A DNA stretch of 64,000 nt. It comes from Octopus sinensis (lineage: Eukaryota). The stretch is taken from contig NC_043004.1 of the NCBI RefSeq assembly GCF_006345805.1, positions 48,174,001 to 48,238,000 on the forward strand, given 5' to 3'. Of the stretch, positions 1 to 64,000 are shown in pieces. A program made the translations under genes and the position numbers. The notes below the pieces were generated by a model. That model was not told the DNA's origin. It did not search any database and worked only from the letters and a program-made list of their open reading frames with translations. Each line of letters opens with the position of its first letter. The first letter of the stretch is position 1.

Positions 1-1250
1 CGGGCAGACGTTCGATTGCCAGGCCCCTCCTCATCCTCCTATTTCTCTGGAACTGGTACTTCCTTCTCATCTTCACTGACAGACTTCATTAACTCCAACA
101 AATCTTCGTCTGTCAGGGTTTCAGAGTGGGCATCGATGAGATCGTTGACCTCATCTTGCGTGATGTCCTCAAAACGTTCGCCACCAAGTACCTTTGCCAG
201 TTTCAATGTATTGTAGACAGCCTCATACCGAATATCTTCAGGTGAGCAGAAATCGTAGTCCGGCATACACTCTGGCCACATCTTCCAGCATGCGATGGGA
301 GTTCCTTTTTTCATGTCTTTAAGGGCAGCGTGGATGACTAACAGGCACGTTGCGATCGTAAAGTTACAGCAGTGCTCCTTTAACTTGAAATTCTCGTTTG
401 ATTCCGTTGCGTCCTCAAAATGTTGGAGATTTCCGAGTGCAAAATGCTTTGAATGCATGGATCACGCCCTGATCCATAGGCTGGATGTGGAAGGTGGTTT
501 TGGCAGGCAGGAACTTGACTTGGACTCTCTCGTGATTCAAATTGAAAGAGTGATCACCAGCATTATCCATAACAAGCAACACCTTGAATTCCATGCATAC
601 GTTTTGGAGGCATTCTTTGTCTTCAGGGATGACGCATTGGTGGGACCAATTCAAAGTTAGACTTTTGGTAATCCAGGCCTTGGGGATGTGCATTCAGTGG
701 ACAGACAGCAGATTTTTTATTCTTATTTTTGAAGGCCCTTGGATTCGCGTATAAATCCTGGTTTATTATGTGTGGCAGTATTGCCACACATAATTAGCGT
801 CACTCTGTCTCTCTGTGCCTTAAATCCTGGGACTCTGGCTTCGTCCTTCCTGGCTTACGTTCTCGAAGGTATCTTCCTCCAGAACAAGCCATTTCGTCCA
901 TATTGAAAACCTGTTCCGGCTTGTATCCCTGGTCCTCGATGATCTTCTTGAACATCTCGAGGTACTTCTCAGCGGCTTCTTCATCGGCTGATACTGTCTC
1001 TCCATGCAAAGAAACGCACTTTATTGTAAACCGTTTCTGGAAACGATCAAACCATCCCTTTCTGGGGTTATATATATATCGCTATGGGCTCCGTGTGAGC
1101 AATCATCTAAAAGTTTTTTGTGCATTTTGATGTTGACATAAGTTCCTTGCTTTTCCTGATGAGAAAGCGGCATAATGTACTCCTTATTCCTTCGCAATTA
1201 GGAATATGCAGCCTTCGAAACATATGTCGAAAATAAAGGAATTTTGTTAA
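1..1250 (-). mobile_element. pogo/Tigger-like DNA transposase remnant (DDE_1 type), frameshifted
   Basis: Minus ORFs 800-1009 (GETVSADEEAAEKY...GYKPEQVFNMDE), 415-693 (VLLVMDNAGDH...FLPAKTTFHIQPMDQGVIHAFKA) and 39-458 are consecutive pieces of a Tigger-like transposase. Confidence 0.85.
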
Positions 1251-1289
1251 TTCGTCGTTCAGCTCCATTCTTTCATATATTTATATTTT

Positions 1290-1530
<241 letters not shown>

Positions 1531-1999
1531 AAAGAATAAACAAAAACAACAAAAACAAAATACAAATTACATGAACATATATAAACAGAAGATACAAATA
1601 TTACAGGCATCCCCCCACATACACACACTAAATAAACATAAACGCACATAGAGATATAAGCATGCGCAAATGAAGACATACAATAGAAATACAAAATGGC
1701 TGACGGTTAGTAAGGAGAGACACAAATAAGAAAGAAGAAAACAAAGGACCACTGATGCGGTCACAGGAGTGTGACGAAAGAACTCTGGCCGAAATAAGAT
1801 TAAGATTAATGTAAAAAATAAATAACACTGAAGCAAAATAACACCAAATATATAGTGCGTGTGTTTTTATTGGCTAAACTGGCATAATGACCATTCCGAA
1901 ATATAACAATATCTGTTACAACACACGACTTCACATAAAAAATCTTGCACAACAAATATTTAAACGTATATATATATATATTTATATATATATAGTAGG

Positions 2000-3060
2000 T
2001 ATCCGTTGGTCTCGAGAGTCCATGGATCTGCTTCCGAAGAATTCGTGTCAGCTGCTGATGGTGGTGCAGCGTCTGTTGTGGCTGTACATACGAGAATGGC
2101 AGTCATGCATACAGCGACTGCATTTGAAGGAGCTCTCTGACGGCGCTACCGGTTTATACTTCCGTTAAGTCCTTTTGTTTTTGATGGCGATTTCCTTTTT
2201 GTCTTCTGCTCGCTTGATCCCCTCGCAGTATTTGTCTCCAATATCAGCGATCATTTGGGCCCTCCTCCCATCACAGGACGTCTAGATCAAGTGACTTCAT
2301 ATCCCTCCTACAAACGTCTTTGAAACGAAGATAAGGTCGTCCTCGTGCTCGTATGCCGGTGACCAATTTCCCATGCAGGAGGTCTTTTGGGATCCTCTCA
2401 TCAGGCATGCGATGTATATGACCGAGCCAGCGCAGACGACACGGCTGGAGCAGGGTGAGAATGCTGGGTATCCTGGTGCAGCTGAGGACTTCGGTGTTGA
2501 TGATGTGGTCGGTCCACTTGTTATCCGAGATGCGTCTCAAATTACGAAGGTGGAAGACGTTAAGACGCCGCTCCTATCTGGAGTAGAGGCTCTATGTCTC
2601 ACTGCCGTAAAGAAGCGTACTAAGAACGCACGCCGTATAAACAGCAATCTTAGTGTTTGCAGCCAGTTTTCTATTTTTCTAGTCTCTCTTTGTGAGCCCG
2701 GCAAATATGAAGGACGCTCGTTCAATTCTCCCTTTGATCTCAGGGTCCATGGAGAGGTCGTCAGTGATGGTAGGTGAATTCATGGACTACTTCCAGCTTG
2801 TAGTTGTTGATGGTGATGGTGATAGTGATGGTGGAGAAGGGTGCTTAGCACCTTGGCCCAGCAATTTGGTCTTCTTCAGACTGATAGGCTGAATTCCTGA
2901 CAGACCTTTGAAAATTTGTCCACGAGGTGTTGTGTATGTATGTATGCATATATGTATGTATGCGTGTGTGTGTGCGTTCTTGCGCCATTCGAACAATATG
3001 GCCACTCCATCTCATTTGGGTTTTCCGAATCATCGCTTTAATTGAGGTGATGCCAGCTGA
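2000..3060 (-). mobile_element. RTE-clade LINE 3' fragments
   Basis: LRWLGHIHRMPDERIPKDLLHGKL...RGRPYLRFKDVC (2271-2540) and MIRKTQMRWSGHIVRM (to 3033) are typical RTE RT C-terminal motifs. Confidence 0.8.
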
Positions 3061-3639
3061 CGCAAGGACATCTGTTTTGGAGTAAAAGAACTCTATTTAA
3101 TGTTTAAAATGCGATGAAAGCATTTTTGGTGGAATTGTTCTAACAGTATGAAATGTCTTTCATAACAAGTCTACGTTTCAAAAGAATACGGCAGGGATGG
3201 TAAGACAAATGATTTGTAAAGAGCCAATTTTGTATTGTTATTTACATGTCCTTGGCGCCAAAAGCGTGACGCCAAACCAGCAAATGCTTGTGCTGCACTT
3301 TGAATTCGTAGAAGTATTTCCACCACCTATAGTGCCTATATGTTATTCCAGAAGGTCTACAAATCTAACGGAGGCCTCAAACGACATTTTAAGATCTAAA
3401 AACATCAGAACTTAACTACAGCTCTTGGTGGCCCAAATTGGATAGACAATCTATGTAGGTGTCTTTTCAAAACATTGTCCGGTTTAAATAGCCACATCAG
3501 ATGACATGATGGTTCAAAAGTGTAGGTGAAGTATAGGTAAATGTATATTTTAATATTTAAGTGTAATGAAAACATTTTTACATTAATCTGAAAGGTTACT
3601 CCATAATTCTGAAAAGTGTAAATATGTTATTTTTAAACA

Positions 3640-3893
3640 AAAATAGTGACTTCGAAGAGTTGGACTACCCAATGATGGCTTAGCTAGCCGAAACTTCGTA
3701 GTCACTGTGAATCCTATTCTTCAGTTCTATATTTAAGAGATGATGAATTATGTACATTATTTACAACTGACGGATATTTGTCCTCATCTTGTTTGTTGTT
3801 AACACACCGTTTCGGCTGATATACCCTCCAGCCTTCATCGGGTGTCTTGTGGAAATTTAGAACCTGGGTTCTCATTCCTAAGGTATTTTTCGA

Positions 3894-3969
<76 letters not shown>

Positions 3970-4825
3970 TATTATTATTATTATTATTATTAATCTAATA
4001 TTCTCTTATCCTTCATTAATACCGGTTCCCATATGCTGTTCATATCTGCACTCGGTCTGTTTAGGAGGTTGTGTCCTAGCATATTTGCTGCTTCTTTTAG
4101 TTTTCGTATTTTCCAGTGGTGTTCTCTGTCTATTATTTTAACTTCATCCCACAGGAAGAAGTGGTCTCCATTTTTCCATACATGATCAGCTGTACCCGAT
4201 TTATCAATATCTCCACGTGCCACAGCTTTGTGATGTTCCTCTACCCTTATTTTGAGGGGGCGGCATGTTTCGCCTTTGTATAACCTACCACAACTGCATG
4301 GGATGGAGTACGCGCAGTTCTTAGTCATATTCTCTTCTATTGGTGGTTTTACTCGAAGGAGATATTTGCGAAGTGTTGTATTACATTTGAATACTTTCCT
4401 GATGTCATATGGGCCGCATATCTTTTGTATCTTTTCGGAGAGGTCTTTCACATAGGACAGAGAGACTGTGGACAGCTTATTGGTTTCACCTTCTCTTTTC
4501 TTCATAATTGGAGTGGAGAGTATGCTTTTGGGATTGTTGTTGCTTAAAAGATTGTTGTTGAGCTTGATCATTTCTTCGTAGTGGGTATCACGATCGCTAC
4601 TTATATTCTTTGCTCGATGTTTTAGGCACTGAGCAATCCCTCTCTTTACGCTATATGGATGGTGGGAGTTGAAGTTGAGGTATCGTCCAGTGAAAGTCGG
4701 CTTGCGGTATACGGATGTCCTGAATCCATACTTGGTGCGTGTTATTAATAAGGCCAGGAATGCTAGCTGATGGTCTTTTTCCTCTTCCATTGTGAACTGT
4801 ATGGATGGCTTTATTGAGTTCACAT
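3640..4825 (-). mobile_element. Penelope-like element: RT C-terminus + GIY-YIG endonuclease, with terminal-repeat region at about 3640-3890
   Basis: ORF 3990-4823: SIQFTMEEEKD..LAFL...VYRKPTFTGRYLNFNSHHP, CAYSIPCSCGRLYKGET.RPL..RVEEH. Confidence 0.9.
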
Positions 4826-5306
4826 GATCTAACAGCTACTATTCTTGATGAATAAACACACACAGACACACACACAAATACTTACATATCTGTGTGGTAT
4901 TTTGTATCGTTTATTTGTTTCAAGGGGCATCACCTTCGAGATTATAGTCTTAATCGAATGAAATATATGTGTGTGTGTGAGTGTATGTATGTATGTATGT
5001 ATGTATGTATGTATGTATGTATGTATGTATGTATGTATGTATGAGTGTATATATGTATGTGTCTATATATGTATGTAAGAATAAATGTATGTATCTATGT
5101 ATATATGTATGTGTATATATATATATATATATATGTGTATATATCTATGTATGAATGTATATATGTAAGTAAGCATACACACATATAAATGTATATTTTT
5201 AACGAAGCATGTCACCTATATTCAGAAGGAAACCTTAGCACGTCAACATGTTAAACATGGAAAACTATAATACACGTTTGTTAATCTTGGTAATTTTTAC
5301 TTATTA

Positions 5307-6773
5307 CTACATTTTTGATATTTTCTTAAGGGCCAAACTTGCTATAGACTTTTTGTCAAACTTGCCACTAGCCAAAAGTGGAAATGAAGGAAAATATAAA
5401 ATATAATCAGGGTGCATCGATACACAATCAAAGACATCTGGATGCGGCATTGTTTCCGTACAAAACTTTTTCAATTCTACTTCATTGAATTCGTGATCTG
5501 GCCGAAGGGTAACGCAGGCGCATACACGTTCTCCAACTGCCTGGTCAGGGATTGGTACAACAACCACAGCATCTACACTCGGATGACGTCCGATGTAATC
5601 TTCAATAAGTTTAATAGATAATTTTACTGTACACTTCTTAATAAAATCAGTGCTTCTTCCAACCATTATGAGATCACCATCTTCAGTTAAGTAACAAACA
5701 TCTGATGTTGGATACCAACCATTTTCTAAACATGAAGTGCCATCCAGATATGTTTTTGCTATATATTTGCTTCGAAAATACAAATAGCCTGTCTTTCCAA
5801 TATCCACAACTCTCTTCTCCTCGTCAACAATTTTGATTTCCGTTCCTGCAACTGGTCGCCCGAGCATTCCTTGTTGATGTTCTGAAATGTTTTCTAGAGT
5901 AAACACTTTGTACGATACCGTGAAAGATTCAGTACTTCCATAAACAACTAAGAATGAATCTGCAACCTTCAAAGCATTTTCTATTGTATCCCGGGTAATC
6001 ATGTCTCCACTTGACAATAACGTAGGGACACGGAAATCGCGGTCGCTAAGTCGCTTCACATCTTGTGGTGCAACACCAACCATGTTACATTCTTCACTCT
6101 GCCATATCTTTATAACAAAATCGAGGTTCTTCGGATCATTCAACATTTCTACGTCTCGCTGACATGCAATGATCCTCTAGTTACCACATTCAGGAGATAT
6201 CCTCCAATATATCCCATTGGCCGACCACTAAACATGATAAGACGAGAACTCTCATTAAAATCTGAATCAGGTGAGATTAAGCATTCAAAATGGCTGTGAC
6301 AGATACCTTTGGGCACACCAGTGCTTCCTGAAGTCTGATTGATGGATGCAATATCTTCTGGGTCAATGTAAGGAAACTCAACCTCGTCATCGTCACTTAT
6401 TTCTGCCATCAATTTAGCAGCAGATAAAGCATTGGCTGGTCTGTGTGTATTGGACACATCAATGGCAAACTTCAAATCTGGACACGCTTCGCAAGATACT
6501 TTTCCATTATCGCTTATTTGTGCAATGGATAAGAAACTGTCCCAAATAGATTTGGAAACAAATACAACAGCACTGCATCCTTTTATAATAGATTTCATAT
6601 CTGCTAATCCAAACATTAATCTTATAGAATATGCTCCCGTCATCATGATTCCAATATCGTAGCTCATCCATTCTACACAGTTAGGAACACAAAATGCAAT
6701 CTTGTCTCCTTTTTCAATGCCTAATTTCATCAAAGACTTTGCGAACTTCACAGCTCCATCGTACATCTCTTTC
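5307..6773 (-). pseudogene. Cassette A: disabled ANL (acyl-CoA synthetase-like) catalytic exon
   Basis: Split into ORFs 6149-6766 and 5307-6146 by a 1-nt deletion near 6157. Acceptor is CAA instead of CAG (6774-6776). AATATA replaces AATAAA (5217-5222). Confidence 0.85.
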
Positions 6774-7398
6774 TTGTAAAGAAAAGTAGTATATTTAACA
6801 TATATGCTCCTAAGTACATAGTTTCATAATATAGTATATTGTATATACTTAATATTTCTGCATTTCCTTGAGAGGACTCAGAGCATCTTTGTTGATAATT
6901 GACTGATCTAGCAAGCAAAACTAACCAGAAATTGATGTAGATATCCTCAATCTGGAGTCTGCCCCAATGTATGCACAATAACGGACTCTGCTACAGACAT
7001 CTAAGATGCCAGATGGTGATACCTGTTTCAGGATTAAATCTACGGTCAAGTAGAGTGTTTCGAGATACAAAATAAGAACGCAAAAATATATTTACAGAAG
7101 AAATCCTGCAAGATATGTGAGCCAACATTTTCCCAGTTCTACAAATCTACCACCAGGGACTGAAACCTTTTACTAATCTTGGAAGGATGATAATCAACTC
7201 AATCGGATTTGAATTCAGAAACAGAAAGTAGCAACAAATACCACGAGATATTGCTTCCGTGACAGTAAGTAATACATAGTTCAAACGTACAGAAAACAAA
7301 AGACAAAGACAGATGACGGAACAACAAACAGGTGTATTACTTTAATGCATGGAAAGATTGGATAAGTCTTTGACATTACGGGCCTATGTTCATATATA

Positions 7399-7430
<32 letters not shown>

Positions 7431-7631
7431 CGTATGTATGTATGTATGTATGTATGTATGTATGTATGTATGTATGTATGTATGTGTGTACCTAGGTATG
7501 TATGTGAGTATCTCGGTATGTATGTATATATGTATGTGTATATGTATGTCTATATATCTATGTATGTATGAATGTATATATGTATGTAAGCATACACACA
7601 TATAAATCTATATTTAACGAAGCATGTCGCC

Positions 7632-7637
7632 TTTATT
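7632..7637 (-). terminator. AATAAA poly(A) signal of cassette B
   Basis: tttatt on + strand, at the same homologous position as in C and D. Confidence 0.6.
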
Positions 7638-7664
7638 CAGAAGGAAAGCGTAGCACGTTAACAT

Positions 7665-7856
7665 CTTCTGATTGATGGATGCAATATCTTCTGGGTCAAT
7701 GTTAGGAAACTCAACTGCGTCATCGTCACTTATTTCTGCCATCAATTTAGCAGCAGATAAAGCATTAGCTGGTCTGTGTGTATTGGACACATCAATGGCA
7801 AACTTCAAATCAGGACACGCTTCGCAACATACTTTTCCATTATCGTTTATTTGTGC
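7665..7856 (-). pseudogene. About 192-bp internal fragment of the ANL exon inserted in the 3' flank of cassette B
   Basis: Encodes AQINDNGKVCCEACPDLKFAIDVSNTHRPANALSAAKL...PEDIASINQ. Interrupts the sequence cacgttaacat|gttaaacatgg that is contiguous in C and D. Confidence 0.9.
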
Positions 7857-7919
7857 CATGTTAAACATGGAAAACTATAATACACGTTTGTTAATCTTGG
7901 TAAATTAATTTAATTATTA

Positions 7920-9387
7920 CTACATGTTTTTTATTTTCTTAAGGGCCAAACTTGCTATAGTCTTTCTGTCAAACTTGCCACTGGCCAAAAGTGGAAATGA
8001 AGGAAAATATAAAATATAATCAGGGTGCATCGAAACACAATCAAAGTTATCTGGATCCGGCATTGTTTCCGTGCAAAACTTTTTCAATTCTTCTTCTTTG
8101 AACTCGTGATTTGGCAGAAGGGTAACGCACGCGCATACACGTTCTCCAACGGCCTGGTCAGGGATTGGTACAACAACCACAGCATCTACACTCGGATGAC
8201 GTCCGATGTAATCTTCAATAAGTTTAATAGATAGCTTTACTGTACACTTCTTAATAAGATCTGTGCTTCTTCCAACCATTATGAGATGACCATCTTCAGT
8301 TAAGTAACAAATATCTGATGTTGGATACCAACCATTTTCTAAACATGAAGTACCATCCAGATATGTTTTTGCTATATATTTGCTTCGAAAATACAAATAG
8401 CCTGTCTTTCCAGTATCCACAACTCTCTTCTCCTCGTCAACAATTTTGATTTCTGTTCCTGCAGCTGGTCGCCCGAGCATTCCTTGTCGATGTTCTGAAA
8501 TGTTTTCTAGAGTAAACACTTTGTAAGATACGAAAATAGATTCAGTACTTCCATAGCCAACTAAGAAGGAATCTGCAACCTTCAAGGCATGTTCTATTGT
8601 TTCTCGGGTAATCATGTCTCCACCTGATATTAGCATATTGAGACGGAAATCGCGGTCGCTAAGTCGCTTCACATCTTGGGGTGCAACTCCAACCATGTTA
8701 CATTCTTCACTCTGCCATATCTTTATAACAAAATCGAGGTTCTTCGGATCATTCAACATTTCTACGTCTCCACTAACATGCAATGATCCTCTGGTTACCA
8801 CATTCGAAGGATATCCTCCAATATATCCCATTGGCCGACCACTAAACATGATAAGACGAGAACTCTCATTAAAATCTGAATCAGGTAAGTTTACATATCC
8901 AAAATGGCTGTGACAGATACCTTTGGGCACACCAGTGCTTCCTGAAGTCTGATTAATGGATGCAATATCTTCTGGGTCAATGTAAGGAAACTCAACCTCG
9001 TCATCGTCACTTATTTCTGCCATCAATTTAGCAGCAGATAAAGCATTGGCTGGTCTGTGTGTATTGGACACATCAATGGCAAACTTCAAATCTGGACACA
9101 CTTCGCAAGATACTTTTCCATTATCGCTTATTTGTGCAATGGATAAGAAACTGTCCCAAATAGATTTGGATCCAAATACAACAGCACTACATCCTTTTGT
9201 AATAGATTTCATATCTGCTAATCCAAACATTAATCTCATAGAATATGCTCCAGTCATCATGATTCCAATATCGTAACTCATCCATTCTACACAGTTAGGA
9301 ACACAAAATGCAATCTTGTCTCCTTTTTCAATGCCTAGTTTCATCAAAGCCTTTGCGAACTTCACAGCTCCATCGTACATCTCTTTC
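7920..9387 (-). CDS. Cassette B: ANL-superfamily adenylate-forming enzyme, catalytic (terminal) exon; 537 aa if spliced to exon 15961-16106
   Basis: Intact 486-codon ORF with TSGSTGVPKG P-loop, YGSTE, GWYPTSD, GRSTDLIK, SGKFD lysine. Acceptor cttttctttacag|G at 9388-9390. Confidence 0.9.
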
Positions 9388-10143
9388 CTGTAAAGAAAAG
9401 TAGTATATTTAACATATATGCTCCTAAGTACATAGTTGCATAATATAGCAGATTATATATACTTAATATTTCTGCATTTCCTTGAGAGGACTCAGAGAAT
9501 TTTGTTGATAATTGACTGATCTAGCAAGCAAAACTGCCCAGAAATTGGTGTAGATATCCTCAATCCGGAGAGTGACCCAATGTATGCACAAGAGCGGACT
9601 CTGCTACAGAGACCTAAGATGCCAGATGGTGATACCTGTTTCAGGATTAAATCTACGGTCAAGTAGAGTGTTTCGTGATACAAAATCGGAACGCAAAAAT
9701 ATATTTACAGAAACAAATCCTGCAAGATATGTGAGCCAACATTTTCCCAGTTCTACAAATCTACCACGAGGGACTGAAACTTTTTACTAATCTTGGAAGG
9801 ATGATAATCAACTCAATCGAATTTGAATTCAGAAACAGAAAGTAGCAACAAATACCACGAGACATTGCTTCCGTGACAGTAAGCAATACACAGTTCAAAC
9901 TTACAAAAAACAAAAGACAAAGACAGGTGACGGAACAACGAACAGGTGTATTACTTTAATGCACGGAAAGATTGGATAAGTCTTTGACATTACGGGCCTA
10001 TATTCATATTTATATATATATATATATGTATGTATCTATGTATGTATGTATGTATGTGTGTATATATCTATGTATGTATGAATGTATATATGTATTTAAG
10101 CAGACACACATATAAATGTATATATTTAACGATGCATGTCGCC

Positions 10144-10149
10144 TTTATT
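10144..10149 (-). terminator. AATAAA poly(A) signal of cassette C
   Basis: tttatt about 96 nt after the stop. Confidence 0.6.
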
Positions 10150-10244
10150 TAGAAGGAAACCATACCACGTTAACATGTTAAACATGGAAAACTAAAACAC
10201 GTCTGTTAATCTTGGTAATTTATATTTACTTATTACTACATTTT

Positions 10245-11703
10245 TTATATCTTCTTAAGGGCCAAACATTTTATAGTCTTTCTGTCAAACTTGCCACTGG
10301 CCAAAAGTGGAAATGAAGGAAAATATAAAATATAATCAGGGTTCATCGATACACAATCAAAGTTATCTGGATTCGGCATTGTTTCCGTACAAAACTTTTT
10401 CAGTTCTTCTTCATTGAACTCGTGATTTGGCCGAACGGTAACGCACGCGCATACACGTTCTCCAACTGCCTGGTCAGGGATTGGTACAACAACCACAGCA
10501 TCTACACTCGGATGACGTCCGATGTAATCTTCAATAAGTTTAATTGATAACTTTACTGTACACTTCTTAATAAAATCTGTGCTTCTTCCAACCATTATGA
10601 GATCACCATCTTCAGTTAAATAACAAATATCTAATGTTGGATACCAACCATTTTCTAAACACGAAGTACCATCCAGATATGTTTTTGCTATATGTTTACT
10701 TCGAAAATACAAATAGCCTGTCTTTCCAATATCCACGACCCTCTTCTCCTCGTCAACAATTTTGATTTCCGTTCCTGCAATTGGTCGCCCGAGCATTCCT
10801 TGTTGATGTTCTGAAATGTTTTCTAGAGTAAACACTTTGAAAGATACCAAAATAGATTCAGTACTTCCATAGGCAACACAGAATGAATCTGCAACCTTCA
10901 AGGCATGTTCTATTGTTTCTCGGGTAATCATGTCTCCACCTGACGTTATCATATTGACACGGAAATCGCGGTCGCTAAGTCGCTTCACATCTTGTGGTGC
11001 AACATTAACCATGTTACATTCTTCACTCTGCCATATCTTTATAACAAAATCGAGGTTCTTCGGATCATTCAACATTTCTACGTCTCCACTGACATGCAAT
11101 GATCCTCTGGTTAACACATACAAAGGATATCCTACAATATATCCCATTGGCCGACCACTAAACCTGATAAGACGAGAAATCTCATTAAAATCTGAATCAG
11201 GTAAGTTTAAGCATTCATAATGGCTGTGACAGATACTTTTGGGCACACCAGTGCTTCCTGAAGTCTGATTAATGGATGCGATATCTTCTGGGTCAATGTA
11301 AGGAAACTCAACTTCGTCATCGTCACTTATTTCTGCCATCAATTTAGCAGCAGATAAAGCATTGGCTGGTCTGTGTGTATTGGACACATCAATGGCAAAC
11401 TTCAAATCTGGACACGCTTCGCAAGATACTTTTCCATTATCGCTTATTTGTGCAATAGATAAGAAACTGTCCCAAATAGATTTGGATCCAAATACAACAG
11501 CACTACATCCTTTTATAATAGATTTCATATCTGCTAATCCAAACATTAATCTCATAGAATATGCTCCAGTCATCATGATTCCAATATCGTAGCTCATCCA
11601 TTCCACACAGTTAGGAACACAAAATGCAATCTTGTCTCCTTTTTCGATGCCTAGTTTCATCAAAGCCTTTGCGAACTTCACAGCTCCATCGTACATCTCT
11701 TTC
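10245..11703 (-). CDS. Cassette C: ANL catalytic (terminal) exon; 534 aa if spliced
   Basis: Intact 483-codon ORF with the same motifs (variants PKS, TLD). Acceptor ctttactttacag|G at 11704-11706. Confidence 0.9.
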
Positions 11704-12554
11704 CTGTAAAGTAAAGTGACATATTTAACATATATGCTCCTAAATCCATAGTTTCATAATATAGTAGATTATATATATTTAACATTTTTGCATTTCCTTG
11801 AGAGGACTCAGAGAATTTTGTTGATAATTGACTGATCTAGCAAGCAAAACTGCCCAGAAATTGGTGTAGATATCCTCAATCTGGAGTCTGCCTCAATGTA
11901 TGAACAATAACGGACTCTGCTACAGACATCTAAGATGCCAGATAGTGATACCATTTGGAGGATTAAATCTACGGCCAAGTAGAGTGTTTCGAGATACAAA
12001 ATCGGAACGCAAAAACATATTTACAGAACAAATCCTGTAAGATATGTGAGCCAACATTTTCCCAGTTCTACAAATCTACCACGAGGGACTGAAACTTTTT
12101 ACTAATCTTGGAAGGATGACAATCAACTCAATCCGATTTAAATTCAGAAACAGAAAGTAGCAGCAAATACCACGAGGCATTGTTTCCGATGCTTCAACTT
12201 CTCTACCAGTAAGCCTCCTTTATAAACAATGTACATCGATTTCCATTTCTAATAGACCATAAGTACGCCAAACATTTAAGATGAGCGTGACTCGAGTATG
12301 AATGTTTATGCTTCTACACACAAGAAAATATATTGGCATACAAACACAGGTACAATGAACGTTGCACGTCACCTGCTCTGTCATGCGTTGCCTGATCAAT
12401 AAGTATCAAGTCTTGCTATAGTAACGAAGCTGAAGAACGCAGAATAAAGCTACTTAGCACAGAATGACCTTGAACTCTGCTGCGCATGTGCACTAAGTTT
12501 TAACATACTAGCTTAGTTCCTGTTTACAACAGTTCCTGGAAGGAAAGTGTGTAG

Positions 12555-13094
12555 TGTGTGATCGTCGCTCTGACCATGATAGAGAAAGTTGAGCAGAGAA
12601 TCTGCATCAAGTTTTGCCAAAAGCTTGGTGAGACCTGCTCAAAGGCCTACGCAAAGTTTTCAAAAAAGTTTTCATCGTTCTCGACACAGTCAAAGAGATC
12701 TTATTCAACTGAAACCCGAGTGTCTTTTTGGTCTGCTGAAAACAGTTTTCGCACAATCTTGGGAGATACGCGTATCATACCCAAATCGTCGGTGATAACG
12801 GACTAAACTGAACCGTAACTAATCTACACAGCGCCCCATAACTCATGGATGGTGATTCGATGATTTTCCCTCAAAGCTTCACGCACATTTGCGATATTTT
12901 TCTCAGTTCTGCTGGTCTCCCAGAACGTTCATCAATATCGACATTTTTTCGGCCATATTGGAAACGTCTGGAACACTTGTACACTCGTGTGCGGCACATA
13001 CACCCCTCTCCATATACCTTTTGCAAATTTTGTAGATCTTGAGCGGGTTTCGCCATAACAGCTTCATCCGACATGGTCAATGCGAATATCACAC
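12555..13094. mobile_element. Two convergent mariner transposase 5' fragments
   Basis: + strand EQRICIKFCQKLGETCSKAY from 12558. - strand LQKVYGEGCMCRTRVYKCSRRFQYGRKNVDIDERSGRP from 13092. Outer ends are inverted copies (gtgtgatcgtcgctctgaccatg / rc gtgtgatattcgcattgaccatg). Confidence 0.8.
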
Positions 13095-13577
13095 GTTACA
13101 CACCTAAGATCCATGGTGGTAGAGTTGGAAAATGTAGAAACTCCCAATGGTAATCCATTTGGGTTGATGGTTAGGTGGATGAGGATAGATACCTAAGGTT
13201 CGAGGAAAAGGTAAGAGAGAGATGACGGCCCATAAGTGGTGGAAGTTCAGTCAGGTAGGATCAAACTGTGATAAGCAGGTGAAAGTATGTAATACATAGT
13301 TCAAATGTACAAAACACAAAAGACAAAGACAGGTGACGGTACAACGAACAGGTGTATTAGTTTAATGAACGGAAAGATTGGATAAGTCTTTGACATTACG
13401 GGCCTATATTCATATATATATATATGTGTGTATGTATGTATGTATGTATGTATGTATGTATGAACGTATGTATGTATGTATGTGTGTGTGTGTGTATATA
13501 TATCTATGTATGTATGAATGTATATATGTATGTAAGCATACACATATAAATGTATATATTTAACGAAGCATGTCGCT

Positions 13578-13583
13578 TTTATT
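13578..13583 (-). terminator. AATAAA poly(A) signal of cassette D
   Basis: tttatt about 73 nt after the stop. Confidence 0.6.
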
Positions 13584-13655
13584 TAGAAGGAAACCTTAGC
13601 ACGTTAACATGTTAAACATGGAAATCTAAAACACGTTTGTTAATCTTGGTAATTT

Positions 13656-15132
13656 TTACTTATTACTACATTTTTTTATTTTCTTAAGGGCCAAACTTGC
13701 TATAGTCTTTCTGTCAAACTTGCCACTGGGCAAAAATGGAAATGAAGGAAAATATAAAATATAATCAGGGTGCATCGATACACAATCAAAGTCATCTGGA
13801 TGCGGCATTGTTTCCGTACAAAACTTTTTCAATTCTTCTTCATTGAACTCGTGATTTGGCCGAAGGGTAACGCACGCGCATACACGTTCTCCAACGGCCT
13901 GGTCAGGGATTGGTACAACAACCACAGCATCTACACTCGGATGACGTCCGATGTAATCTTCAATAAGTTTAATAGATAATTTTACAGTACACTTCTTAAT
14001 AAAATCAGTGCTTCTTCCAACCATTATGAGGTCACCATCTTCAGTTAAGTAACAAACATCTGATGTTGGATACCAACCATTTTCTAAGCATGAGGTTCCG
14101 TCCAGATGTGTTTTTGCTATCCATTTACTTCGAAAATACAAATAGCCTGTCTTTCCAATATCTACAACCCTCTTCTCCTCGTCAACAATTTTGATTTCTG
14201 TTCCTGCAACTGGTCGCCCGAGCAATCCTTGTTGATGTTCTGAAATGTTTTCTGGAGTATAAACTTTGTACGATACCGTGAAAGATTCAGTACTTCCATA
14301 AACAACTATGAAATAACCTGTAAGCTTCAAAGCATTTTCTATTGTATCCCGGGTAACCATGTCTCCACTTGACATTAACATAGGGACACTGAAATCGCGG
14401 TCGCTAAGTCGCTTCACATCTTGTGGTGCAACACCAACCATGTTACATTCTTCACTCTGCCATATCTTTATAACAAAATCGAGGTTCTTCGGATCATTCA
14501 ACATTTCTACGTCTCCACTAACATGCAATGTTCCTCTAGTTACCGCAGTCAAAGGATATCCTCCAATATATCCCATTGGCCGACCGCTAAATGTGATAAA
14601 ACGGAAACTCTCATTAAAATCTGAATCAGGTAAGTTTAAGCATTCGAAATGGCTGTGACAGATACCTTTGGGCACACCAGTGCTTCCTGAAGTCTGATTG
14701 ATGGATGCAATATCTTCCGGGTCAATGTAAGGAAACTCAACCTCGTCATCGTCACTTATTTCTGCCATCAATTTAGCAGCAGATAAAGCATTGGCTGGTC
14801 TGTGTGTATTGGACACATCAATGGCAAACTTCAAATCTGGACACGCTTCGCAAGATACTTTTCCATTATCGCTTATTTGTGCAATGGATAAGAAATTGTC
14901 CCAAATAGATTTGGATCCAAATACAACAGCACTACATCCTTTTATAATAGATTTCAGATCTGCTAATCCAAACATTAATCTCATAGAATATGCTCCCGTC
15001 ATCATGATTCCAATATCGTAGCTCATCCATTCTACACAGTTAGGAACACACAATGCAATCTTGTCTCTTTTTTTAATGCCTAGTTTCATCAAAGCCTTTG
15101 CGAACTTCACAGCTCCATCGTACATCTCTTTC
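13656..15132 (-). CDS. Cassette D: ANL catalytic (terminal) exon, proximal; 540 aa when spliced
   Basis: Intact 489-codon ORF. Acceptor ctttactttacag|G at 15133-15135. 828-nt GT-AG intron to the exon ending at 15961. Confidence 0.92.
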
Positions 15133-15960
15133 CTGTAAAGTAAAGTGACATATTTAACATATATGCTCCTAAATCCATAGTTTCATAATATAGTAGATTA
15201 TATATATTTAATATTTCTGCATTTCCTTGAGAGGACTCATAGAATTTTGTTGATAATTGACTGAACTAGCAAGTAAAACTGCCCAGAAATTGATGTAGAT
15301 ATCCTCAATCTGGAGTCTGCCCCAATGTATGAGTGTTTCGAGATACAAAATCGGAACGCAAAAACATATTTACAGAACAAATCCTGCAAGATATGTGAGC
15401 CAACATTTTCCCAGTTCTACAAATCTACCACCAGGGACTGAAACTTTTTATTAATCTTGGAAGGATGACAATCAACTCAATCCGATTTAAATGCAGAAAT
15501 AGAAAGTAGCAACAAATACCACGTGGCATTGTTTCCGATTCTTCAAATACTCTACTAGTAAGCCTCCTGTATAAACAATGTATATCGATTTCCGTTTCTG
15601 ATAGACCATAAGTTAAGTACGCCAAACATTTAAGATGGGTGACAGAGGAAAATACGTCACTCGTGTATGAATGTTTGTGCTTCTACACAAAAGAAAATAT
15701 ATTGGCATACAAACACAAGTACAATGAACGTCGCACGTCACCTGCTCTGTCATGCGTTGCCTGATCAATAAGTATCAAGTCTTGCCATAGAAACGAAGCT
15801 GAAGAACGCAGAGTAAAGTTACTTAGCACAGAACTTTGCTGTGCATGTGCACTATCCTCTGTATGCTTTACCTTTATTACTATGGCAACAATTTGTATAC
15901 TTACTAATCAGACTTCGTATTTTGGGTTCAAATATTTCATTCACTTTTGCATATACTTAC

Positions 15961-16106
15961 ATGGTTATTTGGTGCCTTTTGAATTCTGCATCATAGCAAA
16001 CAATTGTTACTCTGTCTGGATATTTTTCAGCTCTCTTACGCAATCTTTCAGGAATCGTCTCATACGAAACTTGCGAATCCTCTTTTGTATGAAGGTAACT
16101 CGACAT
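15961..16106 (-). CDS. Single N-terminal coding exon of the ANL locus (48 codons + 2 nt)
   Basis: Hand translation: MSSYLHTKEDSQVSYETIPERLRKRAEKYPDRVTIVCYDAEFKRHQIT-AT|G, matching the acyl-CoA synthetase N-terminal pattern TIxExLxxxAxxxPD. caaaATG start context; donor CAT|GTAAGT. Phase 2 matches |G AAA GAG ATG of every cassette. Confidence 0.9.
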
Positions 16107-16157
16107 TTTGAAAAACCACAAACTTCACGTTTCTTATTTCTATCAACTGGTGTTGTT

Positions 16158-16190
16158 CTATAACCAGACATGAAAAAAAAAAAAGAAAAC
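16158..16190 (-). promoter_or_regulatory. Probable splice acceptor upstream of the start codon, implying a further 5'UTR exon
   Basis: Minus strand cctgttttctttttttttttttcatgtctggttatag|aacaac, 51 nt before the ATG. Confidence 0.5.
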
Positions 16191-16803
16191 AGGAACTATT
16201 AATACGAACCATTTTAAACAACCATAAAATTTATGATTTTATTAATTTCTAAACAATCAGAGACAAATCATAAATTTAAGCGTCAGTAAGAGAACATTTG
16301 ACTTTCCTCATTATGGTTATATCATCGTAATAAGAATGCAAAATACATTTCTTATTACATAGGAGTAAAAACTAAAATGTTGACTTAAACAAATAGAAAC
16401 TTCTTCTTTTAATTAAATGCCAACAGAAGCAGTACCTACAGAGCACCTTCACGTACATTACAATGTCAGATCAGAACAACCGCCTAAATACACAATTGAA
16501 ATATTATATTAATGTTTTATATCCAAAGTAGAAGATCGCATATTTTGGCGAATGGGAAGCACTGGAAAGCATCGAAATTGGCTCCTTCCTTTTTTTTTTG
16601 TATGAATCTAATATTTATTTTTTCGGAAACAAGGTGAAATGTTAATTCATTTCCAGCAGGATTTGTCCTGAATTTTATTTTTGCATGTATATCGTGAAAT
16701 ATCGTGTAGAGAAAATACCAAAGAGTACCATCCGCATGAAGCATACCATAGCTGAAGAAGCCGGGGTCTATGGTACTTAATGTATTGGATAAAAATATCC
16801 TCA

Positions 16804-16951
16804 GAGTGGCTGTGTGGTTATTTGCCAACCACATGGTTCCGGGTTCAGTCCTACTGTGTGGCACCCTGGTCAAGTGTCTTCTACTATAGCCTCGGGCAGA
16901 CCAAAGCCTTGTGAGTGGATTTGGTAGAGAGAAACTGAAAGAAGCCCTTCG
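16804..16951 (+). mobile_element. tRNA-derived SINE, family A (other copies 18586-18749 +, 55695-55858 -, 57365-57528 -)
   Basis: Four near-identical copies gagtggctgtgtgg...ggttccgggttcagtccc...ggaaactgaaagaagccc ending in (TA)n. Confidence 0.8.
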
Positions 16952-16954
16952 AAT

Positions 16955-17047
<93 letters not shown>

Positions 17048-17961
17048 GCGTGTGTATATGTATATGATTGTGCGTTTTCGTTGCGTCTTGCAACCTTTTC
17101 AATAGTTTTGACTCAAGACTATTGAAAAGGTTGCAAGACGCAACGAAAATTTTAGGAAAATAAAAATAAGAAAAAAGTGGAGTGTGTTAAATAATAAGGC
17201 ACAAAAAGAAAATGACTCTCCCCATACACAACAGAATATGCTTCAACACACGAACTCATATAAAGAATCTTGCAAACCAAATCCAAAAACGAAAAAATAT
17301 ATTCTAGTTATACTAAAATAATAAAATATGATTATAAATTGTATCTAAAACTTATGACTAAATTGTAGCTAATTTTATTTCCGGCTTCTAGTTTTTTTTT
17401 TATCACTTGCCTTACACGATAAATATATAAAATAGCAAACATATTTTAAGAACTCTTAAATGTTAGTAAGAATTATCTCCCCTACACCGGAGCTCTCAAG
17501 GTTGGATTATACGTTGTTCCCTTGGAAGCCATGATTAATTCGTGGCGAGGAAATTACCAAAAAGATAAGTTAACATTCTTTTTTCCTATTTTTATTATTT
17601 TTCATTCCTCATTTTTGTTCCTTATTTAGTAATGAAAAATTATTTCGACAATTTCTAGTTGTATAATTTTGATTGTCATGTCTTTATATTTGATGTAAAT
17701 AGTAAAATAGTTCTATATAATCCAGACCTGAAGATTAGCAGTATAGTCGGATTGATATGGTATTGAATTTCGAGACCTTCTATGAGAGGAATACCGATAG
17801 ACATTGTCATGAAACGCGCGTAGTCTATATAATTTAATATAGGATTCAGAATAAGAATTGTAGATGTTAATTTTCATAAAATTTTATCTTATATATCTCT
17901 ATCATAGATAATGTCGTTCAATGTGGATTGAGTTGCTTGAAGGTGGTTCTGTCTCTTAAAC

Positions 17962-18081
<120 letters not shown>

Positions 18082-18403
18082 CTAATCTACCAAGTATCTG
18101 TGGAGGGGAGGAGTCATTTTTGAAAGAATAACACAATGATAAAAATAGAAGTAAATACATCAATAATACATAAACAAATGCTATATATGCTTCGACAATA
18201 GAAGGAAAGAAAAGATTAATAGAGTTGGATAAAATCGCATTCCGATTTGTTCTTAGAACTATGACGTCTTCACAATATAAAAGTACGTATTTGGACGTTT
18301 CTCTGCTATTAAGTTGTAAGGATATAATTTGAACAGATAAAGCATTTGTGTCATTCAGATATGTTGTAAATATAGTATATATGATAAATTATGTGTGAGT
18401 AAT

Positions 18404-18497
<94 letters not shown>

Positions 18498-18775
18498 AGA
18501 CGGACAGACAGACAGACAGACAAACAAAGATAGAGAGGGAGGGTAAGAGGAGAAGATGTAATAATACTAGCAATGTTCGTATATAGGCGCAGGAGTGCCT
18601 GTGTGGTAAGTAGCTTGCTAACCAACCACATGGTTCCGGGTTCAGTCCCACTGCGTGGCATCTTGGGCAAGTGTCTTCTGCTATAGCCCCGGGCTGACCA
18701 ATGCCTTGTGAGTGGATTTGGTAGACGGAAACTGAAAAGAAGCCTGTCGTATATATATATATGTATGTGTGTGTT

Positions 18776-18985
18776 TGTGTGTCTGTATTTGGCCCCCCTA
18801 GCATTGCTTGACAACCGATGCTTGTGTGTTTACGTCCCCGTCACTCAGCGGTTCGGCAAAAGAGACCGATAGAATAAGTACTGGGCTTACAAAGAATAAT
18901 TCCCGGGGTCGATTTGCTCGACTAAAGGCGGTGCTCCAGCATGGCCGCAGTCAAAATGACTGAAACAAGTAAAAGAGTAAAAAGA
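18776..18985 (-). mobile_element. Interspersed repeat, family B (also 37075-37240 + and 57115-57335)
   Basis: Repeated core tttcagtcatttgactgcggccatgctggagcacc...gaataagtact. Confidence 0.7.
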
Positions 18986-19038
18986 GTAAATATTGTTCCT
19001 CCCTAAAATTTCAAACCTAGTGCCTTTAGCAGAAAGGA

Positions 19039-19082
<44 letters not shown>

Positions 19083-19088
<6 letters not shown>

Positions 19089-21000
19089 TAGTCTTATGTT
19101 TATATCGTGCTTTCACTTCACTACCGAGCGCAGCTCTGTGTGCCTTGGGTATGTGCTGTATTTTGTTGTAATGCTCTTATTGTTACTGTACTGAAAGTGT
19201 TTTACGTAGGATGTGTGCGGTGCCTAGTAGTGACATTTTCTGTATGTTATATATACTTATTAGTCCTTGTGTTTTTGTTATGTATTTGTCTGAATATTTT
19301 TTTCATAGCTAATGCACCTACTATGATAGGAATTGTTTCTCTTTTTAGACTCCACATTCAAGTTGCCTCTATTTTGAAAGTTTTTCCATTTCTTTTAGAT
19401 AAAGGTTGTCATCTGTTAGTATTGGAGCATCGATTAGATACCATTTTTTTCTTAGTCATCTCTGACAACTATATCCGGCATATTGGCCTTAATTTCTCTA
19501 TCTGTGTGTTTTGGCATATTCCATAGTATGGTTATTTTCTCATTTTCTGTGACCTTTTCTGGCATGTGCCTATACCATCTTTTTTCTGTTGTTATTCCAT
19601 AGTGTTGGCATAGCTTCCAGTGTATGTAGATCCCAACTCTGTCTTGTCTATGAACATATTCCTTCTTAGCTAGGACGGGGCAACCAGAGACAATATGGTT
19701 TATTGTTTCTTGTCCATCTCCACGTATTCTGCAGTTACTTGTTATGTTTCATTTCATTATATGGTTTTGGTAATTTCTGGTGGGGAGGCTTTGGTCTTGT
19801 GCTGCAATTAAAAATCCTTCAGACTCTGCTTTGAGTCCTGAGCTTCTCAACCATTGTTGGGATTTTGCTCTGTCTGATTGTTTTGCGTTTTGCTTCATCC
19901 AGTATTTGCCATGAGGTATTTTTCTTGCCATCGTTTTATCCTGATACGTTGCTGTTCCAGTTTCCGTTCAGATTTCAGTTGTTTTACAGCTTTTTTTTGT
20001 TTCTTTTTTTTCTTCATAGCTGTTAGGTACTATGACTTCTTTTTTGTATTCGTCAGTTTCCTTTAAAGCCTGAAAACTGGGAGTTTTTTCGTGTTTTGTG
20101 GCTATTTGTATTAGGTTTCCTCGCTTCTGAAGTAGGTATTTTTGTAGTCCTATGGTGGTTATTTTGTAATAGTTTTCTAGCTGTATAATGCCGCTACTAC
20201 CTTCCATACTTTGGGTGGCGCATCCCAAATCCTGTCATTATATTTCTTGTCTTCCTTTCTATTTTGGTTAGTTCCTTTACAGTCCAGTTAAGGAAATTGT
20301 AGCTCTAACTGGGACGGCTAGAGTGTTGATAGCTATTATCTTGTTTTTCGCATTGAGCTGTGTTTTCAGTGTCAATCTAACTCATCTATAGTATTCTTTT
20401 TTTTATTTTCTCTTTTATTTGTGCGTGTTGTATCTAGTTCATTGATTCCTGAGTATTTGTATGTCTGGCTTTGGTCTAATTCTCTTATTTCATTTGTTTC
20501 ATTTAGTGTGATGTTGCTAGTCTTAACTAGTTTTCCTCTTTTCAAAGTTGCTTTTGCACATTTTTCTAAGCCAAATTTCATGTTTATTTCTTTAGTAAAT
20601 CCACGAACTATCTGTAGTAATGTTTCTAGCTGTTTATCATTTGTAGCGTACAGTTTTGAACCATATAAGAGGTGGCTGACTGTTTTGCCGTAACAGTTGT
20701 ATCCACATCCAATTCTGATTAACATATAAGATAAAGGTGTCAGTGCCTAGCAGAAAAGGAGTGGTGAGAGTGTGTTTTCCGGGAATATTCTTCTTCTAAT
20801 GGGGATAGCCTTGGTTTTTAAAAGTCACTCTTTCGTCTGCATCTGTAACACTGTCTGCCATTTATTCGTGGAATGTTTTATATATTTTATGATTATTGGT
20901 GCTAACATGTTCGTGGTTAATATTTCTAAGATCTATGTGTGGAGAATACTATCATTAGCCCTTCAGTAATCGATCAAGGCCATAGTTAGACCCACCTTCT
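19083..21000 (-). mobile_element. R4/Dong-like RLE non-LTR retrotransposon, degenerate
   Basis: LETLLQIVRGFTKEINMKFGLEKCAKATL (RT), LIAAQDQSLPTRNYQ; 3' end runs into (TAA)n. Confidence 0.8.
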
Positions 21001-21044
21001 CCTTCTTCTTCGTATTATTATTATCATTATTATTATCATTATTA

Positions 21045-21570
21045 TTATTCAGTAGTTTTATTTTTATAGCGTGCTTTCACTTCACTACCGAGCACAGCTC
21101 TGTGTGCCTTGTGCATGTGCTGTGATTTGTTGTGATGCTCTGATGGTTACTGTATTGAAAGTTTTTTGCGTAGGATGTGTGCAGTGCGTGCCCAGTAGTG
21201 CAATTTTCGCATGTTATATGTATGTGTAAGTCCTGATGTTTTTATTATGTATTTGTCTGAATATTTTTTATCATACCTAATGTTCCTACTAAGATAGGAA
21301 TTGTTTCTGTTTTTAGATTCCACATTCGAGTTGCCTCTATTTCTAGATCTTTGTATTTTAAAAGTTTCTCCACTTCTTTTAGAGACACGTTGTCATCTGT
21401 TGGTACTGATACATCAATTAGAAAGCATTTTTTCCTTCATGATCTCTGACAACTATATCTGGCCTGTTGGCCTTAATTTCTCTATCTGTGTGTATTGGCA
21501 TATCCCAGAGTATGGTTGCTTTCTCGTTTTCTGTGACCTTTTCTGGTGTGTGCCTATACCATCTTTTTTC

Positions 21571-21575
<5 letters not shown>
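21045..21575 (-). mobile_element. 5'-truncated copy of the same R4/Dong-like family (further copies 40039-40256, 40336-40545, 58370-58985)
   Basis: Shared 3' terminus attcagtagttttatttttatagcgtgctttcacttcactaccgagcgcagc on +. 58884-58985 encodes VLAKKEYIHRHNRVGTYIHWKLC. Confidence 0.8.
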
Positions 21576-21625
<50 letters not shown>

Positions 21626-22894
21626 GGCGGTGGACGCCTTTTCTTAAGTTATGTAAGTCTCAGTTTCAATAGTTGTTAACAACAACTATAACAACAACAA
21701 CAGCAATTCACCAAACATCAATGACTGCAAACCCTCTTTCGCAAATGTAGTAAAACAAAAAGAACTGTTCTAACTCTCCCTAGAAGACAAGCAGCGTAGG
21801 TTAGAGCAGGTGGCACGTTATAGAAAGTTTGAGAGGAGGAAGGCATTAAAAGAACTCTCAGAAGACTTCACAAACGATGTGTTAAGAAGAACCGTATGCC
21901 ACATGTTCAGCTCTGAGAGAAGCCGTTGCCTGGAGACGGCATCAAATGTTCTGGTGAAAAGGGTCCTTTAAAATATGTGGAAGGACATTTAGTATATATC
22001 CTAGTCAAGACGGACGCACACGATCTGCATCACTTGGGTTGAAGTACAGCCCGAATAAAAATTCAAAATATCCTACCAGGATACGACATTTGGAGCCTTG
22101 TATCTTGAATGATGCGCCACTTGATGTCCAAGGAGCGGAGTAGATATTTTCTGGAGCCAACTTGGAAACACTCCTACATATAAAACCAGAGGTCTGGAAA
22201 AATCGCAGATGCTATCTCCCTGAATTGGGAGGAGCTGGATATGGTTGTGGAAGGCGGAAAAAACAGATGCCTTGTATATGAGGCCAACAACCACCTCAAG
22301 GATTTCTTCCCCCACAAACACAAGAGAACGAGAGGAAAGAGAGAACCCCTACTACTGCCAAAACATCACTGCAACAAGTGGTAAAAAGCACAACAGCAAC
22401 AGTAACAAGAGCAAATTGAAATAAAGAAAAGTAACAATAAGACACACCAACACCAATAATAACATCAGTGGCAGCACCGATATTTGCAATGGTAAGAACA
22501 TCCGCAACAGGGCTACAAGCAGCAGCAACATGAAAAGCAGCCACAGCAGCAACGACACTTTCAGCAGCTAAAGCCACCACCTAAGGGAAATCCCAATCAA
22601 ACACACACACGCACAATCTCTCTCTCTCTCCCTCTCCCTCTTTCTCTCTCCCTCTCCCTCTTTCTCTCTCCCTCTTTGTCTTCCTCTCTCTCTCTCTTCA
22701 TCTCTCCATCCAACATGCACAAAAACAGACACTCATACACACGAAAGCATACCACTGTCCCCGTCCAAATCGGTGCTTTCCGATTCAGCAACCTCATCTT
22801 GCAATGAATAAAGAAATCAAAATAAAAATTATAAAGGAATAAATAAAAACATATACAAATTACTCCAGTGTAAACGATAAAACCACTCCACAAG

Positions 22895-24656
22895 TATTAC
22901 CGATCCAACAACAACGTTGTTCAGGGGATAATAGTGACGTGTGGTATATGCTAGTCACCATAAATTAGGTGACGTCGGTCGGTATAAGGGGAGGGTACGA
23001 AGTAGACGTTCTTAGTCGTGTCTTTTCTGGTCCAGCAACTATACTACTATACCGAAGTGGACGTTGTAATAATTCGGTACTTTAAGGAATACAACATTAG
23101 TGACATAGGTTACAACAGTGGTGACGAGGAATTAACAAACTCACAAGGACTTACGAAACTCACAAACGTTTTTTGTGCGAATTTTACGGGGAAAAAATCG
23201 TAAAATTATGGAAAATTTTTGGACCGGTTTGCTCGAGTTACAAAAACTGCAACAACAGCAGCAGCTACAGCTACTAGAACAATAGTAGAAGCAATTATTA
23301 ATATGTGATGGTGTACCGATGTATGCACAGGGAGTAGTGATACCTGAAACACTACAAAAGAAAATGTGGAGTGAATTTTATGTTGGATATCCTGGCATTT
23401 CGAGGATGAAAACTTTAATGCGTAGCTGTGTGTACTGGCCAAAAAGGATAGAGAAATCGAAAATTTAGCGAAAGGGTGTAGAGGATGTACTCTAGCGACA
23501 AAATTACCTACGATAAAAATTGAACCTTGGCCAAAAGTAGAGGTTCCGTGGTCGAGACAACACGTTGATTTCGCTGGTTCATACTACTTAGTGGTAGTTG
23601 ATAGTTTCTCTAAATGGACAGAAATTTGTAAGTGTAAAGAACCAACCTCCTCAACTGCGACAATCTTTTTTACATGAGCTGTTTGCAAGATTTGGTATCC
23701 CAGACGCGATAGTGTTTGACAATGGAACACAATTGGTGTCTTTTGAATTTAAAAAGTTTTGTAAAATGTTCGCGGTTGAACATATAACTACTGCGCTATA
23801 ACGGACAAGCAGAATGCTTTGTCGATACGTTTAAGACAGCCCTAAGAAAGTCGAATAAGGAAGTCACGGATGAGGTAACTCTACAACAATTTGGTACCGT
23901 GCGATACCAGATCCAAATACACCAGCAGGCATGTTACCATCGGAGCTGATGTTTGAGAGGAAAGTAAAAATCAGTCTTCGATAAATTGCTACCGGGCAAG
24001 AGAAGAAAAATTGCAAGGGAAAATACAGCAAGATTTTAAAAAATTTGTGAAAAGGTATTTGTGAGGACATATAAGAGCGGGAAGATGGCGTGGTTACGAA
24101 GCGCATAGTAAAAATGCTATACTTGGTAAAAAGTAGAAAAGGCGTATACATGAGACACATGAACCACCTGAAAATAAGATTAGTTGACAGCGAACCCAAG
24201 AGACCGGAAGAACTATTGGAATGGTTATATGACACTTTTCAAGTACCGACGCCATTACAGGCGATTGAACCCAGGCGAACATGCGTAAGAAAAAATTTGT
24301 GGACGTCCTCGATGTGGATGCTAAACGGAAAAAAATATTAAATGTGTAACTAAGAAAAAAAACTCAAAGAAGGGAGGTGGAGTGATATAAAAATTACTGT
24401 TATTAAAAGAAATAAAATTATACTTCCTAAGAAAAAAAAACTTAAAATGAGAGATGTAGCGATATTAGTATTAATGGTACACCCCTCCCACGTGACGAGA
24501 GGTATATTCTAGTCGCTATAAATAAGGTGGCATCGGTCAATATAAGGAGAGAGTAGGAAGTAGACGTTCTTAGATAGTCGTGTCTTTAATGGCCTAACAA
24601 CAATACTGTTATATCGAAGTAGCCGTTATAACAACGACATTTTAAGGATTACAACA
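22895..24656 (+). mobile_element. Internally deleted Ty3/Gypsy LTR retrotransposon
   Basis: LTR-like repeats at about 22895-23117 and 24455-24656 (TGT...ACA). PBS-like gtggtgacgagga 23118-23130; purine tract before 24455. Integrase remnants ARFGIPDAIVFDNGTQLVSFEFKKFC. Confidence 0.8.
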
Positions 24657-25249
24657 AACACATCCTCACCACTCACAACCACCACCACCATCCACAAACA
24701 ACATCCATTATCACCATCTACCCTCCTACATAACACCATCCACCATCACCACCATCCGTCGCCACCATCTCCACTAGCAGCAACAAATACAAAGTACACA
24801 ACTGCACTCAAACATACAGAAGAAGATAATAGCCAGACTTTGTGCTAGTCGGGGAAAACAATTAAAATCTAATGGCAGGAAGGAGGGGACATAGAAAGAG
24901 GAGGAAAAACTTTAACCCAAATCAAGATCTCAGTCCCTTATGACCTCCGAATGGTTAGGCTCACTTAAAAACTTATAAGATAATGAAAGAAAGGTTCTCC
25001 TTATGAGGCAGGGTCTGCCTAGGTCAAAGCTACCACTAGGCTTTTGAAAGACTTTCCCGTGGAACCCCCAAGCAAGCATGGAAGCAGACGCTCCTGTTTG
25101 CTTTGCAATATAAACGCTAGGTAGGTGACCCTTTTTCTTTCTCTTTCGCTCCTACCATCCCGATATCTCTGAGAGAAAGGTGTGTCGATGTACGTGGTCT
25201 GGGGTGGGCTTGCAAGCAGGGTCGCCTATTCTACGACCTCGGATCACTG

Positions 25250-26335
25250 GTCTTGGATGTGGTAAAGACCAAGATTCCGGCAACCAGTTTTGACAACTTT
25301 GTGATCTACGCATCCCCTGGAATGGAGAGAGGAGAGGTGTTGTTGTTCCGGAAAGGACTGGATATCAAGGTAAGGCTGATCTTCCTAGACTCGGACGGTA
25401 GGGTGGTGATTCTGGACGTTGGCAGCAGCAAAAGGAGTAAAGTTGTTGCTACTGAGAAAGGGCCCGTACAAGAGGGACCATATCGATAATTTTAGGCCCA
25501 TAATTCTGATAAACGTAGATTACAGATTTTTGACTAAGGTGTTAGCCAAGAGGTTATTGTTGATATACTGGTCGCTTATGAGTAAACATGCGCTTTCCCA
25601 AACAGATCTATCCATTCCGGGCTACATCAGGTAGGCCCCGCCTATGCGAAGTAAAGAATCTGGCATGAATGGAGTCTTGATTGATTTGGATCAAAATTGC
25701 AGGTTTCCAACACAGCGATAGGTTTCGGTCCTATTTTCAGAGGTTAGATCGCGGCAATATATGGCGACGTCTACACGGAGGTCAAAGATGATGACCAACG
25801 ATTGTAATCACTTATTAACGCGTGTTTCGGTCCGTCAAGCATGCCCACTCCCCCCCCCCCCTCTGTACTAGCTGGCTCTCGAGTGACTGCTACGGAAGCT
25901 GGGTGTTTCGATGCGCATCACACGTGATCTAGGATGCAGAAGATTGTGTCAATTTATGTGAAGGACGTCACCGTAATAGTTCCGGATGTCTCCGAAATTC
26001 AGGTGATCAGCACTATCCTAAGGTAGTACGAAGCAGTGACAGGAACAAAGATTAATCAGAAGTCGGCGGTACCTAGAGACGCAGGTCCATGCCGCCCAAT
26101 AGCGTCGTAAGACGCTGGACGGAAGCAACAGTTAAATTGCTCGGGGTCTGGTTTGATCCGAACCTCCAGGTTTACAAGAAACGTACGATCGGGGTGGCTT
26201 GTCTCATCCAGAAGTGGGCCAAGTGGAAGCTTTTCGTGAAAGGTGGGGTGGAAGTGGAAAATGCATATATCGCTTTTGTCATCCACCGCTGCATGACCGT
26301 CGATCCTTGTTCTGCTTCATTGCTGATCAAGTTGC
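25250..26335 (+). mobile_element. L1/Tx1-like LINE ORF2 remnant, heavily deleted
   Basis: DSDGRVVILDV (endonuclease), DNFRPIILINVDYRFLTKVLAKRL (RT), homology to 34505-36310. Confidence 0.7.
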
Positions 26336-26527
26336 TCACAGCCCTCTCTCAGTCGAGCAATGCGTCTGACAAAATGCTCCAATTTTACGTTCTGAGTTCG
26401 AATTCCGCCGAGTTCAGCTTTGCTTTTCATCCTTTCTGAGTCAATGAATTAAGTACCAGTTGCGCACTGGTGTCGTTGCCTTACCATTCCTCTCAAACTG
26501 TCATCCCTTATGCTTATAGTGGATGGA

Positions 26528-26905
26528 AGCACTCCGTCGGTTACGACGACGAGGGTTCCGGTTGATCCGAATCAACGGAACAGCCTGTTCGTGAAATTAA
26601 CGTGTAAGTGGCTGAGCATTCCACAGACACGTGTACCCTTAACGTAGTTCTCGGGGATATTCAGCGTGACACAAAGGGCCACAGCCGGTCCTTTGAAATA
26701 CAGGTACAACAGAAACAGGAAGTAAGAGTGAGAGAAAGTTGTGGTGAAAGAGTACAGCAGGGATCACCACCATCCCTGCCGGAGCCTCATGGAGCTTTAG
26801 GTGTTTTCGCTCAATAAACATTCACAACGCCCGGTCTGGGAATCGAAACCGCGATCCTACGACCGCAAGTCCGCTGCCCTAACCACTTGGCCATTGCGCC
26901 TCCAC
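26528..26905 (-). mobile_element. tRNA-derived SINE, family C (also 33481-33861 -, 37390-37563 -, 38033-38235 +, variant 44870-45180 -)
   Basis: Head gtggaggcgcaatggcc(c/a)agtggttagggcagcggac...ggtttcgattcccagaccgggcg with Pol III A/B boxes; multiple dispersed copies. Confidence 0.85.
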
Positions 26906-27949
26906 ATGCTTATAGTACAAAGGACTACTACCACCACTACTACTATTACTGCTGCTACTACTACTAATGCTGATTTGGTAGCAGTGACGACCATCTGCAC
27001 AAGTACTTTTTCCTTTTCTTTATCAGTGCTGTATTCAACCCCCAAGCCCTGTACATTTTCCTTCCTTCTCCGAACGTCGGCCGTTTAGAATTCCCTTCTT
27101 GCGTATGTTTTTCCAAAAGCCGTCCTCTTCCTGCTGTTTATACAGTGCATTGCCAGCTTCTTCCTCAAAATCCATGGATAAGCTCCTTCTTCTAGATCAA
27201 CTAAAATCGAAAGCTAAGTAAAAAATATTTTAATGTTTATAAATAAAAGGGTTAAACTGCGTACGTGTGGAAAACTTCAAATTGCTTGTTTGTTTTTTAG
27301 TTAATTAATTTGTCTATTTCTTTGTTTTGTTTTCAGGGAGAAAAATGCCGTTAACATGTAACAGCTAAAAAAGTAAATTTTGAAAGCCTATACTTAAAAG
27401 GAACTAGAGAAGCTCATAAGATTTATAGATCGTAAAATTTATTCTCGGTAAAAAGAAGTTGTTGGTTTTACGAAGTTGAAAGAAAGCGTTCACGTCAGAC
27501 TTTGTTAAGTAATTTTCCTTTGTCATATCTTCGCTTGAGTGTCAAAAATACCAAACCAGAATGTTGTATTATACAAAATCAGATTAATGACCACACCCAA
27601 AAATTTATGCATTTACCTAATATTGACATGTGTGCTTAAAGGTTTTCCTTGCATATCTAAACATCTCAAGGTTTATTCTAGTCTATTATTAATAGTGGGG
27701 AAGATAACACCAGAGAACCGAGAAGTAGCGCAGGGGACGCAACTACCACAACCTCTATCTCGACAGGCTCGGGCCGAGAAATCGCTAGATACCCTAGACA
27801 GTAGCCAGAATATAAATGATAGCAGACCGATAGAATATATCTAATACGAGCACCACTAACATAGATAATGATAAAAGGGATTACATATTTGTAATTATGG
27901 AAAACTAAAATCTGTCCCTTGGATTCACAAAGTTTGAGGAAGAACTTAA

Positions 27950-28339
27950 GGATCTTTTCGGTTTGAACGGCAGTTTTTAACATAATTTCTAGGTAACTAA
28001 AAGATTTTAAACTTCGTATACTGGTAGAATGTGTTTATAAAACATCTTTTTCTCTTGGCTTTATTGAGAAAATTCTATAGTTTGTAAGATATTTGTTGGG
28101 TTTTTTTTTCTTCAATTTCTGAAATTTCAACCAATCGGTGACGTCTATTGAGGTAAAAAAAAAACCAACATTCTGTGCCGTATGAATATGTCCCTCGTTT
28201 AAGAAACAGATTGGGTTTATTTACATTTGTGAAGAAAAAAAGATACCCTGCCTCCCACCCCGATACTAGGGTCATAATTATGGGTGACAATTTCATATGA
28301 CACCGCTAGAAAAAACTGCCGTTCAAACTGAAAAGATCC
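27950..28339. mobile_element. MITE, 390 bp, 28-bp TIRs, 8-bp TSD
   Basis: TIR ggatcttttc(g/a)gtttgaacggcagtttt (27/28 match). TSD gaacttaa at 27942-27949 and 28340-28347. Confidence 0.9.
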
Positions 28340-28814
28340 GAACTTAATATATCGATGTAAGATTAAATCGGGGGGAAATTCTTACATCTCTATTGGTAGT
28401 GGGATCTCGACAGCTTTAAATCGAGACTGGCAAACACGTAAGTTGTTTAAGGATAGAAATAAGATGAACAGGACAAGCTTAAGCAAGTTCATCTGGTAGC
28501 TTAAGACAAACGCGAGTTAGAATGGGATAAAATTAGTACAGGTACACTATACAGAACAGGGGAAAAGTTATGTGGTTTGTGCATAGAAGAAATGCACCAG
28601 ATTTTTACATCGAAATACCAGGCTAGAACAGGCCTTGAGATGTTTATTCATGCATGGAAAAATCTTTAAGCATTTTCATACTGGTATCAAGTGAACTGAT
28701 ATCCTATACACAAGAGGGAAAGGCGGAATGGAGGTATAAGTCGGGACATTATCTGGCCTAAATTTCAACAAAATAGCATGATAATCACTAGCTTGTAATA
28801 TTTTCCTTTCTCCC

Positions 28815-28923
<109 letters not shown>

Positions 28924-29663
28924 AAATCATAGCAGCATATATACGTATGGAAACTTATTAATGACAAAAAAACTCAACTAGAAAGTGCACAACCACTAAA
29001 TATATGGACAGAACTCCGTCGACGTAACTGTTAAACATTAGTTCAATTCAATCTCCTTTCACACTGGGAAAAAAAGCCTGTTAAAACACGCAAATATACA
29101 TTGACCTAATTCAACATACATTCAACTCCAAATTTCTTCACTGCACGGCTGTTAAATTGAGGTCACCCTAAAAATAAAATTTATAGCCACATGAGATTTC
29201 AACCACCTATCACTTTCTTTGGTATCTTAAACTAACCACAAATAAAGAAATTAACTCAGTTCGCTTCGAGCCACGTTTGTTGAAGACCCTAAATGAAGGT
29301 GCACAGAAGAATTTGCTGAGTTGTATGTGCAACTGCACATACTGTGTGGCAGTAGAAAAACGTGTCGGTCATTGTAACCAAATAATTATGCTGTATGACC
29401 AACTATAAAATTAAAAGAAAAATCTGATGATGTGCCAGTCTCCGTATTCTTTATAATTGCTTGAAATCTACATTCCGGATGGTATTCATAATCCAGAAAA
29501 GCAAACCCGGAGTTACTCGTCAGATGAATTACAGCGAAGTTGCTAATACCAAGGGACTATTGACACTTAGTATTACTTGATGAAGTTATCAGTAACCTGA
29601 AATATATCTGAAAGCTACCACGGTACCCGCCCGCGTAATTTTATCCTTATACATTCCACTCAC

Positions 29664-29751
<88 letters not shown>

Positions 29752-29849
29752 CACTTGTCTGTGTGTGAATGTGTGTATGTATACATATTTGCTTTATTAT
29801 GTTATTGGTTAAAGTCATCAGGCTGCAGCGGTGCTGAACGACCACCTTC

Positions 29850-31125
29850 ATGATTTTAATCGTTCTTGGTGCTGCTACGAATAGTTATTGCCAGCTGATG
29901 CTCCTTATCGTATATGGCATTGCAAAGTCTATGGTCTCATGCTGTTTGTTTATTTTCTCCTCTGTGTTCATTTCTGGTTTCCTTGCTTCAGTAGTATGTT
30001 CGGTCTTTATGGAAAAGTCCCAAGAGATTCTATTGTTCTTCCTTTTCTCTTTGAATCTTCCTACTATGTCAGTAAATTTTAGGGCATCTCTAGCTGCCAT
30101 TGGTATTCTTTCTTTACTTCGCACAACATAATTTTTCAACCCTAATATCGCGGTATTAACCTTGTCTTCTACGTGTAGTAATCCTGTCTCCTTCCTTTTC
30201 TTTTTTTTTTTTTTTGGTAGGTAGAGTCTATCGGTATAATTTTTAGGGTGGTGTATGTTGTGCATTGTGAGCAGTATTGTAGTTCTTCTATCCAAGTTCT
30301 CTAGCTCGGCTTTTATCCATTTCAGAAAGGGAGCAAAGAATCTCAATACTAGCAAGCCCGTGTATTTATTACTTTAATTATATTTCCTCTATTTAATTTT
30401 GTTTCGATCATCTTCCTATCTCCCCTCTTGTACTCTTTAGAAGTATAATTAATCTGCTACGAGGCCAATTAATAACATCCAGTTTGATGGTAAACATACA
30501 ACAGGTCTATAATTGCTGATTTCCTCTTCTTTTTTTTTTTTGTTTTGTCCTTCTGTATCAGCACTATCCTTCCTTTTATCATCCTTGTTCTCATTCCATT
30601 TTCTATGCAGTAAAAATAGTTGTATATGATTGTTAACACGCGGAAGATTTTTTAGCCAGAATCAACTGAACTCAATCTGGTCAGGGGACTTCACAGTTTG
30701 GTATTTTCTTTATCATCTATTTCACTTTTTTGTTTGTAATTGTTATGTTATTGTTTCTCTTTCAAATTCGCGCAACCAGTCTTCGGTTATATTATGTTAG
30801 ACTTTCTTTGCTCCAGATTTCTACTCAGAACCTTCTTTCTGTTTCAGTATATCCTCTTCTTCAGATGCTCTTCTTCCTTGTTCCGTTGTTTATATAATTT
30901 TAGAATTTTCTTTCGTTGTTCCTGAAGAGTCTATTTTACTGAAAATTATTTGTTCTTTGTTGGTATTTGTATTGCTTCGTTTTTTACCTGACACTATTAT
31001 CGTTGTTGTTATTTCATATACGCACAACATATTAGACTCTCGAAAAAGAAAGATTCATAACATAGGTTTAACCTTAGATGCCAAAAACTCTCCTAAGTAT
31101 TCTAGCTGTCCCTAATAACACTGTT
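29850..31125 (-). mobile_element. R4-like LINE remnants
   Basis: WIKAELENLDRRTTILLTMHNIHHPKNYTDRLYLPK...GLLHVED (29885-30355); C-terminal remnant near 31000-31120. Confidence 0.7.
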
Positions 31126-31209
31126 TTCTGTTAATATTTAGCAGAAGTGACAGGGTGACTCAAGGTCCGAGAATCTCCTTCGTTGGCACTTATATATATA
31201 TATATATTT

Positions 31210-31294
<85 letters not shown>

Positions 31295-31623
31295 TATTAA
31301 ATTAGAGATAAAACCACTATTAGGCAAATCAAACAATGAAAAACTTAAGCCAATACATAAAATTAATTAATTTATATTATATATATATATATACCGGAGT
31401 AAGCACATAAATGTGAAACAAGGTGGAAAAAAGAGTACTCAAATACCAGAAGTAGAGTAATATGCTTTATTTAAAAGCAGCAGAAATATAACAAAAGCTG
31501 TTACTCACGAGTTTCACGTTCCCGTTCATCGGACGGTTTTAACAAAACTGTCCGACGAATGGGAATGTGAAACTCTGGGTAACAGCTTTTGTTATATTTC
31601 TGCTGCTTTTAAATAAAGTATGT

Positions 31624-31738
31624 ATATATATATACATACATACATACATACATACATACATACATACATACATACATACATACATACATACATACATACA
31701 TACATACATACATACATACATACATACATACATACATA
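31624..31738. repeat. (TACA)n microsatellite
   Basis: Seen directly in the sequence. Confidence 0.95.
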
Positions 31739-32184
31739 ACGAACCTCTGCACAGCTTTCCCCCTTCCGAATTCCCCTCACGCGATAGCAATCAAGTGGAA
31801 ACTGTTATAAATAGCATGTTTTGTAAGCAATAGGATCAAAGTTGTTTGCCGGAACGAATCCCTTTTCAGGAAGTTTTGCACATTCCTTTAACATCCTCGC
31901 CACTGCTAAATATACAGTGAACCTGTGAAGATGTAAATTTGCGGCGGTGGTATAACAGAAACAATCGGAAGTTGATTATATCTTCTCTTCTTCCGGTGAC
32001 GATAAAATAAATATCAATTAAGTGCTGCTTTCAAGTAAGTTGATGAAGTTGTGTCTTAAATACTTGTCAATCAACTACATACACATACACGCGCACTTAG
32101 ACCACACCTCTGCAAAATTCACTTAAAAATTTTTTTTGCGTCGTAAAAGCTATGAGAAAATAATATTGAAAGAAACCAACTTAC

Positions 32185-32293
32185 CCGTTTAGTTGTCCAC
32201 AATGTAATGACAAACAATCTTACAGTTGAGCTAATATATACGTATTCAATGGTTAAAAAAATAATAATAACCTTGGATTCGAAGTCACGTGAC
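32185..32293 (-). promoter_or_regulatory. Candidate core promoter and short non-coding first exon
   Basis: GTCACGTGAC 32284-32293; TATATATT 32240-32233; TCATT with its A at 32208; donor CGG|GTAAGT at 32184. Confidence 0.3.
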
Positions 32294-32356
32294 CTACAAT
32301 TGACATTATTTCACGCTAAAGTTTGGTGATAACGTTTCAGTATATATTATATCATT

Positions 32357-32587
32357 TCTTCTTCTTCTTCTTCTTCTTCTTCTTCTTCTTCTTCTTCTTC
32401 TTCTTCTATTTCTCATTATTATTATTATTATTACTGGTATTTTTTGTCATGCTCTTCCCCTCCTTTTCCTCCTTCTTCTTCTTCTTTTTCTTCGCCTTCT
32501 TCGACTGCTACTACACTACTACTTTTGATTTTCTTCCTTTTTCTTCTTTTAATCCCTCTTCCTCTTCTTTTTCTTCTTCTTCGACTG

Positions 32588-32635
<48 letters not shown>

Positions 32636-32710
32636 TTGTTAATACTAATACTACTAACACTTCTAACACTACTACTTTTACTATTCTTCTTTTCTTCTTT
32701 TCTTCTCTTT
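32357..32710. repeat. Compound (TTC)n/(TTA)n/(TAC)n low-complexity tract
   Basis: Seen directly in the sequence. Confidence 0.9.
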
Positions 32711-34468
32711 TCCGTCTTCGGAGAAAATGCGGTATTTTATCCAGTCCTTTGTGTTTTGAGTTCAAATCCCACTTAGGGCAATTTTGCTTTTCATTCCTCC
32801 GTACTTGATAAAATAAAGTACCAACCAAGTACTGGGCTCCTATTATACGATTGACCCTATCTCTTCAAAGTTGCTTACCTAGTGACAAACTTAGAAACAA
32901 TTACAAAAGACAAAGCAATGGAATGGCAACATCGTTACACTGACGGTCAGAATGCGATATAGCATACCAGGCTCAAGTTCTGCAGACTTTAGCTTTGCCA
33001 TAACAATAGCAAGAGATAGAAATCGCTATTTCGAAGACATCCTTGGTCACAGCTCCGAGAATAGTCGAGGGACTAACCGTGTTCTAGGTGTCATGAGTTG
33101 ATAACCAGTAAGCCGGCCAAGATAAAGGAGGCCCTTTCCATTCATAGGAGAGGGCCTCCTTTGTCGTCTGTCACCACATCATTTTGTGGTTGCAGACGAC
33201 AAATGGAGAATAGAGAAAGATGGTAGTATGTCGAGTAAAATTTTTAAAAGTAAAAGGGAAAATCCGAACAAAATATGTGTAAAATACACGAAAAAGACTC
33301 CTCTCGTCAAGGGACAATATTAAGTTTGTGATCCTGCAAATAAGCAGCATAACCTTGAGCATGGTAAAGTGCAGTTACAAGGATAATGTGCTAAATGGGG
33401 AGAATATAATATGACGTGAGTTTAAAAGACATTAGTCGATAGGAAGGTATTGAAAGTGACTCGGATGATCTTTTTTTTTTAGCACTCCGTCGGTTACGAC
33501 GACGAGGGTTCCGGTTGATCCGATCAACGGAACAGCCTGCTCGTGAAATTAACGTGTAAGTGGCTGAGCACTCCACAGACACGTGTATCCTTAACGCAGT
33601 TCTCGGGGATATTCAGCGTGACACAGAGAGTGTCAAGGCCGGCCCTTTGAAATACAGGTACAACAGAAACAGGAAGTAAGAGTGAGAGAAAGTTGTGGTG
33701 AAAGAGTTCAGCAGGGATCACCACCATCTCCTGCCGGAGGCCTCGTGGAGCTTTAGGTGTTTTCGCTCAATAAACACTCACAACGCCCGGTCTGGGAATC
33801 GAAACCACGATCCTACAACCGCGAGTCCGCTGCCCTAACCAGTGGGCCATTGCGCCTCCACACCCGGATGATCTATAACTCCGTAAAACAGCAATTTTCT
33901 GAGAAGGCTTAATTCTCTTTCTCCAAGTTCAACGCAAGACATCTTCTCGTAGTCTTTGGGTGCAGCAAGTTCTAATATGTGACGTAGCAAGTTGGAAAAG
34001 CCGTGGGATACTCTAACCCAAGCAAAGGGCTTCTCACTTGTTTTTGAGCAAGTTGTGGTAATTGTTTTGCTGTTTCTTCAAATCATATCTTTAGACATTT
34101 TCTTTGTTTTTATATACTTATCTAAATATTTTGCGTAATTATTTGCGTAATTAAGAAAACTTTAATATAAGTTAAATTTGTGAGACGTGTCAGATCCTAT
34201 TATTTTTATATAACTTTGTCTCGTGTCTATTCAAATTTTTGTATGCTTTTTGGAACAAGTCTATTGGATATACGAATGTGGGTTGTTGCAAGATAGTTAT
34301 TATTACCAAAGTCATCATTATTATCATTATCATCATCATCATCAAATTTTTAGACTTGTCCCTACACTTAATGAATTGCATCTTTCAACATTACGTTCAT
34401 TTTTATATAGTTTGTCCGACTAATTTAGTATGTATTGAACGAATGAATAATACATATAAATGCATTCA

Positions 34469-34504
<36 letters not shown>

Positions 34505-34516
<12 letters not shown>

Positions 34517-36308
34517 GCTGTTCTCAAGGCAGCCGGCTTCGGTCCAGTCTTCCGCGGGTGGATCGCTGCTTTATACTGCTTTATACAGCAACATCTGCTC
34601 GGTGATACGGGTGATGCCCTCTCTCCTCCCTTTTGTACATATTGACTCTCGAGCCATTACTGCGCAAGTTGGAGGCTTTGAGGGGTATCCCGCGCGATCT
34701 AGGAGGCGGAAACAGCGTGTCTGCCTATGCCGACGACGTCACCGTGATGGTGTCGAGCCACAGGCACATTGGCCTGATTGGCGAGACACTAAACGAATAC
34801 GAAGCGGTGACAGGGGCAAAGATTAACGCGGAAAAGTCTGTGGGCTTGCAACTGGGCACCTGGAGAGGCAAGCCCATGCCGTCCAACAGCGTCATAGGGC
34901 GCTGGACAGACGGACCCGTTAAACTGCTCAGGGTCTGGTTCGGTCCGGACCTCCAGGTGGATAAAAACTGGGAAGAAGTGACGAGCAGGGTGGCACGTCT
35001 CACCCAGAAATGGGCCGAGAGGAAGCTGTCCCTGAAAGGTCGAGCGGAGGTGGCGAATGCATACATCGCATCCGTCATCTATTACCTGCTCTTCGACTTT
35101 TTGTGGAAGGGTCAGGTGCCACTGGTCAGGCGATCCATCTGCTGTCAACGACCGCTGAACGGAGGCCTTGGCATGTCGTGGTTACTGATGCGCAGACATG
35201 CGCTCAGGCTGCGACATCTCAAGCGTTTCCTAGACGGTGATCAGGTGTGGTCGTCTTTTGTCAGACGCGACTTTCCGCAGCTCGTCTCTTTGACAGAGCT
35301 GCAGACCTGGATCAAACGTAGACCGAGAAAGGGCGCTTGGCACCTCGAGTGCCGTCAAGCTCTCTCCGCCCTCCGTCAGGCGGGCAATGCGATCGGTTTT
35401 AGTTCCACTCGCGTTCTATAGAGGGTTAGTGGAGGAAAAATGCGACAACGTTCTCGGGGAAACTCTAGGCGTTGATGATAACGAACTGAGCGGTCTGTTC
35501 GGAAGGACTTTCGGGCCGGGGCCAATGGATAATTTCCAGAGGTCGCTCGCCTGGCAGTGCTACCGAGGGGCTCTGCCTGTTCGGGATAAACTCTACCGGC
35601 ACGGAAGTCCCATCAGCCGGGCATGCCCGAGGTGTTGCCAGGACGACGAAACCGTTCTGCACGCACTCGTCCAGTGCCCGAGTATTGCTGAACTATGGGT
35701 TTATGTCGAACAGCTACTGTAGCGTATAGGACGGATCTGGCTATCAGCCGAATCCATAGTGAAGATTGCCCCGCCGACCTCCTTTAACAAGGAGGGCGAG
35801 GCCGTTTTCCTGTGCCTAGTGGCTGTGGCGAAAGAGATTGTATGGTGGACCCGTTTGAAAGAGCTAATGTCAGACACTTTCCTCTTTGATCAAGGCCTCA
35901 TCAACTTTTTCAAGTTTCACTTGAAAAGGAAGATGAGGTTAGAGAGGAGAGTGCTGTCCTATAGCAAGTTTTCTGAAAGGTGGGTGAATTGTGCGAGAAT
36001 GGCCAGTATAAATGGACCAATTCTCAGGTTTCGCCTGTGATTGAAAAAGGTTTTATAAAAGGAGAAAGGGGCTCTCTACCCACCTTTTGACCAGGCTCCC
36101 GTTGGCTTTTATGGTTTTTTTTTCCACCAGGAACCTTTCGAAGCGCCTCCCCCTATTGGGAGTTTTTCATTGTTACAATCTTTCGTTGTTAAACAGTTTT
36201 TACTCGAATTTTTTCAAAAACGGACAAAACCCTTTGTAACCTTTCGTCCTGTTTTGTTCCTTTATGTTTACTAATCATGTGTGTCAGCCCTTGTGGCCAA
36301 TAAAAATA

Positions 36309-36310
<2 letters not shown>
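34505..36310 (+). mobile_element. Tx1-like LINE, 3' half of ORF2 plus 3'UTR (other 3' pieces 42956-43175, 62270-62765)
   Basis: SAYADDVTV (RT), GGLGM, CPRCCQDDETVLHALVQCP zinc finger; ends aataaa + (TTA)n. Confidence 0.9.
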
Positions 36311-36354
<44 letters not shown>

Positions 36355-37291
36355 ATTATTATTATTATTATCGTCATCATTATTATCATTATTATATTTG
36401 CTGCGAAGTACATCGGGCGAGTTTTCGAACGCTCCAAGTAAGTCCTTTTGAAAACATTTGTTTACACCCGTTTGGTGCCGTTTTTCGGTTTACAGTTTGT
36501 TCCAAGTTGTTTATAGAAACACCAGGCACCTGTCAATGGGTTTCGGTGTTTATTTGGCCCAACTTGAAAGAGTTAAGAAAAACTGCTCCTCTCGCAGGTC
36601 TAGTAACTGCTGAAAATTTCCCTCCCCTTCCTTCCGTTACCGACAACAATACAGGAGATAGAGAGGAGAAAAGGTGGGGAGAAAAAGTACAAAGTCCACT
36701 TTGCAGTAGTAGCAGTGACAACCTTCACAACAGCAGTGATAACAGAGACAGAGAATGACTCCCAAGTGGAGTCCCAGGTTGAAACAGAGGAAGAGTCTCA
36801 GGTTGAGTCTGGGCATGAGTCCCAAATTGAAACAGAAAATGAATCCCTGTTTGAGATGGAAAACAAGATAGATGATGGTACTGCTGAAATATCCGATATC
36901 ACTATAGTCAGGAGAAGGCAAGTCAGGTAACTAGGTTAACTCCGGCATAAAATCTGTGTTTTTCAATGGCTTTCACTATAGCAACTACTAGAGCAGAAAA
37001 GAATATTTACAATCGGCAGTCAAATGTGAAGTTAAGCTCTTAATAGAATAAGTATATACTCTTTTCCTCTTCTCCTTGTTTCAGTCCTTTGACTGCGGCC
37101 ATGCTGGAGCACCACCTTTAGTCGAACAAATCGACCCCAGAACTTATTCTTCGTAGGCCGAGTACTTATTCTATTGGTCTCTTTTGCCGAACTGCTAACA
37201 CACCAACATCGGTTGTCAAGCGATGGTGGGGGAAAACACACACACACACACACCCACACACACACACACGCACACATACACACACACACAC

Positions 37292-37330
<39 letters not shown>

Positions 37331-37962
37331 ATCACGTGACCGACCAGACCATCAGATGTTGCTACACATCGCTGGTCACAATGCGCTTGAGTGAGAGAAA
37401 GAGTAGCAAAAGAGTACAGCTGGGATCGCCACCCCCTGCCGGAGCCTCGTGGAGCTTTTAGGTGTTTTCGCTCAATAAACACTCACAACGCCTGGTCTGG
37501 GAACTGAAACCGCGATCCTACGACCGCGAGTCCACTGCCCTAACCACTGGGCCATTTGCGCCTGATATATTGATTTTTTTACAATGTGGATGCTTCTATG
37601 AAATAATTCAAGCTACATGAAATAGCAGCAAATCTTTCCTCAAATCACAGTCAACGTTCTTAAAAAGTAGAGGTGAAAATAAATGAAAACACGTACACTA
37701 GAAGACGAGTTGGTGATGACTCGAATGTCTTTGAAATTTAACTCTGCTCTATCAGATCTGATAACAAGAAAGAAAGTACACGCCCGTCTAATATTCAAAA
37801 ATAAAAATAAAAACAAAAACACTGGAATTGTCATGAAAAGGAATTTTGTATAACTAATAAGCTGACATCAATGCGATGTTAAAATACCTCTAAAAAAATA
37901 TCAACGTCGTCATTGTCGTCTTCGTCGTCGTCGTCGTCGTCGTCGTCGTCATCGTCATCGTT

Positions 37963-38014
<52 letters not shown>

Positions 38015-39124
38015 ACAACAACAACAACAACAGTGGAGGCGCAATGGCCCAATGGTTAGGGCAGCGGACACGCGGAGGATCGCGGTTTCGATTCCCAGAC
38101 CGGGCGTTGTGTGTTTATTGAGCGAAAACACCTAAAGCTCCACGAGGCTCCGGCAGGGGTGGTAGCGACCCTTGTTGTACTCTTTCGCTCCAACTTTCTC
38201 TCACTCTTTCTTCCTGTTTCTTGAGCCTGGATGCGCATTCATCCATCCGTCGATGCTCACGGTGTCGGGGGTTGACCTGCTTTCTCTTCTGCGGGTTTTA
38301 CGAACAGCAAAGGACCACGTTTCGGACTTCTCCCACTACAGACAATCCTGAGGCGCGATCTTGCGAGATCTGGGACGAAGACCGCTTCGCTCAACAAACA
38401 AACAAACAAACAAACAGCAGCAGCAATAGTAGTAGTGGTAGCAACAACAATGCGAGAAACAGCAACAACTGCAACAGTGGTGGTGGTAGTTACAATAGTA
38501 GCAGAGATAGCATTTTTGTTAACAATGCTGCGGATTTTAGCGGGGAAAAAACAGTGCTACAATTGAAGGCGGAGTGGAAGGAAATAGTGGTGATGGTGGT
38601 GGCAACGGTTGAAGTGACCTTAACTCCACCAATAGGAACAGCAGCAGCAGTAACAACAAAAACAACAGTAACAACGACGACAACAACAAAAACAATAACA
38701 AGAATAAAAGGTTTACTGATGTAGCGAACACAAAGAGAGAAATGTTTGCCATCGCACTCGATGACAAAACGCATGAACTCACAAAAGCGAAAAGCATCAT
38801 TAAATTTGAGTGGGGAAAGGTAACAGAGCTCGTACCTCCCGAAATAACAAAAGCAAACGACAAGACCTACAAAATCTATTTTAGATGCGTATCAGGCAAA
38901 AGTAGGAGAGCTGAATTAGTTTCCATCAGTCACGTTGAGAAGGACCTCAGAGAAATTTTAATAGATGTGGTCCATATACAGAGAGAGAGAGAGACAGTTT
39001 GCCAGCATTAGGGTACTCATTAAAAAATTAAGGACCTCGCACGAAGACACACGGTGTCACCCTGGTGGACTGTATCCCACCTGCCTCTCAAAGAGAACGA
39101 CCAGATCTAGGGAAAATTATTATT

Positions 39125-39545
39125 ACTGAATGAGAAAGCAGTGCTTGCCATCAAAGTGAGCCTGGGGTAAAATATACGAAGCCCAGTATATTCATGATGG
39201 TTACCTATCTGATAAGGGTGCACCAGGCACATGCATCACAACTATATGTGCGTGACATAGAGATCTCATATCAAGATTAACAGTGCATGACCTTGCAGGT
39301 GGGGCCCAGTTAGAATTTTCTTCAGGTCGACTAGCCCATCCCACTCAAAAGGGCCCTGAATAAGGGTTGTTTAAAAGTGTTGTACGAAACACTCATGTTT
39401 CCAGAGGTAAATTATCCAAACCCCAAAGAATTACTCTCAGCACATGACTGTAATGCTCCCCACTACTTCTGCTCCCACTAAGGGACATGCTCAACTGGTT
39501 AAGGTCAAACAACTGACAAGTAAATCTAGGGTATTGAGCAGAATA
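39125..39545 (+). mobile_element. Interspersed repeat, family D (also 42570-42950, 43273-43610)
   Basis: Three dispersed copies of gcagtgcatgccatcaaagtgacactgggg...aaaccccaaagaat. Confidence 0.7.
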
Positions 39546-39748
39546 TTTTACATATATATTGTGATGAGTTAGTGGTCCGACTGACTTGGTCACCATGTAC
39601 ATGGAAATAGTGTAAAGAATAACGGAGGTGGCATAACCTTTCATTATTACATTTTTTAGTCGAGACCAGTCTTATGTTTCTGACACTATAGACATCTGTG
39701 AAGAAATTACTTCCACTTGGGGGAAAAAAAAACATCACAAAAAGACAC

Positions 39749-39812
<64 letters not shown>

Positions 39813-40252
39813 TAGCACACACAGAGACACAAATACACATACATAGGCACAAACACACACACAGTCATATACACGCATGTACTCAGACACAGATGTACGT
39901 AGATTCAGTTCTAGCACTTTTACACTAAGACAAAACAATGTACATGACAATACTTCCAATCAGTTAAGATAAGAAGCCATGAAAGCCACTGCCTGGTACT
40001 GTATCAGGGCAATTATGATTATTATTATTATTATTATTATTCAGTAGTTTTATTTTTATAGCGTGCTTTCACTTCACTACCGAGCGCAGCTCTGTGTGCC
40101 TTGGGTATGTGCTGTGATTTGTTGTGATGCTCTGATGGTTATTGTATGGAAAGTGTTCTGCGTAGGATGTGTGCAGTGCCTAGTAGTGCAATTTTCTGTA
40201 TGTTATATGTGTGTGTAAGTCCTGGTGTTTTTGTTATGTATTTGTCTGAATA

Positions 40253-40341
<89 letters not shown>

Positions 40342-40545
40342 TAGTTTTATTTTTATAGCATGCTTTCACTTCACTACCGAGCGCGGCTCTGTGTGCCTTG
40401 GGTATGTGCTGTGATTTGTTGTTATGCTCTGATGGTTACTGTATTGAAAGTGTTCTGCGTAGGATGTGTGCAGTGTCTAGTAGTGCAATTTTCTGTATGT
40501 TATATGTGTTTGTAAGTCCTGGTGTTTTTGTTATGTATTTGTTTG

Positions 40546-40599
<54 letters not shown>

Positions 40600-40940
40600 A
40601 TTATTATCACCATTTATCATTAGTATATCTTTTGCTGTGGAAGTAAGTGACGCCAGCAAAAACAATGTTTTTTCATTAGTATTTCAGAGTTTCTTAATAA
40701 TGTTAATTTAGAAATAAAAATAGCAAGTCATGAATTAGACTGAACTTTGTTCATTCTCTATTGATATAAAATTACACGAGTGGAAGCTATAACCCGAATA
40801 TACAGGTTATTGTTATGAATGCCCTGTGTCATTTATCTTATATGCTAGAACTGAATCTGCGTATATCTCTGTCTGCGTACATGCGTGTATATGACTGTGT
40901 GTGTGTTTGTGCCTATGTATGTGTATGTGTGTCTATGTGC

Positions 40941-41057
<117 letters not shown>

Positions 41058-41519
41058 TTTTTGTGAGGTTTCCTTTCCCCCCAAGTGGAAGCAATTTCTT
41101 CACAGATGTCTATAGTGTCGGAAACATAAGACTGGTCTCGACTAAAAAAATGTAATAATGAAAGGTTATGCTACCTTCGTTATTCTTTACACTATTCCCA
41201 TGTACATGGTGACCAACTCAGTCGGACCACTAACTCATCACAATAACTTTGGCCATGGGGAGTAGGCTGATCCTACAAGAAACTGAGAAACCTAACACCT
41301 GGGCAAGAGGTAGTCTTAAGTTTGCAAGTCAAGAGCCATGCTACTAAAGGAGAGAAATCTCTCTATATATAAAGCTGAAGTTATCTGTGTGCGCCAGGTT
41401 TGGTAGCCTTCAACTAACACTATCCCCTCCGAGACCCTGCGGCGCAAGTTGACCAAAATTGAGAATATAATAGAAGAAGGCTTGCTCTTCCTTCTGTAGA
41501 AAAAAAAATTCAAATCGGA

Positions 41520-41749
41520 CCATGTTAACACCAAAAGTTATTTATATCAAAAAGGTGCTTTTTTTTCTATGAAAATCCCTATTTTTTAATGATTTTTGAC
41601 TTCTGCGTTGCCATTTTTCAGTGTATTTCAACCAAAAAAATGTTCACTAAAAGAGAATAACAAGCTACACAATGCAAAATTTTACTTTTCAAAAATTCCA
41701 ATTCTAAAGGGTCGAAACAAACCCGAGCAATGCCGAGCGATACTGCTAG
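41520..41749 (+). mobile_element. Probable non-autonomous Helitron 3' end
   Basis: cccgagcaatgccgag hairpin remnant followed by cgatactg-CTAG|T (41746-41750); 5' boundary not identified. Confidence 0.5.
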
Positions 41750-43217
41750 TAGTCGATAAATTCTAGTACTCAGTATGCAGATTTGTCATTGATATCATTA
41801 CAGATCAATCAATAAAGACTAGCTTGGTGGTGATGATAATTCTCTATTACCATTCAAAGAAAGACCTAGAAGCGTGGCTGCTCAAGCTCAACAGGTCAGG
41901 CTTATTTGGATTCCTCGATATTCTATCTCGCCTTACATCCTATGGCCTCAATGCTAGATAGGAGGAGGAAGAAGAGGAGATACAATGACGCAAGTCAGAA
42001 TATGATGAACCTTAACTGGCCTGGTCAATGGTGTCTGTTATTGAAGGAGCCGAAACGCCGATGACTTTAGGCCACTTAACCGATGATACGTTCCACCAAG
42101 AGTTGTTTCTATTTTCGTGATGCTCTTTAACCCGAAATGGAAGTTGTTATTTCATTACGTAATCAACTAAATGTCATACGACATTTAGTGTACTTATGTG
42201 TCCCAGATTTTCTATCAGTATTATACTAGTTTTAAGTTGGCTGACTAAGCCTTACTCAACAATGCTTTAACTTTATCCATCTCTAAGAAAGCATTATTAT
42301 TAGGGTGAAATTAGGATTGTGGGTCGCAAAATCGCTAAAGTCCTAAATAAGATAGATCTTGCGATATTTACGTTCGTTTATGTTGATTTCTTACCCAACC
42401 GAAATTATCCTTGCATATTATATTTCCGTTCGATGATAATATATGCACCAATGGGTTTAATTATATTTTTATGTCTACTCCATCGAATTTGTAACTTCAT
42501 AAACTTCTGTATATGTAAGTATCCATTTTCTTTTTCAGTATAACTCATCAAAATATCTTTATTATTATTGAGTGAGAGAGCAGCGCATGCCATATCAAAG
42601 TGACACCGGAGTGCAAATATACGAAGCCTAATATACCCACCATGGCTATCCGTCTGATACGGTATACCAGGCACATGCATCACAACCGTATGTGCGTGAT
42701 ACGGTGATTTTATATCAAGATAAACAGCGCATAACAATGCAGGTTGGGCTCAGCTGGAATATTCCTCAGGTCCCTAAATACGGTTTGTTTATTCAAAAGG
42801 TCCCTAAATACGTTTTTTTTTATTCAAATCCCAAAGAATTCCTCCCAACACATGGCTATGATGCTCCCCACTACTTCTGTCTGTGATCAGAGACGCACAT
42901 ATCGTCAGCCATTAGGGACATGCTCAACTGGTTAAGGTCAGTCAACTGAGCGTGCCCTTGTAAAAAAAAATGGAATTAATGGAGAAGGGCTCTTGCCTTA
43001 TTGTGTGTTTTTCCACGAGGATCTTAAAGCGCCTCCCCCTATTGATAGTTTTAATTTGTTCAACTTTAATTGTTATTTATATTGTTTACACGCGGAAGAT
43101 CGTCCTGTTTTTGTCTTTTATGTTATTGCATGTCTTTTAATGTTATTTTATGTGAGCCCTTGTGGCTAATAAAAGAATAAATTATTATTATTATTATCAT
43201 CATCATCATCATCATCA

Positions 43218-43270
<53 letters not shown>

Positions 43271-43731
43271 GGGTGAAAGAGCAGTGCATGCCATCAAAGT
43301 GACACTGGGGTAAAATATACGAAGCCCAGTATACCCATCATGATTACTCTTATGATAGGGGTGCACTAGGCACATGCATCTCAACCATGAGCGCGACATA
43401 GTGATCTCATATCAAAATAAACAGGGCATGACCTTGAAGGTGGGGTCCAATTAGCATTTTCTTCGGGGCGAGTAGCCCATCCCGCTCAAAATGTCCCTGA
43501 ATAAGGGTTGTTTAAGGATGATAAACAAAGCACCCATGTTTCCAAAGATGAATTATGCAAACCCCAAAGAATTGCTCTCAACACATGGCTATGATGTTCC
43601 CCTAACACACACATGGCTATGATGCTACCATACACACACATGGCTATGCTGCTCCCCTCACACACACATGGCTATGATGCTACCACACACATACTATGAT
43701 GCAGCCCCGCTTATTATTATTATTATTATTA

Positions 43732-43765
<34 letters not shown>

Positions 43766-43774
43766 CACAACAGT

Positions 43775-44400
43775 TCAGACTGTTGGAAAAATTCCTAAAA
43801 ACAAGTAATCTTAAATGCCAAAAATCCTCCTAAGTATCTTAGCTGTCCCTAATAATACTGTTTCCTGGAGTTGTATTAAATTGGGTTTTATGCCTATTTC
43901 CTCTATCCATTTGTTTAAATCTTCAGGGATAGTTCCTAATGAAACCTATAACTACTGGGATATATATTATCCGTACTTTCCCTAGTCTCTATAATTCAAT
44001 GGCTAGGTCCTGGTACTTAGTTATTTTTCTCCATACTTCTCATATTGATTTTCTCATCATTTGGGACTGCAAAGTCAATTATCTGCCACCTTTTATTGTC
44101 TTTATCTACTATTACTAAATCAGGCCTTCTAGCTTCTATTATTCTGTCAGTCTGAATGTTAAAGTTCCTCAACATCTTATATTTCTTACTTCCTATTACT
44201 TTACTAAGTTCATATTCATACGATTTATCAGTGTGTTCAAATCCTAACTCTCTACATAATTCCCAGTGGATTACTCTCCCTAGGTTGAAATGTCGTTTCT
44301 TGTATTCTTTCTGTGCTAGCATGCTACATTCACTTATTATATGAGTAACACTTTCGACTTTTGGTTTGCATAACATACATAGGGAATCTACTTGGTTTTT
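43775..44400 (-). mobile_element. R4-like LINE 3' fragment (zinc knuckle + restriction-like endonuclease)
   Basis: CKPKVESVTHIISECSMLAQKEYKKRH...RRPDLVIVDKD...IIDFAVPND. Confidence 0.85.
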
Positions 44401-46689
44401 ATGTTATTTCAACTCCTAAAAGCAAATCTTTTTCTTATGACATGTAATACCGATGCCGATGCATTGATTCCCTCGAATTATACTGGACTTTTTAATACGG
44501 AAGAACACAATCGCTAATGTAATCATATATATAAAATGTATATAAAACAAAATCGGGTTAGTCTTTGATTATATATCAGCTCTGTTAGAGCTAACATGCG
44601 GTTTAATCAACCCCAGCGGGTAGCATTCAGTGCGTGTATCCAAAGATACAAAAGGTAAGTAATACAGCGCAAGCATGACCGAGTGAATAGGAATATCACT
44701 TTGCAAGTATGGGCATCTGGGTTCTATCCCACGGATTGCACCTTGGACAAGAGGTGGTTTTTTTTTTGGTTTTTTTTAACTTTAGCCTCGGGTCGACCCA
44801 AGTTTTACGAGTGAGTTTGTGTAGACGAAAAAGTGTGGAAGCCCGTTGCATGTCAACAACAATTGGTACTCCGTCCGTTACGACGATCAGGGTTCCAATT
44901 GATCAGATCAACAGAATATCCTGCTCGTGAAGTTAACGTACAAGTGGCTGAGCACTCCACAGGCACGTGTACCCTTTACTTAGTTTTCAGTGAGATTCGG
45001 AGTGACACAGAATGTAACAAGGCTAGCCGTTTGAAATACAGTTACTATTCATATTTGCCAGCCGGGTGAACTGGAGCAACATGAAATAAAGTGTCTTACT
45101 CAAGAACACAACGTTCCGCTGGAAATCGAACTCACAACTTTACGATTGTCAGTCGAATATCCTGACCTCTAATCCACGCATTATGTCACGCTGATTTTGC
45201 TCGAAGACAAAGCTACCTGTAGAAGTGGAATTCTCAGCCATTTACAATATAAATTCGATCATTCTCTGAACAACGAGAAAATTAATCTTTAAAACCGGTA
45301 TTGAAGATCGAAGTCTTTTTTAACAAGATAAACCAACCATCTGCTTCATAAAAATAAAATCAGTGTTCCTTTTCCCCTCATTTTTCTAAACGTCATTTTT
45401 ACATATAATTTGATTTAATTTAATTTAATTTTTTTCGGTTCAAAAAGCAAAAGCAAGGCCATGTAGGGGGACATGGAGTTATGTACAGGGATGGTGTTCA
45501 TGCAAAGAGTTCAGGCCATTTCTGGTCAAGAGAGACTTTGAACCGAGCGGTCGTCGGCATCTTCAGTAAAAAACCTGTAATGATGAATAGACAAGATTTT
45601 ATAACATTTTATGGTTGCAGCCATATAATAAAGATATGCATAATCACAGGTCACTAGTTCTCAATTTAATCTTTGCTGAATCTTATCTCTTTAACAGAGA
45701 TTTCCTCATGTTTTTGTCAATTGTAATCATTTGCATTCATTGTTTTTATCTGTTTTAGAAATAGTAAGCCTCATGTGACAGAGTTGATAATGCTTATCTA
45801 AAAAAAAAAAAGAGAAATAAAGATACGTACAGATATCAAAAGTACCTGCCCTGACAACGAAATATTATAAAATGCCTATCTTGGTGCAAAATACAGTAAG
45901 AAGTGAAATAATTACATAATCTATATCTTTTCAATTGGGCCAAAAATCTAATATCACAGGTCAACAAACTGAAACATTTTCTTCTCGTCATTCCAATACA
46001 TTCTCTTGTGAGAATTATGATTTGTTGTTGTATATCAGCTGAAAGTGAGCATATTGGCTGCGGATAAGGATCAAGAAACTCGAGAAGTATGCATGTATGT
46101 GCATGTGAGTGTGTGTGTGTGTATGCATGTGAGTGTATGCGTGTATGCCTTATGCATGTGTATATGTTTGTAAGAGTGTGTACACTCTCACACGCCAACA
46201 TATAATTATATATATATATATAAGAAGTGTGTATATATATAAAAGAAGTGTGTATAATTATGAATACATCGGAGAGGGTTGCAAAAACCCTTACATGTCT
46301 AGAAATAGTAGTCGAAACCACTAAAAGCCATTATAGCCACTCGTATTTTATCTCTTCACAATAAAGCTGACGGCGGGCAACATGACATAAAATTCAAAAC
46401 TTAAATAAAAGGCTAATTCTCTATTGCAATTTCAAAGTTAGGAACAAATACGGTTCCACTCTTCTCTTCAGAACATTCCTGTACATACAAATTAACACAA
46501 AAAACATACCTTGGGACCTGACATGTGTCCCGGCAGGCAAGAATAAATATATATATTTATTCTTGCCGGTTGGACAAAATAATGGAAACACCTAGCATCA
46601 TAGCATCATAATTTTGAAATATCTATAAAACCGCCAAAAGCTTGTTTATTTTTATACTTTTGGATTTATTATTAGTGTTGCTTAATATG

Positions 46690-47140
46690 TTTTGCTAAAA
46701 TTACTGTTTCTTTTCAGATATCATCAGAGAAAAAGTAATTAAAAGTCATTAAAATTACATCTATCGGACTTTCAAAGAGGTAAAATTGTTGGTGCTCATA
46801 TGGCAGGCGCTAGCGTAAAGAAAACAGCCGAAATGTTTGGTGTATCAAGAAGTACTGTCTCGAAAGTAATAACAGCCTTTGAGAAAGAGGGAAAAACCTC
46901 CTCGTCGAAACAAAACTTCGGAGGAAAACTAAAACTTTCACATAGGGACCGTCAGACTCTTCGCGAATTGTTAGAAAGGACCACAAAAGTACAGCTCCCA
47001 AAAAGTACTGCAGAGCTTAATGACCACCTTGAGAACCCAGTTTCCACAAAAACTGTTCGCCGGGAGCTGCAAAGAGCCGGATTTCACGGGAGGGCTGCAA
47101 TCAGAAAACCACTACTTTCAAAAACAAACGTTGTTGTCTG
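46690..47140 (+). mobile_element. Tc1-like transposase N-terminal fragment
   Basis: GASVKKTAEMFGVSRSTVSKV...VSTKTVRRELQRAGFHGRAAIRKPLLS. Confidence 0.85.
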
Positions 47141-47429
47141 AGGAAGTACAGTATAAAGACTCCTGAGTTCTTTTTGCAAGTCCGCTTTCTGAGACTTGTA
47201 CAGCTTTTCTACTTTCACTTTGTTCTTACGTTTGGGTCAAGAATCTTTTCATGAATGGACCGCTTTGTTGCTAAAAGCTCATTTATCACTGTATCATTGG
47301 AATCAAATTAGTTTCGGTGTTGTCTCCTCTTAAAACATAACACCTCTGATCCCATTTTAAATATTCCATCACGGAAAGATTGCCATGAACCTTCAAAAGG
47401 AACATTGCTGCATCTATTCTGAAACAATT

Positions 47430-48600
47430 TCAAAGCTTGTGGTTATTTTAGCTGCTCTACATCAATTTTCTTTGGTACTCGCACACCTGCAATACGAATC
47501 TTCTTACGGACCCTGAACTTAGCCCTAACCATTTTGCGATCAGTATCACAATCAGCACCTCGCAATACTCTGAGACTGTACAAATCTTGTAAGTCAGATT
47601 TCCGAGTTAATATAAAGTCAATCATGTAACCTTGTTTTGATCTTGGGTGAATTCGGGTAACTTTATGTTTCATCTTGTGATGAAAGACAGTATTCCCAAC
47701 AATCTGTTCTAGCGCAGAGCACATTTGTAGCAGATGCAACTCATTGTAAGTTCACCTTTCCTATTTCATAATGCTCAAGTACATTCCAAGTACCTCTACC
47801 AACACGTACATTAAAGTTTCCAAGTACAACCAACTTCTCATTCAAAGGGACTGCCAGACACGTCTTCCAAGCTCCTCATAAAATGCGTGGATATTTTCCT
47901 CACTAGCTGAAAGTGTAGGAGCATAAATAGAGAAAACAGTTCCAAAAGGCCCACAAGAAAGAGGGATCTGGCGTTTCATTACGCGTGTATTTATGCTTTG
48001 TGGTTGCTCTAGCTCTTTTAGTAAATCACTTCTAATTGCAAACCCAACACCACCTTCCCTTTTCTCTACCTTTGGCTTCCCAACCTAGAATAGTGTGAAA
48101 CTTGCTGCTCTTTTGACAAGATAATCTTCATCTGAACATCTTGTTTCAGAAAGAGCTGCAATATCAACATTAAGGCACCTTGGCTCCTTAGTTACTAGAG
48201 CTGATCTTCTTTCAGGCACACCTTCTCGATTTAGTATACATACATGGTGGCTAACCCCTCGTTATCGAGTATGGCCATTGCACGAAGCTTAATCAATGTT
48301 GTTATTGTGCAATGCCTATGCAAGAAGATTTTTTTAAAGTGAGGAAAGGCTGTGCACAGAGTCAATCCCACTCACTAAACAACAGCAGCCATAATCCGAA
48401 ACGAAGAACAAGTCAACATCATCGGTAACCACTGAGCCGCAGGTTTTATGTCGGAGTTATCCCAGTTACCTGAGTTACCTTCTCCTAGAAGGATGCCCTA
48501 ACAAAGGCTAGGAGTCCTTCACTCCCAATGGCTTAACCGCGCGATCGGGTATTCAGTCCGATTATTTCTATGTCCCCGCGCATGATACAGCGTTAAGACA
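47430..48600 (-). mobile_element. RTE-like LINE 5' part (AP endonuclease), degenerate
   Basis: HPRSKQGYMIDFILTRKSDLQD...RGADCDTDRKMVRAK. Confidence 0.8.
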
Positions 48601-48737
48601 TACCAATAAACACCCTCCTCACCAAGCAAGCTTGGTGGGGTTGCCGGATTAGTCGCGGACAACCCGACCATGCAACAGGTTGTACTGGGTTAATATTACG
48701 AGTAGCACTCGAAAGTGACCTGACATATATATATATT

Positions 48738-48806
<69 letters not shown>

Positions 48807-48971
48807 TACATACATACATACATACATACATACATACATACATACATACATACATACATACATGCCTACATAGATATATATGTCTACTATACACCATTTA
48901 ACTCTTGTGTACGCTTGTAGATGCGTGTATGCGTGCGTGTGTGTGTGTGTGCGTATGTGTGTGTGTATATG

Positions 48972-49025
<54 letters not shown>

Positions 49026-49624
49026 ACGTCCTATAATTGTCTGTCTCTCTACTTTTGTAGGGTCTTTCCTGTTGCTGTCACATATTGTGAAATTTTAAAA
49101 TTACGTCAAAACTTTCAAATTTGGTAAATTGAAATAAATTTTACCCGTTAAATCCGATTTTGTCATTCATTTGTTCCAGGAAAAATGCAGAGAAATGTTA
49201 CTGAAGTTTAAAATTTAATCAATTTTACCTAATCAGAAAGCAGGATTTAGAAGCTGGCATTTTCAGCATGATAGCTGCCTATCACAAGATGAAAGCAAAA
49301 TCATTACGAGGAGGAATGTTTATTAAACAGACGACAGCAAAGCATTACGACGACCAAAGTTGTAAGAACTGAAGTTTTAACAAGTCTTAATGAATATAGT
49401 CATCTGAAATGGTCGAACAGACATGTAGATAATTTTAAAAGGGAAAAATCCTCATCGAAGTGTTTTTTTGTTTTTTTCGGAAAATTACACAAATCTGTCC
49501 TGATCAAGAGGCCTTTCTGTCGAGGAAGTCGTGGTCTGACATGGAATAAACAAAAATTTGTACAAAATATTCTATTGTAAAAATTGCCCGGCAACGACGG
49601 GCTGCTATTCAGCTAGTATATATA

Positions 49625-49742
49625 TCACCGTCACCGTGACCGACCAGGCTATCAGATGTTGCTACACATCGCAGGTCACAAGGCACTTCGCATTGTTTTA
49701 GCCTTCAAATGACGCCACCTCGCTGGCTAAGCGAGCAGGCCG
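49625..49742 (-). mobile_element. Short interspersed repeat, family E (inverted copy 50628-50738; partial 37323-37388)
   Basis: ggcctgctcgcttag(c/a)cagcg...gcaacatctgatagcctggtcggtcacggtga in multiple copies. Confidence 0.7.
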
Positions 49743-50466
49743 AGTATATATATGTATATATATATATATATACTTTATTTTAAGCAGCAGAAAATTCAAC
49801 AAAATCTGTTACTCTGAGTTTCTCGTTGCCGTTCATCAGACAGTTTTATATATGTATGTATATATATGTGTGTGTGAGAGAGAGAGAATCTATACTCTAT
49901 ACACATTAATGTGTGCATATGAATGTTTATGTATTCATATATGTATGTATGTTCATATATAGACTTTCAGGGAGGACGGAGGTATAGAAAACAAACAAAT
50001 GCGCCAACAACTTATAAAGATTAAAACTGTCAGACAGAGAGAGACGAACAAAGGAAAATATTTTAATTCTTTACATTGATAAAAAAAAAAAAAAGAATTT
50101 CTTTGGCCTATTTAAAAATAAATAAATAAATAAATAAACAAAAAAGACTTAGTCACTTCTGTTATGTCGTTTTACCAGTCACATGTTGCTGGTATCAGTA
50201 AGTGTATAAAGAAAATCTGTGTTAAGTAAATTCCCAATACATGTGTTCACAAGTAAATATTGCAGTGAACAGGCACAAAAAGCAAATACGACGACCAATG
50301 GAAATGAGCGTATCGGCTGCGATGTCGAAACTCAAGAAGTATACGTGTGTGTGTGTGTGTGTGTGTGTGTCTGTGTGTGTGTGTGCATATATGCAAATGA
50401 ATGCGTATGACTTTGTAAAAGAATATACACTCTCACACACTAACATATATACATATATATATAAAC

Positions 50467-50549
<83 letters not shown>

Positions 50550-50735
50550 GTGTGTGTGTGTGTGTGTGTGTGCCATATATTTACTCTATGTATATATATA
50601 TATAATATATTATATATATATATATATTGGCCTGCTCGCTTAGACAGCGGGGTGTAGTCATTTGAAGGCTAAGACAATGTGAAGCGCATTGTGACCAGCG
50701 ATGTGTAGCAACATCTGATAGCCTGGTCGGTCACG

Positions 50736-50803
<68 letters not shown>

Positions 50804-51099
50804 CATGTCTAGATATGCAACTATATGCATGAGAACACACACATAAAACATACAAATCTGCACATGCAAGCATACATACATACATACAAAAACACCCTGT
50901 TGTTGATGATGAAATACCAATGAAGGAGCCTTGGATCTGGGTTAGAAACCGGTTCTTTCACTATTGGCAAGAAATCTTGAAATAAACTGAATAATGGCAT
51001 ACATATATACAAACTGAATCATTCTGGTGTAAAATCTGGAATGAAAAGGAAATATATTTCAATCTTAATGTATAGTGAGTAAATACAGGCTGGAGAGAA

Positions 51100-53540
51100 C
51101 ATTGTACCAACATCGAAAGTAAAACAAACGAGATTGACTATAGCTGTAGGCAAATTGCATAAAAGGAAGGCACCGGGAATAGGTAACTGATAGCTGGATA
51201 TTGGTAGTAGAGGCTAATATTTTACAGAAAATTATTAATATGCATATTCAAAAGGACTATGGAAGGTCGTATTGACATAACGAATTATTTTCCTATACCT
51301 AAGACGAATCCTGCGGTCAAGAATGAAACTACAGAGTTGGTAGAAAATTATAGGTCTGATGCTTGCCTATACATTATGCGCAAACTCTACACAAGCTGTC
51401 TCAAGTAATTCTTGTAGGACCATTGTGCCTGATATCAGGCGGGTGGAACACGGGAGTGTGGATGTAGGCCAAAGAACTTTTAATAAACAAAGCTGTATTG
51501 TCTGGAGTCAGAAGACACTGTAGAAGCCTTGAAACCTTCTGACAATAAGGCTTGATTACAGGTAAGCATTTGGTTCTCTTCTCCAATCATGGCTACTGAA
51601 GAGTCTGCTTTTGGCAAAAGTATCTGCTATCTTAGCTACTTTCAATGACAGGCTCACAAACACCTGTACAACAATTCTCACACTTACAACTGAGAGCGGA
51701 GCGATCGTCTCCAATCTTATAAATATGCCAAAGGAAATATTCTAAGGAGATAGTCTCTCTGTAATTCTGTTCATTTTGGCATTGAATTTATTATGATTCC
51801 CGCTGCAAACATCAAATGGCTACATGCTTCGGTCCACAACTGCTAGTGATATTAACATAACTTGTAATTTATATATGGAAGAACTGAAAATCAATGCTAA
51901 AAATCTTAACAATATAAAAAAATAACTGAACTTGATAACATTTTCAGCTGACATGGGAATGGAATTTAGCGCCAAAAGAAATATATGTATTTCATAGTTG
52001 TACGTGGAAAATGCGACTCGCATATCCAAAACCTGTGCAACAATGGTCTCTCTATCTCTTTTGTTCTACACAAAGAATGCTACAAATACCTAGCCATTGA
52101 TAAAAATATATTATTCGAGCGTTCTGTAAATAAAGATAAAATGATCCGAGAGTATTAAACCAAACTTAGACAACTATGGTAATCGGAACGTTCCTCTTAC
52201 AACAAAACAATATCCCACAATGCATTTTCAGTTCCAAAACCGAAAACTATATTTGGGATACATTTGATTTGTCTTTAGGAGAAATCCAGTCCATAGACAC
52301 TAAACTTCCCAAGATTATTATTGTTATTTGGGACAAACATGAAAAAGTATGTATCGTCATAGAGGTCAGCTGTCTTGTTGATGTGAATATCTCTTTGAAA
52401 TTCAAGGTGAAAGAGGGTAACTACAGACAACTATTTTGAAACCTTCAGGTTCTAACCCAGTTTATAAATTCACATTTATACACTTGCTTTTGTGAGTAAA
52501 TTCTTAAGCTCCTGACATCAACTGGAAACTTCCACAGAAACAGTGATACTAACAGCTCTACCTAAGAAAACATCGCTTGAGATCAATGTAGACAGTTTTC
52601 TTATATCATATAGTTTCGTTCTGATAGCACATGCTAAACATTAGCAGAGAAAAAAAAGAAATACATAAACTTGATGCTGAAAAATGAAGCGAGCAATATC
52701 TTGTGTGTCGGCAGTGAGCTTTTCAGGAAGCACTCTCTTCCTAATGACCTCCTGTACAACCCCAAAACAGCCGGACTAACATACCTTAAAGAATATCTGG
52801 ATGAGAAACGTTCAGCATACCGAAGAAAGACTTTGCATGAGTGTGTCTACCGAAGACTTGAGAAAGACAGTGTTGTCGACATGAAGTGTAGCCTCACTTG
52901 GACCGTTAAATCATATCTTCGAAGGAGATGCATTTACAATTCAAGAACAAAAGATTACTTCGAAATACCTGGTCATCAAAAGAAACAGCGAAACCCTTGG
53001 AGCCCCAATATACAAACGAAATTGCAGATTATGTTATATTCATTTGGAAGACCTCACACATTTGATTAGCAGCTGCCCAAAAATATCCTCAAGGGATTAA
53101 CTCCATATGCAACAAGACATGCTGTTAAAGCAATATAAAATGCCATTCGGAAAAAATGGACTGTCCTGGAATAAACAGAGAGAACCGCGTTGTTATAGAA
53201 TACGTACAAACATTAACACAAGTATACTAGTGGGACATTCCGATCAAAATTTCTGTCGGGGTTAAACGTAACAAGCCTTTTGTCGTTGTCTGGAACAAAC
53301 ATGAAAATGTATATACCGTCATAGAAGTCGGCTGCCCTGCTGATATGAATATCTCTGAAAATCAAAGTGAACTATTTTGAAACTTTTAGATGCAAACCCA
53401 GATTATAAATTCACATTTATACCACTAAGTAAATTTTCAAGCGGCAATCTAGATAAACAAGGGTTTTCAGAATAAGAAATCAACCAGCTAATTTGCACAT
53501 TACAAATACAATCTGAAAGTGGAGCAGTAAAAATATGCAC
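51100..53540 (+). mobile_element. Highly degenerate RLE-type (R2/R4/NeSL-like) LINE
   Basis: Remnants KRKAPG, GDSLS.ILF, IVIEVSCLVDVNI and VIEVGCPADMN (endonuclease), with many stops. Confidence 0.55.
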
Positions 53541-55651
53541 GACTTTTCTCGAGTTTGAAATGTGGATTTGTTTTTTTTTATTTTGTTTGTTTTTTTTTAC
53601 ATTGCTTTGTATCTTTGTTATAGTAATCAGCTTGTTTCTCAGGGAAAATGTTCACATAATTAAAAACAGAACAGAACATACATACATAACGTACGTAATG
53701 GTGCTAAAATGTCTACGTAGAGTATTGTCTATTTTTTTTTTTTTTTTTGGTGATATTAATAGTACCCATTACAATACATTTTATTGATACAATTCTGACA
53801 AAAAATAAGTTAGCTTTTTTGAATAAAACATAAGAAAGCACTGAAATTTAACTGGTAGAGAATGCGTGGGCTGTTACTACAATCGACTTGGCAAAAACGA
53901 AAACCTGATCATCTATGGCAAGTCGTGGAATTGGTACAAAGCTCCCGGTTCTGCCTATCAATGCCTTACTGAGTGACAATTACTGTTCACCAACAGATGG
54001 CGAGTTATAGAAATGAAGAAAAAATAAGTACACAACCAAAATGGACCACCTGCCTGCAAAAAAAAAAAGGATATCGATAGACCCAGAAAAATCCATTAGA
54101 GCAACTGAGTAATATCATATTTTGCAAATGAGGAATTAAGCCAGTGAAGTTGTTAGGTTGGCTCATGACTTACACTAGTTCTACGAAAAGAAAAGGAAAT
54201 ATGCATTCGGGCAGTTACATGAAGAGGATAAAGTGCCATTGGGGTCTAAAATAATCCAACAATTCATATTTTAGCGCAAAGCCTGTGAGCCAGCAAGTTA
54301 CTTTAATGCGAAGAAATATAGTACTATAACTAGCAAAATCAACTTTCATAGCAAATAACAATATCAACGGCCTTGTAGAGTGTGCTCTCTGGAAAAATTG
54401 GTGAAAATGCAAGACACAACCAAGGCAAAAATAATAGTGATAACGGAAATAGAACTATAACTATTACACGGACCCGAAGTTTACAAATAAATAGAAAGGA
54501 GTGAAGGATGCCAAGAGATCAAATCACAATTTTTTCTACACGGTTTAAGCAATGCTTCTAAAATAAAAGAATGGCAGTGACACAAGTCGTTATATGTTAT
54601 AGATCCAGTTGCTAAAGAACACCAGGTTCAAGTTGCGGCTCCAGTGTCTAGCCGTTAGATGTTTTATGGTGAGGAAATTAGGATTTGCCAACAGATGGAA
54701 ATAATACAACCAAAACTGAACCATTTTCCTCCAAAAAATACATCGACAGGCTCAGAAAAAAACCCCACTGCGTAACTAGGTATTATCATGAGGTGCAAAA
54801 TAAATAATGAATTCACTAACCTCCAGCTATACTTTCAAGACAACAGAAAATCTACGGGAAGGGCCGATGAAAGATACTCACGGGTAAGATATTACCCTTA
54901 AACGCAAGCTGCGAGTATTAAACCGAAGGTATTTTTATCGAAAGGAATTACAAGATTGTAGAATTATCACTAGTAAATATACATTAAGCCCACTTGCTGT
55001 GCATTGTAGCATGGAATATCATAAGAAGTTTGTGAATGTTCCTCCTGGAGTGATCCGAAGTCATGTTTGCTCACATGTGACTACTGGCCATTTCTCTTAC
55101 CTCTGTCTTTTATGGACGTGAAGTCCACCTAGCTGGACGTCCTTTCTCTCGCCTCCCAACATTTTTATCTTCTACTATTTTTTCTCTTCTATTTATTCTA
55201 TATCACAATTTCTCCCAGGCATTACCCATTACAATGCGTCTTGGTCTAACGGCTCTCAATGTTTATCCTCGTCAATTGTTTACTCTGTATGTCCACTCTG
55301 TAATTGTTTGTTCATTCAAAGCCCTAACTCTCCATAAATTTTATATTTTTAAAATTTCTGGATGCTGCTGTCTTATGAAGTTTGTCGTTGAAAGCTCGAA
55401 ATAGGGAGTAATAAACAGTCGACAGCTGAGGAGAAATTATACTTCTTTTGATATTTTGTCCCGTACTTGCCTCTCGTTATGTATTTACGTATCTTTCACT
55501 CGTTGTTGATGTCCTGTTTTTGTGCATTTTTAGGTATTTTGTCCTATACTTATCTCTCGTGTGTTTATGTGTTTTTCGCTCGTTGGTGATGTCCTGTACT
55601 TAATGTGTATTTTTTAATATTTATTTATAATCGAACGCCACGCAGCCTTGT

Positions 55652-55695
<44 letters not shown>

Positions 55696-56219
55696 GACGG
55701 GCTTCTTTCAGTTTCCGTCTACCAAGTCCAGTCACAAGGCTTTGGTCGGCCCGAGGCTATAGTAGAAGACGCTTGTCGAAGGTACCATGCAGTGGGACTG
55801 AACTCGGAACCATGTGGCTGGAAAGCAAGCTTCTTACCACGCAGCCACGCCTGCGCCTATATTATTAGATATATTTTATTGATCTGTCACTATATTACAC
55901 TGCATTTTATATCATTATCGCAGCAGGTTCTAGGCGACGTGTTTATGCTTGCCTGCAATTGTGTTTGTATATGACATATCATTGTGCTTTTGTATATAAC
56001 ATTAAGTCATGTGAATGTATGCTTGAATGCATTAGTGACATTTCTGTATTTCTAATTCGCTAACCTTATGTTATGATTTCACTTTTCACTTTGTTATTTT
56101 ACAAGCAAGCAAACAGTCTTAAGTTATTGTATACTTACATGTGCGTGCGCGCGCATGTAGGTGTGTGTGCATATATAACTAAAATTTATATCATAATGTT
56201 AATACACAAACAACAAAAT

Positions 56220-57080
56220 TTGTTTCAACACTTGTGAATAACGACTTGGACCTCAAGTCCTACATCAGGATACCGAGACACCTACTGACAGAACCTTTGA
56301 AGGCCAGGAGATTGAAGAGATGCAGAATGGTTCTCACATACCTCAAGAAGCACGGGTCCACTGGCAAAATTTTCTCTGGCGAGAAATCTTCACAGTAGAT
56401 GCGGTTGTGAACTGCAGAAACGACCAGTACAGTGTGGAATCAACAGCTGACGCCAGGGGCACCGTCAGAACAAAACTTCCAGCCCATGTCATGGCCTTCG
56501 GTGTTGTGGCCTCCGACAGAAGAAAGATGCTCATCTACTTCTGCAAGTCTGGAGAAAAGATGGGTGCTGAAGCCTACTACAAGACGCTGAGATACCATGA
56601 TTTGCCATGGTTCAAGGTCAGCTACCCGGAGGGCAACTATGTGTGGATCCAGGATGGTACTCCCAGCTATACTGCCAAGAGGTACAGAATTTCTGCAAAT
56701 CAAACTTTGCTGCTTTCTGGCCTGCGAACTTCTGATCCTCTTCCAGCCCGGATCCCAACCCTCTGGACTATGCGGTGTGGGGAATTTTGGAGCATGCTAC
56801 CAACAAAACCTCCCATCCCGACATCAACTCTCTGAAGGCTGCCATCAATGAAGAATATGCCAGGATGTCCAGTGACTTCGTGATGAAGATTTGTTGCGGG
56901 TTTCCGAGTCCGTGTGGAGTCCGTAATTACAAACAATGGAAGCCACATAAAATAAATTATTCGTATTGTAATTGCATGTGAATGTTATTAAACAATCTTT
57001 TAATTACTAAAACTATTAATTCACAATGAAAAGGTTTCAAACATTACAGCATTAGTGCAAGTTTTGCTTCCCCACCCTGG
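56220..57080 (+). mobile_element. maT/DD37D-like Tc1/mariner transposase remnant with right TIR
   Basis: TVDAVVNCRNDQY, RTKLPAHVMAFGVVASD, EGNYVWIQDGTPSYTAK, NPLDY.VW; terminal agtgcaagttttgcttccccaccctg. Confidence 0.75.
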
Positions 57081-57525
57081 AAATATATATATATATTCTT
57101 TTAATCTTTTATTTGTTTCAGTCATTTGACTGCAGCCATGCTGGAGCACCATCTTTAGTCGAACAAATTGCCCCTCCAGCATCGCTTGACAACCGATGTT
57201 GGTATGTTTACGTCCCCGTAACTTAGCGGTTCGGCAAAAGAGAATAAGTACTAGGCTTACAAAGAATAAGTCCTGGGGTCAATTTGTTCGACTGAAGGCG
57301 GTGCTCCAGCATGGCTGCAGTCAAATGACTGAAACACACACACACATATATATGTATATATATACTACGGGCTTCTTTCAGTTTCCGTCTACCAAGTCCA
57401 CTCACATGACTTTGGTTGGCCCGAGGCTATAGTAGAAGACACTTGCCCAAGGTACCACGTAGTGGGACTGAAACCGGAACCATGTGGTTGCTAAGCAAGC
57501 TACTTACCACACACCCACTTCTACG

Positions 57526-57569
<44 letters not shown>

Positions 57570-57613
57570 TAGCTTGGGGAAACAAAAAGGAATGGCACAT
57601 GCTAAGCCTTGCA

Positions 57614-57662
<49 letters not shown>

Positions 57663-58283
57663 CTCTGGATGATAAACAAAAGATAGCCATTTGCTTGAAA
57701 AAAATTTTTAAAAAACATTAAAATATTATCTGTTTAAAGAAAGCTAAAATATAAATACTTCCTGTACAAAAAACTTATAGTTTGGAAATTGCATTCAGTT
57801 AAAACTATTTCTAAATTATTTAGAATATTGTGTACGTCAAAAAGTCGATTTTTTTCCTTAGAGAACGCGAATACTATGTGTGTATACATGTCACAGATAG
57901 CAGACGAGTGTTTGTGTTGATTGACATGCCATGACATTCATTATACGTGTGTGAATTCCGTATGTGGGTTTGTGTGTTGACGTCACGAAAGTAATGTTTT
58001 TTTTTCGTCAAGAAATAACAAATAAAAATTGTGTTTAATCGCTTTCCTTAATAAATTGAATCCCAAATATCACAAAACTTTGTACTACACTGCTGAAGGT
58101 AAATATGAAAGTAAATTAAGATAAATATAATATTTCTGAGATATTTCAGGTACACACAAACATCTCTAGAGTTTTAGTATTATCAAGATGTGGATAGAAG
58201 GGCATCTCTAGATAATATTATTACTAATATTACCATCACCAACACGAATACAACAATCACCACTCTTATTATTATCATTATTA

Positions 58284-58350
<67 letters not shown>

Positions 58351-58984
58351 CATTATTATTATTATTATTATTCAGTAGTCTTATTTTTATCATGTGCTTT
58401 CACTGCACTACCGAGCGCAGCTCTGCGTACCTTGGGTTTGTGCAGTTGTTTGTTCTGATGGTCAAACGCACATACATCCTATGTAAAGTGCTTTACATAG
58501 GACGTGTGGTGCCTAGTGGTGCTATTTTTAATGCTATATATACTTGTAAGTTGTGGTGTTTTTGTTATGTATCTGTCTGAATGTATTTTTTTATCATACC
58601 TAATGTGCCTACTATAATAGGAATTGTTTCTGTTTTTAGGCTCCACGTTCAAGTTAACTCTACTTCCAGATCTTTATACTTTGAAAGTTTCTCCATTTCT
58701 TTTAAAGAAACATTGTCATCTCTTTGTATTCATTCATCGATTAGAAGCCATTTTTTCTTCGTGATATCTGACAACTATATCCGGCCTATCAACCTTGATT
58801 TCTCTATCTATGTGTATTGGCATATCCCAAAGTATGGTTGCTTTCTCATTTTCTGTGACCTTTTCTGGGGTGTGCCTATACCATCATTTTTCTGTTGCTA
58901 TTTCATAGTATTGGCATAGCTTCCAGTGTATATAGGTCCCAACTCTGTTGTGTCTGTGAATGTACTCCTTCTTAGCCAGTACTC

Positions 58985-60135
58985 TGGTGGTGGTGGTGCT
59001 GGTGCTGGTGGTGGTGGTTTGGTGGTGGTTTGCTGGTGTGCTGGTGGTGGTGTGGTGGTGGGGTGGTGGTGCTGGTGCTGGTGGTGTGGTATGGTGGTGA
59101 TTGGTGGTGATGGATGGTGGTATGGTGCTGGTGGTTGGTGGTGGTGGTGCTGGTGGTGGTGATGGTGCTGGTGGTGCTGGTGGTGCTGGGTTGGTGCTGG
59201 TGGTGGGCTGCGGTGGTGGTGCTGGTGGCTGGTGGTGGTGCTGGTGGTGCTGGTGGTGTGGTGGTGCTGGGGGGGTGGGGTGTGGCGGTAATGGTGGTGC
59301 TGATGTGCTGGTGGTGCTGGTTGCTGGTGTGCTGGTGGTGCTGGTGGTGCTGGTGGTGATGGTGGTGTGGCGGTGACCCTGGTGTATGGTGGTGCTGGTG
59401 GGCTGGTGTGGTGGCTGGTGGTGCTGGTTTGCTGGTGGTGCTGGTGCTGGTGGTGCTGGTGGTGCTGGTGGTGATGGTGCTGGTGGGCTGGTTGCTGGTG
59501 GTGCTGGTGGTGTGGCGGTACTGGTGGTGTGATGGTGCTGGTGGGCTGGTGTGCTGTGCTGGTGGTGGTGGTGCTGGTGGTGCGGTGGTGCTGGTGTGCG
59601 GTGTGGTGCGGTGGTGCTGGTGGTGATGGTGCTGGTGGTGCTGGTGCTGGTGGTGCTGGTGGTGCTGGCGGTACTGGTGGTGACTGATGGTGCTGGTGGT
59701 GGTGGTGCTGGTGGTACTGGTGGTGGTGCTGGTAGTGCTGGTGGTGCCGGTGGTGCTGGTGCTGGTGGTGGTGCTGGTGCTGGTGGTGCTGGTGGTGGTG
59801 GTGCTAGGTGTGCTGTGTGCCGGTGGTGCTGGTGCTGGTGGTTGTGGTGGTGATGGTGGTGCTGGTGGTGCTGGTGGTGCTGGTGGTGCTGGTGGTGCTG
59901 GTGGTGCTGGTGGTGCTGGTGGTGGTGGTGTGGTGTGGTGCTGGTGGTCGATGGTGGTGGTGGTGGTGCTGGTGCTGTGCGGTGGTGGTGCTGGTGGTGG
60001 CGGTGGTGCTGGTGGTGGTGGTGCTGGTGCTGGTGCTGGTGGTGCTGGTGGTGCTGGTGGTGCTGGTGGTGCTGGTGGTGTGCTTGCTGGTGGTGCTGGT
60101 GTGGTGCTGGTGGTGCTGGTGGTGGTGCTGGTGGA
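58985..60135. repeat. About 1.15-kb cryptic (TGG)/(TGC) trinucleotide tract
   Basis: Seen directly; very low A content on + strand. Confidence 0.95.
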
Positions 60136-63100
60136 GATGACAATCATGATAATGATGATGGAATGTTACTGTTGCTTGCAGCACCCATTGAACAGATTAT
60201 TTTTGATTCAATATAGCTTTCATTCTATCTCAACGGAAACCAGTCAAGTAATTTATTCCAAAGGACATTCAGTTCAGAAACTACGGTATTCCTGAAAAAC
60301 TAAGGCTGGCATTGCTACCAGCGAGGTATTAGTGGTTCTGTGTAAAATCGAAAGTTCCTTGGAGTCGAGTATAGTCGAGATGTCCGTAGAGAGACACAAT
60401 CGTGCTTCTCGTATTTGTCTGTAAGGCCTAATCAATTTCTTCACGTTCTACTTGAAAAACAGAGTATGAGTTGGGGTGGAGATGCCACCCGCTAGCAAAT
60501 TTAATGAAAAATATGTGAAAGGGATAATAAGAAACATTAGAACCACGACCAGACATATTCGCAAAGATGTCGATGCTTGATTTGTTGTCAACAGTAGGGA
60601 TTTGAGATGATCGGAGAGTTGATGCGTAACAATGTGATTTGGTGGGACCTGTGTAGGCATCAAGTTCCAACTGACATGCGAAGATCAGAAATCCATTCTA
60701 AAGCTGTATCCCCATGGAGGAAGTGGAGAGAAGGTTATCAGGCCCGTGGTGGAGACAAGATTATCCGAGGAATGGCAAAGAACATTTGAAAGTCGTCTGC
60801 GCAGAGAAGAAGGAAAGGCGGAAGAAACAGGAATGCAGTAGAAGGCGGCAGATGCAGTAACAGTAACAACACCAACTTACCCGGAAGTAAGGAATTTAAC
60901 TGCTGCTGTTGTTTCTATAGCAACGGTCATTGCACCTCTGTAATATCTGTAGAGGAGATAAGACAACCGAACTCGTTTTCAGTGCCGTTAGCACTAGTAC
61001 TCGATGATGATTGAGGACGTTTCTTCGTCCGGAAACTACTAGTAACACCACCGCTACTGTCTTGCAGTGAATGGCAGACGATAGCAGTTGGAGGGGAATA
61101 AGAAAGCACGAAGAAATTTGAAAGAGAAAAAAGAAACAAGCAAAGTGTGGTCCCCAGCAGAAGACAAAGAAGAGAGAAGAAAGTAAAATACCTCATGAGG
61201 AGGCACCCATAGCCATAGAGCCTTGCCTTACAATGAATACTGGCTTTCTTGGTCTGTTGCTAACCCTGGAAAAGAATGGAGTAAATAATATGTAAATGAG
61301 AGGAGGGTTGCAGCACACACCAGTGGACCTTGGAGACTTATGATAAAGAAACGTTAACGATCTACTAATATGGACGAAATAAACCCCAGATAATATGGGG
61401 TCGTTTAACGGTTCACTTATGGCCAAAATATTATGTAGGCGACTTCAAAGTACCGGGAGTATCTGATTGAGAGAAAACATTTGGAGTGAAATGTGTCTAG
61501 AGACGGGAGGGTTCTGATCCTATCTCGTACACAGGTATTCACCTTGTGTTGATAGATTATGCTTCTTGTTTTAGTTGTATCTATTTTTAATTATATTTAT
61601 TTGTACTTAGTTATAATTAGTATTACTTGTATTTGTATATCTCTCTTAATTATATTGCCCATCTCTTTTATGTCATTTATATGTGTATGGGGTTTTGGTT
61701 CGTTTGCTTTTGTTATTACCGATGTTGTTTCTGTGCTTGTGCAGCTAAGATTAATGTCTTGTGTTTTTGTTTTTAGTTCCGTCTTGATTTCTCTTTTGTG
61801 GGTGTAACTTTTGCTTTGTGTTTTACAGCCCCTTCTCGTAACAGCATGCATCTCGATGTGTCCTCCTTTTTCTCTTCTTCATTTGACGATTACTCGGATG
61901 AAGGCTGCTTGATATATATTTTACAAATATATCGAACCTGGATGACACAGGCTGCCTGATACAGCAGGGCTTCCAACTAGAGTTAATTAAAATCACCTTA
62001 GCCACATTAAAGTCGCAAACCTTTAACAAATTCGTTGGAGGGGAACACTTCCTCGCCAACTTCACTTTCCTTTACTTTTGAACTTTTATGCCGAGGACTG
62101 CTAGACGTAACTTCTAAAATCCTTTGGTCTAGCAGTGCTACCAGGACAGGCACGGATGCCTCGAACAGTTTCAGGGCTGTCTGAGATGCATGCAGACAGC
62201 CCGGATCCCACTCGCGCAGTATCCGAGCATTAATGACTTGAAGAGTCATGTCAAACATACGTTGTTGTGAATAGAACAGGTCCAGCTATCGGCCGAGTTT
62301 ATCGTGAAAATCGCCTCAAAACCCTTTTAATAGGGATGGGAAGGTAATGCTCCTCTGTCTGGGGGTTATGGCGAAAGTGCTTTTTGTGCTGGACGAGACA
62401 GAGGATAGAGACGGTTCTCTTCAAGCAAACCCTCGTTATACTTGCAAATCAAAGTGAGAGGCGCTCTTCCCCAGTGGACTTGTCAAATCTGTAACAAGAA
62501 CGATTATGATGAACGAAACTTCTGTAAGTATTTGCCTGTAGATGGGAGAAAAACTGTTGGCAGAGAGTAAACTTGGACTTGTAGTGTTACTTGTTTCTCC
62601 CAAGAAGACTGTATCATTCATACGCTCATGTTTTAGTATATCATGTATACTTTTCATCTCCTCTCCCTCCACCACCTTTTCTTCACCCTATTTTATGTAA
62701 ACATCCACGCAAAGTGTAATCTAACGTGTCCTTTATAAGACGCCCCTGTGGCAAATAAGATAACTTGCCGACAAATTTACATCAAACGGCTGCAATTTTG
62801 AGGGACAACTGAAAGTGCACATTCTCAGAAAATATTCTGAATCTACTACACTTTCCGTCCTCAAAATGCATGAGGATAAATATATTTGTGAATTATTAAC
62901 ATCACGCTCTGAAGGAAAGAATAAAATAACAGGCGAATTTCATCATTCTTACACAAAACTGTTCGACTAAACTTACTTTTTTTCTTTCTTTCCTTTCCGT
63001 TTTTCCTTTCTTCTTTTTCTTTTTACCAGGTACAAAATTGAAAACTGATGTCATTGTATCAAAATAAGAACGCTGGAGTTGCTCGTTTATATTTTAAATG

Positions 63101-63189
63101 TCTTTGTTTCTGCAATTGTTTTCATTTTACATTTTGAACCTGGAAAAACAGACGATCTATTGAAATATCGTTCAAACCGTTAGATAAAC

Positions 63190-64000
63190 AACTTATTCGG
63201 CCATTAAGTATGAAATCTGTAGAAAAGAAACAAAGTTTGCTAATGTTTTATAAATACAAAGAATAGTTTTATTCATCAAAAGTATGCACCCATATTGTCA
63301 ATACACTTTGCCATTTCAGCGGTAGCTTGTCCAACCCGGAACTGTAAAAGCCTAGCAATCTAGAGTCAATAAAATCTTGGAATGCCTGTTTTACAGCATC
63401 GTCGGAATTAAATATTTTTCCTGTCAAAAACTTATCCAAAATTCTGGAAGACGTAGTAGTCAGTGGGGGCAAGATCATGTGAGTATGGTGGGTGATGGAA
63501 AACTTGCAACTCCAACTCCTGTAGTTTCGCCACAGTTATGTTTGCTATGTGTGGTCTGGTGTTGTCCTGCAATAAAATAGAAGTGCATCTGATGACTAAT
63601 CTTTTTTTCTGCATCATTAAGTCCAGTTGGCTGCAGTATATTTCGGCCGTGATTGATGAGCCAGGTTTAATGAAATCATAATGGATCACACCTGCGCCAG
63701 ACCACCAAACACACACCATCACCTTCTTTTGATGAATTTTGCTTTTTGGACTGTTTTGGTGGCTCGTCTTTGTCCAACCGTTGTGCTGAACATTTACGGT
63801 TGTTGTGATGGATCCATTTCTCATCACATGTTACAATTCGATTCAAAAGTGATTCATTTTTGTGAGGAGAAAGTATCATAATGCAGACTTCGAAACGTTG
63901 CTGTTTCTGATTTTCATTGAGTTCATGTGGAACCCACTTATCCGACTTTTTCATTTTACCGATTCAAACTAGGTGAGTCAATATTGTTTGCTTGCTCACA
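63190..64000 (-). mobile_element. mariner (DD34D) transposase, frameshifted, running off the window end
   Basis: KWVPHELNENQK..RFEVC, RIVTCDEKWI, KVMVCVWWS, LQDNTRPH, HPPYSHDLAPTDYY. Confidence 0.9.

Follow-up and report, generated by a model that had tools for sequence, protein, structure and literature searches.

Exon 1 and the cassettes

The stretch analysed here (the window, 64,000 nucleotides of Octopus sinensis DNA) carries on its minus strand a gene for an adenylate-forming enzyme (ANL superfamily), in which one short coding exon is followed downstream by four tandem cassettes of about 1.47 kb, each corresponding to about 90% of the protein. Exon 1, the constant 5' coding exon (15961-16106, minus strand, 146 nt), begins with an ATG, comprises 48 codons plus 2 nt, ends in phase 2 and encodes residues 1-49. 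Its 3' end reads ...ACC AT|GTAAGT, with the GTAAGT (15955-15960, minus strand) as the sole 5' splice site; the donor, CCAAATAACCAT|gtaagtatatgc, has the same letters in O. vulgaris and O. bimaculoides. Searches of the window, which contains no N, were performed with tblastn (E<=10) and with blastn (word size 7, exon 1 plus flanks), and returned a single exon 1 in 64 kb. The initial annotation had placed the N-terminus missing from the cassettes once, at 16106-15961 and with a GTAAGT donor, and had found it to join in frame to every one of them; coordinates, donor and single copy were all reproduced, as were the products of 540, 534 and 537 aa and the introns of 828, 4257 and 6573 nt.

The cassettes, named D, C, B and A in order of distance from exon 1, all lie on the minus strand. 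D (13656-15132, 540 aa with exon 1) is the proximal terminal exon, followed by C (10245-11703, 534 aa with exon 1), B (7920-9387, 537 aa with exon 1) and the decayed A (5307-6773). D, C and B each form a single open frame from acceptor to stop and are supplied with an AATAAA, the acceptor reading ...ctttactttacag|GAAAGAGATG in D and C and ...cttttctttacag|G in B. The AATAAA of D (13578-13583, minus strand) lies 73 nt past the stop, that of C (10144-10149, minus strand) 96 nt past it. In B, the 3' flank has received a 194-nt cassette fragment (7667-7860, minus strand, codons ~77-144), and the proximal AATAAA (7846-7851) sits within it and is not the ancestral signal; the flank-type AATAAA (7632-7637) follows past the fragment. 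Cassette A is a dead copy: it has a 1-nt deletion near 6158, which O. vulgaris shares, its AATAAA is gone, and in O. sinensis alone its acceptor has changed from AG to AA (ttacaa|G). The earlier statement that all four cassettes follow a splice acceptor holds for D, C and B and fails for A; that B and C keep reading frames, acceptors and AATAAA stands, with the qualification that the proximal signal of B came with the inserted fragment. An array of four cassettes was likewise correct within the window, and the array runs on past the window start. Each O. sinensis cassette carries an ATG 7 nt past the acceptor position.

The intron between exon 1 and D (15133-15960, minus strand, 828 nt) was duplicated in part along with the downstream cassettes, over its 3' 486 nt or about 790 nt, and the resulting units are 92-95% identical to each other. 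The remnant upstream of C (11704-12495, minus strand, 792 nt) is homologous to 15331-15854 apart from 78 inserted nt and reaches the equivalent of 15854, 107 nt short of the donor. Those upstream of B (9388-9873, minus strand, 486 nt, abutting the 3' flank of C at 9873) and A (6774-7259, minus strand, 486 nt, unit junction at 7259) meet the 3' flank of the preceding unit at an identical breakpoint (equivalents of 15537 and 13279). These lengths bear out the previous estimates of about 485 nt for A and B and about 790 nt for C, and the 107 nt missing from the latter. A spacer unique to the D-C interval (12496-13279, minus strand) extends from the end of the duplicated 3' flank of D to the start of the C remnant, at the position where an exon-1 copy for C would be expected. 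Within it lie two short inverted ORFs with a mariner-like appearance on visual inspection; a Pfam search with these two ORFs gave no match.

The exon-1 product aligns to DhbE residues 24-53, the N-terminus of the core. In an AlphaFold (AF2) model it contributes three strands (4-6, 33-38 and 44-48) and one helix (18-28) to the ANL N-terminal domain, with pLDDT 86-97, and on the evidence of this model exon 1 is structurally needed by the enzyme. The whole model superimposes on luciferases, 4-coumarate:CoA ligase and aryl-acid adenylases with TM ~0.8, and the invariant catalytic motif residues are G198, T200, K204, E331, D407, R422 and K520. Matches outside the cephalopods do not exceed 28% identity. 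Octopus sinensis is not known as a luminous species. A cephalopod-specific ANL clade includes the crystal luciferase candidates wsluc1-4 of Watasenia scintillans, and published trees place the squid proteins with acyl-CoA-synthetase-like proteins of O. bimaculoides at up to 40% identity; gene structure and shared exons are not described in the wsluc papers (PMC4899746; PMC7708342). The octopus enzyme is likened to this clade via those trees, which include O. bimaculoides proteins.

The locus in other Octopus species and in existing annotation

One exon 1 with several cassettes was also found in O. vulgaris and O. bimaculoides, so that the layout, for which conservation in other octopods was proposed earlier as a check, is now seen in three species. 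The O. vulgaris locus (L004, without any N) has a single exon 1 and, downstream of it and inside 19 kb, the cassettes D', C', B1', B2', A' and E'; the annotation splits the cassettes into separate single-exon genes. B2 is present in O. vulgaris only, and O. sinensis has one cassette fewer. In O. bimaculoides, RefSeq isoforms X1 and X2 have one exon 1 in common, as in O. sinensis, and use cassettes 1.8 kb and 12.9 kb downstream, with no assembly gap between cassettes 1 and 2. The internal ATG is replaced by ATC in O. vulgaris B1 and by GTG in O. bimaculoides cassette 1, with the frames open from the acceptor. In O. sinensis as in O. vulgaris, B and C have kept their reading frame and poly(A) signal; cassette E, a distal cassette past the window without an exon 1 of its own, is orthologous between species. 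The acceptor AG is present in 12/12 intact cassettes from four species and absent only in O. sinensis A. As it is present even in the frameshifted A' of O. vulgaris, acceptor retention does not separate live from dead cassettes.

In RefSeq, three isoforms from one O. sinensis gene, labelled 'medium-chain acyl-CoA ligase ACSF2, mitochondrial-like', are not merely similar to the proteins deduced here but identical to them: XP_029640038.1 (X1) is exon 1 plus D, XP_029640041.1 (X5) exon 1 plus C, and XP_029640039.1 (X2) exon 1 plus B. Gene calls on CM016866.1, the O. sinensis record to which the window belongs, have a common start at exon 1 and ends at D, C and B, and further RefSeq isoforms use cassettes outside the window. 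The RefSeq models at the locus are automated predictions. Two of them, X3 and X6, are B/E and A/E chimeras with a non-GT-AG junction; they look artefactual, and the model evidence at the locus is therefore noisy. For cassette F, a neighbour in this array, there are two kinds of model: one has a non-homologous coding exon at its 5' end (P0129, 95% conserved in O. vulgaris), the other omits this exon and gives a 486-aa product from three transcripts. The locus thus does include 5' exons that are specific to a cassette. The relevant clusters of the protein collection contained no Logan-derived members, no RNA read or transcript contig spanning the junction of exon 1 with C or with B was found, and a published description of the locus or its isoforms was not found in the literature. 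As far as these searches show, the layout is new for ANL enzymes and for cephalopods among the literature searched. The initial annotation, which knew of no such architecture in either, nevertheless overstated the novelty, because automated annotation already contains the isoforms in two species.

Divergence among cassettes

Where the cassettes differ in amino acids, the differences are concentrated in two patches, both of which align to segments of the ANL substrate pocket. Between C and B, omega was 0.25 for scaffold codons (P=5e-5) and 1.2 for the variable patches; in windows along the cassette, pN ranged from 0.00 to 0.126 and pS from 0.055 to 0.215. Judged from these values, the cassette is constrained outside the two patches. 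In the patches, E is nearest to O. bimaculoides cassette 2 (9.6%, versus 14-16% to all others), and omega for this pair was 0.36. The alignments indicate concerted evolution of the cassettes with retention of the variable patches. Conversion among copies can, however, bring 'purified' sequence into dead copies and so mimic constraint.

Comparisons between O. sinensis and O. vulgaris gave an omega of 1.0 for B (15 nonsynonymous, 4 synonymous). At 0.31, C does not outperform pseudogene A (0.35); the case for a functional B is weak. C, B and pseudogene A diverge by 1.4-1.6% between the two species, D by 0.5%. The intergenic DNA beside D diverges by 0.51%, matching D, which therefore provides no evidence of special constraint on this cassette.

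Proposed splicing, alternatives and comparable loci

We consider it probable that the locus is one ANL gene, in which the single exon 1 is spliced to alternative, duplicated last exons D, C, B or E. The ancestral gene would have had two coding exons. The second, of 1.47 kb, would have undergone several tandem duplications, each copy taking along part of the intron before it as well as the stop codon and poly(A) region, and the first would have been left out. Transcripts would begin upstream of the lone exon 1, assuming a single promoter, use its one GTAAGT donor, splice this to a single acceptor, that of D, C, B or, past the window, E, and end at the poly(A) site of the chosen cassette. Each mRNA would then encode a complete two-domain enzyme with residues 1-49 common to all products, differing mainly in the C-terminal tail and the two patches that align with the pocket of other ANL enzymes, and the products are likely isoenzymes with different carboxylate substrates. 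Anatomy and frame compatibility are observed, and the layout is conserved in three Octopus species. We infer that exon 1 is joined to the distal cassettes in vivo to a meaningful extent and, where C and B rather than D and E are concerned, that the cassettes are functional; D may capture nearly all transcripts, because the proximal acceptor and poly(A) site are its own. The splicing proposed in the initial annotation is partly supported: it has gained from the RefSeq matches, the layout in three species, the unconserved internal ATG and the modelled fold of the exon-1 product, and lost from the omega of about 1 in B and the different 5' exon modelled for F.

A considerably less probable reading, although the most serious competitor, is that exon 1 and D, perhaps with the old E, are all that works, C and B being young partial duplicates that drift towards the state of A, and splicing of exon 1 to them read-through noise made into isoforms by the annotation pipeline. 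The omega of B between sister species, the higher divergence of C, B and pseudogene A than of D, the difference in copy number caused by B2, the implausible chimeric isoforms in RefSeq and A itself, which shows that cassettes of this array do die, all fit this reading, and gene conversion could account for the low scaffold omega. The C-B scaffold value of 0.25, however, is below the roughly 0.55 that we estimate for one neutral and one constrained copy; the C-B differences are concentrated in the pocket patches, and the low divergence of D equals that of its intergenic neighbourhood. Moreover, B and C have frame and poly(A) signal in both sister species, whereas O. sinensis A has lost frame, acceptor and AATAAA, and E with O. 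bimaculoides cassette 2 represents an exon-1-less cassette that persists under constraint across species.

It is improbable that C and B are expressed from promoters or private 5' exons of their own, as truncated proteins (483-486 aa) or with a different N-terminus. The ATG 7 nt after each O. sinensis acceptor, the separate single-exon genes of the O. vulgaris annotation and both kinds of cassette F model point in this direction; against it, the internal ATG is unconserved, a truncated product would be without the helix and three strands found in solved ANL structures, and only 486-792 nt, derived from the intron, separate a cassette from the 3' flank of the preceding one. Least probable is an assembly artefact, in which copies of exon 1, or entire units, would have been merged or dropped during assembly and every cassette would have its own first exon: units of 92-95% identity are hard for assemblers and O. 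sinensis is one cassette short of O. vulgaris, but one exon 1 with several cassettes recurs in the assembly of each of the three species, the window and the O. vulgaris locus are free of N, O. bimaculoides cassettes 1 and 2 are ungapped, and the unit junction is repeated before B and A, so those units never contained exon 1.

With one exon 1 serving alternative last exons, the locus resembles the tandem-duplicated alternative-last-exon arrays of Anopheles GSTD1 (aggst1-alpha) and Drosophila lola, mod(mdg4), fruitless and broad. There, as here, a single constant 5' exon with its donor precedes several 3' units that are homologous and mutually exclusive; every unit brings its own acceptor, stop and poly(A) signal, and the specificity-determining region is in the variable part. 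The octopus array differs in that a single exon encodes ~90% of the protein and with it every catalytic motif, and in that use of its distal units is predicted. mod(mdg4) also employs trans-splicing, of which the octopus locus gives no hint. UGT1A and the clustered protocadherins, with variable first exons that have their own promoters and constant exons 3' of these, are a mirror image of the octopus layout. What they have in common with it is a tandem series of large duplicated exons, which supply substrate or ligand specificity and are spliced to a shared part, and concerted evolution plus diversification inside the array; their choice is made at transcription initiation, whereas in the octopus we propose that it is made by selection of 3' splice site and poly(A) site. 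Read-through splicing between tandem paralogues, as in the human CYP2C cluster, likewise connects an upstream exon of one copy with the homologous acceptor in another copy downstream, which is what is predicted for the octopus; CYP2C copies keep their first exon and promoter, with the chimeras as minor by-products, whereas the downstream octopus copies lack a first exon.

A constant exon and a tandem series of cassettes

The locus is probably an alternative-last-exon array giving isoenzymes, the best-supported of the readings considered here and favoured by its anatomy, the RefSeq isoforms, the layout in three species and the pattern of patches and scaffold. One exon-1 donor would serve several competing acceptors, each at the head of a full catalytic cassette that carries a stop and a poly(A) signal of its own; with a complete cassette behind each acceptor, the proposed products are isoenzymes.

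The constant exon and cassettes D, C and B of the initial annotation, with their in-frame joins, intron lengths and product sizes, were reproduced on the minus strand. Exon 1 (16106-15961, minus strand) runs from its ATG to ...CAA ATA ACC AT/GTAAGT (slash, exon boundary) and ends in phase 2. Cassettes D (15132-13656), C (11703-10245) and B (9387-7920), all on the minus strand, are each a single open frame from acceptor to stop, headed by a polypyrimidine-AG acceptor (...tttacag/GAAAGAGATG). Joined to exon 1 across introns of 828, 4257 and 6573 nt, they give in-frame products of 540, 534 and 537 aa, respectively. On CM016866.1 (window coordinate + 48,174,000), the donor lies at 48,189,961 and the acceptors at 48,189,132 (D), 48,185,703 (C) and 48,183,387 (B). 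Residues encoded within 60 nt of the junction set D (IKKRDKIAL) apart from C and B (IEKGDKIAF); C is distinguishable from B at KSII versus KSIT.

A canonical acceptor had been described before all four cassettes; this holds for D, C and B, but cassette A (6773-5307, minus strand) reads ttacaa/G and is decayed, with a 1-nt deletion near 6158 and its AATAAA gone. The AATAAA signals of D (13578-13583) and C (10144-10149) are on the minus strand, as are both signals of B. B and C do keep AATAAA as claimed, but the first signal of B (7846-7851) belongs to a 194-nt piece of cassette (7667-7860) that was inserted into the 3' flank of B; the second (7632-7637) is of the flank type. The variable part of such an array calls for two or more homologous terminal units, each equipped with an acceptor, a stop, a poly(A) signal and a phase that fits; D, C and B qualify, and A fails every point. 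Exon 1 is single, as had been stated: no second copy was found in the 64-kb window, which contains no N, by tblastn at the protein level (E<=10) or by blastn at the DNA level (word size 7). On the minus strand at ~16158-16190, a long T-run leading into ...ggttatag resembles a 3' splice site and lies 51 nt before the exon-1 ATG; a non-coding leader exon may therefore precede exon 1, with the promoter perhaps further upstream than 16190.

Self-alignment bore out the intron remnants previously estimated as short for B and A and as ~790 nt, ending 107 nt short, for C. B and A each retain 486 nt of upstream intron before the 3' flank of the previous unit, with an identical breakpoint (equivalents of 15537 and 13279), so that these two units never included exon 1. 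In C the remnant is 792 nt long; it reaches the equivalent of 15854 and stops 107 nt before the donor. Beyond this remnant lies a 784-nt spacer (12496-13279) with a single occurrence in the window. Two inverted short ORFs at 12558-13092 (MIVALTMIEKVEQRICIKFCQKLGE... and MIFALTMSDEAVMAK...DERSGRP), by eye resembling the N-termini of mariner-type transposases, sit in the spacer at the expected place of C's exon-1 copy. A transposon origin of the duplication breakpoint was considered and rejected, as the ORFs of 12496-13279 had no Pfam match and the spacer is unrepeated elsewhere in the window.

Protein family and predicted structure

The exon1+D product matched Pfam AMP-binding (PF00501) over residues 23-390 with 148.8 bits (cut-off 29.9) and AMP-binding_C (PF13193) over residues 439-493 with 36.7 bits (cut-off 24.5). 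D, C and B all show the ANL core motifs, namely the P-loop TSGSTGVPK (A3), YGSTE (A5), the Asp of A7, GRxxD (A8) and the catalytic Lys (A10), and residues G198, T200, K204, E331, D407, R422 and K520 are invariant in an alignment of 47 sequences. The AlphaFold (AF2) model has a two-domain ANL fold (pLDDT 89.5, pTM 0.86), with Foldseek TM-scores of 0.77-0.82 to luciferases, 4-coumarate:CoA ligase (4CL), PchD and DhbE. By these four domain, motif and fold criteria, the protein is a member of the ANL superfamily, the family recruited for squid bioluminescence. Two motif variants were seen in cassettes that are otherwise intact: the A7 motif of C reads TLD instead of TSD (window ~10590) in both sister species, and the A5 motif of cassette E, which lies downstream of the window, reads YGSIE for YGSTE in O. 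sinensis and O. vulgaris (P0003, P0125), with Thr retained in O. bimaculoides cassette 2.

Exon 1 aligns to DhbE residues 24-53 and forms a strand (4-6), a helix (18-28) and two further strands (33-38 and 44-48) in the model, with a pLDDT of 86-97; the splice junction coincides with the start of helix 49-65. Judged from the model, translation begun at the internal Met (Met52) would yield a protein without the exon-1 helix and strands. Two patches vary among the cassettes. Patch 1 reads RPMGYIGGYPLTAV in D, ...IVGYPLYVL in C and ...GGYPSNVV in B, aligned to DhbE PMAHNYPLSS, and patch 2 follows the YGSTE motif; both patches, we assume, line the carboxylate-substrate pocket, as in ANL structures.

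The RefSeq name 'ACSF2, mitochondrial-like' should be read as a best-hit label. The best sequence matches among solved structures are aryl-acid adenylases (DhbE, 1.5e-28), not ACSF2, and the N-terminus (MSSYLHTKEDSQVSYE) is acidic and, by eye, atypical of a mitochondrial presequence. Squid relatives share 24-26% identity with human ACSF2 (PMC4899746), and published trees group the Watasenia luciferase candidates (wsluc1-4) with O. bimaculoides proteins in a cephalopod-specific clade, to which the family of the present enzyme would belong (PMC4899746; PMC7708342).

Public annotation and layout in other species

Exon1+D has 100% identity to Octopus sinensis XP_029640038.1, named 'medium-chain acyl-CoA ligase ACSF2, mitochondrial-like isoform X1', and exact look-ups returned XP_029640039.1 (X2) for exon1+B and XP_029640041.1 (X5) for exon1+C. 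The isoforms deduced in the initial annotation are thus exact, but were already predicted in RefSeq. ORF-only versions of D, C and B were found by exact look-up in no source of the protein collection. CM016866.1 carries four gene calls with a common exon-1 start, ending at D, C, B and beyond the locus; isoforms using cassettes outside the window exist too, such as X4 (P0003) with cassette E. To our knowledge, the NCBI pipeline adds extra isoforms only where some alignment supports them. The protein-collection clusters of exon1+D, exon1+C, exon1+B and relatives contained no Logan (SRA-assembly) members, and the search results of the collection held no high-identity fragments for this gene.

The remaining isoforms X3 and X6 (P0126, P0127) were ruled out as extra cassettes, being B/E and A/E half-fusions without a GT-AG junction. 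X3 consists of exon 1, the first ~240 residues (first half) of B and the remainder of E, and X6 of the first half of A and the second half of E, the switch lying in a homologous GGYP codon run (window ~8803 in B, ~6190 in A). They look like template-switched (chimeric) cDNA or a modelling artefact and call for caution over the RefSeq models at this locus; if they derive from cDNA, B and A sequences would be transcribed. The O. vulgaris annotation calls the cassettes as separate single-exon genes, whereas RefSeq has one gene with isoforms, and this disagreement between isoforms and truncated genes affects octopus gene counts and expression quantification.

The layout is conserved in three Octopus species. 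The proposed check in other octopods returned one exon 1 and several cassettes in both O. vulgaris and O. bimaculoides, and a constant 5' exon with one donor lies upstream of all variable units in the window, in the O. vulgaris locus L004 and in the O. bimaculoides locus L002. In L004, which with a second O. vulgaris locus (L006) served as proxy for the O. sinensis cassettes downstream of the window, the 19 kb after exon 1 contain D', C', B1', a fragment, B2', a second fragment, A' and E' (primes denoting O. vulgaris cassettes); no second exon 1 was found in L004, and A' carries the frameshift of O. sinensis A. L002 has a single exon 1 with cassettes 1.8, 12.9 and 21 kb downstream; O. bimaculoides RefSeq X2 and X1 are exon 1 joined to cassettes 1 and 2, between which there is no assembly gap. 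The Argonauta hians orthologue has two exons with the same intron position and phase and a single cassette, and its paralogue carries a separate exon 1.

The three Octopus species share an identical exon-1 donor context, and the acceptor AG is retained in 12/12 intact cassettes from four species; since the frameshifted A' also retains it, an intact acceptor AG does not show that a cassette is live. In place of the internal ATG, which gives the cassettes the look of intronless genes, B1' has ATC (Ile) and O. bimaculoides cassette 1 has GTG (Val), though both frames stay open from the acceptor; this favours exon 1 over the internal ATG as the site of translation start.

Between B1' and A', O. 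vulgaris has the extra intact cassette B2' (L004 10001-11461), 3.6% different from O. sinensis B, plus the second fragment; in the corresponding interval (window 7667-9387) O. sinensis has only B where O. vulgaris has B1' and B2'. B1' and B2' differ by ~4-5% (recomputed from pN/pS). This exceeds the species divergence, so that either unequal crossing-over removed B2 from O. sinensis or the cassette was collapsed in the assembly of that species.

Cassette divergence and alternative readings

Orthologous cassettes of O. sinensis and O. vulgaris pair up readily; divergence between them is 0.5% for D, 1.6% for C, 1.4% for B and 1.4% for A, with omega values, resting on few substitutions, of 0.16, 0.31, 1.0 and 0.35, respectively. 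Sister-species dN/dS was discarded as a test of function, as pseudogene A, the control, gave 0.35 and the test was therefore undiscriminating; lineage-specific substitution counts (O. sinensis / O. vulgaris) are very small. Neutral divergence is heterogeneous (D-C spacer 0.51%, C-B spacer 2.25%, intron 1 8%, where an insertion disturbs the alignment), and the spacer adjoining D matches D itself, so the stronger conservation of D was dropped as evidence.

Comparisons at greater depth tell more: nonsynonymous differences between paralogous cassettes are strongly clustered. Paralogue omega is 0.65-0.94 in cassette codons 141-210 and 246-315 (window ~14710-14501 and ~14395-14186 in D) and in the C-terminal tail, and 0.00-0.41 in other windows, with comparable pS. 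Between C and B, scaffold omega is 0.25 (P=5e-5) and that of the two patches 1.2. In the patches, O. vulgaris E is nearest to O. bimaculoides cassette 2 (9.6%, versus 14-16% to all others), whereas in the scaffold it is nearer to its own-species paralogues (5.4-6.2%, versus 8.8% to O. bimaculoides cassette 2). These affinities suggest a mosaic in which the scaffold undergoes concerted evolution and the patches stay distinct. With an omega of 0.36 between E and its apparent orthologue, O. bimaculoides cassette 2, they also suggest that a distal cassette lacking an exon 1 of its own existed before the species split and was constrained. Scaffold omega of the dead A (0.23-0.29) is the same as in live cassettes; gene conversion can bring purified sequence into dead copies and so confound selection tests.

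C and B could instead be young duplicates born without exon 1 and drifting like A, with splicing to them as noise. We consider this unlikely, but several observations point to it: omega of B is ~1 between the sister species and its sequence gives no sign of recent constraint, copy number is in flux, with B2 in O. vulgaris only, and the RefSeq models are noisy.

A stronger form of that array reading is possible, though we hesitate to call it likely: a regulated isoenzyme generator, in which one promoter and N-terminal exon would be combined with a tandem library of whole catalytic cassettes, the 3' splice site and the poly(A) site being chosen according to tissue or stage; selection would hold the pocket patches apart while gene conversion homogenises the scaffold. 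It would lie in the cephalopod ANL clade that gave the firefly-squid luciferase candidates and would be older than the O. bimaculoides / O. vulgaris split. By analogy, the octopus locus is predicted to work similarly to constant-5'/variable-3' loci such as Anopheles GSTD1 and Drosophila lola, fruitless and broad, and would be the mirror image of UGT1A and the clustered protocadherins. Unlike loci of the GSTD1/lola type, it has ~90% of the protein, every catalytic motif included, in one exon; the enzyme family and the animal group are different too. A literature search found no description of this gene architecture; the array is unpublished as far as found, yet RefSeq already lists its isoforms in two species. 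Should the distal cassettes be used, the choice of last exon would exchange the whole catalytic body and leave only a 49-residue N-terminal piece constant, and partial tandem duplication would create new isoenzymes at once, the copy needing neither promoter nor first exon. With pocket patches that are diverged and orthologous across species and a scaffold homogenised within species, the locus would serve as a compact natural experiment in the substrate specificity of ANL enzymes.

Private promoters or 5' exons for C and B are improbable, given that the internal ATG is not conserved and that exon 1 has a structural role. A precedent is offered by cassette F (proteins P0129 and P0007; O. vulgaris L006 6735-6848 and 10001-11455), ~14 kb beyond E, which RefSeq treats as a gene of its own whose 38-residue 5' coding exon is non-homologous. 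This exon, 95% conserved in O. vulgaris, is joined to the same acceptor and in an unchanged phase. F is alternatively modelled as a 486-aa product from three transcripts, and no ANL-type exon 1 was found within 10 kb upstream of it. That exon-1 copies or whole units were collapsed in assembly is hardly credible, with three assemblies concordant and the unit junction repeated.

Returning to the array, microsatellites of the (ACAT)n/(AT)n type occur in the 3' flank of every unit, adjoining the unit junctions (13400-13560, 7281-7601 and 1332-1694), and may have been substrates of the unequal crossing-over by which the 2.3-kb unit was amplified. An ORF at 3990-4823 (277 aa) gave no match in a Pfam scan and a reverse-transcriptase fragment at 34633-35421 scored 22.7 bits for RVT_1, under the cut-off; both are presumably retroelement debris flanking the gene. 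A 1.15-kb degenerate trinucleotide array at 58985-60134 (TGG/TGC, period 3/9; GC 0.48, GC skew 0.455) yields spurious long ORFs on both strands.

Follow-up and report, generated by a model that had tools for sequence, protein, structure and literature searches.

Why an octopus gene should carry, behind a single first exon, a tandem series of exons that each encode nearly a whole enzyme, and whether such copies differ in the substrates they accept, are the questions raised by a locus of Octopus sinensis annotated as 'ACSF2-like medium-chain acyl-CoA ligase'. The window analysed here, i.e. the whole stretch of 64,000 nucleotides (GCF_006345805.1 NC_043004.1:48174001-48238000), holds the 5' part of one such gene. 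Along the minus strand, exon 1 is followed by 1.47-kb terminal exons arranged in tandem in the order D, C, B, a fragment and A. Every cassette specifies roughly 90% of an enzyme of the ANL (AMP-binding) type, and cassette residues are numbered from K1, which is residue 50 of isoform X1. The features are:

15961..16106, minus strand: shared exon 1, 146-nt coding part from the ATG at 16106.
13656..15132, minus strand: cassette D, the most promoter-proximal terminal exon; exon 1 plus D equals XP_029640038.1, isoform X1 (100%).
14232..14666, minus strand: middle part of D that bears the pocket (aa 156-300 of the cassette), used for region-wise and sliding dN/dS and for DhbE/PheA mapping.
10245..11703, minus strand: cassette C; exon 1 plus C equals XP_029640041.1, isoform X5 (exact).
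7920..9387, minus strand: cassette B; exon 1 plus B equals XP_029640039.1, isoform X2 (exact).
7668..7871, minus strand: cassette fragment (cassette aa 79-146, found by tblastn), joined straight to the 3' flank of B.
5307..6773, minus strand: cassette A, a pseudo-exon with a frameshift, a broken acceptor and a mutated poly(A) signal.
10803-11237 (C), 8487-8921 (B) and 5874-6307 (A), minus strand: approximate middle segments of the other copies.

The coding part of exon 1 consists of 48 codons plus 2 nt and contributes 49 residues, MSSYLHTKEDSQVSYETIPERLRKRAEKYPDRVTIVCYDAEFKRHQIT(M). It ends at a consensus donor (GTAAGT at 15960-15955; donor and intron phase were read directly) and is present as a single copy in the window, with 100% identity in tblastn with RefSeq isoform X1. 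Cassettes B, C and D have intact and identical acceptors, CAG/G (at 15135-15132 in D), and the intron splits a codon after its second base, in a phase compatible with the exon 1 donor. Each of the three has its own stop followed by AATAAA (D, TAA 13658-13656 and AATAAA 13583-13578; C, TAA 10247-10245 and AATAAA 10149-10144; B, TAG 7922-7920 and AATAAA 7851-7846), and the cassettes are alternative terminal exons rather than internal ones. The signal nearest downstream of the B stop is supplied by the fragment, into which both B and the O. vulgaris cassette vX pass directly after TTTAACATG, according to the 3'-flank alignment; in O. vulgaris the same fragment lies behind both vB and vX. The combinations of exon 1 with D, B and C already exist in RefSeq as isoforms X1, X2 and X5, computed models with exact protein identity and with fitting gene ranges also recorded, which supports the exon 1-cassette architecture of the initial annotation. 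Three more RefSeq isoforms draw on cassettes lying past the start of the window, and a like arrangement, exon 1 followed by a proximal or a distal cassette, is found in O. bimaculoides. No Dscam-type docking/selector pairing was seen between the unique portion of intron 1 and the four upstream flanks, where the longest complementarity (8-9 nt) did not exceed that of shuffled sequence.

Judged by its motifs and predicted fold, the gene product is a member of the ANL adenylate-forming superfamily, with ATP-dependent carboxylate adenylation and CoA transfer as its predicted activities. Pfam searches with both D and B returned PF00501 (AMP-binding, E = 1e-37 to 1e-40) and PF13193 (AMP-binding_C, about 1e-8), and the core motifs TSGSTGVPK (A3 P-loop), YGSTE (A5), WYPTSD (A7), GRSTD (A8) and SGKFDRK (A10) are found in B, C and D. 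The A8 Arg and A10 Lys are kept in the cassettes, and G198, K204, E331, D407, R422 and K520 are invariant in 50 homologues. The AlphaFold2 model (mean pLDDT 89.1, pTM 0.83) has the two-domain ANL fold, and its best Foldseek matches in the PDB were CahJ, McbA, 4-coumarate-CoA ligase and benzoate-CoA ligase (TM 0.75-0.79), luciferase being also among the matches (E about 1e-35 to 1e-38 for the set). In this model exon 1 is predicted to form the opening strands and helix of the N-terminal ANL domain (pLDDT 89-97), a region present in all related cephalopod proteins.

The specificity code of GrsA-PheA (1AMU) comprises residues 235, 236, 239, 278, 299, 301, 322, 330, 331 and 517 (PMC12283262). The initial annotation had placed the cassette differences at the equivalents of several of these, and its numbering is correct: in the 1AMU chain 299 and 301 lie in LITAG, 322 before YG and 330 after TE. 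The four variable segments it quoted are all present as written; in the order A/B/C/D they read HFECLI/HFGYVN/HYECLN/HFECLN, GGYLLNVV/GGYPSNVV/VGYPLYVL/GGYPLTAV, LLSSG/LISGG/ITSGG/LMSSG and, around YGSTES, V/G/A/V before it and FT/IF/IL/FT after it. Its count of B versus C differences (about 35, with 18 in the middle and 3 in the first part) was close to the 36 found: aa 1-155 hold 2 of these, aa 156-300 hold 20 (19 of them up to aa 290), and the remaining 14 lie in aa 301-486. By sequence, DhbE (1MD9; E = 1.5e-28, about 21% identity) is the nearest of the solved structures, and its N235-Y236-P-L-S-S240 aligns with cassette GYPLTA. Nine variable code positions were placed by alignment to DhbE and GrsA-PheA, and 6-7 of the nine vary among A-D, where 15% of columns do so overall (p about 1e-3 to 1e-4); these are the equivalents of PheA 278, 299, 301, 322 and 330 and, from 235/236/239, one or two more. 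In the A4 region the alignment carries an uncertainty of two residues. Variable residues and putative specificity positions thus coincide in this alignment, as had been claimed. With the EntE pocket residues taken from PMC11661926, the valines at the base of the pocket correspond to cassette positions 277 and 285, both variable.

The same focus was seen with a pocket set of 33-36 residues fixed beforehand, which holds 12-15 of the 74 columns varying among A-D (5 expected; hypergeometric p = 2e-3 to 6e-5) and 8-10 of 35 B versus C differences (2.5 expected; p = 1e-3 to 7e-5). Every live cassette has its own pocket code, GYAGMSVTV in D, GYVNTGALV in C and GYVGIGGFV in B, the latter being, of the cassettes, the nearest to the O. 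bimaculoides single copy (GYVSIGAFV); between O. sinensis and O. vulgaris orthologues, code residues differ in 2 of 36 comparisons. The concentration of change in the predicted pocket is real, pocket membership being assigned by homology, and copies that differ chiefly at such positions suggest different substrates. At the equivalent of PheA-235 every cassette has Gly by the HMMER alignment, or Ile by that of MAFFT; the absence of Asp there rules out an NRPS amino-acid-activating A domain and indicates that the substrate would not be an alpha-amino acid.

Copy A, which the initial annotation had listed with the other cassettes, is not intact but a decaying pseudo-exon. One nucleotide has been deleted between 6158 and 6157, which puts it out of frame; the acceptor (6776-6774) has become CAA in place of CAG, and the ancestral AATAAA is now GAATATAG at 5223-5216. 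The O. vulgaris copy vA has the same deletion and poly(A) loss, while the acceptor loss is confined to O. sinensis, and none of the RefSeq isoforms uses A. Despite the frameshift its pocket residues are as divergent as those of the other copies, and for that reason the argument that pocket divergence speaks for the expression of B and C fails. Its dN/dS is about 0.4 even on terminal branches, so that a low ratio at this locus is a weak sign of function.

Rates of change were evaluated on a 10-sequence tree (window cassettes, O. vulgaris orthologues and O. bimaculoides as outgroup), with counts that are blurred by the active gene conversion considered below. Nonsynonymous changes per codon amounted to 0.83 in the pocket set and 0.27 elsewhere, about 3-fold, with no excess of synonymous changes in the pocket set. 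The corresponding dN/dS in the pocket set was about 1.0, rising to 1.25 when dS is pooled (95% range roughly 0.84-1.8); in the rest of the exon it was 0.39 (Fisher N:S p = 0.11 for pocket set versus rest). The four segments of the initial annotation, picked after the data had been seen, gave 1.5 (p = 0.17). In sliding analysis dN/dS peaked at about 1.2 in aa 151-195 and about 1.0 in aa 241-300, with a valley of 0.14-0.33 in aa 196-240 between the peaks and 0-0.6 elsewhere, so that the proposal of a raised ratio in the pocket segment is not refuted. In none of the partitions was dN/dS significantly above 1, and because of this the further claim that the cassettes were selected for different substrates stands as regards pocket-focused divergence but not as regards selection: positive selection and relaxed constraint on the pocket are inseparable here, and relaxed constraint is possible.

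Since the O. sinensis/O. vulgaris split, dN reached 1.1-1.3% in B and C, 1.2% in non-coding sequence and 0.26% in D, which differs from its O. vulgaris orthologue by only 3 amino acid changes and is the only copy clearly constrained over that time; the proteins of B and C have changed as fast as A. These figures could fit a history without specialisation, in which redundant copies undergo birth and death, the least-constrained pocket drifts first and only D is functional. The pocket ratio near 1 rather than above it, the terminal-branch dN of B and C, similar to that of non-coding sequence and of dead A, the ratio of about 1.2 in vX, which is absent from O. sinensis, the death of A, and YGSIE in place of YGSTE in the distal cassette of isoform X4 and in O. 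vulgaris vF all point that way. On the other hand, for B and C taken together the nonsynonymous changes beyond the pocket fall short of the neutral expectation from the local mutation spectrum (N:S = 1.70 versus 3.15, p = 0.006), and the B and C frames are unbroken in both O. sinensis and O. vulgaris. Frames of 486 codons, acceptors and AATAAA have been kept in B, C, D and vX across about 8-14% synonymous divergence, whereas A lost all three, and the code residues are mostly alike between orthologues. Moreover, the pocket average of about 1 takes in the invariant YGSTE residues, so that some pocket sites must exceed the neutral rate. We regard drift without specialisation as a real but minority possibility.

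A different concern is that the middle of the cassette might look divergent merely because gene conversion wipes out differences at the exon ends. Among B, C and D, nucleotide divergence rises from 1.7-2.8% over nt 1-465 to 6.4-11.5% over nt 466-900. In neighbour-joining trees for each third of the exon, O. sinensis and O. vulgaris orthologues pair, and O. bimaculoides bD, the one copy at the corresponding place, falls outside. Cassette vF clusters with cassettes of its own lineage (and bG with bD) in the first third and with its orthologue bF in the middle third. In addition, vB and vC share I50, K87 and E88, where sB and sC both have M, S and D. The N-terminal third has in part been homogenised by gene conversion, and some of its sameness is due to conversion and not to selection. 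Conversion explains the quiet N-terminus but not the pocket focus: per site, the middle and the C-terminal part are alike in synonymous change (0.375 versus 0.317) but about 3-fold apart in nonsynonymous change (0.238 versus 0.085), and the dN/dS valley at aa 196-240 is not explicable by conversion tracts. A mosaic of this kind is therefore improbable as the whole explanation. It is hardly credible that the cassettes are separate single-exon genes of 483-489 aa with their own promoters and a start at the MYDGAV Met, the shared-exon isoforms being annotation artefacts, for although a Met at cassette residue 3 begins every ORF, O. vulgaris is annotated with individual genes of 483-486 aa and RefSeq also holds 486-aa products of other cassettes, a polypyrimidine tract and CAG/G are equally placed in all live copies of the three species, in the exon 1-compatible phase, that acceptor is gone in the dead O. 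sinensis copy, and exon 1 supplies the predicted start of the ANL N-terminal domain (pLDDT 89-97) kept in related cephalopod proteins.

The reading that we consider the probable one combines a single promoter-proximal exon with an array of alternative 3'-terminal exons, duplicated in tandem and divergent in the pocket, whose isoforms would take different acids. One transcript would join exon 1 to one cassette and end there, each cassette having a splice acceptor, a stop codon and a poly(A) signal of its own. D, C, B and dead A would derive from tandem duplication of a 2.3-3.4 kb unit, after the O. bimaculoides split and before that of O. sinensis and O. vulgaris. The bulk of the protein would have been held by purifying selection (dN/dS about 0.4), with the N-terminal third additionally evened out in part by gene conversion, while residues predicted to line the acyl-substrate pocket (in the post-P-loop helix, the A4 helix and the xSGG strand and, around YGSTE, one residue before and two after) have changed at a rate close to neutral. 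D, which is the most derived copy and lies nearest the promoter, would since have been kept fixed, and B and C may still be drifting or adapting. As far as sequence can tell, the isoforms most likely activate different carboxylic acids.

Several known systems resemble parts of this arrangement. Fold and pocket geometry are as in GrsA-PheA, the A10 lysine (517) is kept, and the cassette positions aligned to 278, 299, 301, 322 and 330 are those that vary; unlike an NRPS module, the octopus gene lacks carrier and condensation domains and is an intron-containing animal gene. Two DHB-binding residues of the aryl-acid adenylating enzymes DhbE/EntE, Asn235 and Ser240, are not conserved in the cassettes, and there is no siderophore context. 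Vertebrate ACSF2 and the medium-chain acyl-CoA synthetases of the ACSM group, the former being the source of the RefSeq name, are stand-alone ANL enzymes, as is the octopus product, although identity to non-cephalopod ACSF2-like proteins is about 25-30%. ACSM genes form tandem clusters whose members differ in substrate range, but the vertebrate paralogues are separate genes and not alternative terminal exons of one gene. The nearest studied cephalopod relatives are the crystal luciferases of Watasenia scintillans (wsluc; 'acyl CoA synthetase', P0020), with 38% identity over 99% of the cassette, and in the study of Gimenez et al. (2016; PMC4899746) the O. bimaculoides homologues were the only matches above 30% identity. 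The octopuses considered here are not luminous, nothing points to coelenterazine, and the wsluc genes have not been described as forming an array of cassettes.

As for gene organization, UGT1A and the clustered protocadherins have variable first exons, the variable exon of UGT1A being the substrate-binding half of the enzyme, and Drosophila lola and mod(mdg4) join shared 5' exons to many alternative 3' exons. All of them, like the octopus gene, combine one shared part with a choice among tandemly duplicated variable exons. The octopus variable exons differ in lying at the 3' end and in encoding nearly the whole enzyme, with 49 aa shared, so that a promoter for each exon is unnecessary.

More tentatively, and with less confidence than the terminal-exon reading itself, this could be a 'menu' locus for activating carboxylic acids in the O. 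vulgaris group, built as a mirror image of UGT1A: one promoter with a leader exon of 49 aa serving at least six whole-enzyme terminal exons, with pocket codes re-tuned since the O. bimaculoides split, members still being gained and lost between sister species, and a cassette choice set by splicing competing with polyadenylation. The family would be the non-luminous sister of the crystal luciferases. If this were true, the family might also show how the pocket of the firefly-squid crystal luciferase arose.

The minus strand of the window, from Octopus sinensis, holds four tandem copies (cassettes A to D) of a reading frame of ~1.47 kb, along with a shorter cassette fragment and a leader exon:

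13656-15132, minus strand: cassette D, tandem copy of the ~1.47-kb frame
10245-11703, minus strand: cassette C, tandem copy of the ~1.47-kb frame
7920-9387, minus strand: cassette B, tandem copy of the ~1.47-kb frame
5307-6773, minus strand: cassette A, tandem copy of the ~1.47-kb frame, pseudo-exon
7668-7871, minus strand: cassette fragment, 204 nt
15961-16106, minus strand: exon 1, a single exon that codes for residues 1-49 of the RefSeq protein and ends in a GTAAGT donor

At 13656-15125 (minus strand) lies a 489-aa open reading frame whose product matches RefSeq 'medium-chain acyl-CoA ligase ACSF2, mitochondrial-like isoform X1' with 100% identity. The repeat units are 90-94% identical between copies, several hundred bases of flank on either side included, and every cassette ORF matches the Pfam families AMP-binding (E = 1e-37 to 1e-40) and AMP-binding_C. 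An identical polypyrimidine tract and CAG|G acceptor, in the phase that completes a split Met codon, precede B, C and D; each copy has its own stop codon, and a conserved AATAAA is kept ~75-95 nt 3' of the stop in D and C, while that of B comes from the cassette fragment fused to its 3' flank. The shared leader exon, the matching acceptors and the individual stops and poly(A) signals argue that the cassettes are alternative terminal exons, each predicted to encode ~90% of an enzyme of the adenylate-forming (ANL) superfamily and to be joined by splicing to the same leader exon. The RefSeq annotation already includes this arrangement: exon 1 joined to D, B or C corresponds exactly in sequence to XP_029640038.1 (X1), XP_029640039.1 (X2) and XP_029640041.1 (X5), respectively. 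The cassettes of isoforms X3, X4 and X6 are located past the window start and were studied only as proteins or via O. vulgaris and O. bimaculoides; none of the RefSeq isoforms X1-X6 uses A. The piece at 7668-7871 consists of 68 internal codons (cassette aa 79-146) joined directly to the B 3' flank; in O. vulgaris the same piece follows the B orthologue (vB) and an additional cassette (vX), taking the place of the ancestral 3' UTR and supplying the AATAAA.

Cassette A is a pseudo-exon. It carries a 1-nt deletion between 6158 and 6157 (AGTGGAGAC to AGCGAGAC), which is identical in its O. vulgaris orthologue and is therefore old and not an assembly error. Its AATAAA is gone in both species, the sequence now being GAATATAG (5223-5216), and its acceptor has been lost (CAG to CAA) in O. 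sinensis alone.

The initial annotation had proposed that cassette differences cluster in the substrate pocket. Its four variable segments are present in the sequence exactly as quoted, its numbering of the GrsA adenylation domain (PheA) is correct against the 1AMU chain, and the 36 residues differing between B and C do cluster, with 2 in aa 1-155, 20 in aa 156-300 and 14 in aa 301-486. The nearest solved structure by sequence is the aryl-acid adenylating enzyme DhbE (1MD9; E = 1.5e-28), and code positions were mapped through a HMMER alignment to DhbE and a 52-sequence MAFFT alignment including DhbE and PheA, the DhbE-to-PheA correspondence being based on our own alignment and on the residues given for EntE in PMC11661926. 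Results are given for the 10-residue PheA code, as listed in PMC12283262, besides those for a broader pocket list.

Specificity-code positions in the cassettes (cassette residue 1 is residue 50 of isoform X1)
PheA 278, cassette 233: A/B/C/D = G/G/N/G
PheA 299, cassette 253: A/B/C/D = L/I/T/M
PheA 301, cassette 255: A/B/C/D = S/G/G/S
PheA 322, cassette 277: A/B/C/D = V/G/A/V
PheA 330, cassette 285: A/B/C/D = T/F/L/T
PheA 331, cassette 286: V, invariant in A/B/C/D
PheA 517, cassette 471: K, invariant in A/B/C/D

The remaining trio, PheA 235/236/239, falls on cassette residues 191/192/196 (HMMER) or 189/190/193 (MAFFT), its placement being uncertain because of a two-residue insertion (MGY-IG-GYP). 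Six or seven of the nine variable-type code positions differ among A-D, compared with 74 of 485 columns (hypergeometric p = 6e-4 or 4e-5), a result that holds under either placement. The broader pre-defined set is the NRPSpredictor list of 34 PheA residues that lie no more than 8 angstroms from the substrate. Of the 74 variable columns, 12-15 belong to this set, compared with an expectation of 5 (p = 2e-3 to 6e-5). The AlphaFold2 model of isoform X1 (pLDDT 89.1) adopts the ANL fold, with TM scores of 0.75-0.79 against CahJ, McbA, 4CL and benzoate-CoA ligase, and places the four variable segments in the short helix after the P-loop strand, at the start of the A4 helix, in the equivalent of the PheA LITAG strand and in the strand leading into YGSTE. 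The analysis confirms that divergence is focused, well beyond chance, on positions predicted by homology to form the pocket and the specificity code.

Among the four copies in the window, pairwise Nei-Gojobori dN/dS was 0.34-0.44 overall and 0.35-1.40 in aa 165-300, the value of 1.40 corresponding to B vs C and resting on only 3.8 synonymous differences. Changes were then counted by parsimony mapping on a 10-sequence tree, using the branches within the expansion.

Nonsynonymous (N) and synonymous (S) changes by partition
Pocket set, 36 codons: N 30, S 10, dN/dS ~1.0
Rest of exon: N 121.5, S 80.5, dN/dS 0.39
aa 156-300: N 81.5, S 34.5, dN/dS 0.63
Outside aa 156-300: N 70, S 56, dN/dS 0.33
Four variable segments (picked after seeing the data): N 44, S 9, dN/dS 1.5

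Nonsynonymous changes per codon amounted to 0.83 in the pocket set vs 0.27 in the rest, and no pocket excess of synonymous changes was seen in this mapping. The N:S contrast between pocket and rest was not significant (Fisher p = 0.11), that between aa 156-300 and the rest was (p = 0.017), and the test for dN/dS above 1 in the four segments gave p = 0.17. With pooled dS, a sliding window of 30 codons revealed two peaks, ~1.2 at aa 151-195 and ~1.0 at aa 241-300, separated by a valley of 0.14-0.33 and with flanks of 0-0.6. Thus dN/dS is clearly raised in the segments predicted to bear the pocket, to about 1, without exceeding 1. The proposal that the cassettes were selected for different carboxylate substrates is partly supported by pocket-focused divergence with dN/dS up to ~1, which does not amount to proof of adaptive selection.

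Gene conversion could also shape such a profile. Paralogue divergence is 1.7-2.8% in nt 1-465 vs 6.4-11.5% in nt 466-900. In the first third of the exon the further O. vulgaris cassette vF clusters with the cassettes of its own lineage, and O. bimaculoides bG with bD; in the middle third vF clusters with its orthologue bF. Furthermore, I50, K87 and E88 are common to vB and vC, while their O. sinensis orthologues both have M, S and D. Concerted evolution thus adds to the quiet N-terminus. It fails to explain the contrast between the middle and C-terminal parts, since their synonymous rates per site are similar (0.375 and 0.317) and their nonsynonymous rates differ ~3-fold.

The O. vulgaris locus (L001) is collinear with the window (98.4% identity) and contains exon 1, vD, vC, vB, vX (absent in O. 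sinensis), vA and vF; that of O. bimaculoides (L003) contains exon 1, one proximal cassette (bD), a transposon-rich gap, bF and bG. In neighbour-joining trees bD lies outside the clade ((vX,(B)),(C)),((D),(A)), and O. sinensis and O. vulgaris orthologues pair up in every third of the exon. The expansion of D, C, B, X and A therefore took place after the split from O. bimaculoides and before that of O. sinensis and O. vulgaris. The codes can be compared with that of bD:

bD: GYVSIGAFV, O. bimaculoides reference copy
B: GYVGIGGFV, least changed relative to bD
D: GYAGMSVTV, among the most changed
A: GYVGLSVTV, among the most changed

The cassette vX (protein P0002; L001 12434-13894) is an extra intact copy between B and A, and the O. 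sinensis window lacks it at 7441-7920, having one cassette-plus-fragment unit fewer. This points to unequal crossing-over, with copy number differing between sister species, assembly collapse being the alternative. A (CATA/TATG)n-type microsatellite, a kind of repeat that may favour unequal exchange, lies directly 3' of each cassette's 3' flank, within the duplicated unit:

4963-5134: (CATA/TATG)n-type microsatellite
7281-7601: (CATA/TATG)n-type microsatellite
10015-10092: (CATA/TATG)n-type microsatellite
13301-13563: (CATA/TATG)n-type microsatellite

In both species a more distal copy (isoform X4, P0006, and vF, L001 20367-21341) has YGSIE for YGSTE, a Thr to Ile change in motif A5 by which catalysis may be impaired or altered; bF retains YGSTE.

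Non-coding DNA of O. sinensis and O. vulgaris (7.5 kb aligned) has diverged by 1.2%, with a ts/tv of 1.33, and from this spectrum a neutral N:S of 3.15 was predicted for cassette codons and used as the yardstick for dN/dS in each lineage.

dN/dS by lineage
D: stem 0.66, terminal branches 0.19
B: stem 0.36, terminal branches 1.19
C: stem 0.59, terminal branches 0.37
A: stem 0.39, terminal branches 0.42
vX: stem not applicable, terminal branches 1.16

The history of D fits an early burst of change and tight constraint thereafter, with three amino-acid changes between the two species and none in the pocket. B and C have 12-14 residue changes each, six of them at pocket positions (194, 195, 197, 253, 277 and 288). 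Pooled, their dN/dS is 0.54, with fewer nonsynonymous changes than neutral (p = 0.006). Their interspecies dN (1.1-1.3%) is the same as both the non-coding rate and that of dead copy A, so that the recent record does not show B and C to be under constraint.

Two arguments for the function of B and C were set aside. A dN/dS below 1 was dropped as decisive, as frameshifted A is also at ~0.4. At the rate of 0.19 frameshifting indels per substitution seen in non-coding DNA, the chance that a neutral exon remains open along the short terminal branches leading to O. sinensis and O. vulgaris is ~0.13-0.45 per lineage; the test has low power over this span because A too is without a second frame lesion, and open-frame retention is informative only across the whole history since duplication. 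Beyond the shared frameshift, A (L001 15026-16485 in O. vulgaris) has no further stop or indel in either species, and its terminal-branch N:S of ~1.3, against 3.15 under neutrality, is unexpected in a dead exon; the most likely cause is conversion from live neighbouring cassettes, recent death and residual use being possible ones.

Nor does it follow from pocket divergence that B and C are expressed, as the initial annotation had argued, given that A has an equal pattern. Better, though indirect, signs of their use are the exact RefSeq isoform models, the acceptors, frames and poly(A) signals that are intact in two species vs the loss of all three in A, the nonsynonymous deficit outside the pocket and the identical shared-exon layout in O. 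bimaculoides. As to how a cassette might be chosen, Dscam-type docking/selector pairing was rejected, complementarity of the unique intron 1 sequence to the flanks upstream of the cassettes being no higher than in shuffled controls. The simplest reading is that splicing to the individual acceptors would compete with cleavage at the individual poly(A) sites and so determine the choice.

Several other elements surround the array. Downstream of it, a 277-aa ORF (3990-4823, minus strand), with no Pfam match, has a conserved counterpart at the corresponding position in O. bimaculoides (L003 18998-19537; MNSIKPSIQFTME...) and contains a Cys-rich stretch (...YSIPCSCGRLYKGET...EEH...) that may resemble the GIY-YIG nuclease found in Penelope-like elements. 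The D-C spacer includes ~0.8 kb (12558-13092) that is missing from the other spacers and has short ORFs on both strands, which we take to resemble the N-terminus of mariner-type transposases; the one tested (12871-13092, minus strand) had no Pfam match at E up to 0.01. A low-complexity block at 58000-60300, with extreme strand bias (GC skew +0.46, AT skew -0.43), yields long spurious His/Gln/Pro/Thr/Ala-rich ORFs. Two further fragments are transposon remnants:

63432-63827, minus strand: mariner-type Transposase_1 fragment (E = 5e-19)
34633-35421, plus strand: fragment with a weak reverse-transcriptase match (E = 9e-5, falling short of the Pfam cut-off)

No paper dealing with this locus turned up in a literature search, which gave as its single link the report that O. 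bimaculoides proteins are the only homologues of Watasenia crystal luciferases with >30% identity (Gimenez et al., 2016; PMC4899746). Cassette D and the Watasenia protein share 38% identity, and the octopus cassette family is the closest known relative of these luciferases. If the copies were redundant, the locus would be an ordinary birth-and-death tandem array, and a caution that pocket-focused variation by itself is no proof of adaptation. If the isoforms truly differ in substrate, it would constitute a compact natural experiment in ANL specificity-code change, with ~90% identical sequences, polarisable substitutions, an outgroup copy and a pseudo-exon as internal control, and would represent an unusual way of generating diversity in a metabolic or detoxifying animal enzyme, through alternative last exons and not separate genes.
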